This document shows, one piece after another, positions 1 through 64,000 of a DNA stretch of 64,000 nt; position 1 is the first letter of the stretch; every line of letters begins with the position of its first letter. Made by a program: the position numbers and the translations under genes. The notes beneath the pieces are model-generated. The model ran no database searches, had not been told where the DNA came from, and worked only from the letters and a program-made list of their open reading frames with translations. The stretch is from Candidatus Poribacteria bacterium (lineage in GTDB: Bacteria > Poribacteria > WGA-4E > WGA-3G), in the NCBI GenBank assembly GCA_965214095.1, contig OZ243938.1, positions 3,136,001-3,200,000 of the forward strand, read 5' to 3'.

Positions 1-59
1 GAGGAAGTGCAGTTGAGCCATGTTGAAAACATGACACAATTGTAGCAGAGGACTTTACA

Positions 60-2282
60 ATGTTGAAATTCCTTTATGCTAATAGACTTCTTGCAGGCGT
101 GTTGATGAGTGTCATTTTCATCGTTGTCGGTGGGGCATATTATCTTGAACACATTGATAACGAGAAAGCACTTGAAAAAGAACGTAACCTGCGTCTTGAC
201 TATGAACAGTGGTATTTACCTGAAGGTGCAAAAGCACGGATTGGCAGTGGCACAATCTCGACGATGCAATATTCTCCCGATGGCAATTTGATAGCCGTAG
301 TGAGTAGTATCGGTGTTTGGATTCTTGATGCACAGACAGCAGAAACGCGGCACTTACTTGCAGCGCATACCGGTATCATCAATAGCATCTCATTTAGTTC
401 TGATGGTCGCACCCTCGCCGTAGGAACTGAAAATGGGGAAGCGCAACTATGGGACACTTCCACCGGTGAACACCAAAAAACCTTTACAAGACGAGATTAT
501 TTTTTTGGTGTAGATACTGTTTTCATTGTGCCCGATGGGCACACCCTGGCAGTCATTTATGACTCAAGGGTTGACTTGTGGGATATAGCAACTGGACAGC
601 GAAAAAATACGTTAACAGCGGTGGGAAATGGAACGACCAACGAGGATGTCAACACCTCAAACATGTATATGAGTTTGGGAGGTTACAAAAACTCATTCAG
701 TTCGGATGGTAAAACAGTCGCAAGTGACAGCGGAGAGGACACCTTTCGTTTCTGGGATATTGCAACACGGAAAGAGATACGAACACTTAAGGCAGAACCT
801 TCAGGTCAGTATGGAGAGTTGCTATCCTATAGTTCAGATTTACAAACCGTGGCAATTGCAAGTGATAGTTATAAAGGACAAAGGCGTACCAAGATTTGGG
901 AGATTAATCTTTGGGATGTCAATACCCAAACACAGAAGAAAATATTTGAAACAGATAGTTTTTTTGGCATTCCGTTTTTAGTTTTCAGTCCAGATGGAAA
1001 CTTTATTGCCAGTCGCAGTTACGTTGATAAAGTAATTCGTATATGGGATGTCAACACAGGTAAAGAAAAGAAAAGGATTAAAGGAAACAAGATCGTAGTC
1101 TCGGCGGTTGCTTTCAGTCCAGATAACCGAACACTTGTTAGTGCTGGTTCTGATGAGACACTACGTTTTTGGGATGTTGACACCGGCAAAGAAAAGAAAA
1201 CAGTAACGGGGTATGGTGGTGCCATTGCGAAAGTATTACTAAGTGTTGATAGACAGACGCTTATGAGTTTAGGTCCTGGCAGGGCTATTCGTCTATGGAA
1301 TGCTAATACAGGGCAGCACGAAAAAAACTTCGTTGGTCATAAGTTGAATGTTTGGGACACTGTTTTAAGCCGAGATGGAAGAAGGCTTGCGAGTAGTTCT
1401 GTTCTCAAGAATATTATCTATCTTTGGGATATTAACACAGATGAACACAGTAAAATTAAATCACCTCACAGACGCGTTTCAGGTATTGAATTTAGTCGCG
1501 ATGGTCAAACACTCGCAAGTTGGGGGTCGTCTGGCAAACGTAAAGATATTATCCAGTTCTATGACGCAAATTCGGGAGGTATACAGCGAACCTTGCAGCT
1601 AACTTATAAAGATAGAGTTCGTATCCCAGAAGACACATATTTTGATAAGAATATGTTCGCAGGTATCGGAAAATTCGATCCAGATCTTTTTGTATGGGAT
1701 TTAGTTACAGGACATTACAATGTCACAGAGATGAGTGATAAAGAAATTAATATGGCACGGTTTAGTCCTGATGGACGAATGCTGGCGATTGTAGGTAAAA
1801 CGCTGTCTCAGAAGAAACCGAAAATGGAAAGAAAAATTGTGCTCTGGGATGTAAAGTCAGGAAAACATATCCGTACTCTAACAGGACATACGGATAAAAT
1901 TGTGAGTCTTGCTTTTAGTCCTGATGGTCAGACTCTCGCGAGTGGAAGCGTAAGTATAAGAACAGAGAAAACAATCCTTTTATGGGATATAGAAACAGGC
2001 AGCAGCAAAGATTTTACGGATCCAGACTGGACAGAAAGGCAGTATAAATACGAAGCCAAAGTCGCTTCGTCGCTTGCTTTCAGTCCTGATGGACAGGCTC
2101 TCGCAAGTGGAATGAAGTTGGGTGATATTCTCCTCTGGGAAACTGCGACTGGTGCGAAAAAGAAAACGCTTCGGGGACATAGTGAAAGCGTATCACACAT
2201 CTCCTTTGGTGCCGACGGACAAACGCTCATCAGTGCAAGCTATGATGGTACAATACTAATATGGGACCTAACACCTCCATAA
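60..2282 (+). CDS. Membrane-anchored WD40-repeat (beta-propeller) protein
   Basis: N-terminal hydrophobic helix, then many 'FSPDG...LASGS.D.TI.LWD' repeats. Confidence 0.9.
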   Translation: MLKFLYANRLLAGVLMSVIFIVVGGAYYLEHIDNEKALEKERNLRLDYEQWYLPEGAKARIGSGTISTMQYSPDGNLIAVVSSIGVWILDAQTAETRHLLAAHTGIINSISFSSDGRTLAVGTENGEAQLWDTSTGEHQKTFTRRDYFFGVDTVFIVPDGHTLAVIYDSRVDLWDIATGQRKNTLTAVGNGTTNEDVNTSNMYMSLGGYKNSFSSDGKTVASDSGEDTFRFWDIATRKEIRTLKAEPSGQYGELLSYSSDLQTVAIASDSYKGQRRTKIWEINLWDVNTQTQKKIFETDSFFGIPFLVFSPDGNFIASRSYVDKVIRIWDVNTGKEKKRIKGNKIVVSAVAFSPDNRTLVSAGSDETLRFWDVDTGKEKKTVTGYGGAIAKVLLSVDRQTLMSLGPGRAIRLWNANTGQHEKNFVGHKLNVWDTVLSRDGRRLASSSVLKNIIYLWDINTDEHSKIKSPHRRVSGIEFSRDGQTLASWGSSGKRKDIIQFYDANSGGIQRTLQLTYKDRVRIPEDTYFDKNMFAGIGKFDPDLFVWDLVTGHYNVTEMSDKEINMARFSPDGRMLAIVGKTLSQKKPKMERKIVLWDVKSGKHIRTLTGHTDKIVSLAFSPDGQTLASGSVSIRTEKTILLWDIETGSSKDFTDPDWTERQYKYEAKVASSLAFSPDGQALASGMKLGDILLWETATGAKKKTLRGHSESVSHISFGADGQTLISASYDGTILIWDLTPP

Positions 2283-2330
2283 TCTGATATAATAATCCAA
2301 AAAGTGCTAATAACTGCTAACCACTAAAAC

Positions 2331-3323
2331 ATGGAAAACTACGATTTAGACGCAATGAATGCCCGTATCCAGGAAGATAGCGGCCTAATCCAGCAAATTC
2401 TGGACGAAGCGGGTAAAATCATTGTCGGACAACGGAACCTACTTGAACGGTTAATAATTGGACTGCTCTGCAACGGACACATCTTACTTGAAGGTGTCCC
2501 CGGACTTGCCAAAACCACCGCCATTGCCTCACTCGCAAAAACCATCGATGCAACATACACCCGTTTCCAATTCACTCCCGATTTACTACCAGCAGACCTT
2601 GTTGGCACCCTAATTTATGACCAACAGAAAAGTGAATTCTATACCAGACAAGGTCCCATTTTCGCCAACGTTGTGCTTGCAGATGAGATAAACCGCGCAC
2701 CTGCCAAAGTGCAAAGTGCACTACTTGAAGCGATGCAGGAAAGACAAGTCACAATAGGTGGCACAACATATCCACTTGAAGAACCTTTCATCGTTTTAGC
2801 TACACAAAATCCAATTGAGCATGAAGGCACATACCCGCTACCCGAAGCACAAGTGGATAGATTCATGCTGAAAGTCAAAGTCAACTATCCATCCCATTCA
2901 GAGGAACTGCAAATCCTACGTCGAATGACAACTGAAGCGATTCAGGAGATACACCAAGTAATTACCTGTGATGATATTATCCGACTCCGAGAACTCACAC
3001 GTAACATCTATATGGCGGAACAGTTGGAGACATACATCGTAGATCTCGTATGTGCAACGCGTGCACCAGAAGTATACCAATTAGACGACTTGAGTCCGCT
3101 GATAGAATACGGCGCATCACCACGAGCAACGATTTTCCTTGCACTTGCAGCCAGAGCCCAGGCTTTCCTCTCTCAACGTGGATTTGTCACACCAGACGAC
3201 ATCCATGCAATCGGTATGGATGTGCTAAGACACCGTATCATCTTGAGTTACGAAGCTGAGGCAGAAGGTCTTGATACTGAAAACATTATCACGCAACTGT
3301 TTTCAAAAATTGAAGTTCCATAG
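2331..3323 (+). CDS. moxR: MoxR-family AAA+ ATPase
   Basis: Walker A GVPGLAKT, RFQFTPDLLPAD, LADEINRAPAKVQSALLEAM, ATQNPIEHEGTYPLPEAQVDRF. Confidence 0.93.
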   Translation: MENYDLDAMNARIQEDSGLIQQILDEAGKIIVGQRNLLERLIIGLLCNGHILLEGVPGLAKTTAIASLAKTIDATYTRFQFTPDLLPADLVGTLIYDQQKSEFYTRQGPIFANVVLADEINRAPAKVQSALLEAMQERQVTIGGTTYPLEEPFIVLATQNPIEHEGTYPLPEAQVDRFMLKVKVNYPSHSEELQILRRMTTEAIQEIHQVITCDDIIRLRELTRNIYMAEQLETYIVDLVCATRAPEVYQLDDLSPLIEYGASPRATIFLALAARAQAFLSQRGFVTPDDIHAIGMDVLRHRIILSYEAEAEGLDTENIITQLFSKIEVP

Positions 3324-3467
3324 CCCTTCTCCACGTCATCCATGTAAATCCTCGATTCAGAAACAAAACACGCGAAATTCGAGAATCTGAATATTAGATT
3401 GACAAGTCCTTCTTAACAAGAGTGAAACTTGACAATTGAACACCTATTGATAAAGGCAAGATTATAG

Positions 3468-3496
3468 TTGCATTTCTATGTACATTGTGATATACT
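3468..3496 (+). promoter_or_regulatory. Putative sigma70 promoter for rpsA
   Basis: TTGCAT-17 bp-TATACT about 100 bp upstream of the ATG. Confidence 0.55.
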
Positions 3497-3595
3497 ATTA
3501 AGCAACCGATTTGAAAGTGTCAGAAGCACTTCGCAACAAGGAGGAACTGGCTGACTTAACGCTGCCCTGCGTTTTGATGAGACCCAGGTATCTTA

Positions 3596-6097
3596 ATGAT
3601 TAACGAACACAACCATACAGACGAATCCACAGTTGATGTGGAAGAAGAAAAACAAGTTGATGATTCAACTGATATTACACCAAATGAAGCAGATGAAACA
3701 GAAGTAGAAAACAATGAAACTGAATCAGTTCCTGATGATCATGAAACAGAACAGACGGAACAAACAGATGAGGAAACTACAGAAACAGATATTGCAGATG
3801 ATGCAACCCAAGTCACTGAATCTGCCGAAGACCCAACCCCTGCCGAAACACATAGCGATACATCAGAGATAGAACACGAAGAAACTGCTGAAACCGTTGC
3901 AGCTGAAAGTGACAGCACGGAAACTGAATCTGAAGAAACAGCCGAAACTGTTGCAGACGAGACCGATGTCTCAGATGTGGAATCCGAAGATACTTCCCCG
4001 CCAACAGAACCTGAAGATGTGTCTGAACAGGAAGCACAGACTGAACAGGTTGAAAGCGAAACATCAGAACAACAAGTTGAAGCTATGAGTCAAGAATCTC
4101 TTGAGGAGGCTTATGACAACTCACTCAAAGCCTTTACTGATGGAGAAATTGTCAAAGGGAACGTCGTTGATGTCAGTCGTGATGAAGTTATGATTGATAT
4201 CGGTTTTAAATCAGAAGGTTATATACCTTCAGCTGAATTTCAATCTGATGAGAACGGATTACCAAATGTAAAAGTCGGTGATGAAATTGATGTATTCATT
4301 GTCCGCCGTGAAGACTCAGAAGGACAAATTGTTCTATCCAAGAAAATAGCTGATCAGACTTTAGTGTGGGATGAAATAACTCAGGCTTTTGAGGACGGTT
4401 CACCAGTAGACGGTCATATCACAGACAAACAAAAAGGCGGTCTACAAGTAACTGTCGGTACTTTACGTGCGTTCTTACCTGCATCTCAAGTTGACTTACG
4501 CCCCACCCAAGACCTTGACCAATTTGTCGGGGAGACCTTCCCGATGAAAATCATCAGTCTCAATAAACGGCGTAATAACATCGTTCTGTCAAGACGCGCA
4601 TGGCTTGAAGCTGAAATGGCTGAAAAGAGAGAAGAAGTCCTAAAATCGCTTGAGGTAGGACAACTTATTACCGGAGTAGTGAAAAACATTACTAATTTCG
4701 GTGCATTTGTTGACCTTGGCGGCGTAGATGGATTACTTCATAAAACCGATATGGCTTGGAAGCGCGTTCACCATCCATCAGAAATTGTTAATGTCGGTGA
4801 TGAAATTGAGGTACAAGTTATTGCGATTGGTGAAGAAAACGAGAAAATCTCATTAGGTCTAAAGCAGAAAACAAGCGATCCCTGGGAAAACGTTGAGGAA
4901 AAATATGTTATCGGTTCCAAAGTTTCTGGCAATGTCGTAAATATAGTGAATTACGGTGTTTTTGTCCAACTTGAAGAAGCTGTTGAAGGATTGATCCACG
5001 TTTCTGAAATGGCATGGACAAGACGCAACGTTGCTCCCTCTAGGATGGTTAGTAAAGGTACAGAAATTGAGGCGATCGTACTTGAAATCTCAAGAGAAGA
5101 AAAACGGATTTCATTAGGCATCAAACAATTACAACAAAATCCATGGGAACTCTTAGAACAAAAGTACCCAGTCGGCACAAAAATTACTGGACGCATTCGC
5201 AACCTGACCAATTTTGGCGCTTTTGTCGAAATTGAGGAAGGGATTGATGGATTAATTCATACCTCTGACCTGTCATGGACTGAAAGAACATCTAATCCAC
5301 AAGAGATGTTGAAGGAAGGGGATGAAGTAGAAGTAGTTGTCTTACAAATTGATGCCTCTGAACGACGCGTCTCATTGGGATTGAAGCAAACACAACCAGA
5401 TCCCTGGGATGAAGTACCTGAAAAATATAAGGTTGGTTCAATTGTTCGTGGAAAAGTTGTCAATTTGACAAGTTTTGGAGCATTTACCAAACTTGAAGAA
5501 GGGATTGATGGATTAATTCATATTTCTGAGATCGCTGATAGACGGATTGAAAGACCAGAAGAGGTCGTCAAAGTTGGTGATGAATTAGATGTTAAGGTCA
5601 TAAATCTTGATCCCAAGGGTAGACGAATTGGTTTGAGTCTGAAAGCAGCAACTGCAGACCAGGAACGGGCTTCTACACCCCCAGAAGAACGACAAGAAAG
5701 GCCAAGACGGGAACGTCCACCAAGACAACGCGAACCGAGACGTACAAGACCCGTTGAGCAAGAAGAAACCGTTATGGGCGCACTACTCAAAAGGGAAATC
5801 GGAAAGAGCAACGTTGAGAATCTAATGAATTCGCAGGAGATTGAAAGTCCTGAAGTGCCAGAAGATACGCCCCCTGAAGACACCGAGAAAGTTGAAGTTT
5901 CTGAGGAAACAGAGACTCCTGAGGAAACTACAACTTCTGAGGAAACAGAGACTCCTGAGGAAACAGAGACTCCTGAGGAAACAGAGACTCCTGAGGAGGA
6001 TACCGAAAACACTGAGACTTCTGAAGACACCACGGTTTCCGATGATACAGAAAATAACGACACTCCTGAAGAAACTAATAATCCTGAAGTTTCTTAG
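3596..6097 (+). CDS. rpsA: 30S ribosomal protein S1 with long acidic N- and C-terminal extensions
   Basis: Repeated S1 domains (DIGFKSEG, NFGAFVDLGGVDGLLH, FGAFVEIEEGIDGLIH, RRVSLGLKQ). Confidence 0.95.
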   Translation: MINEHNHTDESTVDVEEEKQVDDSTDITPNEADETEVENNETESVPDDHETEQTEQTDEETTETDIADDATQVTESAEDPTPAETHSDTSEIEHEETAETVAAESDSTETESEETAETVADETDVSDVESEDTSPPTEPEDVSEQEAQTEQVESETSEQQVEAMSQESLEEAYDNSLKAFTDGEIVKGNVVDVSRDEVMIDIGFKSEGYIPSAEFQSDENGLPNVKVGDEIDVFIVRREDSEGQIVLSKKIADQTLVWDEITQAFEDGSPVDGHITDKQKGGLQVTVGTLRAFLPASQVDLRPTQDLDQFVGETFPMKIISLNKRRNNIVLSRRAWLEAEMAEKREEVLKSLEVGQLITGVVKNITNFGAFVDLGGVDGLLHKTDMAWKRVHHPSEIVNVGDEIEVQVIAIGEENEKISLGLKQKTSDPWENVEEKYVIGSKVSGNVVNIVNYGVFVQLEEAVEGLIHVSEMAWTRRNVAPSRMVSKGTEIEAIVLEISREEKRISLGIKQLQQNPWELLEQKYPVGTKITGRIRNLTNFGAFVEIEEGIDGLIHTSDLSWTERTSNPQEMLKEGDEVEVVVLQIDASERRVSLGLKQTQPDPWDEVPEKYKVGSIVRGKVVNLTSFGAFTKLEEGIDGLIHISEIADRRIERPEEVVKVGDELDVKVINLDPKGRRIGLSLKAATADQERASTPPEERQERPRRERPPRQREPRRTRPVEQEETVMGALLKREIGKSNVENLMNSQEIESPEVPEDTPPEDTEKVEVSEETETPEETTTSEETETPEETETPEETETPEEDTENTETSEDTTVSDDTENNDTPEETNNPEVS
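5901..5997 (+). repeat. 18-bp coding tandem repeat CTGAGGAAACAGAGACTC, about 5.4 units (EETETP)
   Basis: Read directly; unit 2 is diverged. Confidence 0.9.
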
Positions 6098-6127
6098 GAA
6101 TTCCAAGGTAAATTGTTTTAGTTTGAT

Positions 6128-6553
6128 GCTCTTCCCATCAAATCCGCATGCTTTAGTTTGTCGGATGTAGATGGGTTTCATCGGTTTATTTATCAAAAGT
6201 TCCATGTGCAAGGGCATCACAGGCTGCCCAGCGAATGACAAAAGTGTAATAACCACATCGCAGTAACTACAAAGTTGGTGGATAGCGTCCATATCAAGCC
6301 AGCGCAGCAATGCGGACTGGAACACGTGAGCGGAGGTACCCCCTCCCGAAGTCTACGGACTTGCCGTGTGGCGTGCCTGGTAGAAAGGGCAGCTGTAAAA
6401 TGGGTGGAAACAGAGCCAACCCACGACATTGCGGAAAACAAATCAAACGGGCTGGCTTAGCAGCCCTAAGTGGAGCGGACAGAAGACGTAGCTCAGATTG
6501 GCAGTCTGCAAAGAAACACAAGCCTCAACCTTTAGGTTGTGGGTCACTATGAC
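6128..6553 (+). mobile_element. Non-autonomous IS200/IS605-type remnant (left hairpin, tnpB 3' tail/omegaRNA-like right end), possibly carrying a group II intron domain I fragment
   Basis: TTGAT at 6123-6127 then a CCCATC..ATCCG/CGGAT..GATGGG hairpin; right end AAGCCTCAACCTTTAGGTTGTGGG...TGAC; TnpB-tail-like peptide [23 protein letters not shown]. Confidence 0.55.
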
Positions 6554-6577
6554 AGATATGCTGACAGGAGAACAGAA

Positions 6578-7699
6578 TTGAGTCGTAACTTTTTGTTTTC
6601 GTCCGAATCGGTTACCGAAGGACATCCAGATAAAATCGCAGATCAGATTTCCGATGCTATCTTGGATGCCATTCTAACTGAAGATCCTTTTGGAAGAGTT
6701 GCATGTGAAACGCTCGTCACCACCGGACTTGCCGTTATTGCTGGTGAAATCACAACAATAGCTTCGCCAAATTTACAAGAAATTGCACGAGAAGTCATAG
6801 CAGATATTGGATATACTGATGCTAATTACGGGTTTGATGCACAACATAGTGCAATTCTAACCACCATAGACAGACAATCTCCTGATATCGCAATGGGTGT
6901 TAATCCAGGAGGTGCTGGTGACCAAGGATTAATGTTTGGTTATGCATGCACTGAAACACCCGAATTGATGCCTTTGCCAATAACGTTAGCTCACCAATTA
7001 ACCCAACGTTTGGCACACGTGCGCAAAAATGAAATCCTTGATTTCCTCCGACCTGATGGAAAATCCCAAGTCACAGTTGAATATATAGACAATAAACCTA
7101 CCAAAGTTACTACAATCGTCGTATCTTCACAACACGATCCTGATGTCACAGATTCTACTCTAAAAGAGGCAATAATTGATGAGGTAATCAAGAAGGTTAT
7201 CCCTGAAGACTTGATGAGTCCAGATGTTGTCTATCACATTAACCCAACTGGACGATTTGTAACTGGTGGACCACATGGAGATGCTGGAGTAACCGGTAGG
7301 AAAATTATTGTTGATACTTATGGCGGTATGGGACGACACGGGGGTGGTGCACTCTCTGGTAAAGACCCAACAAAAGTTGATAGGAGTGCTACTTACGCTG
7401 CACGTCATGCCGCAAAAAATCTTGTGGCGGCGGGATTAGCTGAACGATGTGAGATACAAATCGCTTATGCAATCGGACGTAAAGCACCAGTATCTGTAAT
7501 GGTGGATACATTCGGCACAGGGGATGACGATATGGCTTCTAAATTAGTCAATCAACATTTTGACCTAACCCCAGAGGGTATTATTGAAAGGTTGAAACTT
7601 CGTGAGCCAATATATAGAAATACCGCTGCTTATGGACATTTCGGACGGACTGATACCAGTTTCACATGGGAAAAAACCGATTACGTTGAAAAATTATAG
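6578..7699 (+). CDS. metK: S-adenosylmethionine synthetase
   Basis: [33 protein letters not shown]; TTG start at 6578 after CAGGAG. Confidence 0.97.
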
Positions 7700-7714
7700 G
7701 TGTGTAGGAGGACA

Positions 7715-8977
7715 ATGGACTACGATATTAAAACAACAGACCTCGCAGATGTAGGAAAACAACGGATTGATTGGGCAAACCGGTTTATGCCTGTCCTAAC
7801 ATCAATCCGAGAACGTTTTGAAACTGAAAAACCTTTGAAAGGGATCAAAGTTGCAGCGTGTCTACATGTTACAACAGAGACAGCAAATCTCATGCAGACT
7901 TTGCAGGCAGGTGGTGCAGAATTAGCGTTATGTGCGTCAAACCCACTTAGCACACAAGATGATGTCGCCGCTTCTCTCGTTGTAAATGATAACATTGCAG
8001 TGTTTGCAATTAACGGTGAAGATACTGAAACATACTATAAACACATCCAAGCTACACTCGCAACACAATCAAATATCACGATGGATGACGGTGCTGATTT
8101 AGTCTCACAACTACATTCAGAAGAGACAAATCCCGCACTCGTTGAACAAGTTATAGCCGGAACAGAAGAAACAACAACTGGTGTCATTAGGCTCAAAAGT
8201 ATGGCAGCAGAAGGTGTGTTGAAATACCCCATAATCGCTGTGAATGATGCAAATACAAAGCACTTTTTTGACAACCGCTACGGCACAGGACAAAGCACCT
8301 TAGACGGCATAATTCGAGCAACCAATCTACTCATCGCGGGAACAACCGTCGTTGTCGCAGGCTACGGTTGGTGTGGCAGAGGTGTCGCAAGTCGTGCACG
8401 CGGTTTAGGGGCAACCGTCATCGTAACCGAAGTAAATGCACTGAAAGCGTTAGAAGCAGTCATGGATGGCTTCAGAGTTATGCCGATGCAAAAGGCAGTT
8501 CAAGAAGCAGGCCTTGTCATAACACTAACAGGCGATATCCATGTTCTCCGTAAAGAACATTTTGAGGCAATGAAAGACGGTACAATTATCGCAAATTCTG
8601 GACATTTCAATGTAGAAATAGACATACCTACACTTGAAGAACTTGCAGTCGAAAAAGCAACCGCACGCGAATTTGTAGAATCCTATACACTCGCTGATGG
8701 ACGCACCCTTTATCTCATCGGAGAAGGACGGTTAGTCAACTTAGCATCCGCAGAGGGACATCCTGCCAGTGTTATGGACATGAGTTTTGCTAATCAAGCC
8801 TTATCCCTTGAATATATCGCCGAAAACCAACAGAAACTTGAAAACAAGGTATATGACGTTCCCGAATCTATTGACGACGAAGTAGCGAGGTTAAAGTTAG
8901 CAGCCTTCGGTGTGGAAATAGACACACTCACTGCTGAGCAAGAAAAATACCTAAATTCATGGGAAATGGGTACATAG
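7715..8977 (+). CDS. ahcY: Adenosylhomocysteinase
   Basis: [37 protein letters not shown]; ATG at 7715 after AGGAGG. Confidence 0.97.
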
Positions 8978-9020
8978 TTTACGGTGAAATCTTAAGATTA
9001 ATAGGTATTTTTTTCCGACG

Positions 9021-9043
9021 GTAGGCGAGGTGTCCTAACCTCG
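9021..9043 (+). repeat. GTAG-type REP-like palindrome
   Basis: GTAGGCGAGGTGTCCTAACCTCG; near-identical copy at 41717-41740. Confidence 0.7.
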
Positions 9044-9086
9044 ATTTTCAGAAATACGCCATAGTTTAGATACCCACGATAAACCA

Positions 9087-9320
9087 ATGAAAAAGTATGA
9101 AATCTGGGAAAGCATAGTTATACTTCTTACAGCAATATTATTGCTACCATTTTGGTTGTCACGCACCGGCCAGGTTCAGTTCCCTCCTACCATTGCCACA
9201 ATACTTGAAATCTTAGTATATCCGCTTTTGGTTGTTCTAGTCGTAATTTTGTTGAGACGATTACGTCGTATCATCAAAGCATTTCGTGAAAACAAAAATC
9301 GTCCGGGTACTTTTTCATAA
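9087..9320 (+). CDS. Small two-TM membrane protein, unknown function
   Basis: Two hydrophobic segments and a basic C-terminus; co-oriented between ahcY and the kinase. Confidence 0.65.
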   Translation: MKKYEIWESIVILLTAILLLPFWLSRTGQVQFPPTIATILEILVYPLLVVLVVILLRRLRRIIKAFRENKNRPGTFS

Positions 9321-9412
9321 GACAACAAGCATGTGAACAACCTGTAGGCGCGCTAAATTATGGTATAAACAGATTTTATAGTCCAACAAATTATTGGGAC
9401 AATAGAGAAATC

Positions 9413-10318
9413 ATGGGAATTTTAGTCGTTGGAACAATCACATTAGATACAGTCCAAACACCAACGAAAAATGTTGAAGATGTCCTCGGTGGTTCTGGCA
9501 CTTATGCTGCTGTTGCCGCAAGTTTTTTCGGAAATCCTGTGCGTCTTATCGGCGTAGTCGGTGCAGATTTTCCTTCTTCCTATACAGATTTCCTGCAAAC
9601 ACGTGGGATAGACTTGGAAGGATTGACGCGCGTCCAAGAAGGTAAATCCTTTCGATGGGGTGGCAAATACACTGATGATTTCAATGTACGCGATACGCTC
9701 TTTACTGAATTAAACGTTGTCGCTGATTTCCATCCCGTTTTGCCTGATACTTACAAAGACTCCACATATCTCTTTTTAGCAAACGACCCACCCCAATTAC
9801 AACTGAGTATTATTGAACAGGTATCAAACCCCAAACTTGTTGTTTCAGATACAATGGATTTTTGGATTAATGAGGAACGAGAAGCGTTAGAAAAGACGAT
9901 AGAACGTGTTGACATCCTAATCCTAAACGACAGCGAAGCGAAATTGCTAACAGGTGAATCTAACCTTTTAAAAGCAGCCCGCGCAATTTTGTGCTATGGT
10001 CCCAATCGGGTGATAATCAAAAAGGGTGAACACGGTGCAATCAGCATCACAGAATCTTCATTCTTCAGTGCACCAGCATATCCGTTGACAGAAGTAACAG
10101 ACCCTACAGGTGCAGGAGATAGTTTCGCAGGAGGGTTTATAGGGTATCTTGCCTCTGTTGATGATATATCGGAAGGTTCAATCCGCAAAGCGATGATGTA
10201 TGGCACAGTAGTCGCCTCATTCAACATTGAAGATTTCAGTATCAATCGGCAAAAGTCTGTCCAATTCAGCGAAATAGAAGCACGGTATCAAGAACTTCAG
10301 GATGCTGTGCGGTTTTAA
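9413..10318 (+). CDS. PfkB-family sugar/nucleoside kinase
   Basis: LGGSGTY and DPTGAGDSFAGG signatures. Confidence 0.9.
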   Translation: MGILVVGTITLDTVQTPTKNVEDVLGGSGTYAAVAASFFGNPVRLIGVVGADFPSSYTDFLQTRGIDLEGLTRVQEGKSFRWGGKYTDDFNVRDTLFTELNVVADFHPVLPDTYKDSTYLFLANDPPQLQLSIIEQVSNPKLVVSDTMDFWINEEREALEKTIERVDILILNDSEAKLLTGESNLLKAARAILCYGPNRVIIKKGEHGAISITESSFFSAPAYPLTEVTDPTGAGDSFAGGFIGYLASVDDISEGSIRKAMMYGTVVASFNIEDFSINRQKSVQFSEIEARYQELQDAVRF

Positions 10319-10444
10319 GTTTAGTTAATTTAGTAGATAGGTTTGTGTTGTTATATTGACAAGTTGTTACTATTCCTTGAAACCATTTAGTCCATAGGGA
10401 CGATATGTGATATTATACCATTCCATTTAAGGAATTTCCTGTTC

Positions 10445-10466
10445 GTAGTCGCGCAATTCATTGCGC
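10445..10466 (+). repeat. GTAG-type REP-like palindrome
   Basis: GTAGTCGCGCAATTCATTGCGC; related copy starts at 17335. Confidence 0.65.
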
Positions 10467-10526
10467 CTCTTACATTTCAGTTAAAAGGTAAAGTCAATTA
10501 TAACATTGTTATTACATGGAAATGGG

Positions 10527-10883
10527 TTATGTCTCATCCCGAGATACTCTCTGAACTGCTCGGTTATATCTCTTAGGATCTTTGAAATACAACTTAGCAT
10601 TTGTCAACCACTCGCTTTAACAAAGCAAGGTTATCCTGCTCAATGTTCTCTACTTTCAACAGAGATCTAATCTTTTCTTCACGGAACACACCATATAACT
10701 GTCCTACGGCAGCATTCAGGAATGCTGCAGTCAATGCTGTGACGTTATGAAATGAGATTGATATTTTCTTGTCTGCTTTTAGTGCTAAAGCCACACGTTC
10801 ATAAACTTTTTGTCCATCACCAGAAGAAACACATAAAGGACTACCTACAACTTCAATAGGGATATTCTTATCACCTGTGGCAT
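10527..10883 (-). pseudogene. STAS-like (DUF4325-type) small protein with two frameshifts
   Basis: GGAG RBS + ATG MPQVIRISL / EVVGSPLCVSSGDGQKVYER..ISFHNVTALTAAFLNAAVGQLYG..KRVVD / NAKLYFKDP..; frame changes near both ends. Confidence 0.7.
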
Positions 10884-10969
10884 GGCAATCTCCCGTGATA
10901 TTTGTTTATGCATACAATTGATATAAATCCAAAACGTTGTGAAAAGACAATTAGTTTTTAAAGATTAGA

Positions 10970-12340
10970 TTACAACACATGCACAGCACGACCATAAGCC
11001 GCCTCAGCAGACTCCATCACCATCTCAGACAACGTTGGATGTGCATGTACAGTATGCGCAATATCCATTGCAGACGCACCCAAGCGAATTGCAACCGCAG
11101 CCTCATGAATCAACGTTGAAGCATGCACCCCCACAATATGTACACCAAGAATATCACCACTATCTGCATCCGTGATTGTCTTCACAAATCCATCCGCTTC
11201 ACCCATACCTAACGCCATACCACTTGCCCCATAAGGAAATCTACCTATCTTAACCTCGTACCCCTCATCCATTGCCTCTTTCTCAGTCATTCCTGCATGT
11301 CCAATTTCAGGTAAAGTAAACACACACCACGGAATGACTTGGTAATCCATCTCAGTCGTTTCACCGAGGCAGTTTTGCGCTGCCACCTTTCCTTCCGCAG
11401 ATGCCACGTGTGCCAACAAATACCGACTTGCAACATCACCAACAGCATAAATCCCGGATACATTCGTTTTCATCTGTTCATTCACAATGATTTTACCATT
11501 CTCTGTGTGGACTCCCACCTTTTCTAACCCAATTCTCTCTGAATTATAACGCCTACCGATAGAAACAAGCATCTTTTCAGCAGTGAGTTTCTCACCAGAT
11601 TCAAGTACTGCCGTAACACCATTCTCCGATTTCTCAACACCGGTTATTTTCGCACCTGTCTGTATAGAGATACCTTTCCGCTTCATGAATAGTTGAATAT
11701 GCCGAACAACCTGAACATCTTCAGTAGCCAGAATTGTCGGAAGCAGTTCCAACACAGTCACTTTACAACCGAAAGCATTGAAAATAGAAGCGAATTCACA
11801 CCCAGAAACACCTCCACCAACAATAAGCAGACTTTCAGGGAGTTCCGTAAGTTCAAGAATACCTGTCGTAGTCAGGACATCCGTTTCATCAATTTCAAAG
11901 ATAGGTGGCTCAGCAGGTTCCGACCCAGTAGCAAGAATGACGTTTTTCACTTTGACCTGTTCAGTTGTGCCATCTGCTTTTTTCACGGAGACTGCATCTT
12001 TGTCTGTTAGAGTAGCCTCACCATTTATGGTATGTATTTTGTTTGCCTTCAAAAGTTGCCCAATCCCACCTGTCAACTTCTGAATAACTTCTGTCTTATG
12101 TGAATATGCCTGTGAATAATCAACGGCTATGTCAGGAATATTGAGGGCAGGCGTGTGTTGAACTTGTTCAGCAAGATGTGCAATAGAAAAGAGGGTCTTC
12201 GTCGGAATACACCCCCTATTGAGACAGGTTCCACCCCACTCTCCGCTTTCTATAAGACACACGGTGCCACCCATTTGTGCTGCTCTGATAGCAGCAACAT
12301 AACCACCAGGTCCCCCACCTATAATTCCAACATCATACAT
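10970..12340 (-). CDS. lpdA: Dihydrolipoamide dehydrogenase
   Basis: GGGPGGYVAAIRAAQ, GGTCLNRGCIPTK, HAHPTLSE. Confidence 0.95.
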   Translation of the reverse strand: MYDVGIIGGGPGGYVAAIRAAQMGGTVCLIESGEWGGTCLNRGCIPTKTLFSIAHLAEQVQHTPALNIPDIAVDYSQAYSHKTEVIQKLTGGIGQLLKANKIHTINGEATLTDKDAVSVKKADGTTEQVKVKNVILATGSEPAEPPIFEIDETDVLTTTGILELTELPESLLIVGGGVSGCEFASIFNAFGCKVTVLELLPTILATEDVQVVRHIQLFMKRKGISIQTGAKITGVEKSENGVTAVLESGEKLTAEKMLVSIGRRYNSERIGLEKVGVHTENGKIIVNEQMKTNVSGIYAVGDVASRYLLAHVASAEGKVAAQNCLGETTEMDYQVIPWCVFTLPEIGHAGMTEKEAMDEGYEVKIGRFPYGASGMALGMGEADGFVKTITDADSGDILGVHIVGVHASTLIHEAAVAIRLGASAMDIAHTVHAHPTLSEMVMESAEAAYGRAVHVL

Positions 12341-12596
12341 AACCTTATCAACTCCTAATTTTGAATGAATACAATTCTAACACAACAAATTAGGCGTGTC
12401 AAGGCAGCCTTCAATTGTCCTCTTGTTGGAGGGTTTCTAACCCTGATTGATAGCAAAATGATAGAATACAACGAAACAATATCATTTCTAATAGGTAATC
12501 TTTTATTGATAAACGCCATTCATAAAAGGGTAACGATTAAGCACCAACCCTTATCCGCGTAATCTGTGTAATCCGCGATTCAGAAACAAATTATTC

Positions 12597-12625
12597 TTGA
12601 CGATTCAACGATTTTAGGATATACT
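12597..12625 (+). promoter_or_regulatory. Putative sigma70 promoter for gltB
   Basis: TTGACG-17 bp-TATACT. Confidence 0.6.
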
Positions 12626-12761
12626 TTAACTTGTGAATAGAGTTAACCTAAGGAGAAAATAGTTATATTTATTACCTGACGGTATCCAAACTATTGTTAT
12701 ATCGGCTTATATATTAGATCATATTATTTAACGGATACCGACAGTCTTGATTACTTGGAGT

Positions 12762-15700
12762 ATGAGTTTACAAATGCACGAACATTTATATGAGAAAGAT
12801 GCTTGTGGGGTAGGTTTTATAGCAAATCGTTCAGGCAATCGAAGTCACGCAATCCTGGAGATGGCAATACAAGCGGTCACAAATTTGACACACCGAGGCG
12901 CAGTCGCTGCTGATGCAAAAACAGGCGATGGAGCAGGTATCCTCACACAGATCCCAGAGAAATTATTTACAAAAGAATTACACAGAGTCGGAGCACGGAT
13001 AGATTCGATTGATGACCTTGCAGTTGGGACCATTTTCCTATCAAAGAATGACCCAGTAGCACAAGAACGTAGTCAGAAAATCGTAGAAGACATTTTACAC
13101 CAGTACGGATTCCCACTACTTAGATGGCGTTCCGTTCCTATTGATGATTCCGCACTTGGAGAAAAAGCATTGGCAACATCGCCATTGATTCAGCAGGTGC
13201 TTATTGGAAGACCGAACCATATTACTCTTGACAATTTTGAGAGACGACTCTATCTTATTTGTAAGGAAATTGAACATCAGGTCACAGAAGAGCAACTTCC
13301 AGATTTTCATATCGCCTCATTCTCACACCGCACCATTGTATATAAGGGACTCCTTGTTGCCCCACAATTGGCAATGTTTTATTCTGATCTTTGCAATGAT
13401 GATTTTGAAGCATCCTTAGCGGTTTTTCACCAGCGTTACAGCACGAATACTTCATCAACATGGCCCCTTGCCCAGCCGTTCCGTATGCTCGCACATAACG
13501 GTGAGATTAACACCTTGATGGGAAATAGAAATTGGATGCGCGCACGTGAAGCAGAATTGTCTTCACCTATATGGAAAGAGGATATAAAAAAACTTACACC
13601 GATTATCAATCCTTATGGAAGCGATTCTATGAGTTTGGATAACGCATTGGAACTATTGACACATTCTGACCGAAGCATCCTCCATTCAATGATGTGTCTA
13701 ATACCAGAAGCTTATGAACAGATACCAGATATGTCCGAGGAACTGAAAACCTGCTATCAATACCTCTCTTGCGTTAGCGAACCTTGGGACGGTCCGGCTG
13801 CTGTTGCGTTCACTGATGGAGTTATTGTCGGAGCAGGTTTGGATAGAAACGGACTAAGACCCGCACGATATAAAGTAACCGATGATGGTCTCGTTGTCAT
13901 GGGATCTGAAGTTGGTATCATTGAATTGGATGACAGTCGTGTTGTCAGAAAAGGAAGATTAGGTCCAGGTCAAATGATTGCTGTTGATACATTACGTAGT
14001 GAATTACTATTGGATGTAGAGATTAAAAATGAGGTGGCACATCATAAACCCTATGCAAAATGGATCAATCAGCGCACACATTTAAGCGACCTAAATCCTC
14101 AGGCTCCCGGCACCATTACACCCATTCCAGATGATCTTCAAACGCAACAAAAGGCGTTTGGTTATATGACAGAAGATGTTGAACGATTTATAAAACCGAT
14201 GGTCCTTCAAGCGAAAGAATCAGTTGGTTCTATGGGAGATGATACACCGCCTGCTGTTATTTCACGAAATCCACGATTACTTTATCACTATTTTAAGCAG
14301 CTGTTCGCACAAGTTACTAATCCCGCAATTGACTCACTTAGAGAACGACTGGTAATGTCTCTAACGACCTATCTCGGTAAACGACACAGCCTTCTAACAG
14401 AGACCGAACACCACGCAAAAGTAATCCGATTGACTTCACCTATTTTGACAAACGAAGAATTAGAGGTTTTGAAAACACAAGACTCACCGGACTTCAAACA
14501 TGCTACAATACCTGTTTGCTTCCGTGTTTCATCTGGACCACAAGGATTGGAACAGGCACTTGACACTTTATGTGAAAATGTTTTAGATGCTGTATCTGCT
14601 GGAAACACACTATTAGTCTTGACTGATAAGGATGTTAATCCTGAATCCGCTCCGATTCCAATGCTTCTTGCTGTGGGAGTGGTACATCATCATCTCATCA
14701 GAGAAGGCAAACGGATGCAAGTCAGTCTCATCATTGAAGCAGGAGACCCTCGTGAAGAGCATCATTATGCTGTGCTACTCGGATATGGTGCTGATGCTAT
14801 CAATCCTTACCTTGCATTTTCTACGATTGCTCAACTTGCTGAAAATGATGAATTTGAAGAACTTAACACAGAACAAGCGATCAATAACTATAAAGAAGCA
14901 GTGGAAAAAGGTATTTTAAAAATTATGGCAAAGATGGGGATTTCCACAGTCTCAAGTTACCGCGGCGCACAGATTTTTGAGGCAATCGGCATCAATTCCT
15001 CAGTTATTGATAGATGTTTTACAGGCACTCCTTCAAGGTTAAGTGGAATCGGTTTTGAACATATCGCTGCTGAAACACTACATTTCCATACAAAGGCTTT
15101 TGGAGGAACGGACGACAGACGAACTTTACAAGAAGCAGGTTATTTCAGATTTCGTAGAAACGGTGAATTTCACGCATTTAACCCAACTGTATTCAAGGCA
15201 ATGCACAAATTCGTCAAGAGCGGTGATGCTGAAGATTATGCACAATATGCCGAAGCAGTGGAAGAGGGCGATCCATCCAGTCTACGCGATTTACTTGCAT
15301 TCAAACCGAGTACACCCATTCCCATAGAGGAAGTTGAACCAGCAGAAGATATTGTCAGACGTTTTACCACCGGAAGTATGTCTTTTGGGGCATTAAGCCG
15401 AGAAACACACGAAACTTTGGCTATCGCAATGAACAGACTTGGCGCAAAATCTGGAAGTGGTGAAGGCGGTGAAGACACGGGACGTTTTGTTCAACAACCA
15501 AATGGTGATCTCGCGTCAAGTGCATTAAAACAGGTTGCCTCCGGACGATTCGGTGTAACCCCACAATATCTCGCCTCAGCACGTGAGTTAGAGATTAAAA
15601 TGGCTCAAGGGTCTAAGCCTGGAGAAGGTGGACAAATTCCCGGCCATAAAGTAACACTTGAAATTGCAAAGATTCGGCACTCCATTCCGGGTGTCCCTCT

Positions 15701-17264
15701 AATCTCACCACCGCCACATCATGATATCTATTCAATTGAAGACCTCGCACAATTAATCTATGACCTCAAACAAGTTAACCCACGCGCGAAAGTTGCTGTA
15801 AAACTCGTATCTGAGTTTCTAATCGGAACAATCGCTTCTGGTGTCGCAAAGGGATATGCAGATGTTATCCAAATAAGTGGACACGAAGGCGGTACTGGTG
15901 CCTCTCCTCTGAGTTCCATCAAAAACGCTGGCACGCCATGGGAACTCGGTCTTGCAGAGACACAGCACCGACTCGTTGAAAATGAACTACGCGACCGTGT
16001 TGTCCTCCGAGTTGATGGTGGGATGCGTTCAGGACGCGACATCGTTATCGCAGCTATGTTGGGGGCAGAGGAATATGGATTCGGTACTTCAGCAATGGTT
16101 GCGACAGGATGTGTCATGGCGCGTCAATGCCATCTAAACACTTGTCCTGTAGGTGTTGCCACGCAAGACCCAGCACTCCGAGCAAAATATCCAGGCACTC
16201 CTGAAATGGTCGTCAACTTTATGCTCGGAGTAGCAAATGAGGTACGTACTATTCTCGCGACTTTAGGACACAAATCCCTAAATGATATTATTGGTCGTCC
16301 AGAATTGTTACAACCCGCAGACTTAGTTGACTATCCCAAAGCTGCAACCCTTGACCTAACAGAGATCCTCTCACCCGCAGATGCCACAGGTGAGAGTCCA
16401 CGTTACCATCTGCACGAGCGGAACAATCGTGTAGATATACCATTAGATGACCAAATTCTGGTTGATGCAGCCACTGCAATCGAAAAGAGGGAACCTATTC
16501 AACTTTCATACAATATACGGAATACACACCGAACTGTTGGGGCAAAATTATCAGGGGAAATTGCATTTCAATATGGGGATACACTATTACCGAAAGAGAC
16601 AATACGATGCCACTTTAAAGGCAGTGCAGGACAGAGTTTCGGGGCATTTTGTATTAGTGGACTACAACTTGTTTTAACCGGTGAAGCAAATGACTATGTT
16701 GGAAAAGGTATGGCAGGCGGAGTAATTGTCATCAAACCTTTATCTGACGCGCGTTTCAAATCACATGAGAATACTATCATCGGTAACACTGTGCTATATG
16801 GAGCAACAAGCGGATCATTATATGCCGCTGGAAGAGCGGGAGAACGTTTCTGTGTACGAAATAGTGGAGCAACAGCTGTCGTGGAAGGTGTCGGCGACCA
16901 TGGATGTGAATATATGACTGGTGGCACTATAGTGATATTAGGAGAAACAGGACGAAACTTTGGTGCAGGTATGACAGGTGGTGCAGGTTACGTCCTTGAT
17001 GAAAACCAACAATTTGAAAATAAGATAAACCCACAACTCATTAAGTTAGAACGTGTAACTGAGAAGGTAGACGAGGATACGTTAGTAGAGTTGATACAAA
17101 AGCATCTTGAGTTGACAGATAGTCGTCGTTCTGAACAGATCCTTGCCAACTGGGATGTATTCTTACCACTATTCTGGAAGATAATCACGCCACCACCGCC
17201 ACCACCACCAGCACCAACGAGACGTGTCCGTAAGAGAACACCCAGAAAAAAATCTGAAAGTTAA
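12762..17264 (+). CDS. gltB: Glutamate synthase large subunit
   Basis: EKDACGVGF, HQRYSTNT, EIKMAQGSKPGEGGQ, CVMARQCHLNTCPVG; start at 12762 or 12774. Confidence 0.97.
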   Translation: MSLQMHEHLYEKDACGVGFIANRSGNRSHAILEMAIQAVTNLTHRGAVAADAKTGDGAGILTQIPEKLFTKELHRVGARIDSIDDLAVGTIFLSKNDPVAQERSQKIVEDILHQYGFPLLRWRSVPIDDSALGEKALATSPLIQQVLIGRPNHITLDNFERRLYLICKEIEHQVTEEQLPDFHIASFSHRTIVYKGLLVAPQLAMFYSDLCNDDFEASLAVFHQRYSTNTSSTWPLAQPFRMLAHNGEINTLMGNRNWMRAREAELSSPIWKEDIKKLTPIINPYGSDSMSLDNALELLTHSDRSILHSMMCLIPEAYEQIPDMSEELKTCYQYLSCVSEPWDGPAAVAFTDGVIVGAGLDRNGLRPARYKVTDDGLVVMGSEVGIIELDDSRVVRKGRLGPGQMIAVDTLRSELLLDVEIKNEVAHHKPYAKWINQRTHLSDLNPQAPGTITPIPDDLQTQQKAFGYMTEDVERFIKPMVLQAKESVGSMGDDTPPAVISRNPRLLYHYFKQLFAQVTNPAIDSLRERLVMSLTTYLGKRHSLLTETEHHAKVIRLTSPILTNEELEVLKTQDSPDFKHATIPVCFRVSSGPQGLEQALDTLCENVLDAVSAGNTLLVLTDKDVNPESAPIPMLLAVGVVHHHLIREGKRMQVSLIIEAGDPREEHHYAVLLGYGADAINPYLAFSTIAQLAENDEFEELNTEQAINNYKEAVEKGILKIMAKMGISTVSSYRGAQIFEAIGINSSVIDRCFTGTPSRLSGIGFEHIAAETLHFHTKAFGGTDDRRTLQEAGYFRFRRNGEFHAFNPTVFKAMHKFVKSGDAEDYAQYAEAVEEGDPSSLRDLLAFKPSTPIPIEEVEPAEDIVRRFTTGSMSFGALSRETHETLAIAMNRLGAKSGSGEGGEDTGRFVQQPNGDLASSALKQVASGRFGVTPQYLASARELEIKMAQGSKPGEGGQIPGHKVTLEIAKIRHSIPGVPLISPPPHHDIYSIEDLAQLIYDLKQVNPRAKVAVKLVSEFLIGTIASGVAKGYADVIQISGHEGGTGASPLSSIKNAGTPWELGLAETQHRLVENELRDRVVLRVDGGMRSGRDIVIAAMLGAEEYGFGTSAMVATGCVMARQCHLNTCPVGVATQDPALRAKYPGTPEMVVNFMLGVANEVRTILATLGHKSLNDIIGRPELLQPADLVDYPKAATLDLTEILSPADATGESPRYHLHERNNRVDIPLDDQILVDAATAIEKREPIQLSYNIRNTHRTVGAKLSGEIAFQYGDTLLPKETIRCHFKGSAGQSFGAFCISGLQLVLTGEANDYVGKGMAGGVIVIKPLSDARFKSHENTIIGNTVLYGATSGSLYAAGRAGERFCVRNSGATAVVEGVGDHGCEYMTGGTIVILGETGRNFGAGMTGGAGYVLDENQQFENKINPQLIKLERVTEKVDEDTLVELIQKHLELTDSRRSEQILANWDVFLPLFWKIITPPPPPPPAPTRRVRKRTPRKKSES

Positions 17265-17512
17265 TACCCAAGACAATAGATAGAGACAAGAATCTTTTCA
17301 AAGAAGAGCATACCATCAATGAAATTGTTGGTTCGTAGTCGCGCAATTCACTACGTCTCAGACATCCCAGTTCAATGACAATTTCATGCATAACATTAAT
17401 TCTATAAAAGCATAAACCTCTAATTGAGATCTCAATTAGAGGTTTATATGTAATCATTTCCAAGGTTAGTTGTTTTCAGCAGTGTAAGACCAATCTTTCA
17501 GCATCATGCTGG

Positions 17513-17953
17513 TCAGTTGGTTCCTCCACCACCTTCTTCATCAGCAACAGCAAAGGCAACTTCAAGTCCTTCAACCTTAGACGACCGCAACTTTGCCCGT
17601 TCAACAACATCAATCACGCGTCCGTGCTTGGCACGTTTGTCCGCTTTAATGATAAGAGTGCTAATCTTGTGTTCATGGGCAGCTATAAAAAGTCCTACCT
17701 CTTCCAAAGTTTGCATCTCTCGATCATCAATCGCTATACGACCATCACTGCTGATAAACAGGTTATATTTTTTTCTTGGAAACTCGTGTTCCGTTGTGGA
17801 ATCCGGTAGAGTAACACTGAATGGCGGGGGAACCCGCATAATGGCTGAGACCATGAAGAAAATGAGTAATAAAAACACACAGTCAATCATAGGAGCCATT
17901 GGAATATCATCATCACTACCAGTATTCCGTCTGCGTCTCATTTGGAGAGCCAT
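17513..17953 (-). CDS. exbD: ExbD/TolR-family protein
   Basis: MAPMIDCVFLLLIFFMV TM motif, IIKADK; ATG at 17953 after AAGGAG. Confidence 0.9.
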   Translation of the reverse strand: MALQMRRRRNTGSDDDIPMAPMIDCVFLLLIFFMVSAIMRVPPPFSVTLPDSTTEHEFPRKKYNLFISSDGRIAIDDREMQTLEEVGLFIAAHEHKISTLIIKADKRAKHGRVIDVVERAKLRSSKVEGLEVAFAVADEEGGGGTN

Positions 17954-17994
17954 ATCTATTCTCCTTTTATAGAAATGAAATCTGATTAACCACT

Positions 17995-18444
17995 TCAATC
18001 TCGCGCAGCAATGGCAAATCCAATTTTATCAATACCTGCATCTTTTGCTACATCCATCACCCGCACAATCTGTTCATGTAGAACATCACGTTGGGATTGA
18101 ATAATAAGCATAGTTTTCTGTTCTTCAGGTGCATTGAGAAGCATGCCAAACATTTCGTCAAATTGCACAACTGACCCATTCAAAAGCATCGTACCAGCTT
18201 TATCACTGACAGTAGGATTGTCAATCTTGACGACGAGCCCCTTCGGTTTCTCCTTTGAAGGAGGACCCGGAGGCGGAAGTTGCACACGAATACCCGGCAT
18301 CGGGGCAAATGTCGTTGACACCATGAAGAAAATCAGGAGCAGGAACACACAATCAATCATTGGAGCCATACTGAGCGTCGGCGGTTTACGTTCGCGTATT
18401 CGCGTTGCCATAAGGCTTAATTTGGCTTCACCAAGTTGTTGCAT
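17995..18444 (-). CDS. exbD: ExbD/TolR-family protein (paralogue)
   Basis: MAPMIDCVFLLLIFFMV, VRVMDVAKDAGIDKIGFA. Confidence 0.9.
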   Translation of the reverse strand: MQQLGEAKLSLMATRIRERKPPTLSMAPMIDCVFLLLIFFMVSTTFAPMPGIRVQLPPPGPPSKEKPKGLVVKIDNPTVSDKAGTMLLNGSVVQFDEMFGMLLNAPEEQKTMLIIQSQRDVLHEQIVRVMDVAKDAGIDKIGFAIAARD

Positions 18445-18499
18445 TTCAAATTCTCCCTATAGTTAGACATAAGCGAGGAATATGCCTCGCTTGTTGTAA

Positions 18500-19567
18500 T
18501 TAAGCGTTCGCATCGCCAACAATCAATTGGTTAACGATTTCTGTGGATACCTGGGAGATTTCAACCATATGCCTATTAACCCAACTGTCAAACAATTGGA
18601 AGAAAATCAGACACGGAATAGCAACTGTCAAACCACCAGCGGTTGTGAGGAGTGCCTGTGAGATACCACCAGCAAGTTGTTGCGGATCACCTGTACCTTC
18701 AAGAGCAATCGTGGTAAACGCAGTAATCATACCCGTAACAGTACCGAGCAAACCAAAGAGCGGTGAAACAACTGCGACCGTTCCAAGCACCGGAAGATTT
18801 CGTTCTAACTCAGGAATTTCAAGGAGGCTTGCTTCTTCAATGGCTTCCTGAATTTCTTCTTTTGTAATATCTCTCTCTTCTATCTGAGCTTGGCTATATC
18901 TGAGCAGGCCGGCTTTCAATACGTTAGCAAGAGGTCCACCTGCTTCTTCACAAGTTGAGACGGCTTCCATTATGTTCTCTTTCCGTAATGAATCAGCGAT
19001 ACTTGCAATGAACTGCTCTGTTCCAATTCGTGAGCGACTACGAACAAAAGTGAAAAGTCTTTCAATAATGAAAGTAAGCGCGACAATAGAGCAAATCGCT
19101 AACGGATAAAAAACAAATCCAAACTTCATGAAAAAGGAGATAATATTATCCTTTTCTCTCATTTTAATACGGTCAAAGATTTCACCGCCAGCAGCAACAA
19201 CCTTTGACTTACCAATGCGATCTCCATAACCTTCTTTCGCTACACTAATAGTGTAACGTCCAGCGGGAAGTCCGGTTTTTTCATAGGCACCTTGATCATC
19301 TGTAGTTACTAAATACTCTTGACCACTACCAGCATCAACGATCTTTACAGAAACGCCTTCTATAGGATTCTGCTCAGCGGAAGTATCAATAACTTCTCCC
19401 TTAATCGTCGCATTACCACCCATGCTGTCAACGCCTTCATCTGCAGCCTCATCGCCTGAGACATCTACACTCGGTGCTTCAACCGGTTCTTCTTCTTGTG
19501 CTATTACAATGCTAGTAGCCATGAAAACACAAGCGACTAACATTAAAAGTAAACTTAAACGAGTCAT
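18500..19567 (-). CDS. exbB: MotA/TolQ/ExbB proton channel with an extra N-terminal carboxypeptidase-regulatory-like beta domain
   Basis: SPLFGLLGTVTGMI, GGISQALLTTAGGL; signal peptide plus TTDDQGAY..GLPAGRYTISVAKEGY. Confidence 0.88.
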   Translation of the reverse strand: MTRLSLLLMLVACVFMATSIVIAQEEEPVEAPSVDVSGDEAADEGVDSMGGNATIKGEVIDTSAEQNPIEGVSVKIVDAGSGQEYLVTTDDQGAYEKTGLPAGRYTISVAKEGYGDRIGKSKVVAAGGEIFDRIKMREKDNIISFFMKFGFVFYPLAICSIVALTFIIERLFTFVRSRSRIGTEQFIASIADSLRKENIMEAVSTCEEAGGPLANVLKAGLLRYSQAQIEERDITKEEIQEAIEEASLLEIPELERNLPVLGTVAVVSPLFGLLGTVTGMITAFTTIALEGTGDPQQLAGGISQALLTTAGGLTVAIPCLIFFQLFDSWVNRHMVEISQVSTEIVNQLIVGDANA

Positions 19568-19804
19568 TCGTTCGGGTTCTCCTTTAGTTAAGTTTTATGC
19601 CAATTCGGCAGTAATTTCTATTATAAATCATTAAATCGAAAAACATGATAAACACATTTTCAAACTTGCAACAGTTTATACTCTGATTCTGAATTATCAA
19701 CACCTGAACGCTTTAAAAGTTACGGTTTGTTCAGAATTCTGCTTTGTATTAAGGTTATATACCTATACAACAAACACATGCACTAACTAACTTAATTCAT
19801 AAAG

Positions 19805-19838
19805 TTTGTTGGACCCAGAGAAACTGAGTCCAACAAAC
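19805..19838 (-). terminator. Hairpin after the 1110-aa gene
   Basis: TTTGTTGGAC...GTCCAACAAA inverted repeat. Confidence 0.5.
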
Positions 19839-19853
19839 CACTAATGAACTTAG

Positions 19854-22800
19854 TTAGAATCCCATCATTGCTCGCACAAATGTAGTATTACTGGTTGTGT
19901 TCTTGAGTAGGATCGTAGTCCTGCGGTAACCCGCCAAGATGACGATATTGAAACCGAGCCATTCACCTCTATTAATAGCTTGGATTTCAAAAATTCGCTT
20001 CCGCAAATCAGGACGATAGCGGATTGGCACCGATTCATCTGGACCGAAAACAGCCAGATAGTTCTTGAAGTTCTTATCTCGGTTGGTAAACTTCCGATAT
20101 TGGAATCCACCCAGAATATTCACTTTTGGAGTAAATTGGTAATCAAGGCGAACACCAAGAACATCTTCTCGACTTCTACGGTTGAAACGGAGATATTCAA
20201 CTGGTTCGTCGTCTGTTGGAACAAAGTGCCGTGAATTTAGGACTTCGCCGATTTCTTCAGCAGTTCTGTCAAACGCACGATCCCAAATATACTTAACCAT
20301 TGGTGTCAGTGTCAAATCTTCACCGATCCTGTCCACATACGGAAGGTCACCAAGTGGAATTTCATATTTGGCTTTGAGAATAACCTGTTGACTCCGGATG
20401 TTCCGTTCCGGATAACGACGCAAATTCCAATTGTTGATATCGTAAATGAGACCAGTGTCGCCTGGGTCAAGTGCGTTTATACCATGATCAGGATAAAACG
20501 GGAAGTCCCGTCTGTCACCACTCGTTCGCACCTGTTCATCAGGAACAAGAAAATCAACACGTTCATCCGGTTCAAATAACTCCGCCCCAGCATCATACTC
20601 TACATCTAAGAAAACTGCTTCTTCTTCATCAAGTTCAAATTGCTTCTGCAATACGACCAAAAGCTTGGTTTCCAACGTGAGATTAGGGACAGCAGTATAG
20701 AGGAACTGCAAGGTTGTTGTATTTACACGGGCATTGTAGTAATCAAGTTCGTCTTCAGTCTGTTCAGCTTCCAATTCACCAACCTGTAAGGTAATGGTGT
20801 AATCAGGAATATCGTCACGGACTCGAACGAAACGGTTTTGGAAAAGGATTGTTCCAAAATCTGGAATATCCCGTTGGTAGGTCACATGTAGATATTTGGA
20901 ATCATTTTGCCTACGACTTGAGACTTCGTTTTCATTCAACCAACCCACTTGAAGAGACAAATTATCAAGTAAATCATATTCTGCTTTAAGATGATAACCT
21001 TCTCTGTCAATGCCGTATTCATACTGTGGTTCAAAATCATCCTCAAGTGAATCAATTGTTCCATTATTATTTAAGTCAATCAAATCAGTAAAGACAGGGG
21101 GATCAGCCTCAAAGATTAGGAAATCTTCTTGATAATCTAAGATACCGTTCTGGTCTCTATCATCAGCACGTGGTAGGACATTATCAAAGTCAATGTCATC
21201 TGGCCAATCGTCGTCATCGTCATCATCCTCAATGAGTGCATAATGAGGTTCATCCCATGGATTAGCGTCAAGTGATGGTCCAGAGGGAGGAATGGTATAA
21301 GTCTGATCACGGTCTATATTTGCCCCGAAGTTCAGGTATGTAGTTGTGTAACCAGGATCAATGTGGTATAACACACCCTCAAGGTAGAGTTTTCCAAAAC
21401 GTGATTTGAGTTGGACAAACCATGCGGATTCTCTGCCTAACATTCCATCGCCATCTACATCTGTTCCATCTCCACCCAGCATTGCTTCAAACCGTTCTCC
21501 CTCTGCCTCTGAGTAGGTAGGTATACCATTTGGGTCGGTCACGAGACCATCAGCCCCAACAGTTACATTAGTAGTTTCTTCACCGTCCTCAGTAACGATA
21601 ACGGATCTGACACGGCTAAACCCTACTTGATCTTTAGGAATAGTAGGATACTGTTTGTATTTGCCGTTAATAGAATAGTGTGCTCTGACAAAAACATTTC
21701 CAACTGTTCCTTCCAAATCTAAACCATAGAGAAGTGCTGCACGTGCAGCACCATAGCGATATTGGACTTTTCTCGGTCTTCCTTCACCTTCCCAGGCAGC
21801 AGGATTGTCTAAAAGAGCTGCTCGATTATCAGTATAATCTGAAGATTGTCCGTAGTTCCCTGGTGCCTCAATGATGTCACGATATGGCATTTGGATGTGA
21901 CCGTCTTCAGTCTTAATCCATTCTTGAATATCCGCATCTGACTCAGCAAGGTTAGCTTCACTTGTACCAATTACAGCAATGTTATAGTCACCAGCAACGA
22001 TCATATCAAAAACGACATCTTTTACTGTGCGTGGATCAATGTCATGCTGTTCAAATACCAAGTCATATCTCATCTTATTGAAACCATCAGCGATCTTCCA
22101 TTCTCCATCAACGGAATCACGAATTTGATCAACAGAAGGATCTACGGGTTGAATTTCGTCTGTAAACACATCAATTTCTATTTTTTCTTCGGGTAGCAGA
22201 TTCGGTTCAATACCTTCAGCTAAGTCTTCAGCAGGTAGATCTTCAAGAGATTGTGTAATGACCGTAATTTTCATGGACTTGACAGCTGCACCTACACCCC
22301 CTTGAAATCTGTCCTCAAGTATATTTTGGAGTTCATCTGGCGAAAGCCCTCTACGGTCATTCGTATTAATAAAGGTTTCGTATAGATGATTGTCTTCAGG
22401 AGAGTCATCACGGAAAACAACCGTAATGCTTTCTGGTGGGGTATTCGCAACTGTCCCCATCAACGGGTTTTCCACACGTTCCGGGTGTTCTTTATGCAAG
22501 TTGACATAAGTGAACCCAATACGGAAAATGTCTCCTAATAGTCCTTGTGCACGGAAACCAATAAGACGAGCATTCTCAATGTGTCGAACACCCGCATCAT
22601 CGTTCAAACCATTTCGACGACCAAGCGTCGGAGCAAGGTTAGCGTTCTGGTCTGGCAAATAAATGGGGTTGGAGATACGTGAGTTAATTAGGGTAAAAAG
22701 GTGACGCTCTTGCGAAAATGAGATGTCCCACCTGAATCCATCAAATTCAGTTTTGTAGATCGCATATCTATTAGGGAATAAGGTAGATGGTTTGAGACGA

Positions 22801-23186
22801 ATATGGTCGCCAATGGCAAACTCTGTATATCTACCTCGATAGGCATCTTCAGTCAGGATAGTACGGTCCAATTGGATCGAGTACCGTTCACTATCAAGCT
22901 GACCTGTCCTACCTATGATCAATTCTCCGTTCTGATCAAACTCTTTCTCTTCAAGATAATGTTGGACTTCACTTCCTTCCAGAAGTTCTTTACCGAATAA
23001 ATCATAGAAGAACTTAGGTTCTTCTTCCAATCGGAATCTATCTGAGAATTTAGAGTCTCCATCAATAGTTGGCAAGAGAGGTTCTTGCGGTCCTAAGCTC
23101 TGTGCGCCACAACCGTAGAGCACAAGCACACTTAGGATACATGGTACTACAAGTAAAACATTGTATAGGCGTTTTAACTTGTTCAT
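19854..23186 (-). CDS. Large acidic lipoprotein / probable outer-membrane beta-barrel with Ca-binding DxDxDG-like motifs
   Basis: Lipobox LYGC; DVDGDG, DRDQNG, DLNNNG; amphipathic strands; C-terminal FVRAMMGF. Confidence 0.7.
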   Translation of the reverse strand: MNKLKRLYNVLLVVPCILSVLVLYGCGAQSLGPQEPLLPTIDGDSKFSDRFRLEEEPKFFYDLFGKELLEGSEVQHYLEEKEFDQNGELIIGRTGQLDSERYSIQLDRTILTEDAYRGRYTEFAIGDHIRLKPSTLFPNRYAIYKTEFDGFRWDISFSQERHLFTLINSRISNPIYLPDQNANLAPTLGRRNGLNDDAGVRHIENARLIGFRAQGLLGDIFRIGFTYVNLHKEHPERVENPLMGTVANTPPESITVVFRDDSPEDNHLYETFINTNDRRGLSPDELQNILEDRFQGGVGAAVKSMKITVITQSLEDLPAEDLAEGIEPNLLPEEKIEIDVFTDEIQPVDPSVDQIRDSVDGEWKIADGFNKMRYDLVFEQHDIDPRTVKDVVFDMIVAGDYNIAVIGTSEANLAESDADIQEWIKTEDGHIQMPYRDIIEAPGNYGQSSDYTDNRAALLDNPAAWEGEGRPRKVQYRYGAARAALLYGLDLEGTVGNVFVRAHYSINGKYKQYPTIPKDQVGFSRVRSVIVTEDGEETTNVTVGADGLVTDPNGIPTYSEAEGERFEAMLGGDGTDVDGDGMLGRESAWFVQLKSRFGKLYLEGVLYHIDPGYTTTYLNFGANIDRDQTYTIPPSGPSLDANPWDEPHYALIEDDDDDDDWPDDIDFDNVLPRADDRDQNGILDYQEDFLIFEADPPVFTDLIDLNNNGTIDSLEDDFEPQYEYGIDREGYHLKAEYDLLDNLSLQVGWLNENEVSSRRQNDSKYLHVTYQRDIPDFGTILFQNRFVRVRDDIPDYTITLQVGELEAEQTEDELDYYNARVNTTTLQFLYTAVPNLTLETKLLVVLQKQFELDEEEAVFLDVEYDAGAELFEPDERVDFLVPDEQVRTSGDRRDFPFYPDHGINALDPGDTGLIYDINNWNLRRYPERNIRSQQVILKAKYEIPLGDLPYVDRIGEDLTLTPMVKYIWDRAFDRTAEEIGEVLNSRHFVPTDDEPVEYLRFNRRSREDVLGVRLDYQFTPKVNILGGFQYRKFTNRDKNFKNYLAVFGPDESVPIRYRPDLRKRIFEIQAINRGEWLGFNIVILAGYRRTTILLKNTTSNTTFVRAMMGF

Positions 23187-23666
23187 TAGTTTGTTATTCC
23201 TCCTTAGGAAAATTTTGATTCGAATTAGATCACCTGTCTACGTAAATCACGTTTCCTGAGTGCAGGTGTCTAACATCCGAAAAACCTTAAATACTGGAAA
23301 GAATCTATAATATTTGTAAACAAATAAAGAAAATATCCGTTATTTACTATAACAGATTATCCGTGTGAGTTAAGTAATTTCACTCACTCTCAAATACAAA
23401 CTTCTGCTTGACAGATTGAAAATATAGTTTAGCAGGAATTAGATTCATACCAAATTAAGGGGTTTTGAGAGTACACTCCACAAAACGCTTATTAAGTGTA
23501 TAAAATAACATAGATGTGATTTTCTGTCAAGTTTTTGACGAAAAAGAAAAATGCAACTGAAAAATTCTGATATATCATACCAAAATTGTCATTATTTTGC
23601 AACAAAAAACATTTTCATCAATTTATTTTTAATAGAAGTTATTTATTTGTCGTGTGAACTTGTGAT

Positions 23667-25073
23667 TTAACTACGACTGTGTTCTGTTGTTCTCTGGACA
23701 AATTCAGAGAATAAAGCAAACGTAATTCCTAAACATAACCCTACAATGCCCGATAAAATTACAATCAATTTGAATTGAGGACTCACAGGCACCTTTCTTG
23801 GAACAGCACTATCAACGATCTCAATCCCACCTTTCTGTTTAGGATTAATATCGGATTCTGCACCGATAATTTCAGATTCAAGATACCTTTTTTCAATCTC
23901 TTCCTTGATTGTACTTGCCAATTCTATTTTCGTGCGTAGTTGCGTTAGAGTATGTTGGTTTTCTGGAATTTGGTTTAGTAATTTCTGCAGTTCATCACTA
24001 ACTTCACGTAATTCTCGCTTGAGTTGAGTTACTTCGTTTTTATATCCTTCTATCAGCGGGGGCAGCTCAATCAATTGGTTCTGTATATGGGTATAATTTG
24101 CAGAAATACCGTAGGTAGTTGTAGTCGTCGTTTTCGGGGTGGTTTCAGACTGTTCCCGCAACTCATCAATTTGCGCCTCAAGTCCACTGATCTCATGCGA
24201 ACTTTTTCCTGCCTGTTCCGCATCACCAGTACGCTGAGATTCTAAGTCAATTAATTTTTCGTTCTTATATAACCAAAGCGGATTGTGGTTTTGAGTTTCG
24301 GAGATTTGTGTCTGTTTAGGAAGGTCTTTCAGTTGGATTTCAAAATGACTTAATCGCTTGCTTGCCGTATGAAGTGCTTGTTCTGAAATCCCTAAACGTT
24401 CCTGCAAGTTTAGGTGTTGTTCAAATAAACTTGCTAACATAGGGAACCAAGTTTCAGGACTATTGTTTTCGCGGATAAATGTAAGAGATTCGTCTATCAA
24501 TTTCGCTATTTCTGTATCGATTTCTTCACGTTTTTGCTCAAGAAAACTTTGCCGTCTTGCTAACCTTGTTTTTTCATTTTCACTCCGTAACGCCTGCATG
24601 TCCCGGGCGAGTTGATTAACTAATAGCGCAGCATTCCGTTCCCCACCTTCAGCTTCACTTAACTCAATCTTTAGTTCAATATAGTCAGCCTCTGGGTGTA
24701 TTTGTGCATTCAATTTGCGTTTGAGATTTCCTACACCTGGTAGGTGCTGTACACCGCCAAGTTCGTTATCCTCAAGGTTTTCAACAGCAGCGTTTAACAT
24801 AGATTCTGTTGAAAACCTTTCACTAATAGTTGCCATCTCCCTCCGATCAACACCGCCCGAGAAAACGGATTGGAACAAATTAGCAGAGGAGAAAGAAGGG
24901 GTCGTATTAGGTTGGATGAGAAGCATCTTTGTTGATGCGGAGTAGGTTTTCGGTATACGGAGAGATATAACGAGTGACGTTCCTAAAACCAATAAGGCAC
25001 TTAAGCAGATTACAAAACTGTATTTTCGTATGAATTGTAAGTAGTCACGTAACAGATCTTCTGTCTGAGGCAT
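23667..25073 (-). CDS. Wzz/GumC-type polysaccharide chain-length regulator (no kinase domain)
   Basis: N-terminal TM + PKTYSAS, long coiled coil, IVDSAVPRKVPVSP + C-terminal TM. Confidence 0.85.
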   Translation of the reverse strand: MPQTEDLLRDYLQFIRKYSFVICLSALLVLGTSLVISLRIPKTYSASTKMLLIQPNTTPSFSSANLFQSVFSGGVDRREMATISERFSTESMLNAAVENLEDNELGGVQHLPGVGNLKRKLNAQIHPEADYIELKIELSEAEGGERNAALLVNQLARDMQALRSENEKTRLARRQSFLEQKREEIDTEIAKLIDESLTFIRENNSPETWFPMLASLFEQHLNLQERLGISEQALHTASKRLSHFEIQLKDLPKQTQISETQNHNPLWLYKNEKLIDLESQRTGDAEQAGKSSHEISGLEAQIDELREQSETTPKTTTTTTYGISANYTHIQNQLIELPPLIEGYKNEVTQLKRELREVSDELQKLLNQIPENQHTLTQLRTKIELASTIKEEIEKRYLESEIIGAESDINPKQKGGIEIVDSAVPRKVPVSPQFKLIVILSGIVGLCLGITFALFSEFVQRTTEHSRS

Positions 25074-25097
25074 GAAAATAACTTTTCACCTTATTGA

Positions 25098-25658
25098 CTA
25101 TAAATTGTTGGCAATACGAATTTCTTCATCGTTAAAAGCTTCGTCATGCCATTCGGTGATACGCCATTCACCGTCTCTCTTTTCAAAGATAAACAGGTTG
25201 TCACCCTCTGCGAACCATCCAGTGAATCCACCTTCAAGGGATTCTCCATCAGCAACAAAACCTTGAATACGGTAATGATTTCGGACTTCTGCTTGATTAC
25301 CATCCTCACTGATCGCTATTTCAGGTGGAACGGAGAGTTCAATTTCAATATCTTGAAAACGACTGAAAACTCGGGTAGCAGAATCACGTTCGTCTCGGAT
25401 GTCGTCAAACTCCAGGTCATCCGTTTTATCGCCATCTGTCCCCATATCAGAAACATAACGAAACCCATCAGACCAATATGCGCTCATATAGGTCTCTACA
25501 TCTTCGGTTTCATAACCTTCTCTCCATCTCTTAATGACGCTGTTAATTGCCAAAAAGTCCTCTGGCGGTACTTGATTAACCTTATCAACATCACCGCATC
25601 CAATAAAACTCGCTAAAAGAACGAGTACACTACTAATTTTTACTAATCTCTTTAACAT
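25098..25658 (-). CDS. Lipoprotein with NTF2/SnoaL-like domain
   Basis: Lipobox FIGC; WREGYETEDVETYMSAYW, FEKRDGEWRITEW. Confidence 0.75.
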   Translation of the reverse strand: MLKRLVKISSVLVLLASFIGCGDVDKVNQVPPEDFLAINSVIKRWREGYETEDVETYMSAYWSDGFRYVSDMGTDGDKTDDLEFDDIRDERDSATRVFSRFQDIEIELSVPPEIAISEDGNQAEVRNHYRIQGFVADGESLEGGFTGWFAEGDNLFIFEKRDGEWRITEWHDEAFNDEEIRIANNL

Positions 25659-25676
25659 AATAATCTTGCCTCCAAA

Positions 25677-26246
25677 TTAAAATGTTTTGACGACTCCTAA
25701 ATAGAGCCGTGACGGTGTGATTCCAACTTGGAGTCCCAAATTTTCGATTTGTTTTGCATCCTCTTGTATAGAATTAACATGCGAATTTGCATTATAAAAA
25801 TTCGCACTTACATAAGAATCAATGATGCTATACGCCCAAATTCCGATGCCTGTATATATAAAAAACATCCTAAGTTTATACTTTTGATTTGCCTTGTCGT
25901 AACTCGCAAATACAGTCTCAGTATCATCTGGATCAAAACTTGCGGTGAGCGCGTAGTTATCATACTCCGCAGCAAACGATTGATGTGCGAAATACGCACC
26001 AACTGCTGAGCTGCTAATACCGAGTAAAATCAAACTGGCACGGAAGTAGTTGCGACTATGTATCTGTCCCCAGCCAGGAAGAAAGGTAGACCGAACCATA
26101 GTTCCAATCGGCGAAATCAGTCTTATTGATTCTTCTGATGCCGTTACCTTAATGCTGTTGTTAATATCAATACTGTTGTTAATATCATCTGCGAAACAAA
26201 ATTGTAGACTCAACAGTAAAATCAAAAGTGGCAAAAATAAACGCAT
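25677..26246 (-). CDS. DUF5683-like membrane protein
   Basis: RSTFLPGWGQ and WAYSIIDSYVSA motifs. Confidence 0.7.
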   Translation of the reverse strand: MRLFLPLLILLLSLQFCFADDINNSIDINNSIKVTASEESIRLISPIGTMVRSTFLPGWGQIHSRNYFRASLILLGISSSAVGAYFAHQSFAAEYDNYALTASFDPDDTETVFASYDKANQKYKLRMFFIYTGIGIWAYSIIDSYVSANFYNANSHVNSIQEDAKQIENLGLQVGITPSRLYLGVVKTF

Positions 26247-26370
26247 TGATTCCTTTATGGTGATTTAAAAAAATGTAAACAGTTTTAAGCATTGATATAC
26301 ATATTGGATGCCTTGCACAAAATTTGACAAGACATCCAAAGGTATTTAAATCAATTGTTTTGTCAAAATC

Positions 26371-27948
26371 TTATCTTCTTCGTTTTGACCTTTCCGATGT
26401 TCGGCTCCGAGTAGTCTTCTTATCGTCGTCGTCATCGGAACTTGAACTTGAACTTGTAGATGTTGTTGACCGAGTCCGAGAACTTGAAGACGATGAACTG
26501 CTAGCACTTGTAGGTGGTGTTCGCGACTGTGTAGATCTCGACCTTGTAATAGTAGATTGACGCTGTTTAGTACGATCAACGTTACTACTGCCAACACGAG
26601 AACTTGACGAAGTATTTGAACGGGATGAAGACGAATATGTTGATCTCCTTTGAAGTTGAGAAGATCTTTCCGATGCAGAAGAAGTCCGACTTCTACTTGT
26701 ACTCACATTAGAACGGGATTTGAGTATAAGTCTCCGTTGTCTGTCAGTTGTCTGTACCGAAGAAGGTGTGCGACTACTACTATATGTCCGGACAGCACCA
26801 GTTTGTCGTGATGTTGACCGTGCAATAGGAGAACGTTGCTTTTGAGATATAATTGAAGCACGACTTACACGTTCAGTTGATGGCGGTGCTTCCCTACGGT
26901 GATTGTCAATGACAGCCCCCACCTCAGTTTGGGTCTGAGTCCTTTGAGTCGACCTATGTGGTGTTGCCAAACGACTCCGCGTATATTGCTTACGTACGGT
27001 TTCGTGACCTGCGCTCCATCTATTTAACTGAGTCCGCTTTCTATAGACCGGCGAAACCCTACCGTATCCGTACCCCCCATAACCGTAATATGGTGAGTGG
27101 TAATATGCATATCGTGCCGGATAATAAGTGCGATAACGACCTAAGTATCCACCGTAATGTGTCCGGATTGTTAGGAAGTGATGATCGTAAATAGGATAAT
27201 TCCAACACAGATAGGAATCATATCCTGATGAATAAAAGATTGGACCATCATAGAAGTAGAGATATGTGTACTGGTTCCATGGACGCCAGCGATACGATGG
27301 TGTATAGTGTTGAATTACACGAACTTTCGGAGCTCTACGATAGGTTGAAACTTCAATATATTCAACATCAAGTTGCTCGCCACCTTCAGCAACGATATGA
27401 ACTTCCATATACCCATTGTCAACATGTCCTGCGACAGGAATCTTGATAGTTTCTGATCGGTTCTTTGCACGAAGTACAAAGGTATCACCATATCGTGTTT
27501 CAGATGCATTTTGGTCGTTATAGCCGCGTCTGGTTGCTTCACGTTTAAGATTGCGAATCCAAACTCTACCTGCTATCGGTTCATAATCGTCGTTAATCTC
27601 AAACTTGTTGGGTTCACCTTTGTATCTTATTAAGATTTCAATGGATTGTGCATTTCTCGGAATTTCAAAAAGGTAGACACCACTTGCAATGGCAAATTCA
27701 AAGTTTTCAGCATCTTGATGCGAACTTGCCCAAGCAGTGAGTCGCATACCATCTTCAAAAAGCGGGCTCCCAGTAATTGTGGCATTGCCACGTTCTATCC
27801 ATTCATCCACATCACTTGCGACCCGATGTTCGCGACTCAACCGGTCCGCATAATAGCCGTAATCGGCGTAACTCACTGCTGCTAATGTCCCGATCAGCAT
27901 GCAGCCGAGGAGTCCTGCGATTGTGATTGTAAAAATTCGTTTCAGCAT
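26371..27948 (-). CDS. Secreted protein with Tyr-rich middle and Ser/Arg-rich disordered tail
   Basis: Signal peptide, AGGA RBS, long ORF with compositional bias. Confidence 0.75.
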   Translation of the reverse strand: MLKRIFTITIAGLLGCMLIGTLAAVSYADYGYYADRLSREHRVASDVDEWIERGNATITGSPLFEDGMRLTAWASSHQDAENFEFAIASGVYLFEIPRNAQSIEILIRYKGEPNKFEINDDYEPIAGRVWIRNLKREATRRGYNDQNASETRYGDTFVLRAKNRSETIKIPVAGHVDNGYMEVHIVAEGGEQLDVEYIEVSTYRRAPKVRVIQHYTPSYRWRPWNQYTYLYFYDGPIFYSSGYDSYLCWNYPIYDHHFLTIRTHYGGYLGRYRTYYPARYAYYHSPYYGYGGYGYGRVSPVYRKRTQLNRWSAGHETVRKQYTRSRLATPHRSTQRTQTQTEVGAVIDNHRREAPPSTERVSRASIISQKQRSPIARSTSRQTGAVRTYSSSRTPSSVQTTDRQRRLILKSRSNVSTSRSRTSSASERSSQLQRRSTYSSSSRSNTSSSSRVGSSNVDRTKQRQSTITRSRSTQSRTPPTSASSSSSSSSRTRSTTSTSSSSSSDDDDDKKTTRSRTSERSKRRR

Positions 27949-28474
27949 GAGATTCCTCCAAAATAATGACCTTAAACCTTAGGAGTAAGATATTTTATAA
28001 CTTTATGATCTTTCCGATAGTATTAACCTGTATATTTCCGTGCCATGCTATGCATTTCACTTCTTATACGGTTTGCAGGTTGCTAAAAAAGCAACCAGGG
28101 GCTATCTCCCAAAGCACTTCTGAATTATCAGAAATGCGCTTAATTGTTTGCAAATATCCTGTTTTATCGTGGTTTTTGATAAAATAGGCTTGGTTATCGC
28201 CTAAAAATACCGCAAACAATGTCTAATTATTGTAACATATATCAACAAAGTTATAAAGAAATATATAGATATTTAGATACTGTTACTCAACCTTCTGTTC
28301 GTTTCTTAGTTTATCCTGTAAAGACTTAACTCTCTTTCTTAGTCTTCTGGTTTCAATTATCGTTAAATTTGTCGCAAAATACCGTATATGAGAACAGTAT
28401 ACAATTTCATACCATAATTGTCAAGTATAAATGTATCGGGGAAGCAGATGCTCCCACAAACTTGATATATTCAA

Positions 28475-29215
28475 TTATGACTTTGGTGTTAGTTTTAAAC
28501 CCCGTTTTTGAGCATGATCGCGAGCAAGGGGTGTTATGATAGCTGATTTTGTGTAAACCAACTCTTGGACATCAGATGCCAGATTCGCTATAACAGCTGC
28601 ACTAATGACAGGTAATGACACATTCACACGATTTGGTGTGCATATATCACAAACTGCCTCTGCAATCTGGTCAACTGGTACCCATTGAACGCCAAATTCC
28701 CTTAACGCGTTTACATGAACCGGTTCAATTATATCCAAAGTACGTGATTCTTTATCTACATATTTCTTTTTCGGTAGATTCTCCGATGCTGCTATGACCT
28801 GTTTCCCACAACAAAGTGCATGGTAAACCAGATAGGTACAAGGTGTATCAACTAACTTCAACGCTAACTTTCCCACCATTGGATAGGAAAGCGCGGGTAA
28901 AACAATTTGAGAATAACTTTCTATAAAAGTCGGTATATCGGTTAAATTGTTTTCCCGTAATATGTCCTCTTCATCAAACGTAGATTTTATCTGATCGAGG
29001 TTTACTACTTTAGTTGCAAGTTCGGATAGAATAATTCGAATTTTCCATCCTTCTTGCGAACATTTTTGAAACTGTTGCAGTACTTCATCCAATGGAAGTT
29101 GTGTGGCTCCAAGTATTACAAGCAGTTGCTTATCAGATTGTTGCGGGTTCCCCACATGCTCCTTAAGCACATTTTCAACAATTTTTTCGATTTGTGCGAT
29201 CTGTTCTGGTGTCAT
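28475..29215 (-). CDS. Microcompartment-associated flavoprotein with putative encapsulation peptide
   Basis: N-terminal amphipathic IEKIVENVLKE; C-terminal AIITPLARD; follows pduL. Confidence 0.72.
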   Translation of the reverse strand: MTPEQIAQIEKIVENVLKEHVGNPQQSDKQLLVILGATQLPLDEVLQQFQKCSQEGWKIRIILSELATKVVNLDQIKSTFDEEDILRENNLTDIPTFIESYSQIVLPALSYPMVGKLALKLVDTPCTYLVYHALCCGKQVIAASENLPKKKYVDKESRTLDIIEPVHVNALREFGVQWVPVDQIAEAVCDICTPNRVNVSLPVISAAVIANLASDVQELVYTKSAIITPLARDHAQKRGLKLTPKS

Positions 29216-29217
29216 AT

Positions 29218-29925
29218 TTAGTCGCGTAGCAGTTCAACGGCTTCGCCACCTTTTAGACCAGCCGCGTTGGAATCATCTGTATCCAAGTGCATCTGAAGCA
29301 CATAAGATTCATGTATTTTCGGACGAATATTTTCAAAGGTCAATGCGCGTTCACCCGGGATACGTATTTTCAACTCGTCTGTTTCTTTGATACCGAATGC
29401 TACCGCCTGTTCAGGTTTCATATGAATGTGTCTTGCAGCACAGATCGCGCCTTCTTCTAAATAGACACTGCCAACAGGACCCACGAGGGTGATCGGATCA
29501 GCACCTGCAAGGTCTCCTGAATCACGAATAGGAGGATTCAATCCGAGGCGAATTGCCTCAGTTTGTGCAACCTCTACTTGTGAATAATCTCGCACCGGAC
29601 CGAGAATACGGACATGTTCAATTGCACGCATCCGTTTTCCTACAACAGTGACTGTTTCATTCGCGGCAAACGCTTCGGGTTGATAAAGCGGCGCATATAC
29701 GGTGAGTTGATGTCCAGCACCATACAGAATTTCAAGGTCTTCTTGAGTCACGTGTGCGTGTCTGGCAGAAACACCAACGGGAATTTTCTGCTGTGCTAAA
29801 GCAACATCACAAGCACGGTTACCCGCATCACAGGTACGCAAAGCACACCCGCTGCACGATTGATTGTCGGATAATTGACTCACTACGCGACGGGTAATTA
29901 ATTTTACTAAATCTTGGTCATGCAT
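29218..29925 (-). CDS. pduL: Phosphate propanoyl/acetyltransferase PduL
   Basis: GVSARHAH, RILGPVR..SQVEV, AARHIHM, MHLDTDDSNA. Confidence 0.93.
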   Translation of the reverse strand: MHDQDLVKLITRRVVSQLSDNQSCSGCALRTCDAGNRACDVALAQQKIPVGVSARHAHVTQEDLEILYGAGHQLTVYAPLYQPEAFAANETVTVVGKRMRAIEHVRILGPVRDYSQVEVAQTEAIRLGLNPPIRDSGDLAGADPITLVGPVGSVYLEEGAICAARHIHMKPEQAVAFGIKETDELKIRIPGERALTFENIRPKIHESYVLQMHLDTDDSNAAGLKGGEAVELLRD

Positions 29926-29971
29926 CTCTATTAAGTTTTCTTTTTGAGTTCAAAGTACTCAGAAATAATGA

Positions 29972-30244
29972 TTAATTTGACAGGATAGTTTCAACTTCAG
30001 CGTGTGGTCGTGGGATCACATGCACAGAAACAACTTCACCAACGCGTGCAGCAGCTTCTGCCCCAACATCAGTTGCCGCTTTCACAGCACCGACATCCCC
30101 GCGTACCATCACTGTAACGAATCCACCACCGACTTGTTCGTAACCGACGAGTCGCACATTTGCAGCTTTAACCATAGCATCCGCTGCTTCAATACTGCCA
30201 ACTAAACCTCTCGTTTCAACTAAGCCCAATGCTTCTCCAGTCAT
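29972..30244 (-). CDS. BMC-H shell hexamer protein (EutM/PduA-like)
   Basis: [26 protein letters not shown]...[10 protein letters not shown]...VHVIPRPH. Confidence 0.96.
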
Positions 30245-30290
30245 ATTGATACCTATGTCCTCCTATTGTTAGACTGTTTGCAAACTATAT

Positions 30291-31193
30291 TTAAAGTATA
30301 TCAGAAATTCCTGTTTTTTTCAAGTAAAATTCAGCGAATAGTTGATAAATCCTTTCAACATCATTTTCCGCTTTGCTAATATCGTTTTCTTTCTTAAATA
30401 TCTCTGCACGCCAGAGTAAGATTGGTATGAGGGCATGTTCCTCATTACCCCAATTCTGAATTGCATCTGTTAATAAAGCAGCAGCTTGGGAATAATCGGA
30501 TTCTTGGAATTTTGGCTGCTCTAAATACCCATAAACATCTCCTCGACTGAAATAAGCAATAGCATATTTCGGTTGCAATTCTATAGATCTATTGAAGTCA
30601 TCTAAAGCAAGTTCAAGTGTTTCTTTCTTCTTGTCTGAATGTAGATGTTTTTCAAAGTATGCTCTACCACGGTTGTAGTAGGCAATCGCAGTCGGACGGT
30701 GCTCCACAACTTCTGAATAATCACTAATCGCACCATCAAAATTACCTGTTTTCAGATAACATCTACCCCGTTTTGATAGGACACCAGCATTTTTACTTCT
30801 TTTGATTGATGCAGTATAATCCGAGATCGCATTAGAGACATCATTTAAGGAGCGATGAACATCACCACGGCTTGCATAAGCATCTGCAGTATATTGCTTA
30901 AGCATTATTGTCTGTGTAAAATCAGAAATCGCTTCTTTATATTGTGCTAAGTGGTAGTAAGCCAAACCACGATTAATATAGGCTTCTGCATATTTGGGTT
31001 CAATCTCTATTGCTTGTGTCATTGCAGATATGGATTGGTAGAGTTTTCCATGCTTTAGTAATTGTGTGCCCTTGGTTAGGTGGTTTGCTGCGTTTTCGTC
31101 AACTCCTCTCAATTTATCCCATGTAACGAAGCGCGAGGCAAGAATAACGGTTAAAATCAGGATAGGAGTCATTATGTAAAACAACGCACGCAT
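30291..31193 (-). CDS. Membrane-anchored TPR-repeat protein
   Basis: AEAYINRGLAYY, AYYNRGRAY, AISDY repeats. Confidence 0.9.
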   Translation of the reverse strand: MRALFYIMTPILILTVILASRFVTWDKLRGVDENAANHLTKGTQLLKHGKLYQSISAMTQAIEIEPKYAEAYINRGLAYYHLAQYKEAISDFTQTIMLKQYTADAYASRGDVHRSLNDVSNAISDYTASIKRSKNAGVLSKRGRCYLKTGNFDGAISDYSEVVEHRPTAIAYYNRGRAYFEKHLHSDKKKETLELALDDFNRSIELQPKYAIAYFSRGDVYGYLEQPKFQESDYSQAAALLTDAIQNWGNEEHALIPILLWRAEIFKKENDISKAENDVERIYQLFAEFYLKKTGISDIL

Positions 31194-31210
31194 ACAACGA
31201 CACTCTCAGG

Positions 31211-32188
31211 CTATTCTGGATAGAGACGGTGAATGTTAACACCTAATTGGAGTTCATCAACTGAGGAATATGTTTTGGCTAAATCTATTTCGATATAGGT
31301 TTGTTGACCACGAAGACCACCATAACCTGTGGTGAAGATGAGTTGCTTACCACCGAGTCGTGCCACTCCATCCTTAATGTTTTTCTCTGGAAAATAACCG
31401 ATAGGGGTGTGCCCAACAATGAGAAATTTACCATTGAGTGCATCCAAAAAACCAGCGGTGTGTTTCTCTGAGTATCTTCCCCCAAGAACTGCATCGGGTC
31501 TGTCCCATAACATCTCATCAAGTGTGGTAGAACTTGGAGAGGTGATGTCTGCTAAACTCCTAATGGAACGTGCCGGTCCCGCGTGGACAGCAACCAATCC
31601 ATTTTTGCCCACAATTACTGTCGGAAGATTAATAAGGAAATCGTAATGTTCATCTGTCATTCGTTCAATGAAATTGAATTGTCTATAGAAACTACCGTTG
31701 ATACCGTTGTATAATACCTTAATAAAAGACTCACGATTTTGATCTGTCATTCCGTTTCTTTTCATCAAAGCGTAAGCATCAGCCGCAGCCAATTCGTGGT
31801 TTCCTCTCATATAGATGAATCTTTTCCCTTTATCTCCCAGTTGTTTCTGCAATTCCATTACGCGGTCAACTATCTGTATGTCTCCGTAAGGTGGTTTTGG
31901 ATGTTCATCAGGTTTGTAGTCAATGGAGTCACCGAGCATTATCGCGTAGACATCCTCGCCTTCTTCTATCCGTTCAACAAGTCGGGTCCGTTTCAACCAC
32001 TGATTAAAATCGTTCCAGTGTGCATGCAAATCAGATACGATGTAGACCTTGCCGTGGTCTGGTAACACGATAACATGTCCATCACGCGTTAGTTGGTCTG
32101 GATATTCTGAAATCTGTTTCGGTTGTGCAGTCACTACCATAGAAAAACAAAATAGAAAAAACGTAATCGGTAAAATGTATATGTTCAT
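31211..32188 (-). CDS. Exported calcineurin-like metallophosphoesterase
   Basis: SDLH, GDSID, GNHE, VHAG, GHT motifs; signal peptide. Confidence 0.88.
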   Translation of the reverse strand: MNIYILPITFFLFCFSMVVTAQPKQISEYPDQLTRDGHVIVLPDHGKVYIVSDLHAHWNDFNQWLKRTRLVERIEEGEDVYAIMLGDSIDYKPDEHPKPPYGDIQIVDRVMELQKQLGDKGKRFIYMRGNHELAAADAYALMKRNGMTDQNRESFIKVLYNGINGSFYRQFNFIERMTDEHYDFLINLPTVIVGKNGLVAVHAGPARSIRSLADITSPSSTTLDEMLWDRPDAVLGGRYSEKHTAGFLDALNGKFLIVGHTPIGYFPEKNIKDGVARLGGKQLIFTTGYGGLRGQQTYIEIDLAKTYSSVDELQLGVNIHRLYPE

Positions 32189-32192
32189 AAGT

Positions 32193-33110
32193 CTACTCTC
32201 TGAAAAATGCATCTACTACCTCTTCCTGTTGTGCAAGTTTATTAAGTCGCTTTCGTCTGCGATTCCAAGTGATAAGATAACTGAACAGAAACAGCACAGC
32301 AAGACAACCCCAAAAAACATAAGAACTGGAAAGGAGTGATGCCCAATGGTAACGCTTTGGAAGTGATTCACGCCAAAGCATATCAAAAGTTATAAGGTCA
32401 TATCCTAATACTGCCTTAAATGCATCGTTGAGGTTCACACCTGTATGGAGTCTGTCAATAATTGACCACAACGGTTCGTTTCCATTGACTTCAACAAACC
32501 ATCGGAGCGCATCTTGACTTTGGGCATAAGCCAAATCCGCTCCAGTTGATGAATCCGGGAATTTCTCAGTTAATTCATGAAGTGGCATTACGGATTTTGT
32601 AAAGACATTTCTTAATAAAGTTCCGTGTCTGCCAGGTACCCATTCCTTTGAAAAGTGGATAGCAATGCCTTCAACAAACCATAATGGAATACCTTTAACT
32701 GCTTTCCGTGTATACTGTCCAAAGAGGACATGTGCAATCTCGTGACGAAGCACTTGTGCCAACTGAAGTTTCGCGACCGCAATTTGTTTCGGATTTTGGA
32801 GTATGATGCGGCGACTCAGTGGAAATGCACACCCGACCGCCCAATCCTGAATCGGTGCATGAACTGAGGCTTGAAATGCTTTTTGCGTATCACAAACATA
32901 GACTTTTATCGTTTCATCTGAAATGTGACGTGTAATCCTCGGCATCTCTGCATAAAATGTTTCAGCAACCTGTAATAACGAATCTGGATCAATCGTATTT
33001 TTTCTATAATATACACGAAAATGGTCACTATCTGATGATTTCCATGAGGCAGATACGGATAAGGCAGGTAAAACCAATAATAGAAATACAACCTTTATAA
33101 CTTGATTCAT
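32193..33110 (-). CDS. Peptidase MA-like (gluzincin) membrane-anchored metallopeptidase
   Basis: HEIAH + PLWFVEGIA; signal peptide and C-terminal TM. Confidence 0.85.
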   Translation of the reverse strand: MNQVIKVVFLLLVLPALSVSASWKSSDSDHFRVYYRKNTIDPDSLLQVAETFYAEMPRITRHISDETIKVYVCDTQKAFQASVHAPIQDWAVGCAFPLSRRIILQNPKQIAVAKLQLAQVLRHEIAHVLFGQYTRKAVKGIPLWFVEGIAIHFSKEWVPGRHGTLLRNVFTKSVMPLHELTEKFPDSSTGADLAYAQSQDALRWFVEVNGNEPLWSIIDRLHTGVNLNDAFKAVLGYDLITFDMLWRESLPKRYHWASLLSSSYVFWGCLAVLFLFSYLITWNRRRKRLNKLAQQEEVVDAFFRE

Positions 33111-33117
33111 GGTACGC

Positions 33118-34371
33118 CTATGGTTCCACGACTGTTCCCATAAACAGCACAGTTCCAGTCTCGTTATCACGAATTGCAAAGAAAAATGGTCGATCAACTT
33201 TAAACTCTTGTGGAAGTGATCTTATTCCTATGCCAACGCTGGTGGCTGCCGCTGCTTCCGTTCCTTCTTCGTTAACTTCAATGAAGGTTCTATGTGCGAC
33301 TTTGGTAATATACAAATTGCCACCAACAGCATCTAAATCTGCCATACGACTAAAATCTGCATTATCCTCATCAAAAGCAACACCCATGCCAAGCGATGTC
33401 AAGACATCATTAAGTATCTTAGTTCCATATTCCAATTTGAATTTCGGAATTTTAATCTGCACCTCTCGTTCACGAAACTCTTCCATCCAGTTTTCCCACT
33501 TTTCTGTGTCTACACTTTCTAAAAAACTATTGAGATCTGACTTGTCGTTTGGTAGGAAAATGGACATACCCACCCGTCCTTCACCATACGGAAGGTTAAT
33601 AGCTTGGAAATCATCGCCCTGATATACTGCATATTGTCCAGTCCGAGACATCATCGGAACTTGTTTTGTACTACCGTCAACAAGATGAAATTCTTCGTCG
33701 CGCGTATCTGATGGGTCAAATTCTGTTTGCCACGATCCTTTGAAATAAATCGCATTGATGAGAAACAACACCGCATTCGGTTCAATCTCATCCAAAATCT
33801 TAGGAATCTTACTGTCAGTATTATCGTTAACCCACTGATTAATTGTCTGCAACGTACTTGGATTCAAAAAATCAAGTATTGAGGTATCTGCACTAAAATA
33901 CAACGCATTTCTCTGTAGGAAATCTGTTTTAAACTGAAAACCTTCACGACCCCACAGTGAATTTGCGATTGTGAGTGTCACTTTCGGGTCTGATGTCTGA
34001 AGTGTATTTTGCAGTTGATAGAAACTTGAATTAATTGTATTAGGGCTTAAATCGTGGAGTTGTAACGTGTCAGTCATCGCCTGCTCAGTTTCACCTGATG
34101 CACCATTTAATGTCATGGCAAGTGCAACCGAAACACTGAAAGGAGATATAAAGATATTCTGATTCTGTTCAGTTTCCCATATCGCATTGAACAAGTTAAA
34201 GCCGAATTCAGTGTTTGCAGTGGGAACATTGGAATCAATAGGACCGATAACAGTATCGTCTCCATTTTCCCGTAATGCATCAATCGTTGAATCAAGACAG
34301 CCACTTATCGTTGTCAAAACAAGAATTAGAAAAAATACGGTAATAATTCCAAGAGTCTTTTTGCTGTTCAT
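33118..34371 (-). CDS. Serpin lipoprotein (predicted P1 Arg)
   Basis: NAIYFKGSW, EEGTEAAAATSVGIGIRS, FKVDRPFFFAIRD; lipobox ISGC. Confidence 0.95.
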   Translation of the reverse strand: MNSKKTLGIITVFFLILVLTTISGCLDSTIDALRENGDDTVIGPIDSNVPTANTEFGFNLFNAIWETEQNQNIFISPFSVSVALAMTLNGASGETEQAMTDTLQLHDLSPNTINSSFYQLQNTLQTSDPKVTLTIANSLWGREGFQFKTDFLQRNALYFSADTSILDFLNPSTLQTINQWVNDNTDSKIPKILDEIEPNAVLFLINAIYFKGSWQTEFDPSDTRDEEFHLVDGSTKQVPMMSRTGQYAVYQGDDFQAINLPYGEGRVGMSIFLPNDKSDLNSFLESVDTEKWENWMEEFREREVQIKIPKFKLEYGTKILNDVLTSLGMGVAFDEDNADFSRMADLDAVGGNLYITKVAHRTFIEVNEEGTEAAAATSVGIGIRSLPQEFKVDRPFFFAIRDNETGTVLFMGTVVEP

Positions 34372-34432
34372 CGTTTTCTCCACCATAATATGTTTGTTGT
34401 ATCTATTTATATTCACCAAAGTGCCGTTCAAA

Positions 34433-35677
34433 TTATTCCAATGGATCAACAACTGTTCCCATAAACAAAACTGACCCAGTTTCATTATCACGGATAGCAA
34501 AGAAAAATGGACGGTCTGCGATAAATTGTGGTGGAAGGGATGTAACTGCAATGCCAATATTCGTCACTGCTGCTGCTTCAGTTCCTTCTTCGTTGACTTC
34601 AACGACTGCTTTATGATCAACTCTTGAGATATATAAATCACTATCAGATGACATTCGACTAAAATCTGCCTGATTCTTGTCAAATGCTACCTCCATACCA
34701 AGTGCTTTTAACACATCACTAAGATCAGCGCGATATTCCAATTTGAATTTCGGTATTTGAACCCATATCTTCTGTTCGCGAAGTTCTGGAATCCAATTTT
34801 CCCAACTTTCTGTATTCAAACTATCCAAGAATGTGTCAAGGTCGGAATCAGCGGATGGTAGGAAGATATACATACCGATCTTACCATCACCATAAGGAAG
34901 ACTGACCGCTTGGAAATCCTTACTGTAATAGAATGGATACTTTCCCTCTCTAACCATCATTGGAACTTGTTTTGTTGTGCCATCAGACAGGTGGAAGTCG
35001 CTATCCCGTGTTTTTGTAGGATCAAATTCTGTTTGCCACGATCCTTTAAAATAGATCGCATTAATCAAAAAGAGAACTTCATCCGAGGATATTTCCTTAA
35101 GAATTTCAGTAATCTCTCCGTTCGTGTTGTCATTCACCCATTGATTTATCGTATCAACAGAATTTGGGTCAGTAAAATCAAGCGGAGAGATTTCTGCGTC
35201 AAAGTATTGTGAATTGCTGTTAAGAAAATCTGGATTGAATGAAAAATCTTGATCAGACCAGAGAGAGTTTGCTATTGTAAGCGTCACTTTCGGATCAGTC
35301 GTTTGAAGCGTTTGCTGTAGGAGTGCGTAATTCGGGTTAATCATTTCTGTTTCTATGTCTTGGAGTTGTAGTGTATCAACCATTCCAGTTTCTGTTTCTC
35401 CCGCTGCTCCGTTTAAAGTCATTGCCAAAGCAACAGAAACACTAAATGGTGAGATGAATATATTCTTATCTTGCTCAGATTTCCGGATTTCGTGAAATAA
35501 GTTAATTCCAAAATCTGTGTTCGCTTCAACAACATTTGGATCAATAATCTCTATCAGAATTTCCATTTTGTCAATTTCTTCAACGTATTCACAACCCAAG
35601 CTGCTGAATAACACCATAATGCATAACAAATAGAAACTACATATCTCACAAAATGTGTGATTTCTTGTTTTCTTCAT
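34433..35677 (-). CDS. Serpin lipoprotein (predicted P1 Thr)
   Basis: NAIYFKGSW, EEGTEAAAVTNIGIAVTS, FIADRPFFFAIRD; lipobox SLGC. Confidence 0.95.
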   Translation of the reverse strand: MKKTRNHTFCEICSFYLLCIMVLFSSLGCEYVEEIDKMEILIEIIDPNVVEANTDFGINLFHEIRKSEQDKNIFISPFSVSVALAMTLNGAAGETETGMVDTLQLQDIETEMINPNYALLQQTLQTTDPKVTLTIANSLWSDQDFSFNPDFLNSNSQYFDAEISPLDFTDPNSVDTINQWVNDNTNGEITEILKEISSDEVLFLINAIYFKGSWQTEFDPTKTRDSDFHLSDGTTKQVPMMVREGKYPFYYSKDFQAVSLPYGDGKIGMYIFLPSADSDLDTFLDSLNTESWENWIPELREQKIWVQIPKFKLEYRADLSDVLKALGMEVAFDKNQADFSRMSSDSDLYISRVDHKAVVEVNEEGTEAAAVTNIGIAVTSLPPQFIADRPFFFAIRDNETGSVLFMGTVVDPLE

Positions 35678-35690
35678 ATTATCCTTTATA

Positions 35691-36656
35691 TTATTTATAT
35701 AGATGTGCAACATATTCGCCATACCCGTTATAAATCCGAGTTGGGTATGATACACCTCTTGTAGGTATCAACCACTCATTGGCTTGTGACCAACGCGGAT
35801 GCGGCACATTGGGATTCACATTTGCCTCAAAACCGTATTCTCTCGGCAGTATATCGTTCCAGAAAGTTCTCGGTTTTTTGTCGGTGAATTCTATGCTTAC
35901 AATGGATTTTATACTTTTGAAACCGTATTTCCACGGTACAATCAACCGAATAGGTGCACCGTGCTGTGGTGGAAGAATGTGTCCGTAAATGCCGACAACC
36001 AACATTGTCATATCATTCATAGCTTCCGCAAGCGTCAATCCTTCAACATAGGGCCACGGCAGACGACCGTTGTTTTGTTGGAAAGCTACATCAGGATCCA
36101 TAAAAGTGGTCATTCGCACATATTTTGCTTCATTTTTCGGTTGAACCTTCTCAAGGAGTGCCTTCATTGGAAAGCCTATCCACGGCACTACCATTGCCCA
36201 CGTTTCTACGCACCGAAAGCGATAGATACGTTCTTCAAGTGGCATCTGTTTGATCAAATCGTCTATGTCTACTTTCATCGGGTTTTCAACGAGACCAGAT
36301 ATTTCAATCTCCCACGGACGCGTTTTAAACCTTTCTACCAATTTCCAAATATTAGTTTTGCTACTTGAGAACTCATAGAAGTTATTGTAAGTCGCAGCGA
36401 TCATTTCTTCAGTTTGTGGACGAGTGACGGTAAATGCTTCGTTTTTCTTATGTTCAAGTTGCTGTTCACGATAAGGTTTTAGTTGTTTCTCCATCTTGCT
36501 ATCTTGCGCACAAGCGGTTGAACTAAATAGTGATATTGCCCCCGCACCTGCTATGCCAAGATCTTTGATAAACTTCCTACGATTTATATAGACCGATTCA
36601 GGAGTCACTTGGTTTTCAGGAATCTCCCATCCTTTGGGTATTTTTATGTTTGCCAT
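35691..36656 (-). CDS. msrP: Protein-methionine-sulfoxide reductase catalytic subunit
   Basis: Tat motif NRRKFIK, YNNFYEF, RFRCVETW, VPWKYGFKSIKSI, HPRWSQA. Confidence 0.95.
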   Translation of the reverse strand: MANIKIPKGWEIPENQVTPESVYINRRKFIKDLGIAGAGAISLFSSTACAQDSKMEKQLKPYREQQLEHKKNEAFTVTRPQTEEMIAATYNNFYEFSSSKTNIWKLVERFKTRPWEIEISGLVENPMKVDIDDLIKQMPLEERIYRFRCVETWAMVVPWIGFPMKALLEKVQPKNEAKYVRMTTFMDPDVAFQQNNGRLPWPYVEGLTLAEAMNDMTMLVVGIYGHILPPQHGAPIRLIVPWKYGFKSIKSIVSIEFTDKKPRTFWNDILPREYGFEANVNPNVPHPRWSQANEWLIPTRGVSYPTRIYNGYGEYVAHLYK

Positions 36657-36928
36657 CGGAATCTCCTATCTATTAGTGTTCTTTTCTTTTCTGTCCGTAA
36701 TTACATCAATTTAAGGTTTTCGTTTCGTATTCAAATTATACAGACTTAATGCTTGAAGTGCAATCCTTTTTATAATTGTCACCAACAATAATCGGAGAAA
36801 AAATCCTCGTTCAGACAATTACTTCATCATATTTAACGACTGTATCAAAAAAAGTTGACATTACCTCATTTATACACATCACCCACAAGGCTCTATCTTG
36901 CACACATAGTGTTCTGTCTACACTATTC

Positions 36929-37014
36929 TTGTAGGTCGGGTAGAGGAACGAAACCCGACATGCAGCCATTTATCATCAATAAAGTCGGGTTTCGTGCCTC
37001 TACCCGACCTACAA
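36929..37014. repeat. Inverted REP doublet (REPIN-like)
   Basis: GTAGGTCGGGTAGAGGAACGAAACCCGAC and its near-perfect reverse complement. Confidence 0.8.
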
Positions 37015-37389
37015 TGTAAAAGTGGACAGTCTAATAGTCCATAAAATCATCCATACAATTAATCTGCATGCATTTTTTGCGTCATTTAACATACAAAAAT
37101 TGTAGCTTGGTCTTATCTTTAACACTATTCCGTCAAATTCCCATGCTTTAACTTGCGCGATGTAGACGGAACCAAGCACTTTATTTATCATAAATCTTGT
37201 AATCAACAGTATTATGAATGTCAGTCAGATGATCACAAATGGTTGTATTGTCAATGGCAGCAGCATCCCACATTCTGTGCAATAACCTCGGACATGTATC
37301 ACACAGGCAGGTATCCATCCTGGGTATCTGCCTTTTCTTTAATCAATAACATACTATCTGTGATAAGAACGTAGGAAATTACAATTTTC

Positions 37390-37419
37390 TTGCAACTATT
37401 CTGAATTAAGGTGTATAAT
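37390..37419 (+). promoter_or_regulatory. Putative sigma70 promoter for the 37.5-41.7 kb operon
   Basis: TTGCAA-18 bp-TATAAT. Confidence 0.5.
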
Positions 37420-37477
37420 AACCATAGAATGTCAATTCATCTCAGACTGTTGACGTAATATTTGGAGCAAATAAGCA

Positions 37478-37909
37478 ATGTTTCTAAAAAATCGGTATTT
37501 ACAGATTTTTCTAATCGCTTTAGTCTGTGTGCATTTTGTATGTCCACTCTTCTGTGCAGCTTATGCACAGAATCTGTGTAGTAACATGCAGATTGAACGT
37601 GCTGATACTGATTCATCCTGTTGCAGTAAAGTCAAAACAACAGATGCCACAAACGACAGTAATACACCTTCTGAGAATGGTACTGCTTGCTGCTTAACGG
37701 ATTTAGAACTCATCCTTCCAACAGACACGAACAATATTGAAACAATTCGTGAATCGGCAGTACAACATCCCATAGCTAAAGTTCAATTATCCACTATTCT
37801 GTTGGTGTCACAAGAACAATTGCTTAATCTCCCAGGTCCTCCCAAACTCCCTGAAGCATTCCTAAACACCGCCATCTCTCACCGCGGTCCTCCGTTAAAC
37901 CGTTCATAA
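37478..37909 (+). CDS. Cys-rich exported leader protein with C-terminal RGPP motif (DUF2946/CutF/CruR-like)
   Basis: Signal-like N-terminus, CPLFC, SCC, ACC, ends SHRGPPLNRS. Confidence 0.65.
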   Translation: MFLKNRYLQIFLIALVCVHFVCPLFCAAYAQNLCSNMQIERADTDSSCCSKVKTTDATNDSNTPSENGTACCLTDLELILPTDTNNIETIRESAVQHPIAKVQLSTILLVSQEQLLNLPGPPKLPEAFLNTAISHRGPPLNRS

Positions 37910-38021
37910 ATAGAAATCTATTATCATTATTCATTACATTCTCTGTCTATGTAAACGTTATGAGAATGTGCGCAATAAGAATCACCTATTTATTAACGGA
38001 TCAACATTTGGAGGAATAAAC

Positions 38022-39029
38022 ATGCAATCCCGGAATTCAACCTTTTTCAATTTTCGTTTTGCTATAGCAATAGCAGTAACCTTTCTGTGTGTTATTAACT
38101 TCGGTTTTTCCGAAGAACATGAAAAACATGCAACACATCAAGCAGATAAAACCGCTGAACTAAATGTCAAACTTCACACTGAACCGCAAACAATAAAAGC
38201 TGGAGAGTCCGCGTCTCTCATGTTTCATCTTACCGATGAAAAGGAAGAACCCTTTACCGATTTGATGATACACCATGATCGGACACTCCACGTGTTAATC
38301 GTCAGCGAAAATCTTCAGATCCTTGGACATGTTCATCCAGAAGATTTTGAGTCGCGCGACATGATGGCTGAACTTGAAGGGGTATATACAGTGCACTTTA
38401 CATTTCCTGTTGCTGGCAGATACATTTTAGCACTTGACGTAATGACTGCAGATGCCGAATTTTCCAAACATCTCTATGTAGATGTTGAAGGTGAAAACAA
38501 GATGCAGGAAATAACGCACGACCTTCGCACCGAAAAAGATATATTCGGATACAAAGAGGAAGGTGGAGATCGCTTCACAAAAGCCGTTTCCATTCATGAT
38601 AAAATGGACACATCTCCATATCATGTAAAAATAGAAGTGCCAGAACAAATCAAAGTGGGAGAGATGGTTCATATCAAATATCACTTTATGCGTGATGGAA
38701 AACCAATCAACGATCTGGTCCCATTTTTGGATGCACCGATGCATTTTGCTATCGTAAATACGCATTTAGATGGTATACTACATACGCATGGTACAGTTCC
38801 CATGAATGGAGATTCAGAAAAAATGAAGAATGATCCGCATGCAGCCCATAAGATGAAAAAGTCCACCAAAACAGGTCATCAGCATCAAGGTCCAACACCT
38901 GAGAAATTTGGTCCAACCGTAATGCTCATGACCACATTTAAGAAGCCAGGATATTATCAGATTTTCGGTCAACTCAAGCATAAAGATCAGATTCTGTTTC
39001 CCACTTTCATGGTCAAGGTTGAGAAGTGA
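38022..39029 (+). CDS. Exported His/Met-rich putative heavy-metal-binding protein
   Basis: Two related modules (HHDRTLHVLIV..GHVHP; MHFAIV..LHTHG), His-rich linkers; GGAGG RBS. Confidence 0.7.
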   Translation: MQSRNSTFFNFRFAIAIAVTFLCVINFGFSEEHEKHATHQADKTAELNVKLHTEPQTIKAGESASLMFHLTDEKEEPFTDLMIHHDRTLHVLIVSENLQILGHVHPEDFESRDMMAELEGVYTVHFTFPVAGRYILALDVMTADAEFSKHLYVDVEGENKMQEITHDLRTEKDIFGYKEEGGDRFTKAVSIHDKMDTSPYHVKIEVPEQIKVGEMVHIKYHFMRDGKPINDLVPFLDAPMHFAIVNTHLDGILHTHGTVPMNGDSEKMKNDPHAAHKMKKSTKTGHQHQGPTPEKFGPTVMLMTTFKKPGYYQIFGQLKHKDQILFPTFMVKVEK

Positions 39030-39046
39030 GACAATTCCTGTCAATC

Positions 39047-39078
39047 TGTTAGGATGGTTTGCTAAACCCATCCTAACA
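39047..39078. other. Intra-operon hairpin
   Basis: TGTTAGGATGG...CCATCCTAACA. Confidence 0.6.
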
Positions 39079-39106
39079 CTTACGTTACTATATTAAGGAG
39101 AAAAAG

Positions 39107-40084
39107 ATGTTATTCCAAAATATCCGTTCCAAACTATCAGGCATTCTGATTGTATTAGTTTTATTGTTATCGTTTACACCACTGTTTAGTATCGCACATG
39201 AAACCGAATGGCCTGGAGAGAAACTTGCAGCTATCTTTCCAAAAGCAAAGAAATTCGTTCAACGAAATGCAGTCCTCACACCAGAAAAAGTCAAATCAAT
39301 TGAGAAAGAACTCGGTTCAAAACTTCGCAAAGAGGATCAAAAACCTGTTTTCTATATCCCAATAAACGAGCAAAAGAAACCTATGGGATTGGTGCTGTTC
39401 GTTGATGTGAAAGGACCGCGCGGTGTTATTGACGGTGCTGTCGGACTCAATATGAAAGGCAAAGTGGTCAAAGTAGCAATCTATGAACACAAGGAAACCG
39501 ATGCCATTACATCAGAGAAGTTCCTCAAGCAGTTCGTCGATAAAGGAATAGATGACGATTTTGAAGTAGGCAAGGATATTGAAGCCATAAAAGGTCGAGA
39601 TGATGCGACAAAGGCGGTTATACTCATTCCGAGAAAGACTCTCTTGATGAGTTACGCGCTCTTCCTCAAACGCAAACCTAAAACGGATGTGGAAAAGACA
39701 CCGCAACCTGAAGAGGTTCCGGAAGAGTTGCCTGAAGTTGAAGACCTTAAGGAACTCATGATCATGATGGTAGACGAATACTTTGTGATTGTGGACTACT
39801 TTGACGAAAAAGAGGAGAAAGCAGATGCTGTTGCATCAGCCAAAAAACTCGCTACTTACACCAAAGCAATTTCCCAATTTGAACCACCGAAGAACGCTGA
39901 CCAGACAGAAGAATATGCTGAGATGCAAGATAAATTCAGCAAAACGTTAAAAGAATTTGCTGAAGCGATTGATAAAAATGGAATAACAGATGAGACACGC
40001 AAACAGTGGGATGCTATTGATGCGTTAATCAAACAAGCACATATCCGATTTAGCGAAGAAGATATTGACCTTGAGTCCTATTAA
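39107..40084 (+). CDS. Exported FMN-binding-domain-like protein fused to a four-helix-bundle domain
   Basis: VKGPRGVIDGAVGLNMKGKVVKVAIYEHKE..FLKQF resembles FMN_bind; helical C-domain. Confidence 0.65.
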   Translation: MLFQNIRSKLSGILIVLVLLLSFTPLFSIAHETEWPGEKLAAIFPKAKKFVQRNAVLTPEKVKSIEKELGSKLRKEDQKPVFYIPINEQKKPMGLVLFVDVKGPRGVIDGAVGLNMKGKVVKVAIYEHKETDAITSEKFLKQFVDKGIDDDFEVGKDIEAIKGRDDATKAVILIPRKTLLMSYALFLKRKPKTDVEKTPQPEEVPEELPEVEDLKELMIMMVDEYFVIVDYFDEKEEKADAVASAKKLATYTKAISQFEPPKNADQTEEYAEMQDKFSKTLKEFAEAIDKNGITDETRKQWDAIDALIKQAHIRFSEEDIDLESY

Positions 40085-40137
40085 TTGTGGTGAATAGAAT
40101 CCACGTGTCAAAATCAACTACATAGAAGGAACTTCCC

Positions 40138-41661
40138 ATGCGAAAAATCATTTTCTTCTTCTCAATCGCTTTCTGCCTAACGATAATCGCTGAACATTCT
40201 TATGCACTTCCTGCCTTCTACAAAATGTTTCGTGCTAAATATGGATGGACAGGGGGTTGTAATGTCTGTCATTTTTCAAAGAAGGGAGGCGATTCTCCAA
40301 ATCCCTACGGCAGAGCATTCCTACACAACGGTATGAATATCTCTACCTTTATCCGTATCGCAGAAGCAGATTCTGATAGAGATGGATACAGCAATGTTGC
40401 GGAAATTTTAGCCCGAGCATACCCAGGAGATGCTGACAGCACGCCTGAAAATGTTGAAACTTCAAACGGTCTCACTGATTCAGATGATACAACTGGAAAT
40501 GATGAGGACATCTTTAGTTTCGATGATGCCGAAGTAACCGAGGATACCGGTTCATCAGATTTTCTTGGTGGTGCGTTCAGTAATTTAGTCTTCGGTGGAG
40601 CATTGGATATACGGAGAATAACACACGGTAAAGATCTGATACCCGATAGGAGTAATTGGAATTCTGGCACCACACTCATACATGTTGCTGAGTTTGTGTT
40701 AACAACGAATGTCGGTGACCATGTTAGCGTATTAGGTGAGCAGCTGCTAACCACTTCTCCGTTAGGCACACAAGTCGCGGATGATCACGGATTCGTCTAC
40801 GCCATCCTAACAGGATTACCCGTTTTGCCGAAGGGGTCATCTCTGAAAATCGGTCGATTTCGACACGGTTTCGGCATAGATACTAAATCAGACGCAGCAG
40901 CAAATCCACTTTACAATCTGATTCGGAAAAACATCGGTTTCATCTCAGACCGTGGTATGCAACTCAACGGTTTCGTAGGTCCAGTGTCGTACACTCTCTC
41001 ACTTGCGGATGGACCAGATTCACTCCGAACTGTTACAGAAGGAACCGTTAATACAGGCATCCGAATCGGTCCACACGGCAGCGGGGGAGGTGTCCTGAAA
41101 CCGATACAAAATAACAGTCCACCTTTGTTTCTACATCTAAACGGGACTTTTCCGGTCTTCGGTAAACGTATTTGGCTTGGAACATCCTATTTTGATGGTA
41201 ATAGTTATCCGTTCAATTCCACAAACGGTGATGTCAACCCGTCAACGTTGATATACAAACGGCGCGTCGGTATTGCGACAAGCTTCAGGTTGTGGCGTTT
41301 TGATCTTGCAGCTGAATGGGTGCGTGGAAGAGATACTCAACTCCTAAAGTATTTACATATTCCGATTCCAGCAGTGGATCGCAATGCAAATGTGGAGGGG
41401 TTCTATTTTCATGCTGAATTACCTTTGACTGACTCTTTAGATGTTCGCTTGAAATATGATATTTGGAATCCCGATATAGATAATTATCAGACGTTTACCT
41501 TCAATAGGGAACAAGATGAACAGGTTTGGACAACACTCGGCGGAGCACTATCTTGGCATTTTGCAGAAGGTGCTTTAGCGCGTCTTGTCTATCAAATCAA
41601 CAACATTGAAAAACCGACACGAAGTGCGTCAATTGTTCCGCAGCTACTGGTTGAATTTTGA
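40138..41661 (+). CDS. Monoheme c domain fused to a probable outer-membrane beta-barrel
   Basis: Signal peptide, CNVCH, DSDRDGYSN, porin-like strands (LKIGRF..FG), C-terminal LLVEF. Confidence 0.7.
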   Translation: MRKIIFFFSIAFCLTIIAEHSYALPAFYKMFRAKYGWTGGCNVCHFSKKGGDSPNPYGRAFLHNGMNISTFIRIAEADSDRDGYSNVAEILARAYPGDADSTPENVETSNGLTDSDDTTGNDEDIFSFDDAEVTEDTGSSDFLGGAFSNLVFGGALDIRRITHGKDLIPDRSNWNSGTTLIHVAEFVLTTNVGDHVSVLGEQLLTTSPLGTQVADDHGFVYAILTGLPVLPKGSSLKIGRFRHGFGIDTKSDAAANPLYNLIRKNIGFISDRGMQLNGFVGPVSYTLSLADGPDSLRTVTEGTVNTGIRIGPHGSGGGVLKPIQNNSPPLFLHLNGTFPVFGKRIWLGTSYFDGNSYPFNSTNGDVNPSTLIYKRRVGIATSFRLWRFDLAAEWVRGRDTQLLKYLHIPIPAVDRNANVEGFYFHAELPLTDSLDVRLKYDIWNPDIDNYQTFTFNREQDEQVWTTLGGALSWHFAEGALARLVYQINNIEKPTRSASIVPQLLVEF

Positions 41662-41716
41662 GGATATGATCATCTAATGGTGAAACCTAAAAATAAAAAG
41701 ACACTTTCCACCCATG

Positions 41717-41740
41717 GTAGGCGAGGTTTCCTAACCTCGC
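41717..41740 (+). repeat. GTAG-type REP-like palindrome
   Basis: GTAGGCGAGGTTTCCTAACCTCGC. Confidence 0.7.
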
Positions 41741-41773
41741 TGGTGCAAAGTGTCCAATTAATTCTAATGCCTA

Positions 41774-42751
41774 CTATTCACTTTCAGGTTTTGTATGGAT
41801 AGCAATTAGAACAAAACAGGTTGTTTGTAGATTTGCTTTGGGAGTTTGGAGTTCTATTGGCGTAGCACTCTTATAACTCCCATCCGGTCCTTGTGCTTTC
41901 GTTAGATAGGAAATGGCAATTCTACGTGTGTTTAGTGGGTCGTTATTCGCAGCGAATGCCATGATAGCAGTAGCAGTAACTTCTGGATCACTCGGTTTGC
42001 CTTTGAACCTACCAAATCCACCATCTTTATTGCGGAATTGTTTTACCAATGCTACTTGTTCATCAAGATCGTAATCAGGGGACAAACCTAACAACACCCA
42101 AGATGTAACGTATATGTCCGATTGAGTTCCACCAGGGAGATTCCATATATTATCAAAGTTATTCTGTTTAGCAAGCCATTCCATCCCTGTAGGAATAGGT
42201 TTGAAATCCCTCTGTGTGAAACCGAGTTCTTTAAATCCAACGAGTGTAGCTGAAGTATAAAGAATATGTCCAGGTCCTTGGTTTTTACGTCCCCAACTAC
42301 CACTTCGATTCTGTGCGTTCTTTAGCCATTGAAGTCCATTAAATCTCGCTTCCTCATCCGTTTTGGCATTTCTCAGGGCGATAAGCGCGAATGCTGTATG
42401 TGCTGTATTATTATTCCAACTACCATCTTCACGTTGTCTATCTCTGAGGTATCTGACACCACTCCGAATGGCACGAGATCCAGTGCCCCAGCCAGCTTCA
42501 GTCAATGCCCAGATAGCGAGAGCCGTGATTTCAACATCACTTTCATCACCCGGTTCCAGAGGCCATCCACCATCTCTGTTCTGATTCTTAACAATATATG
42601 CTCTGGCTTTGTCTATGGTTCTGAAGATTGCAGACTCTCTTGGTATTTTCTTTTGTAAATCAGTGGATTGCGCGGTCACATTGTTGAAACAAAACAAACA
42701 CAACAACATCTGACAACTCATTAAAATGAATAAACTCTTTCTAATTTTCAT
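41774..42751 (-). CDS. Exported prenyltransferase/squalene-oxidase-repeat protein
   Basis: QNRDGGW, QREDGSW, QNRSGSW repeats; signal peptide. Confidence 0.85.
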   Translation of the reverse strand: MKIRKSLFILMSCQMLLCLFCFNNVTAQSTDLQKKIPRESAIFRTIDKARAYIVKNQNRDGGWPLEPGDESDVEITALAIWALTEAGWGTGSRAIRSGVRYLRDRQREDGSWNNNTAHTAFALIALRNAKTDEEARFNGLQWLKNAQNRSGSWGRKNQGPGHILYTSATLVGFKELGFTQRDFKPIPTGMEWLAKQNNFDNIWNLPGGTQSDIYVTSWVLLGLSPDYDLDEQVALVKQFRNKDGGFGRFKGKPSDPEVTATAIMAFAANNDPLNTRRIAISYLTKAQGPDGSYKSATPIELQTPKANLQTTCFVLIAIHTKPESE

Positions 42752-42817
42752 ATCTCTCACCTATACATATCTTTTTTAGGATGGTCTCAGGTTAACGCAC
42801 TGTGGACAATATCTTTT

Positions 42818-43942
42818 TCAGGATTGTGGTTCAATCACAACTTTGTAGACACCTTCATTACCAAGTATCTCAATCCCTGCTTCTAGTTGATTCAACGGAA
42901 GATGATGCGTAATTAATTCGTGTAAAGGCGTACGTGTTCGTTGTAGAAAATCCAACGCTGTCTGAAATTGGATTTGCGGATATGCCCACACGCCATACAC
43001 ATCAAGGTCTTTATTACATATTTGATGCGGTCTCACTTTGGTATCTCCAGAATCGGTATAGTGTCCAACCTCAATTACCTTCCCACCGCGTCGCACAACA
43101 TCTAACGCTTCTGAGAAAACGGCAGGTATCCCTGCACACTCAATCGCAATGTCTACACCAACGCCACTTGTGAGAGATTGGATCTGTTCAACCCGTTCAT
43201 CAGGTTCTGTATCACCGACATTAATGGTCACATCTGCCCCCATCTGCTGTGCCATTTCTAAACGGCTATCAACAAGATCAGTAGCAATGATTGTTCCCGC
43301 ACCACTATCTCTCAAAACAGCAATGACAAGAAGACCGATCGGACCACACCCCAATACAGCGACACTGCTGCCAATACTATATCCATCACCGACTTGTGGT
43401 AAACCGGGTGCACAAGCGCGTTCTACGGCACGCGTGGCAACGGCGACAGGTTCTGTCAGCACAGCAATTTCCTCTGGAATCTCATCAGGTATTTTGTAGA
43501 CCCAAGAGTTGCCATGTATATAAGTATATTCAGAGAATTCACCTGTCAGATATGGTGGAGATTCACTATTGCTAAATCCATAAATAGTTCGTCCAGAACA
43601 TAACGTCGGACGACCCGGTACATGCAAACAGTAGTAACATCTACCACAGTTTTTAGATCCAGGCACCACAGTGATACGGTCTCCTTCTTTGATAGGACCA
43701 CCCATCACATTCATGACTTGATTAGCTTCCGCTCCGATCTCTGCGACAGTGCCAACAACTTCATGTCCTGGGATAACAGGAAATTTCAGGGCAGTATGTC
43801 CAAGATACATGTGTTTATCACTACCGCAAATGCCGACCTTGTCTACTTGTAGCAGAAGTGAATCGTTTGCTGGTGAGGGTTTGTCAAATTCGCGGATTTC
43901 TATCTGCCCCGGTTGGAGCATCACCGCTGCTTGAACTGGCAT
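42818..43942 (-). CDS. Zn-dependent alcohol/polyol dehydrogenase (MDR family)
   Basis: GICGSD, GHEVVG, CGRCYYC, GCGPIG. Confidence 0.92.
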   Translation of the reverse strand: MPVQAAVMLQPGQIEIREFDKPSPANDSLLLQVDKVGICGSDKHMYLGHTALKFPVIPGHEVVGTVAEIGAEANQVMNVMGGPIKEGDRITVVPGSKNCGRCYYCLHVPGRPTLCSGRTIYGFSNSESPPYLTGEFSEYTYIHGNSWVYKIPDEIPEEIAVLTEPVAVATRAVERACAPGLPQVGDGYSIGSSVAVLGCGPIGLLVIAVLRDSGAGTIIATDLVDSRLEMAQQMGADVTINVGDTEPDERVEQIQSLTSGVGVDIAIECAGIPAVFSEALDVVRRGGKVIEVGHYTDSGDTKVRPHQICNKDLDVYGVWAYPQIQFQTALDFLQRTRTPLHELITHHLPLNQLEAGIEILGNEGVYKVVIEPQS

Positions 43943-43965
43943 AGTCTGTGTTCCTTTTTTCTATT

Positions 43966-44100
43966 ATAGTCAAATGTAAAAATACGTGCACACTCCCGGT
44001 AGATGCGGTTTCCTAACCGCATCTATGACACTGAACAAACACCGGTTCGGTTAGGAAACCGAACCTACCGTAGTGTGTAAATAATTATGGTTCTTACTAT
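43966..44100. repeat. MITE-like unit: degenerate ATAGT..CACACT terminal inverted repeats around a REP doublet
   Basis: GTAGATGCGGTTTCCTAACCGC and GGTTAGGAAACCGAACCTAC inside ATAGT.../...ACTAT ends. Confidence 0.55.
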
Positions 44101-44115
44101 ATTTGCTATCTCTAT

Positions 44116-45273
44116 TCATCGTGTCCAGAGTGGAATCAATACCTTCGTCAATTGTGCTAAACTTTCCAAATTATGTGCTGGCAGGAAATAGTCTACATAA
44201 GGTAGAGCAGTGCGGATGCCCCGACAAATTGGTTGATAGGTGTCGCTACCCAGCAACGGATTGAGCCATATAAGTTTATGTGCATGCCGTTGCAGCATCT
44301 CCATAGAGTGTCGGAGCAAGTCTGTATCTCCTCTATCCCAACCATCGCTAATTAGAATCACAACTGACCGATAAGCCGAAAAAGAAGGGGCAAACTGACG
44401 ACAAAACGCTAATAGACTTTCACCAATTTTTGTCCCACCTGACCAGTCCGGCACAGTGTTCGCAACTTCATTCAAACCTTCTGCTAATCCCTTACGTCGT
44501 AGCAATCCTGTAATGTTCGTCATAAGTGTGCTGAAAACCGCTACTTCTACCTCTCGCAATTCCTGTTGCATACCGTAGATAAACTGGATAAGGAATTTGG
44601 AATAGCAATCCATCGACCCACTGACATCACATAGCAGCAAAATCTTTGTCTTTTTTATCTTCTGTTGTTTCCGCATAAGTTCAATCGGTTCACCACCGTG
44701 TGCAAGACTCTTTCGCCAACTTCTACGAAAGTCAATCGTTCTTCCTCTTTTGCTAACTATCTTTCTTCTACTCAGTCTTGTAGCCAACACCGATGCCAAC
44801 TTCGCTACTATATGTCGCGCCCGTTCCATATCCTCTTCTGTAAACTCACTGAAATCCTTTTGCGTCAACACCTCTTCAACACTATAGGCAATCGGATCAT
44901 CTTCTTCTCCGTCTACATCTTCATCTTCCTCATAATCCATCCATTGATCAAGGATGTTCTCTTCATCTTCTGCATCAGAAAGGTCTTGTAAAGCAGACGG
45001 TTCAGGTTCTTCTCCACCCGTATCAACGGCTTCAAATTCAGGTCTTGGATATCGCCAAAAAAGGTTAAATGCAGTGTCAAATGTCTCTCGATCACTTTGA
45101 TTGGCAATAAGGTTTGTCCTTGCTGTGTGATAAAACGTATCTCGATCACTAATGTCTATCAACTGAACACTGTTACACCAACTGAGTTGATTAGTTGTGG
45201 TGACTTTTACATCCATCTGTCGGAGTAATCTACAGAAGTCGTTGATCTGTTGGAGTAGTGTTTGTTCAGTCAT
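44116..45273 (-). CDS. CoxE-like VWA domain protein
   Basis: DVSGSM, WSGGTKIG, ISDGWD, WLNPL. Confidence 0.92.
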   Translation of the reverse strand: MTEQTLLQQINDFCRLLRQMDVKVTTTNQLSWCNSVQLIDISDRDTFYHTARTNLIANQSDRETFDTAFNLFWRYPRPEFEAVDTGGEEPEPSALQDLSDAEDEENILDQWMDYEEDEDVDGEEDDPIAYSVEEVLTQKDFSEFTEEDMERARHIVAKLASVLATRLSRRKIVSKRGRTIDFRRSWRKSLAHGGEPIELMRKQQKIKKTKILLLCDVSGSMDCYSKFLIQFIYGMQQELREVEVAVFSTLMTNITGLLRRKGLAEGLNEVANTVPDWSGGTKIGESLLAFCRQFAPSFSAYRSVVILISDGWDRGDTDLLRHSMEMLQRHAHKLIWLNPLLGSDTYQPICRGIRTALPYVDYFLPAHNLESLAQLTKVLIPLWTR

Positions 45274-46159
45274 TTTCTTTCTTTAGGAATTCAATGAAAG
45301 TGTCCAGTTCTTTTGATATTTTGTTATATATCATTTCAATCTGTATAGCAATTTTCTCAGTTTTATCGTAGACTAGTCTTTGTTCGTAGATATGATTGTA
45401 TACATGACGAAATTCTAATAGTTCCTGTAAAGGTTCTAAAGTTTCATGGGAAATCACAGCCTGTCTGTCAGCATAGGGTTCAGCCATTTGCATAAGCAAT
45501 TCTTTGTGCCATCTACTCCCATCAGGAGTGGATAAGTCAACGTCAAGTGCGATCTGATTGAAAATTGTTTCAATACCCCGATAACAGTCAACGAGATTTT
45601 TTGCAATCGCCATTTCTATTTCTTCCTCGTATTCAATCGGCGCATCCTTTATCTTTTCCAACCTTTTTAAGATTTTTTCAATAGATTCCTCAATCAAACC
45701 GCGTTCATCTGAAATACGTTGTATAAGGTCACTTCTATTCACCCTATAGACTACTCCTTTTTTAATCGGTGCCAGTTGTTTCTGTATTCTCTCACGAAAT
45801 ATTCCTTTACACTTTTCATATTCAACTAAGTCAACCTTAAACAATCCACTGATGTCAGAAGCTCTTGACGATGCTCGGAAATACATTTCACTCGGAATTC
45901 CCCATACAGCAATATCAATATCTGACCATTTTGCAAACGATTTCTGTTGTGCAAGCGACCCAAACACTGCGACTTGCGAGGCACCGAAATCTTCATAAAG
46001 CATCGCTGCTATTTTGTGTGCGGTATGCCACGCACGTTGTAACAATGCCTCATCAACCTTGCGATTTTGCAAGTGCTTGTCAAGACGTTTGCTGTATTTT
46101 TCCAATTCTTCTGGTGATAGGTCTTTTGTGGTGCGATAGGTGTCTGTGGGTTGGTGCAT
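45266..46159 (-). CDS. MNT (minimal nucleotidyltransferase)-HEPN fusion, intact RX4HXY
   Basis: FGSL..SDID; PDGSRWHKELL..M; FRHVYNHIY. Confidence 0.85.
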   Translation of the reverse strand: MHQPTDTYRTTKDLSPEELEKYSKRLDKHLQNRKVDEALLQRAWHTAHKIAAMLYEDFGASQVAVFGSLAQQKSFAKWSDIDIAVWGIPSEMYFRASSRASDISGLFKVDLVEYEKCKGIFRERIQKQLAPIKKGVVYRVNRSDLIQRISDERGLIEESIEKILKRLEKIKDAPIEYEEEIEMAIAKNLVDCYRGIETIFNQIALDVDLSTPDGSRWHKELLMQMAEPYADRQAVISHETLEPLQELLEFRHVYNHIYEQRLVYDKTEKIAIQIEMIYNKISKELDTFIEFLKKEND

Positions 46160-47397
46160 ATCACTACCTCCTTAGGGAATAGGATAGCATGTTATTGCTT
46201 TGAATGCAAGGGGAGAAATACTGCAAATATAATAACCCGAATTGCTATCTATTACAAAAGTTGTTGACCTGCTGGAGTAGTGTTTGTTCAGTCATTTTCT
46301 TGTTTCCTTAGGAATGCTATGAAAACATCTAATTCTTTAGAGAGATTCGGAAACAATTCGTTTACCAGAGTAGCATTTATCAACATTTTTTCGTAATCCA
46401 GTTCCTTTCCGTAGATATATAAGAAAACGTGACGAAATCCGAGAAGTTTTTTTAGCTCTAAATAAGTTTCTTGAGAAAGCACAGGTGCGCGTATTGTATT
46501 TGATTCTGACATTTGTTGTAGGAGCTCTTTATGCCACTGTTCTCCCTTAGGCACTACCTTGTCTACATCATGAGCGATTTGCTCAAAGATGTTTTCCAAT
46601 TGCTTATAAAAATCGTAGAGATATCTGGAAATCTCAACTTCTATGCTGCGTCTATATCGATCAGGTGCGTCCTTGAGGTTTTGTAATGCGTGGTCAATGA
46701 GTTGAACTGCCTCTTTTACGTTTGTAAATCCATCAGAAATACGTTGTATTAATTCTGTTTTAGCCAATGTGTTTGTTCCCTTTCTCTTTATAGCTATTTG
46801 AGATTTTATAAGTACTTCTGTTTTGTCTTTCTGAATTAGAATCGCCTGCTTTTCAATCCGTTCAAGAAACAGTCCTTTGCAATTCTCATATTTAACCAAA
46901 TCAATTTTAAATTTCTCGCTGAAACCGATCGTTTCCGAGACTGCACTCAAATATTGGTCAGGTGAAAGTCCCCAAACAACTATATCAATATCTGACCGTT
47001 CTGAGAACCAATTTTGTTGTGCAAGCGACCCAAACACTGCGACTTGCGATGCCCCGAAATCGTCATAAAGCATCGCTGCTATTTTGTGTGCGGTATGCCA
47101 CGCACGTTGTAGCAATGCCTCATCAACCTTGCGATTTTGCAAGTGCAGGTCAAGACGTTTGCTGTATTTTTCCAATTCTTCTGGTGATAGATCCTTTGTA
47201 GTGCGATGCGTGTCTGTGGGTTGGTGCATATCACTATCTCCTTAGGGAATAGGATAGCATGTTATTGCTTTGAATGCAAGGAGAGAAATACTGCGAATAT
47301 AATAACCCGAATTGCTATCTATTACAAAAGTCGTTGACCTGCTGGAGTAGTGTTTGTTCAGTCATTTTCTTGTTTCCTTAGGAATGCTATGAAAACA
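45912..47397. repeat. About 415-bp direct repeat pair (45912-46327 and 46982-47397, offset 1070)
   Basis: Direct alignment; covers MNT 5' part, promoter region, coxE-start copy and the 3' end of the upstream cassette. Confidence 0.9.
46288..47229 (-). CDS. MNT-HEPN fusion, second copy, HEPN His replaced by Tyr
   Basis: FGSL..SDID; PKGEQWHKELL..M; FRHVFLYIY. Confidence 0.85.
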   Translation of the reverse strand: MHQPTDTHRTTKDLSPEELEKYSKRLDLHLQNRKVDEALLQRAWHTAHKIAAMLYDDFGASQVAVFGSLAQQNWFSERSDIDIVVWGLSPDQYLSAVSETIGFSEKFKIDLVKYENCKGLFLERIEKQAILIQKDKTEVLIKSQIAIKRKGTNTLAKTELIQRISDGFTNVKEAVQLIDHALQNLKDAPDRYRRSIEVEISRYLYDFYKQLENIFEQIAHDVDKVVPKGEQWHKELLQQMSESNTIRAPVLSQETYLELKKLLGFRHVFLYIYGKELDYEKMLINATLVNELFPNLSKELDVFIAFLRKQEND

Positions 47398-47908
47398 GCC
47401 GCACATTATCGCGCATTTCGACAATTTTTGAAACGGGATTGGGATTTTACAACACGACAATTTCGTCCACCGCCTGACCCAATTAACGCTATGCTTTCAC
47501 TCGGTTACACACTCCTACACAACCATGTGTACGCATTCATCAACGTCGTTGGATTAGACCCATACTGTGGTTATTTTCACCAACCCAGACACGGACATGC
47601 CGCATTAGCCTCCGATCTCATGGAGGAATTCCGTCAAATTATTGTGGATGGATATGTCCTCACACTTGTGAACAAGAACAGAATACGACCAGAGTTTTGA
47701 GCATACGAAAAAAGGTATCCGTTTCACTAAGGAAGCTTTAGATCGATTCCTCGTTGGATACTATGGACGGATGCAACAGACGTTTCAACATCCAATACGC
47801 AATGAGAAAACAACCTACCTTCGTTCCATTGAACTTCAGGTTAGACATTTAGCACGCGTAATAACAGCGAAAGACGCGGAATATAAACCTTTTCTCGTTC
47901 GATCTTAA
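47398..47908 (+). pseudogene. cas1: 5'-truncated, frameshifted cas1
   Basis: RPPPDPINAMLSLGY, GLDPYCGYFH, LASDLMEEFR; continues in another frame after about 47695 (..IELQVRHLARVI..YKPF*). Confidence 0.9.
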
Positions 47909-47930
47909 AAAATTTCTCACTATAGCAGTA

Positions 47931-47964
47931 AAAAGATGGAAGGGTATCTACCCTTCCATCTTTT
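47931..47964 (+). terminator. Intrinsic terminator-like hairpin after the cas1 remnant
   Basis: AAAAGATGGAAGGGTA-TC-TACCCTTCCATCTTTT. Confidence 0.7.
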
Positions 47965-48141
47965 CTTTTATATGCTGACAACTTTAGGGTGTGCCCAGTT
48001 TTTGGCACTGCACGTAGGGACGGGGTCTCCCTATTCCGCAAGCGGAGTGAATCTCCCCATCATGGCAATCCTCATCAAAAACCGCTTGTCCTATTTATCC
48101 TGTCCATCCTGGTTCAGACAAAAATTAGACGAAAAACAGAA

Positions 48142-48410
48142 GGGTGTGTAAAGTTCTTGGCAAAACAGCAATTATTCAACGATTGAATACCTCTGCGTAT
48201 GTCATGAATGTTTGCATTAATTGCATTAATTTCTATTATAATTTGGATTTATTTATGAAAAAACCTTCGCGAAAAAATAGAGTTAGCTTCAGTCATAATA
48301 AGAGATTATCAATGAGCTGGGTGTATTTCTGAGACTGAAAGAATGCGGGGCACGGAGACTCCGCAAGACAATGGTTGGTGAGAACTTAGTGCCAAAAACT
48401 TTACACACCC
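48142..48410. mobile_element. 269-bp MITE / internally deleted IS
   Basis: 21-bp TIR GGGTGTGTAAAGTTYTTGGCA (1 mismatch); 9-bp target duplication AAAACAGAA at 48133-48141 and 48411-48419. Confidence 0.85.
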
Positions 48411-48426
48411 AAAACAGAAAAACTTC

Positions 48427-48455
48427 TTGACAATCATTACATAATAATGTATACT
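48427..48455 (+). promoter_or_regulatory. Near-consensus sigma70 promoter pointing into the CRISPR leader
   Basis: TTGACA-17 bp-TATACT. Confidence 0.65.
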
Positions 48456-48568
48456 GTTACCGATTATCCCAAACACGATTTGCAGAATGCGTATTGAGTC
48501 GTGTAGAATTGCTGATAAACATAGACACAGACTGAGGTCAGACGACATGCCCTCATAATTTTATGTTT

Positions 48569-48695
48569 GGTTCAGTGTTCATGCGGGTTTAGAGGCAATT
48601 TGACGAAATTTGGGTGGTTGAAATTGTGCTAAAAATTGGATTGTTTGGAATCGGGCAATTTAGCCCGCTCTGTGACTGGGTTCGCAAGGGGTGCT
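48569..48695 (+). promoter_or_regulatory. CRISPR leader
   Basis: Abuts the first repeat; homologous inverted copy at 53064-53190. Confidence 0.8.
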
Positions 48696-49837
48696 GTTCG
48701 GAAAGTCCTTCCCGTTTGAAGGGAATTGAAACAATTACCTCGTTGTATAACTAAACTAAAATCTGCGTTCGGAAAGACCTTCCCGTTTGAAGGGAATTGA
48801 AACAATGTAGCGTCAAGAGGCGGGGTAATGGCCAACTGAGTTCGGAAAGACCTTCCCGTTTGAAGGGAATTGAAACTCTTCCGCGAATGGGAAGTCATCG
48901 TCTGCTGTTGCACCGTTCGGAAAGACCTTCCCGTTTGAAGGGAATTGAAACGTGAATACCGCTTGGATACTTTTGAAATTACCAGCTGTGTTCTGAAAGT
49001 CCTTCCCGTTTGAAGGGAATTGAAACTAATAGTGATGGTAACACTGTCACTCTCAATTTCGGTTCGGAAAGTCCTTCCCGTTTGAAGGGAATTGAAACTC
49101 AAACAATTCTTTCAAATTCTTTTCAGCCCGTTTTAGTTCGGAAAGTCCTTCCCGTTTGAAGGGAATTGAAACTATAACGCTCGTCCATTTCTATCTTGGC
49201 TTCACGCTGTTCGGAAAGACCTTCCCGTTTGAAGGGAATTGAAACAAGAGAAGAGGTTGATGTGAACGAGCAGCAGTCTCATGCGTTCGGAAAGACCTTC
49301 CCGTTTGAAGGGAATTGAAACTGAAACAACGTTTAACAATGCCGCGACTTAAACACGTTCGGAAAGACCTTCCCGTTTGAAGGGAATTGAAACTCAAAAG
49401 CCCATTCACGTGTTTCATCGGTAAGTGCGTTCGGAAAGACCTTCCCGTTTGAAGGGAATTGAAACAAACTAAACTGCACCGACACTGCGTCGTTGCTCAT
49501 ATTGTTCGGAAAGACCTTCCCGTTTGAAGGGAATTGAAACTCGGGTCGAGTGTGATTCTCTCAGGAATTCTCCGTTGTTCGGAAAGACCTTCCCGTTTGA
49601 AGGGAATTGAAACTTTACTTCAAAAGTCTGTTCAGGAAACCCATAAAGGTTCGGAAAGACCTTCCCGTTTGAAGGGAATTGAAACGATAGATTGTAGTAA
49701 TTGTTAAACTTTATACTAATTGAGTTCGGAAAGACCTTCCCGTTTGAAGGGAATTGAAACTTTGACAGATTTTCTTGATACTTTCTTCTGCCCAAATATT
49801 GTTCGGAAAGACCTTCCCGTTTGAAGGGAATTAAGTG
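48696..49837 (+). CRISPR. CRISPR array, 16 repeats (37 bp, GTTCGGAAAGWCCTTCCCGTTTGAAGGGAATTGAAAC) and 15 spacers of 34-40 bp
   Basis: Counted directly; ATTGAAAC 3' end; degenerate last repeat at 49801 marks the trailer. Confidence 0.98.
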
Positions 49838-49895
49838 GGCAGTGAATCGTGCGAATATAAACGTTGACATTCACGAATCCACGAGTCATGCAATG

Positions 49896-49928
49896 AAAAA
49901 AGGCGCGCTTCCAAAGCGCGCCTTTTTT
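49896..49928. terminator. Bidirectional intrinsic terminator between array and cas2
   Basis: AAAAAAGGCGCGCTT-CCA-AAGCGCGCCTTTTTT. Confidence 0.85.
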
Positions 49929-49977
49929 GTTATTGATGTTGTTCTTAAGTATACAAATCTGATATTCGGATTACATA

Positions 49978-50253
49978 TCAAACGATAATTGTATTCGGTT
50001 CCGGTGTTACGTCCCCGACAGCAGGCACTTCAATTCGTTCGGCACAAGTATTACAGATCGGGTAGTAGCGTACTGAATCTTCTGAAGACTCAATAATATC
50101 CGCAATAGCATGTTTTAATTCCTCATATTGTTTTCGGTTCAGATGTGCTTCAAACACGCTGTATTGAACTCGTTTGCCGTATCCTTTAAGTGCTTTCGCA
50201 AGTTGATTACGTCTTTGATTGTCTGGAATATCATAAGAAATGACATAAAACAC
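49978..50253 (-). CDS. cas2: CRISPR-associated endonuclease Cas2
   Basis: YVISYDIPD..RR, YGKRVQYSVFE, DSVRYYPIC. Confidence 0.96.
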   Translation of the reverse strand: MFYVISYDIPDNQRRNQLAKALKGYGKRVQYSVFEAHLNRKQYEELKHAIADIIESSEDSVRYYPICNTCAERIEVPAVGDVTPEPNTIIV

Positions 50254-50293
50254 AAAAATCCCTCCATTTATTATGTGCTGCTCGTCTAACCAC

Positions 50294-51256
50294 TTACGTA
50301 GAAGTCAGATGGTATTGTCCATATCCGAATGCTGTGTGATGTCCGATGTGCGTATACTCGCCAAGATAGATGAACGGTAAAAACGGCTCCAACTCCCCTG
50401 AATAACGAACTTTCCCGATAAACCCATCCATCGGAATAGAACTCTCCGCACGATAAGAATACCGGTTGGACTTGAGCCAATGGAAACGGGATTCGTGTGT
50501 AATAACCCGTGCAGCATCAATCAACGCATGCGCGTCCACATCTAAATCCTCACCACAATGAAAATAGCTCAAAAATCGGATACGCCGGAGTAGGTTACGA
50601 ATGAGGTGTTCAAATGTCAACTCGTTCGTCCATTTTCCATCCACCTTAATGCTGGTTGGGGTGAGAAACTCCAATTCCATCGTATCGGTAATAGTGAGGA
50701 CGTTATGCATCACATCGTCAAGGTTAAGTATAATTCCTTCATCGGTTAGCATCTCGGTTTCTGCGGTGTATATCGTCTGCGGTGATCGTTTTTGATGTGC
50801 AGGTAGGCTTTCCACTGTGTCCAGTTGACACTGCCCGCGTGCGCCTCGGAGTCCAATGCGCCGTTTCCCCATCTCATGAAAGGTCAGCACAATCCATGGC
50901 AACAGGTCAATCGCCTCTCCGATGAGCGTGATATTACAAGTAAAGGTATCTTCAAGGGCATATTCCTTCTTAGATGTATGGGGTGGTTGTAGGATGAAGG
51001 GATGGGGTGCAAAGGGTTGTCCTCGTAACATCGGACTATCTTTCGGAACAGGCGTTTCAAAGCATTTTGAGTAGACGCATCGGTCTGCGTATTGACACTT
51101 TTTTTCGCACTCTCCTGCTTCACCGATGCAGGCGATGTGACGGAGCAGATATCCGAACCGTCCGCGAAAGATGTTGCCTTTGTATGTCGGCATCTTCAGC
51201 GGTTCTTGGACGGTGAAGGTGAGGCGGTAGCGTGCGAAACGGAAGTTTTGGAGCAT
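50294..51256 (-). CDS. cas6: crRNA-processing endoribonuclease Cas6
   Basis: FRGRFG, Cys cluster, EFLTPT, G-loop GEYTHIGHHTAFGYGQY. Confidence 0.92.
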   Translation of the reverse strand: MLQNFRFARYRLTFTVQEPLKMPTYKGNIFRGRFGYLLRHIACIGEAGECEKKCQYADRCVYSKCFETPVPKDSPMLRGQPFAPHPFILQPPHTSKKEYALEDTFTCNITLIGEAIDLLPWIVLTFHEMGKRRIGLRGARGQCQLDTVESLPAHQKRSPQTIYTAETEMLTDEGIILNLDDVMHNVLTITDTMELEFLTPTSIKVDGKWTNELTFEHLIRNLLRRIRFLSYFHCGEDLDVDAHALIDAARVITHESRFHWLKSNRYSYRAESSIPMDGFIGKVRYSGELEPFLPFIYLGEYTHIGHHTAFGYGQYHLTST

Positions 51257-51375
51257 TGTCAAACGTTTTGCCCGTTAAATCTATATTAGGACTCAATGTG
51301 TTCTGCATTTTTCAAGTTAGGTGATATATTTCACTATCAATGCAAAAGCGAATGCAGGACACTCTGAATACCATA

Positions 51376-52929
51376 TTACTTGCGATGCGATTTCAATGAT
51401 CCCCATGTTACCGTAAGCTTTCTATACGGATCTACTGAAATCGGACTCTTTGTATCAAGCCTTTCCGGGTCATCCGGCTTGATCCCAAGATCAGAATTTT
51501 TATTTTCAGTTAAAAGGTAATTGACGATCAATTCAGCAACAACTCTCCCCTTAGGGTTTATCTCGTTGAATGTCTGATACACGATCCCAATCCTTCCTAG
51601 ATTGCCATCTCGCACAATAACAGGATCTGCTCTGGTGCCATTTATATCGCCTGAGTTACTTGCAAGAATCTTTTCTGCAAACCAGTTACCGGCAAGTTTG
51701 TCGAGCTGAAATGCTCGATCCGTCTTAAAATCTGTAAGAGTTGGAGTGATTACTTTGCCATCTGTTGTAACAATCATCGGAACATTCGCTTCTCGTTGAT
51801 TGCCGATATCCCACATTAGCATATCTGGTGTATCCATAATATCTTGCAGTGTTTTGACACCTGCATGACCTACATAGCCAAAATAATCACCGTGATTGAT
51901 AATTGTATTTCCATCAGTTGTCTCAATCCACTTCTCTGCGACCGAACCGTCAATATTATTCAATGCATAGATAGAAGACGGTAAAGCACCATATGTTATC
52001 AAGATATCCGTTTTACTATCTGAGGATGTTTTGAGCATCCATTCTCTAACTTGATCTACATTTTTTGTGATTTCACATTGAACATTTGCTGATAAAAGCA
52101 GATCTTTCGCAATTCGAGATTGCTCGTCTGCGTCTGCGAATGTTACCCAGCTAGTAGATCCTGTATATATCACAGTCTGTATATTATCATCAAGCTCGAC
52201 GAACTTTTCTCTCAAATCAATCTTTCTAAAAATTGGTCGACTATTAAGCACAGCTGCCTCGAAATCAAGTATCCTCATTCTATCGCCCCAATCAGCAGTT
52301 GTTTTACCCCAAGCAATAATAGCTCCATTGAAAGTTTCCTGCGTACCGTTATGTCCTGGATCCAATCCAAATGCATGTCCTAATTCATGAGCAAGCACAG
52401 CAAGGTGATGATTAGGAAACGAAAATTGCCTGTCCATAGTTTCAAGAGCATTGCCGCCTTGTTTTCCTCCATGCCATGTGAAGCCCATCGCTGGAGCTCC
52501 GCGCCAATCTCCGTCGAATTTCAATCCACCTAGAATGACGAGATGCACATTGTTACGCGAATCTATATTCGTCGTATTGTTGAATTGAAATGGGAGTTCA
52601 GGTTCAAGCTTCTTGAATACATCGAGCGACGAATTCGCTCCATAGTGACCATGAACATCATAAAAAGCACTGTCGTTCTTTCCTTCTATAGTATGAATTT
52701 TCACCTTACCGTCATCATCAAGTTCAAGCGGAAATGTGAGCCCTTCGTATCCATGTCGTGTCATTTCTGCTTGGTAGTACTTCTGGATGTCTTTGAGAGC
52801 TAGATCATAGTAATCAATATCGATCTCTCCAGCATCCGTCGGTTTGAAGTAAATAATATGAACATCAAAATTTGCGTTTGCAATCATGGCAAACATCATA
52901 AATATCAATATCAAGACCAATCGTTTCAT
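51376..52929 (-). CDS. Secreted zincin metalloprotease-like protein with C-terminal KLTVTWGSLK motif
   Basis: Signal peptide; IIYFKPTD; HELGHAFGLDPGH; GGAGG RBS. Confidence 0.8.
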   Translation of the reverse strand: MKRLVLILIFMMFAMIANANFDVHIIYFKPTDAGEIDIDYYDLALKDIQKYYQAEMTRHGYEGLTFPLELDDDGKVKIHTIEGKNDSAFYDVHGHYGANSSLDVFKKLEPELPFQFNNTTNIDSRNNVHLVILGGLKFDGDWRGAPAMGFTWHGGKQGGNALETMDRQFSFPNHHLAVLAHELGHAFGLDPGHNGTQETFNGAIIAWGKTTADWGDRMRILDFEAAVLNSRPIFRKIDLREKFVELDDNIQTVIYTGSTSWVTFADADEQSRIAKDLLLSANVQCEITKNVDQVREWMLKTSSDSKTDILITYGALPSSIYALNNIDGSVAEKWIETTDGNTIINHGDYFGYVGHAGVKTLQDIMDTPDMLMWDIGNQREANVPMIVTTDGKVITPTLTDFKTDRAFQLDKLAGNWFAEKILASNSGDINGTRADPVIVRDGNLGRIGIVYQTFNEINPKGRVVAELIVNYLLTENKNSDLGIKPDDPERLDTKSPISVDPYRKLTVTWGSLKSHRK

Positions 52930-53026
52930 TAGTCCTCCTCTGTTTGTTGTCATTTGTAATGTAACGACGGACGTTTTCCTATATCGAATCCTTCTGCTAT
53001 CTCACTTGTCTCTTTCAATATGTCAA

Positions 53027-53063
53027 GTTTAACTTCCCTTCAAGCCGGAAGGATCATTCAAAC
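53027..53063 (-). CRISPR. Solitary diverged CRISPR repeat
   Basis: Minus strand GTTTGAATGATCCTTCCGGCTTGAAGGGAAGTTAAAC, 37 bp, 28/37 identical to array repeat 1, CCTTC/GAAGG stem intact. Confidence 0.85.
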
Positions 53064-53190
53064 AGCACCCCTTGCGAAGCCGCTCACAGTGAGGGCTAAA
53101 TTGACTGATTTCAAACGCGACGATTTTCAGCACATTTTCAACCATCAAAATTTCACTAAATTGCCGCTGAACCCGAATGAACACTGAAAC
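53064..53190 (-). promoter_or_regulatory. Second CRISPR leader copy
   Basis: Colinear with 48569-48695; both end TTCGCAAGGGGTGCT at the repeat. Confidence 0.85.
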
Positions 53191-53396
53191 GGACTCGATT
53201 TTTTGGTTTTATTCCGACGCAATATATTACATTTTTGCAGATCTGATGACGGGCATGTTCTCGCACTCCATCGGAGTGCTATGTGTGATTATCTCACATA
53301 CCGCTCCGCTGAAACAAAGACGGTGTTTTGAGTCACGTCGGAACTGCTCTTCGTTCAAGTGAATCCCGGTGATGAACCAATTTCTTGTATTCGAAC

Positions 53397-54164
53397 TCAC
53401 GCTGGATAACCTTCAGCGGGTGGACTGATGGTACGCGTTCTATCTGTCCCTGAAACTATACCTATATTTGCTGCGACATTTCCGGGGTTATTATCAAAAT
53501 CAACTATGATCCGCCGACGTCGTGATATTTCACCTTCAACAGGTGTGACGCGAACTACAGACGCATAGACTAAACGTCCCTGCCTATTTATAGTTAGCTG
53601 CGATGGATTTCCTATTTCATAGTTTGGGAACTCATAGCCTTTTTTTAGAGTGAATTTACCGAGAGATTGAATTGGCAGATACCTTTGAAGTTGTGCTTGG
53701 TCGACCATTATACCAGTATCGGAATTTGGTATGATTGGTAACGGATCAATGGTAATGCGTAAATCTGATGACAAGCGATGTGTGCCTTCCTGTCGTAATA
53801 TATCTTCATCCAATTCCGCTCTGAATGCCTCGCGTATAAGAGTCCGAAATTCACTTGAGTAGTTCTGAGATTTAGGGATAACAACCCAATCATATCCATC
53901 ATTCAACCTTATAGCCAAATCGGTAATTGGAGCTGGGATTGCACGGAGTCTCCAACGCAGTATACCCGCAATAAAGTCACCGGTGTTTTCTGAATTTTCA
54001 CTTCTTAAGATATCGATACCAAGTTTCTCTATAATAACCGTTGGGACCTGTTCTACATCCTGAATAGAAGAGATACCACCATCATCTACGACAACATCTC
54101 CCCCGCACGCAGAGATGCAGAACAGAACTGTGAAGAATATGAAAATAAGTTTGTTGTTTTTCAT
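53397..54164 (-). CDS. Lipoprotein of unknown function, possibly C-terminally truncated
   Basis: Lipobox ISAC; ends in an Ig-like-looking segment. Confidence 0.65.
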   Translation of the reverse strand: MKNNKLIFIFFTVLFCISACGGDVVVDDGGISSIQDVEQVPTVIIEKLGIDILRSENSENTGDFIAGILRWRLRAIPAPITDLAIRLNDGYDWVVIPKSQNYSSEFRTLIREAFRAELDEDILRQEGTHRLSSDLRITIDPLPIIPNSDTGIMVDQAQLQRYLPIQSLGKFTLKKGYEFPNYEIGNPSQLTINRQGRLVYASVVRVTPVEGEISRRRRIIVDFDNNPGNVAANIGIVSGTDRTRTISPPAEGYPA

Positions 54165-54273
54165 AGGTTGTTATATATGTGTCAATTTAGGAGTCAGATT
54201 TCGGATAATTCACATTCTGTAGGAGCGATCTACGCATCGCGATATTGAAAATAATGGGAATCGGAATTCCCGC

Positions 54274-55476
54274 CTACAGACCTAATTCGTTTTTGACAAA
54301 ATCTTCACATTTCTTGAAGAGTTCTTTTATTTCACTGATCGCCTCTTCTGCTTTTTTAGGATTGTTTCGCATACCACAATGTGCAAAGTCGTTTCGGATA
54401 GCAAAACATTTATTCCATAATTCTATGACCTTATTGTCCGTAGCCAAGGGGGCAAGTTGAGTCGCGATTTGAGAATTTTGCTGTTGTGTGCGTTTTCCCA
54501 ATCCACTTTCCACTCTTGATCTTTTTTCCGAACTTAACCAATGTCCATTATTATCTTGTTGACATTTGTAAGAGATTAACCATTCACGCATCAAGGTAAT
54601 CGCTTGCAGATAATGTTGATTATCCATATACCATTTAATTTGCTGAAATTGTGCCTTAAGGCTATTTTTCGGATTATCAGATGGATTATTTACTGCCATA
54701 CTCTGATAACTCTGCTTTAACTGATCTACTAACATTTGGAAAGGGGGTTGTTGCGTATCATCAGATGGCACATCGTTAAATGTCATGGCTGCTTCCTGCG
54801 CTTCACGGTTAAATGTCATGGCTGCTTCCTGTGCTTCAAGCGTTCGGTTTGTCAGAAGTGCATCAGATAAACTATTCAGTGCTGCCTTCATACCTGGGTC
54901 AACATTCAAAGAGGCAATAGAACGCGCATCCCCATAGTTTTGGAATACATTCACAGCATTCATCCAATCAAGGAGTTCTACGAATGGAGTTAGATCGAAA
55001 ATAGGTGTCTCATTTTTTTCTGAATTGCGTGCTTCAAAAGCTCCATAGATGATATGTTTGAGTTTGATATTTTTGACTTGGCGAAGGTATGCTGCAACGA
55101 TGAAGATGAGTAGCGGAATTGAGCGGAATGCATGAGTAATATCAAGGACAATTTCCACCTCAGAATTATATTCATCGTCTTTGAATACATTTATACAGTT
55201 GTTAAAAATCTCCCATAGTTCTGTGGGTGAATTTCCATTCGGGATATTCTGAGTAGTAAATTTGTCATCATATTTATTTCTTAACTTTTCCAAATCATTT
55301 TCTTTCGTTTCCACCACTCTTCCTGTTGTAAAGGCAATAATTTTATCTGGTTTATAGAGCTCAGCAACAGCAATTGGAAATAAATTTGTTGTTATAGTCT
55401 GACTCTCGTCATCATGCTTGATATAGGTTGTTTCCTTGTAATCCCCGGTTCCAAGGAAGGTGAGTGCTATTAACAT
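54274..55476 (-). CDS. csx1: Csx1/TM1812-family CARF-HEPN ribonuclease
   Basis: TFLGTGDY, LDITHAFRSIP, IIYGAFE, FDLTPF; HEPN RNDFAH. Confidence 0.9.
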   Translation of the reverse strand: MLIALTFLGTGDYKETTYIKHDDESQTITTNLFPIAVAELYKPDKIIAFTTGRVVETKENDLEKLRNKYDDKFTTQNIPNGNSPTELWEIFNNCINVFKDDEYNSEVEIVLDITHAFRSIPLLIFIVAAYLRQVKNIKLKHIIYGAFEARNSEKNETPIFDLTPFVELLDWMNAVNVFQNYGDARSIASLNVDPGMKAALNSLSDALLTNRTLEAQEAAMTFNREAQEAAMTFNDVPSDDTQQPPFQMLVDQLKQSYQSMAVNNPSDNPKNSLKAQFQQIKWYMDNQHYLQAITLMREWLISYKCQQDNNGHWLSSEKRSRVESGLGKRTQQQNSQIATQLAPLATDNKVIELWNKCFAIRNDFAHCGMRNNPKKAEEAISEIKELFKKCEDFVKNELGL

Positions 55477-55823
55477 ATTGCTTCTCCTTCTTCTAAAGGT
55501 TGCCAATCACACCTAAAGAATTCAAAATCATCAGTTGATAGTTGAAGTGTCTCTATATCCGCAGGATTTGCCACCCGTTGACGCAGTTTCACGATGAGCA
55601 TTGTGTCGCCAGGTGTTAATGTTGCCTGTTCTCGTGATACGTCAACGGTAACACCAGTAATCTGCTCAATCAAACCTGCTGTTTCGGTATAACCGATGTA
55701 GCTTCTGAAGTTGTTTGTTTTCGCTGCATCCTGAAGCATGTTTTTGAATGTATCTGCGGGAATTTGTTTTAGTGTGTACACACCTTCATTGGGCATGACT
55801 GCGGAATTGAGTAATAAAATCAT
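55470..55823 (-). CDS. DUF1874 (AcrIII-1/Crn2-like) ring-nuclease-family protein
   Basis: LLNSAVMP..G.Y, SYIGYTETAGLIEQITG, SRE..TLTPGD..LIVKL..R; overlaps the csx1 start. Confidence 0.75.
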   Translation of the reverse strand: MILLLNSAVMPNEGVYTLKQIPADTFKNMLQDAAKTNNFRSYIGYTETAGLIEQITGVTVDVSREQATLTPGDTMLIVKLRQRVANPADIETLQLSTDDFEFFRCDWQPLEEGEAIC

Positions 55824-55844
55824 AAATCCTCATGCAAATATATT

Positions 55845-56480
55845 TCACGGAATAACTTTTGTTATGTTTTCGCTTTCATTAACTGCCATTACTTTCAATT
55901 TCACCTTTGCACCAACTTGTCCTGGATAATAAGGACGTTCAAAAATAAGTTCTTCTTTGTTATCAGTTTGCATCTGTACTTTCACTTTAATCCCAACTTT
56001 CTCTAGTATGATCGCATCGTATTTTTTACCGACTTGGATTTTCGGTTTTTCAACTTCTTCTTTCAGAAATGACGATTGTTTAGCGGGTTGTTCCTGTGTC
56101 TGCTTTTGTTCTTGTGGAACTTGCTCCTCAACGGCACGTTTCGGTTCTTTACTATAGTAATACATCAATCGTCTACACCAGCCGAGGATGAGCATAAGTT
56201 CGTCCAGATCATTGATCTCTTTGAGATGTTTAACACAAGACTCTTGAATATTTACGAGATATTCTGGTGTAGCATTACTACGACTAAATGCGTCATTACT
56301 ATTCGCCATCCGTTGAAGCAATGTCCAGAATGAATCTATTGTGTTGTCAGTCTTTTGATAACGTCGCATGAACGCAACTACTTTGCCAAATTCGTTCACA
56401 TCTGTATTACTGTCATGCAGAGCAGAAGAAAGATCGTGAGCGATTTTCCACTGATTGTCATTGATCTGTTCTGTTTGCAT
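55845..56480 (-). CDS. Uncharacterised type III-D-associated protein (helical domain plus small C-terminal beta domain)
   Basis: GGAGG RBS; TDVNEFGK..LGWCRRLMYYY; directly follows the last RAMP gene. Confidence 0.7.
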   Translation of the reverse strand: MQTEQINDNQWKIAHDLSSALHDSNTDVNEFGKVVAFMRRYQKTDNTIDSFWTLLQRMANSNDAFSRSNATPEYLVNIQESCVKHLKEINDLDELMLILGWCRRLMYYYSKEPKRAVEEQVPQEQKQTQEQPAKQSSFLKEEVEKPKIQVGKKYDAIILEKVGIKVKVQMQTDNKEELIFERPYYPGQVGAKVKLKVMAVNESENITKVIP

Positions 56481-56490
56481 AATTTCCTCC

Positions 56491-57510
56491 TTAGTATGTC
56501 CAAGGTGGTTGTGGACACTGTCGGTCATTGGGATGTGTAAGGATATCAGCAAGCATCTCTAATAAATCCTGCTGTATTAGCGAACTATTTGCCTTAGTAA
56601 TACAATCTTTCACCCAATCATTTTTCACACTATCTTTTTTAACCTCGACTCTTTCATAATCCCAATCAAGGTATCGTTCATCTGTCTGTTTATCAATATA
56701 TATTTTATCAATCTGGATATCAACTGAACCGTAACATACCGGCTTTGCACCACCGATTTTGAGTTTAAATTGATAATCAGAATGAAGTCCGATTGATGTG
56801 AAAAACAACCCTAATTCTTCTTTTGATAGGTTATTGAACTTTACGGTGAATCGGAATTTTGAGCCAACATCACAAGCTTCAATTGGGGTTTTACCTACTC
56901 CCAGATTTCCGTGCATATAAAACCGACGCATCGGCAGATTTTTCACTTTGTCTTTTTGATAACGTTGTGGTGGATATAGCGGCGGGATCAACTTCGTTAC
57001 GATTTCACCTTCATCTAATGGAGCGTCTTGAATAGAGACATTTCCTTGAAACCCCATTGCACCAAAGATTCGACATGCCACACACACATAGTCTTTTTTG
57101 TTACATTCATAAAAATCATTATTTTTTCTCGGAAATGCTTTGCGAACAGCACCTTTCGTTTTGGAAATGCAGCTTTTAGAAATAGCCTCAACAACACTAC
57201 GAATTGCACCTTTGAGTGAACTACCGGGTATAATAACCTTGTCCCCTGTACGCACCGCTGTTTTGATTAGATTTACGCTTTGGTCAGTGATTCCTACATT
57301 CTCAGCAAGGTCAATAATGCCGCTGCCAATGTGAATTGGCGACAATGCTTCAATCGTTCCGATGATCTGTCCAGATATGCAGTTATTGTGATAACGATGA
57401 TGTCCTGTCGGTGATTTTCTGGTCACCTTATCAGGTAGCGGTATGTATGCATAAGGTTTAGGGGCGATATTCTGGTTTCTTCTTCCACCTCTGCGTTGGT
57501 ATTGTCCCAT
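56491..57510 (-). CDS. Cas7-group RAMP (terminal III-D Csm3-like)
   Basis: PKPYAYIPL, IPGSSLKGAIRS, CVACRIFG, KIGGAKPVCYGSV. Confidence 0.9.
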   Translation of the reverse strand: MGQYQRRGGRRNQNIAPKPYAYIPLPDKVTRKSPTGHHRYHNNCISGQIIGTIEALSPIHIGSGIIDLAENVGITDQSVNLIKTAVRTGDKVIIPGSSLKGAIRSVVEAISKSCISKTKGAVRKAFPRKNNDFYECNKKDYVCVACRIFGAMGFQGNVSIQDAPLDEGEIVTKLIPPLYPPQRYQKDKVKNLPMRRFYMHGNLGVGKTPIEACDVGSKFRFTVKFNNLSKEELGLFFTSIGLHSDYQFKLKIGGAKPVCYGSVDIQIDKIYIDKQTDERYLDWDYERVEVKKDSVKNDWVKDCITKANSSLIQQDLLEMLADILTHPNDRQCPQPPWTY

Positions 57511-57513
57511 GTT

Positions 57514-58008
57514 TTATACTCCTTTATTACCTATAAACTCGGTGTATCGCGTAAAACGGATCGTTTGTGATTTTTGTTCTTTGTATTGGATAACCTTGAC
57601 ACATGGATATTGACACCAATCCATCGGATAGTCAAATTTTCGGGGTATACGTGTGTCTCGCCACGGTTTTGTTTCACCACCACCGAGTAGATGGACATCT
57701 TGGGGATGAGTCATCTCCCATTCACCTTGTTCAGTAAAACCTTCCGGTAGGGTGTCTTCAGATAGCCAAAGTAAAGTGTAACCGGTGTTGGTCTTTTGCC
57801 ATCGAAGTTCGGCTTGCCTCCCAAATAGCCTGCCGTGTGTGAACTTCTCAATCTTGGTAGTGTCTGGTGTGCCTTCTGTCCAATCGGTGATTTTATTAGG
57901 TTTTTGAAGTAAATAGTATTTAGTCTCACCAAATTGGAGTCGTGTGAATAGGTCATTGAGTGCAGACACATCAACTACCTGTGTTGTGGCGACGATTGCT
58001 TTTCTCAT
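57514..58008 (-). CDS. csx19: Csx19-like type III-D subunit
   Basis: GRLFGRQAELRW, RIPRKFDYP; position between Cas7 genes. Confidence 0.75.
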   Translation of the reverse strand: MRKAIVATTQVVDVSALNDLFTRLQFGETKYYLLQKPNKITDWTEGTPDTTKIEKFTHGRLFGRQAELRWQKTNTGYTLLWLSEDTLPEGFTEQGEWEMTHPQDVHLLGGGETKPWRDTRIPRKFDYPMDWCQYPCVKVIQYKEQKSQTIRFTRYTEFIGNKGV

Positions 58009-58012
58009 GTTA

Positions 58013-59011
58013 CTAATTCCTTTCAACGATGTCACGCCATGAACCGACACATCCACGCCATAATCCTGAGATGTCACCCTCATCTTCAAATGTCAATGTT
58101 GCACCGAGTCCGTAAGCATCCTGTTGTGCTTCGACTCCCTCCACTTCGACGGTATCAGACCCTGGAAATCCATAGGCATCTGCATCGTTGACAAGTTTTC
58201 CAGCACCTGCAACGACGTTCTTGTTGAAGGGATCAACAGGATTTCCAATCATACGGAGCTGTCCGTTTTCTACAACGGCAGTCGGATAGTGGATTTCAAC
58301 TTTATTGACTTTCATGTTAACTTGTCCTAAACCGCGCGATTTTGCAAAACCGATACCGATTCGTTGTTCGTCAAAATCACGGATTGCCAGTGCGATGAGA
58401 GCGAGTTGTGCGGTCGTGAAGTTTTTTACATGGATCTTTGTTTTGAACTCACCTGTTGTGATTACCTCAAAATTGAAAGGACCGACAGCGACTGAACCAA
58501 AAACACGGTCAATTGCAACACCATTACGTTCTTCACGACGGATCGCATTAGGGTTGATTGGATATGCATCGTCAATGCGAGTACGTGATGCTATCACCGT
58601 GTTGCCGAAAAGACGACAGACATTGCAAGATAATCTATGAAATTCCGATCCTGTGTATTCAGATTTATTCGCTTTTTTCCGTGCTTTACTCTCATCATCT
58701 ATCTTCTTACTGCAAGACAAATCAAGCGGATTATTCTCTTTATTTCTTAGTGGGTTACATGTCCATATTCCATTGACTACTGGTCGTTCGTTCCCAAGTG
58801 TTCTGACAATACGTTCACAATGTGCGCGGATTGCACCTTTTAGAGAGGAACCGGGTAGATAAACGCTTCTATCGCCACCATAGTACGTCTCCACGAACTC
58901 CATATCAGGCTTTGTTGGGTCTGCCCCTTGGTCGCTCGCTTTGATGAGCAGTGGTCCGACGGGAGAGATTGTTATTTCAATTTTCGCTTGATTAACCATC
59001 CGTTTGTGCAT
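58013..59011 (-). CDS. Cas7-group RAMP (Csm3-like)
   Basis: YLPGSSLKGAIRA, CRLFG, RNGVAIDR, GFAKSRGLG. Confidence 0.92.
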   Translation of the reverse strand: MHKRMVNQAKIEITISPVGPLLIKASDQGADPTKPDMEFVETYYGGDRSVYLPGSSLKGAIRAHCERIVRTLGNERPVVNGIWTCNPLRNKENNPLDLSCSKKIDDESKARKKANKSEYTGSEFHRLSCNVCRLFGNTVIASRTRIDDAYPINPNAIRREERNGVAIDRVFGSVAVGPFNFEVITTGEFKTKIHVKNFTTAQLALIALAIRDFDEQRIGIGFAKSRGLGQVNMKVNKVEIHYPTAVVENGQLRMIGNPVDPFNKNVVAGAGKLVNDADAYGFPGSDTVEVEGVEAQQDAYGLGATLTFEDEGDISGLWRGCVGSWRDIVERN

Positions 59012-59822
59012 CTGTTCCCTCCAATTCTACTTCTATTCTATCTTTGAATGCCTTTATCCACGATTCCCAGTTTGCATCATCGCCTTTATCGTCTTTGGTA
59101 AGATAATCTATTATCTTTGTCTTGCCAATGTATTGTGCGGAGTCCAACGTTAGGGTGATAGCACCGAGTCCACGACTACTTGCGCCGCCGATAGTCAAGT
59201 CGCCTTTTTCAAAAGCAGATAACCCCAAGTATAGCATACCGAGCTGCCAATCTGTGGCGTTGTCAACGATTGCATGGAAATCAAACGGGGTGCCTGCGGG
59301 GACAACTTCAAAATCGTAAAGGTGACCGCTAACAGCGGTTTCAGTATCACGATCAATTGCAACACCATCCCTTTGTTGATACTGACCGAACCACTGATCT
59401 TTTTCAACGTAAAGGTCTCGGATTTGAAGTTTTGAGGCATACCACAAAGAACCAAAGAGTTTGCAGACCCAACATGTTTTGCTAAGCAGTGTCGAATTAT
59501 ACTTTTCCTCGTTCCAATTGTTATCGTCACGATCATCACGAATTGTTTTCATTTCATCTCTTGTGATACACTGTTTATCATTGTTCGTCGGGTTGCAGAC
59601 GACTTTTTTATCATCAGCAAAACTTCGGAGGATACTCTCTACATAAGACCTTAGCACACCTTTGAAACTTGAGCCAGGGATATAGGGAGCACCTTCAGCA
59701 TCTCGCACAACAGGCAAGTCTGAACCGATAACCGCAGTTGAACGTCCTGCACCGACACGGATTGCTGTCTGTGTTTCCACCGTGCCTTTCAGGTTGAGTC
59801 GGGATTGGAATCTGTCAAACAT
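58992..59822 (-). CDS. Cas7-group RAMP (Csm3-like)
   Basis: PYIPGSSFKGVLRS, CKLFGS, RDGVAIDRDT, IGGASSRGLG. Confidence 0.92.
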   Translation of the reverse strand: MFDRFQSRLNLKGTVETQTAIRVGAGRSTAVIGSDLPVVRDAEGAPYIPGSSFKGVLRSYVESILRSFADDKKVVCNPTNNDKQCITRDEMKTIRDDRDDNNWNEEKYNSTLLSKTCWVCKLFGSLWYASKLQIRDLYVEKDQWFGQYQQRDGVAIDRDTETAVSGHLYDFEVVPAGTPFDFHAIVDNATDWQLGMLYLGLSAFEKGDLTIGGASSRGLGAITLTLDSAQYIGKTKIIDYLTKDDKGDDANWESWIKAFKDRIEVELEGTDAQTDG

Positions 59823-60298
59823 TAGTTGCTACCCCCATCCTTCGCCAGATATGCCTGATACCGAGCAAGGTTCCCTAAGTAAAGCTGCATGAGTCGGAGA
59901 TGAACTTTCTGAATCTGATCTTTGTCCGGTTCTTTATCTTGATCAGTGGCTATAGAACTGACGATTTGCTTAGCATCAGTGGATAATGCATCAATCTTTT
60001 TGACTAATGCGGTAGCGAAAGTTGTATCGCCGCCAGCAGTATCTTGCCACATCCGATTTGCACCTCTCCGACCAAGTTGATAACGGATATAGTTTTTGGT
60101 GACTTCAATGCCACTTCCAGGGTCTGTTGCAACGTTCAAAACATTGCGGAAAGGAGATCTCTCTTTAACATTTTCGAGCTTATAACTTTTTGAGAAGGTC
60201 TGCATCTTTGGAATGATTTCTTCCATCTGCAAACTGATTGCGCGTTCTATTCTTAGATTGGTCTGTCTTTCAGTGGTATTTTTATCTGCTTGACTCAT
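59822..60298 (-). CDS. Cas11/Csm2-like small subunit
   Basis: Small helical protein, NYIRYQLGR, LYLGNLAR; position in operon. Confidence 0.78.
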   Translation of the reverse strand: MSQADKNTTERQTNLRIERAISLQMEEIIPKMQTFSKSYKLENVKERSPFRNVLNVATDPGSGIEVTKNYIRYQLGRRGANRMWQDTAGGDTTFATALVKKIDALSTDAKQIVSSIATDQDKEPDKDQIQKVHLRLMQLYLGNLARYQAYLAKDGGSN

Positions 60299-62211
60299 TC
60301 TGTGTTCTCCTTGTTTTTGTTCAGTGTGTCTCGTGTATGAAGATGAAATGGGTCGCAGATTGTTATCTGTCCGAATCCCTCTTCACGTCGGTTGCCGATG
60401 CCTCTGTTTTCAAGTTCTTGTAATGCGGGTAACCAAGATTCAATATCCGATGTGTGGAATACAAAGACACTGCCGATGTTAGTTATGAGTTCGGTTTCTT
60501 TAGGCAATCCCCACACAGCGTTCCAACCGCCTGCATACCCATAACTTGCGAAACTACGGACGCATGCGACTTCAGTATCACAGACAGCCATGTCCTGCAA
60601 CATCTGTGCAGTGAGAACCATACTCCGTTGCCATCCATCTTCTGCCATTAGAATGGCTTCAGATTGTAGGTTGACGGTAAAGTAGATGCCCTCACATTGA
60701 GCGATACTGGTATTTGGTAGATACTTATATGTCTGCCATACTTCTGATAATGCTTCGTTAAAGTTATCAATCCGTTCTTTGAGTGGTTCAGGAGACGATT
60801 TGTTTTGCACTGCGATGCTGACGTGTCCGAGTCCACGTGAACTGCCACCACCCAATCGCACAACCTTATGATCTAACGTCTGTGCGACTTTCTCTACGAG
60901 TCCCGATGGCACTCGGACAGAACCGTGTAATACCACCGGCTTGTATTCTTCCTCTTCCTGTGACTTAGTTTTTCTGCTTTTTACGATAACAGGATCAATC
61001 GCAGTTAGATGATACAGTAAACCTTCCTCAGCCACTTTTCTTTTTCTGTTGATAGCAACGCGAGTAAGGAGTCGGGTGTTGAGGTGTCTCTCTTTGTGAG
61101 AACCGGTAGCATCTTCATAGAATCCGCTATGTGATTCTACTCGTCCGGAACACTTCGGACACTTCGGTTGATACATCCAATCTGCTTTTTCAGAGACGAT
61201 TCTCTCTATAAGTGTGTCAAAAACACCATGCTTTTTATCGCTACTAAATCCAGGTGTCCCCTTACAACTTATGGCGGTTGCTGGCAAGATTTTTGTTGCG
61301 GGTGTGCAGTTTCGGAAGATAGCAGCATCATCCTCGGTGAAAAGTTTTTGGAAATCTGCATCTGGTGTGTTATTCTCTAAGTCTGCCAAAAGTTCATTTG
61401 CAAGTGCACCGCGTATCAAGCCACCGCGGATGTAATTGAGTGCTTCAACGGCTTGTCCGGAAGGTTTACGTCCGCCTGTGATTATAGGCGAATTTAGTGT
61501 AACCTTCAGTGTTAGTTCTGTGAAATCATCAGCAATCTGTAGGGATTCGGTGCCAGGCGATTGTGTCTCGGTGTCAGGCAATTGCACGTGTTCAATACTT
61601 AGCCATCCGAGTCCGCGGGTTTTGCCAGAACCGATAGCATGGATATAGTTAAGTCCTGCAGTGAGGAATTCAATCTGTTTGTCTGTGATGTTGTTGCTGA
61701 GTAAGACATCTCCAGAAAATTCAAAGCCTGCGTTTGGGATGCTTGTTTCTGTGAAATAGAGGCGTGCATCTTCTGCGACTCTGCGATTGCGATTGATGGT
61801 AACACCACTTCGGTTTACTGTGGTTTCTATGCCTAAATCTATGTTAGGTTTAAGGTCGTTGACAACGATGCTGGATTCACGTTGCGGAGAACCGAATATT
61901 TGACAGATAACACAGTGGTTGTGCTGGAATAGATCTGTGTTTTGATCTTTCAGTTCTTCATCTGGACGTGGACACATGTTTTGCGGTAATGGACTGTTGC
62001 AGACATAGTGTCCCTGACTTCGTGCGATTGCTTCGGTTGCGTGCCGCCAGATACCTTTGAGTGTTGATGCGGGGACGTATAGTTTACCGTCGGTAGTTTT
62101 AACGGTTGCCTTATCTGCGCCTGTATCGCTGGATCCGCTATCACCGATGCAGAGGGCTGTATCAATCGTTGCTGTGATTTGCCAATGTTTATTAGTTGTT
62201 TGTTTAGTCAA
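60295..62211 (-). CDS. csx10: Cas7-Cas5 fusion (Csx10-type RAMP)
   Basis: PASTLKGIWR, IGSGKTRGLG, YIRGGLIRGALA, GGGSSRGLG, GIGNRREEGFG; TTG start overlaps the cas10 stop. Confidence 0.87.
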   Translation of the reverse strand: MTKQTTNKHWQITATIDTALCIGDSGSSDTGADKATVKTTDGKLYVPASTLKGIWRHATEAIARSQGHYVCNSPLPQNMCPRPDEELKDQNTDLFQHNHCVICQIFGSPQRESSIVVNDLKPNIDLGIETTVNRSGVTINRNRRVAEDARLYFTETSIPNAGFEFSGDVLLSNNITDKQIEFLTAGLNYIHAIGSGKTRGLGWLSIEHVQLPDTETQSPGTESLQIADDFTELTLKVTLNSPIITGGRKPSGQAVEALNYIRGGLIRGALANELLADLENNTPDADFQKLFTEDDAAIFRNCTPATKILPATAISCKGTPGFSSDKKHGVFDTLIERIVSEKADWMYQPKCPKCSGRVESHSGFYEDATGSHKERHLNTRLLTRVAINRKRKVAEEGLLYHLTAIDPVIVKSRKTKSQEEEEYKPVVLHGSVRVPSGLVEKVAQTLDHKVVRLGGGSSRGLGHVSIAVQNKSSPEPLKERIDNFNEALSEVWQTYKYLPNTSIAQCEGIYFTVNLQSEAILMAEDGWQRSMVLTAQMLQDMAVCDTEVACVRSFASYGYAGGWNAVWGLPKETELITNIGSVFVFHTSDIESWLPALQELENRGIGNRREEGFGQITICDPFHLHTRDTLNKNKENTE

Positions 62212-64000
62212 TGTCGTTATCCCCTGTGTTATCATCAGGCTTTGGAATAAATTCATAAGCCTCAATTATATCCAAAAGGAGTGTTTCGTATTTCTTGTCG
62301 TCCTTTTCGTGTGCTTTTAACTTTTGATACCACGGGCCGAGGTTGTTGTGATTAGATACACCGTGCCAGTTCTGTTCAAGTTGTTTTCTAAGTCTTTCAC
62401 CGTGTTCTGCATCCAGTCGGCTTCGGAAGTATAGATAGTCAAGTGTTGATGTTGCGCGTCCAAGTTTAAGTGCTTCACGCAGTTGATAGAGTTGTGATCT
62501 CGGAAAATTGCCTTCCTTTAACTCTCGAACAGTCTTAATGAATCCCGACAGTTCGTGCAGCGTGTAGGGTCGCATCGTGAGTGAGTTCTGCTTTTCTGTC
62601 TTGTAAGCGTTTTTACGGAAATCACTGAGATTGCTTGTAATCATTGAAATGGACTTGAGGATGAGGAAGTCAACAGTGCCTCCACGATACCCGATCTCCT
62701 CTTTTAGCAAGGTCTTTGCTCTACTCTTTGCAGACTTGAGCAGGCTCCCCGCGAGATTTTCTAAGAACGCAATAGGGGTATGTTCCTCGGCAATGACGAA
62801 ACCGAGTGATAGACTGAAAACGGGTTGCATCTCTTGTGCATCTACCCAGTCTTCTGACTGGTAACGTTGTGATTTTTGAGCTTCGTCTTTTTTCGACTCA
62901 GCCCATTTCGCACGACTATTGAATTGGCTGTCAAATTTTGTGCCGATGGCATGAACGATCTCAAATGCATTACTACCCGGCACGATCAAGAGCAGGTCGT
63001 CTCCACCAATACTGACGATTTCAAATGGATGGACATTTTTGTCGGTAGGTTTAAGATGATCGGCAAGAGCATCAAATGCTGCCTTTTGCATAGCGACAAA
63101 GACGCGTTCCGAAAACTGCCGATACTGTGCAGGAGATGCGATCTTCTCCAGATACGCACCCATATTGTTACCATCCGCATAGATAAATGCAATGTAGTTC
63201 TCTTTTTTGCTGGCTGCTGCGATGTCACTTAGGTCGCTTGGTCCATCAGGTTCTTCTTTGTAGTCGCGTGAGATTTTGAGATACTCGTTGTATAAGGTAA
63301 TCCAATCATTTAGGAGATAGGCATCATCTTCACCTTTATTGGCAGGTGACCATTTCAAGGGATCCGTGTAGGTCTTGAGTGGATGACCCATCTGTCGTTT
63401 TTTGGTTGCGCGTCCCGTAATATATTTTCTGGCACATGCTTCACAGAGTTGCTTCGGTTCATTGAATAGTGCTGGTCTACGCTCACAGCTTTCACATCTG
63501 AGATGATATGGGTCTATTTCAACGTGTGCCGGTAGGTCACGTCGTGTTTCCCGATTCGGCGTTGTATTTCCTTCACGTCGTTTCATCTGCGCGCCTGCCA
63601 ACTTGGCTGTCAATTCACCGAAACATTTGCGATCCAAAAATTCCTTGTCAGAACTGCCGTAGTATGTCTCTATAAGTGTTTTGGTATTCTCTTGTTTATA
63701 GGCAGCCCGATAGTCTTCAACCCAAAAGTTTGTGGGGTTCAAGCCGTATTGGAGTTCAAGTAAGTCAAACGTATCTCCCACAGCGGCACTGTTCGCTACA
63801 AGCGTTTCTTTCGTATAAATACGTTCAATTTCATCTGCAATGTTGTGGACAACGGACATCGGTGCGAATGCAAGCGTGTTGCCACCTGCTGCATAGATGA
63901 TACATTCTGGTGCAGTGAGTGTATGTCCTGTACGTTGGTTGAAACTGCCACGGATCTCATTGTATCGTTGGGTGTCTTGTGTGGTCTTGCGTCCGAAGAG
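62204..64000 (-). CDS. cas10: Cas10 (5' end outside window), intact cyclase motif
   Basis: YADGNNMG and SIGGDD; CESC/CEAC; frame open to the window edge (IIYAAGGN). Confidence 0.95.
   Translation of the reverse strand, partial: LFGRKTTQDTQRYNEIRGSFNQRTGHTLTAPECIIYAAGGNTLAFAPMSVVHNIADEIERIYTKETLVANSAAVGDTFDLLELQYGLNPTNFWVEDYRAAYKQENTKTLIETYYGSSDKEFLDRKCFGELTAKLAGAQMKRREGNTTPNRETRRDLPAHVEIDPYHLRCESCERRPALFNEPKQLCEACARKYITGRATKKRQMGHPLKTYTDPLKWSPANKGEDDAYLLNDWITLYNEYLKISRDYKEEPDGPSDLSDIAAASKKENYIAFIYADGNNMGAYLEKIASPAQYRQFSERVFVAMQKAAFDALADHLKPTDKNVHPFEIVSIGGDDLLLIVPGSNAFEIVHAIGTKFDSQFNSRAKWAESKKDEAQKSQRYQSEDWVDAQEMQPVFSLSLGFVIAEEHTPIAFLENLAGSLLKSAKSRAKTLLKEEIGYRGGTVDFLILKSISMITSNLSDFRKNAYKTEKQNSLTMRPYTLHELSGFIKTVRELKEGNFPRSQLYQLREALKLGRATSTLDYLYFRSRLDAEHGERLRKQLEQNWHGVSNHNNLGPWYQKLKAHEKDDKKYETLLLDIIEAYEFIPKPDDNTGDNDID

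Follow-up and report, generated by a model that had tools for sequence, protein, structure and literature searches.

In our study, a fragment of a CRISPR leader followed by a single degenerate repeat was found within the type III-D cas locus of a Candidatus Poribacteria bacterium, and we consider it, with a probability of about 0.78, to be the eroded stump of a second, collapsed CRISPR array in a rearranged locus. The DNA analysed (the window) was a stretch of 64,000 nucleotides, and coordinates refer to it unless a genome position is given. Array collapse and recombination would have left the repeat-proximal 127-143 nt of the leader and one degenerate repeat, and this stump would now sit between csx1 and cas6, in a 3.1-kb patchwork of lipoprotein gene, stump and metalloprotease gene that is specific to the lineage. 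Without the leader promoter, the stump would be transcribed only by read-through of RNA polymerase from upstream, and it is most likely devoid of CRISPR function. This reading was preferred because the module belongs to a genus-wide family with common debris, its promoter is lost and its repeat lies outside the range of working repeats, and also because the insert is lineage-specific, the homologues of the passenger genes lie away from cas genes and cas1 is reduced to a fragment. The first-pass annotation had offered three interpretations, namely a 5' UTR cut by Cas6, a single regulatory guide, and a collapsed array whose leader was co-opted as a promoter. The collapsed-array half of the third is the sole part of them that fits the lost promoter, the degenerate repeat and the patchy debris.

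Structure of the leader-repeat unit

A repeat search returned two inverted arms, 48571-48732 and 53027-53188, each of 162 nt and 80% complementary. In the pairwise alignment, the block at 53064-53190 on the minus strand was identical to the leader of the working array (48569-48695, plus strand) at 103 of 127 positions with no gap, which bears out the colinear 127-nt leader homologue of the first-pass annotation. The match does not represent the whole leader, since the conserved leader of the relatives is about 270 nt long and includes a promoter. Homology of the unit to the leader family continued for about 16 nt beyond the 127-nt block, where it matched the genus consensus AAAAAATCGnG, and was lost after about 53206; the retained repeat-proximal leader part thus spans 53064-53206 (minus strand). 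In the whole 5.25-Mb assembly, the array leader was the only other significant match to the unit (E 1.2e-36).

The leader part is followed by one degenerate repeat, GTTTGAATGATCCTTCCGGCTTGAAGGGAAGTTAAAC, at 53027-53063 (minus strand). It shared 28 of 37 positions with repeat 1 of the array, as had been noted before, and 27 of 37 with the majority repeat. Its changed 3' end was also confirmed, AGTTAAAC standing in place of the ATTGAAAC of the array. A scan of the genome for the repeat with at most 11 mismatches returned only the 16-repeat array, this solitary repeat and one isolated match. No second repeat was found after it; the best candidate, 25-60 nt downstream, matched at 17 of 37 positions, a level reached by 995 of 5000 random genomic windows, so the earlier count of exactly one repeat stands. 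The stretch of 97 nt that occupies the spacer-like position (52930-53026, minus strand) contains the Shine-Dalgarno sequence GAGGAGG and ends at the protease ATG (52929-52927), in agreement with the distance of about 100 nt given earlier. A metagenome scan with a 20-nt core specific to the solitary unit returned one unrelated coding match and no closer relatives. A search for sequencing runs covering 52700-53500 listed no RNA run, and four runs from one study contained the stretch as contigs.

The sequence in place of the distal leader and promoter (53207-53396, minus strand) carries a copy of a dispersed hairpin element, CAGCGGAGCGG...GCACTCCGnTGGAGTGC, at about 53263-53316 (minus strand). 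The element recurs at about 4138117-4138168 of genome contig C1 (54 nt, 81%), and a 28-nt piece of it matches a Poribacteria-related contig (L043). A 26-nt part of the leader resembles at least six dispersed genome copies that were traced to one end of an insertion-sequence-like element, a likeness that seems to be due to chance. These identical element ends, at least six in number (C1 445157, 1457355, 2351013, 2744339, 3639492, and 4265787), adjoin REP-like hairpins (GGTGCGGTTAGGAAACCGCACC).

The cas locus and its passenger genes

Genes were identified with Pfam, NCBIfam, and PADLOC. On the minus strand, the order was found to be type III-D operon, lipoprotein gene, solitary unit, secreted protease, cas6, cas2, and terminator; the earlier statement that the protease, cas6 and cas2 follow the unit on the same strand was therefore correct. 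The operon contained cas10, csx10, a Csm2-like small subunit, csx7, two further RAMPs, csx19, csx21, a Csx16/B116-like protein, and csx1. The small STIV B116-like/Csx16 protein is encoded at 55470-55823 (minus strand), between csx21 and csx1, and it may act as a ring nuclease in the cyclic-oligoadenylate pathway. The last gene of this effector and accessory operon, csx1 (CARF-HEPN; 54274-55506, minus strand), adjoins cas6 in relatives. Here it is followed on the minus strand by the lipoprotein gene (lipobox ISAC; 53397-54164), the unit, the gene of a secreted HExxH metalloprotease with a signal peptide (517 aa; 51376-52929), cas6 (50294-51256), and cas2 (49978-50253). A bidirectional terminator-like hairpin (49896-49928) separates cas2 from the end of the working array, which contains 16 repeats of 37 nt, the last one degenerate (48696-49837, plus strand). 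The array and its leader on the plus strand face the minus-strand cas genes, and upstream of the leader lies a cas1 pseudogene fragment (47350-47700, plus strand).

The lipoprotein and protease genes were found to be passengers. Lipoprotein orthologues of 68-69% were present in G069 and G002, unlinked to cas genes, and DNA homology to them was confined to 54067-53402. The N-domain of the protease resembles O-glycan (mucin-type) proteases (6z2d, E 2.3e-8). Its C-domain is one of a large set of Poribacteria paralogues, of which each of the 112 genomes searched in the family had many copies. Full-length relatives of the protease (about 60% identity) occurred only in another genus of the family, and at 21 loci its homologues lay away from cas genes and leaders. 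In G007, which has the closest effector operon (cas10 73%, csx1 70%), csx1 is followed after 29 nt by a 5' fragment of cas6, a second type III module and then an intact cas6; in G034, a gap of 101 nt separates csx1 (52%) from cas6. Because csx1 directly adjoins cas6 in these two genomes, the lipoprotein gene, the unit and the protease gene together are, as judged from gene order, a lineage-specific 3.1-kb insert between csx1 and cas6. No flanking duplication marking its borders was found between the 3' end of csx1 and the region before cas6.

The cas1 fragment encodes 116 aa corresponding to Pfam positions 160-258 of 283; it is internal, with both ends missing, and was the sole Cas1 match in the assembly (94% complete). 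In relatives, a cas1 of about 330 aa occupies the same place upstream of the leader. The locus is thus eroding, and spacer acquisition is probably dead in this genome. Next to the fragment, a tandem duplication (45231-47371, minus strand; period about 1.07 kb) encodes two paralogous fused nucleotidyltransferase-HepT (MNT-HEPN-like) genes of 297 and 313 aa. The duplication may have displaced the 5' part of cas1.

The state of cas1 bears on the proposal that the unit is an empty but competent array awaiting spacers. The minimal substrate of spacer acquisition in the type I-E system of Escherichia coli consists of a leader and one repeat, and the solitary unit resembles this substrate in that the leader-proximal block directly adjoins one repeat. 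It differs from it in its degenerate repeat, in the broken cas1 of the same genome and in the loss of the promoter that would express new spacers. We regard such an array as extremely unlikely.

Degeneration of the repeat

As a reference, 489 internal repeats were collected from arrays with at least four repeats in the fetched loci of the genus. At positions 4, 6, 8, 9, 10, 18, 31, and 33, the solitary repeat carried bases that were found in none or only one of the 489. Position 18 belongs to the closing pair of the canonical 5-bp stem, and the 8-nt tag includes positions 31 and 33, both of which are mutated here and invariant in the 489 repeats. The stem had been called intact. A hairpin can indeed form, but the change of C18 to G removes the closing pair of the canonical stem UUCCC/GGGAA, and folding is predicted in another register with a new outer stem. 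The changes C4U, G6A, and G33U lengthen a stem between the two ends of the repeat, yet 18 of 200 shuffled sequences folded as well.

Rfam gave no CRISPR-DR match at E<=1 for the solitary repeat. For the array repeats, 15 gave sub-threshold matches to CRISPR-DR54 and DR8 (28.3 vs 39 bits), and these lay on the opposite strand; the plus orientation of the array was assigned from its promoter, its degenerate last repeat and the ATTGAAAC at the repeat end.

Taking as conserved the leader columns kept in at least 15 of 16 array-heading units, these units showed 34 of 37 conserved columns in the repeat and 75 of 127 in the leader. The solitary unit deviated at 9 of the 34 repeat columns versus 6 of the 75 leader columns (Fisher p 0.015, a weak test that overstates the difference, the units being related). 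The better preservation of the leader could reflect residual constraint on it or directed change of the repeat, either of which would argue against a relic. The variant GAATGA at positions 5-10 was common to the solitary repeat, the last repeat of a three-repeat array in G032 and the single repeat of G021, and the other matches of a search with this motif were unrelated sequence. Because of this recurrence, the repeat looks like an old terminal-type repeat, as the collapse of an array would leave.

In summary of its parts, the unit has the repeat-proximal leader block of a functional array of the genus, and it has neither two or more repeats with spacers, nor a repeat within the working range, nor a full leader with promoter. 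A degraded CRISPR remnant is described by local homology to leader and repeat, substitutions at invariant positions and lost parts, all of which were found here; debris of a similar kind in related genomes and a patchy distribution were found as well.

Loss of the leader promoter

Upstream extension of the alignment showed that the conserved leader of the genus, of about 270 nt, starts with a promoter of the form TTGACn-N16-18-TAnAnT. It was located at a fixed distance, 235-254 nt before repeat 1, in 17 of the 21 units that head at least two repeats. The exceptions were G032a and G029, with variant hexamers at the same place, and two units of G036 with truncated leaders. The full leader of the window array (48427-48695, plus strand) contained the promoter TTGACA-17-TATACT at 48427-48455, 240 nt before repeat 1, with a match of 11 of 12.

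The promoter position falls outside the 127-nt homology block. In the solitary unit, the sequence upstream of the retained block is unrelated to the family (37 of 60 columns off the consensus), the promoter pattern was absent from the 330 nt upstream of the unit, and the minus strand from 53400 to 52930 had no called sigma-70-like site. These results speak against the suggestion that the leader remnant was co-opted as a promoter or regulatory platform for protease, cas6 and cas2. The position of the remnant upstream of the genes and the 69 of 75 conserved columns that it keeps would suit such a role. Its middle, however, corresponds to the A-rich region in which the leader varies most, and the block consensus did not support an RNA structure (34 predicted pairs, covariation term -0.05, three pairs with double changes). 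The co-option half of the third interpretation was therefore not sustained, and a co-opted leader is highly improbable.

Distribution in related genomes

The solitary unit matched 16 of the 61 genomes searched (G000 included), all of them in the genus of the window, where a genome often had 2-4 copies. Repeats, leaders and cas genes of the relatives were mapped in 16 and a further 7 fetched regions. In the common layout, cas6 and cas2 were followed by an array and leader in convergent orientation, and cas1 and additional leader-array units lay close by. Among the 28 tabulated units, there were seven single-repeat units and several arrays of two or three repeats. Single-repeat units were present in G012, G003, G020, G017, G021, and G007. 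In G003 (L038 9470-9739) and G020 (L039 8859-9128), a promoter-bearing leader with a single repeat is followed by the same strong-hairpin sequence in both species. In G020, a second repeat was found 1.65 kb downstream of this leader and repeat, which suggests that an element was inserted into a tiny array.

A total of 19 cas6 loci were found in the genus, and 16 of them were full-length (G000 included). Within 1.5 kb upstream of the intact cas6, a repeat was absent in 14 of 15 relatives; the arrangement of leader, single repeat and gene, whose conservation had been proposed as a check, is thus not kept. Only G034 contained a repeat-like sequence there, which matched at 24 of 37 positions, ended 9 nt before the cas6 ATG and had lost its stem. 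In G021, a promoter, a truncated leader and a single repeat of the GAATGA type stood 35 nt upstream of a cas6 of which 72 codons remain; a further cas6 fragment and another promoter-repeat stump were found at this locus around an inserted gene. A normal multi-spacer array at the place of the unit, which the first-pass annotation had named as evidence against its regulatory interpretation, was not found in relatives; the sequences found before cas6 were other decayed remnants, those of G034 and G021.

Duplicated 5' fragments of cas6 were observed in G007 (L080 5071-5160) and in G021 (L074 7806-7886 and 9050-9265), where they mark the junctions of insertions, namely of another type III system and of a gene with promoter-repeat stumps on its flanks, respectively. 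From such sequences, recombination joints seem to be frequent at the start of cas6, which looks like a hot spot.

Another possible role for the unit is that of a feedback site, in which read-through or a cryptic promoter would place the degenerate repeat in the 5' UTR of the protease-cas6-cas2 mRNA, and Cas6 would bind or cut it and so tune its own expression. The unit lies on the same strand upstream of these genes, no terminator-like site was found between the lipoprotein gene and the protease, the repeat can still form a predicted hairpin, and repeat relics stand directly before cas6 in G034 and G021. Because degenerate repeats occur upstream of cas6 in these two genomes, an old functional link between repeat and cas6 is conceivable from the sequences and would count against a relic. 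However, the unit is missing upstream of the intact cas6 in 14 of the 15 relatives, it lies within a lineage-specific insert, and a passenger gene of 1.55 kb separates its repeat from cas6. At eight positions, among them the stem-closing pair and the tag, the repeat has bases that working repeats do not use; the relic of G034 has no stem, the cas6 of G021 is truncated and no promoter was found. Feedback by Cas6 is therefore unlikely, and cleavage or binding of the repeat in read-through RNA from the lipoprotein gene found no support. A wider form of the proposal holds that the degenerate repeats kept before cas6 here, in G034 and in G021 are old binding or cleavage sites that sense the level of Cas6, with the captured protease gene placed under the same control; this would be very unlikely.

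Target search and comparison with known mini-arrays

The 96 nt after the solitary repeat (53026-52931) were compared with the genome, as had been recommended earlier. The best results were two exact matches of 15 nt (E 0.34), which is the level of chance, and no cas promoter was among the best genome matches of this spacer-like stretch. Within the window, two 16-nt matches with one mismatch either lay well away from the repeat or ran in the sense direction of the csx1 mRNA.

The earlier proposal of a single regulatory crRNA-like guide for the III-D complex, similar to CreA/CreR, a guide that would carry the 5' tag AGUUAAAC, is difficult to reconcile with these results. In its favour, the unit is a solitary repeat in a cas locus, and regulatory examples of such elements are known from type I and V-A systems. 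There was, however, no second repeat, genomic complementarity did not exceed chance, two otherwise invariant positions of the tag are mutated, no promoter was found and the unit is not conserved in relatives. In its account of type III systems, the survey of repeat-like sequences reports that no such function was found (PMC10120712). We hold a guide of this kind to be exceedingly improbable.

CreA/CreR and other crRNA-like regulatory mini-arrays of type I and V-A systems, which the same survey covers (Shmakov et al., 2023; PMC10120712), resemble the solitary unit in being ectopic degenerate repeats in a cas locus. As a rule, these mini-arrays contain a spacer with partial complementarity to a promoter, bounded by two repeat-like sequences, have a promoter of their own and are conserved among related loci. 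None of these features was found in the solitary unit, which had neither a complementary genomic target nor a conserved position in related cas loci. For type III systems, the survey describes mini-arrays and repeat-like sequences as having no positional conservation and no targets and as being likely degraded repeats. The solitary unit is like these degraded stand-alone repeats and mini-arrays in that it is a degenerate repeat of a III-D locus whose position is not conserved and which has no detectable target. It is unlike them in that it keeps a fragment of the leader and stands between cas genes, together with two passenger genes, and not at the flank. Because the survey considers type III repeat-like sequences to be likely degraded, at least in the passages that treat them, the reading of the unit as an array relic agrees with it.

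Significance

As a relic, the unit is one more example of decayed repeats in type III loci and carries little weight alone. Our study also provides, as a by-product, a comparative map of the leader for the genus, with a promoter about 240 nt before repeat 1, a conserved repeat-proximal block of 127 nt, cas1 upstream of the leader and frequent single-repeat stumps. If Cas6 did act on the solitary repeat, the locus would be a natural case of feedback control by a type III Cas6. Because 5' ends of cas6 are duplicated, passenger genes occur in cas loci and cas1 is broken, the array modules of this genus of Poribacteria appear to undergo quick turnover by recombination.
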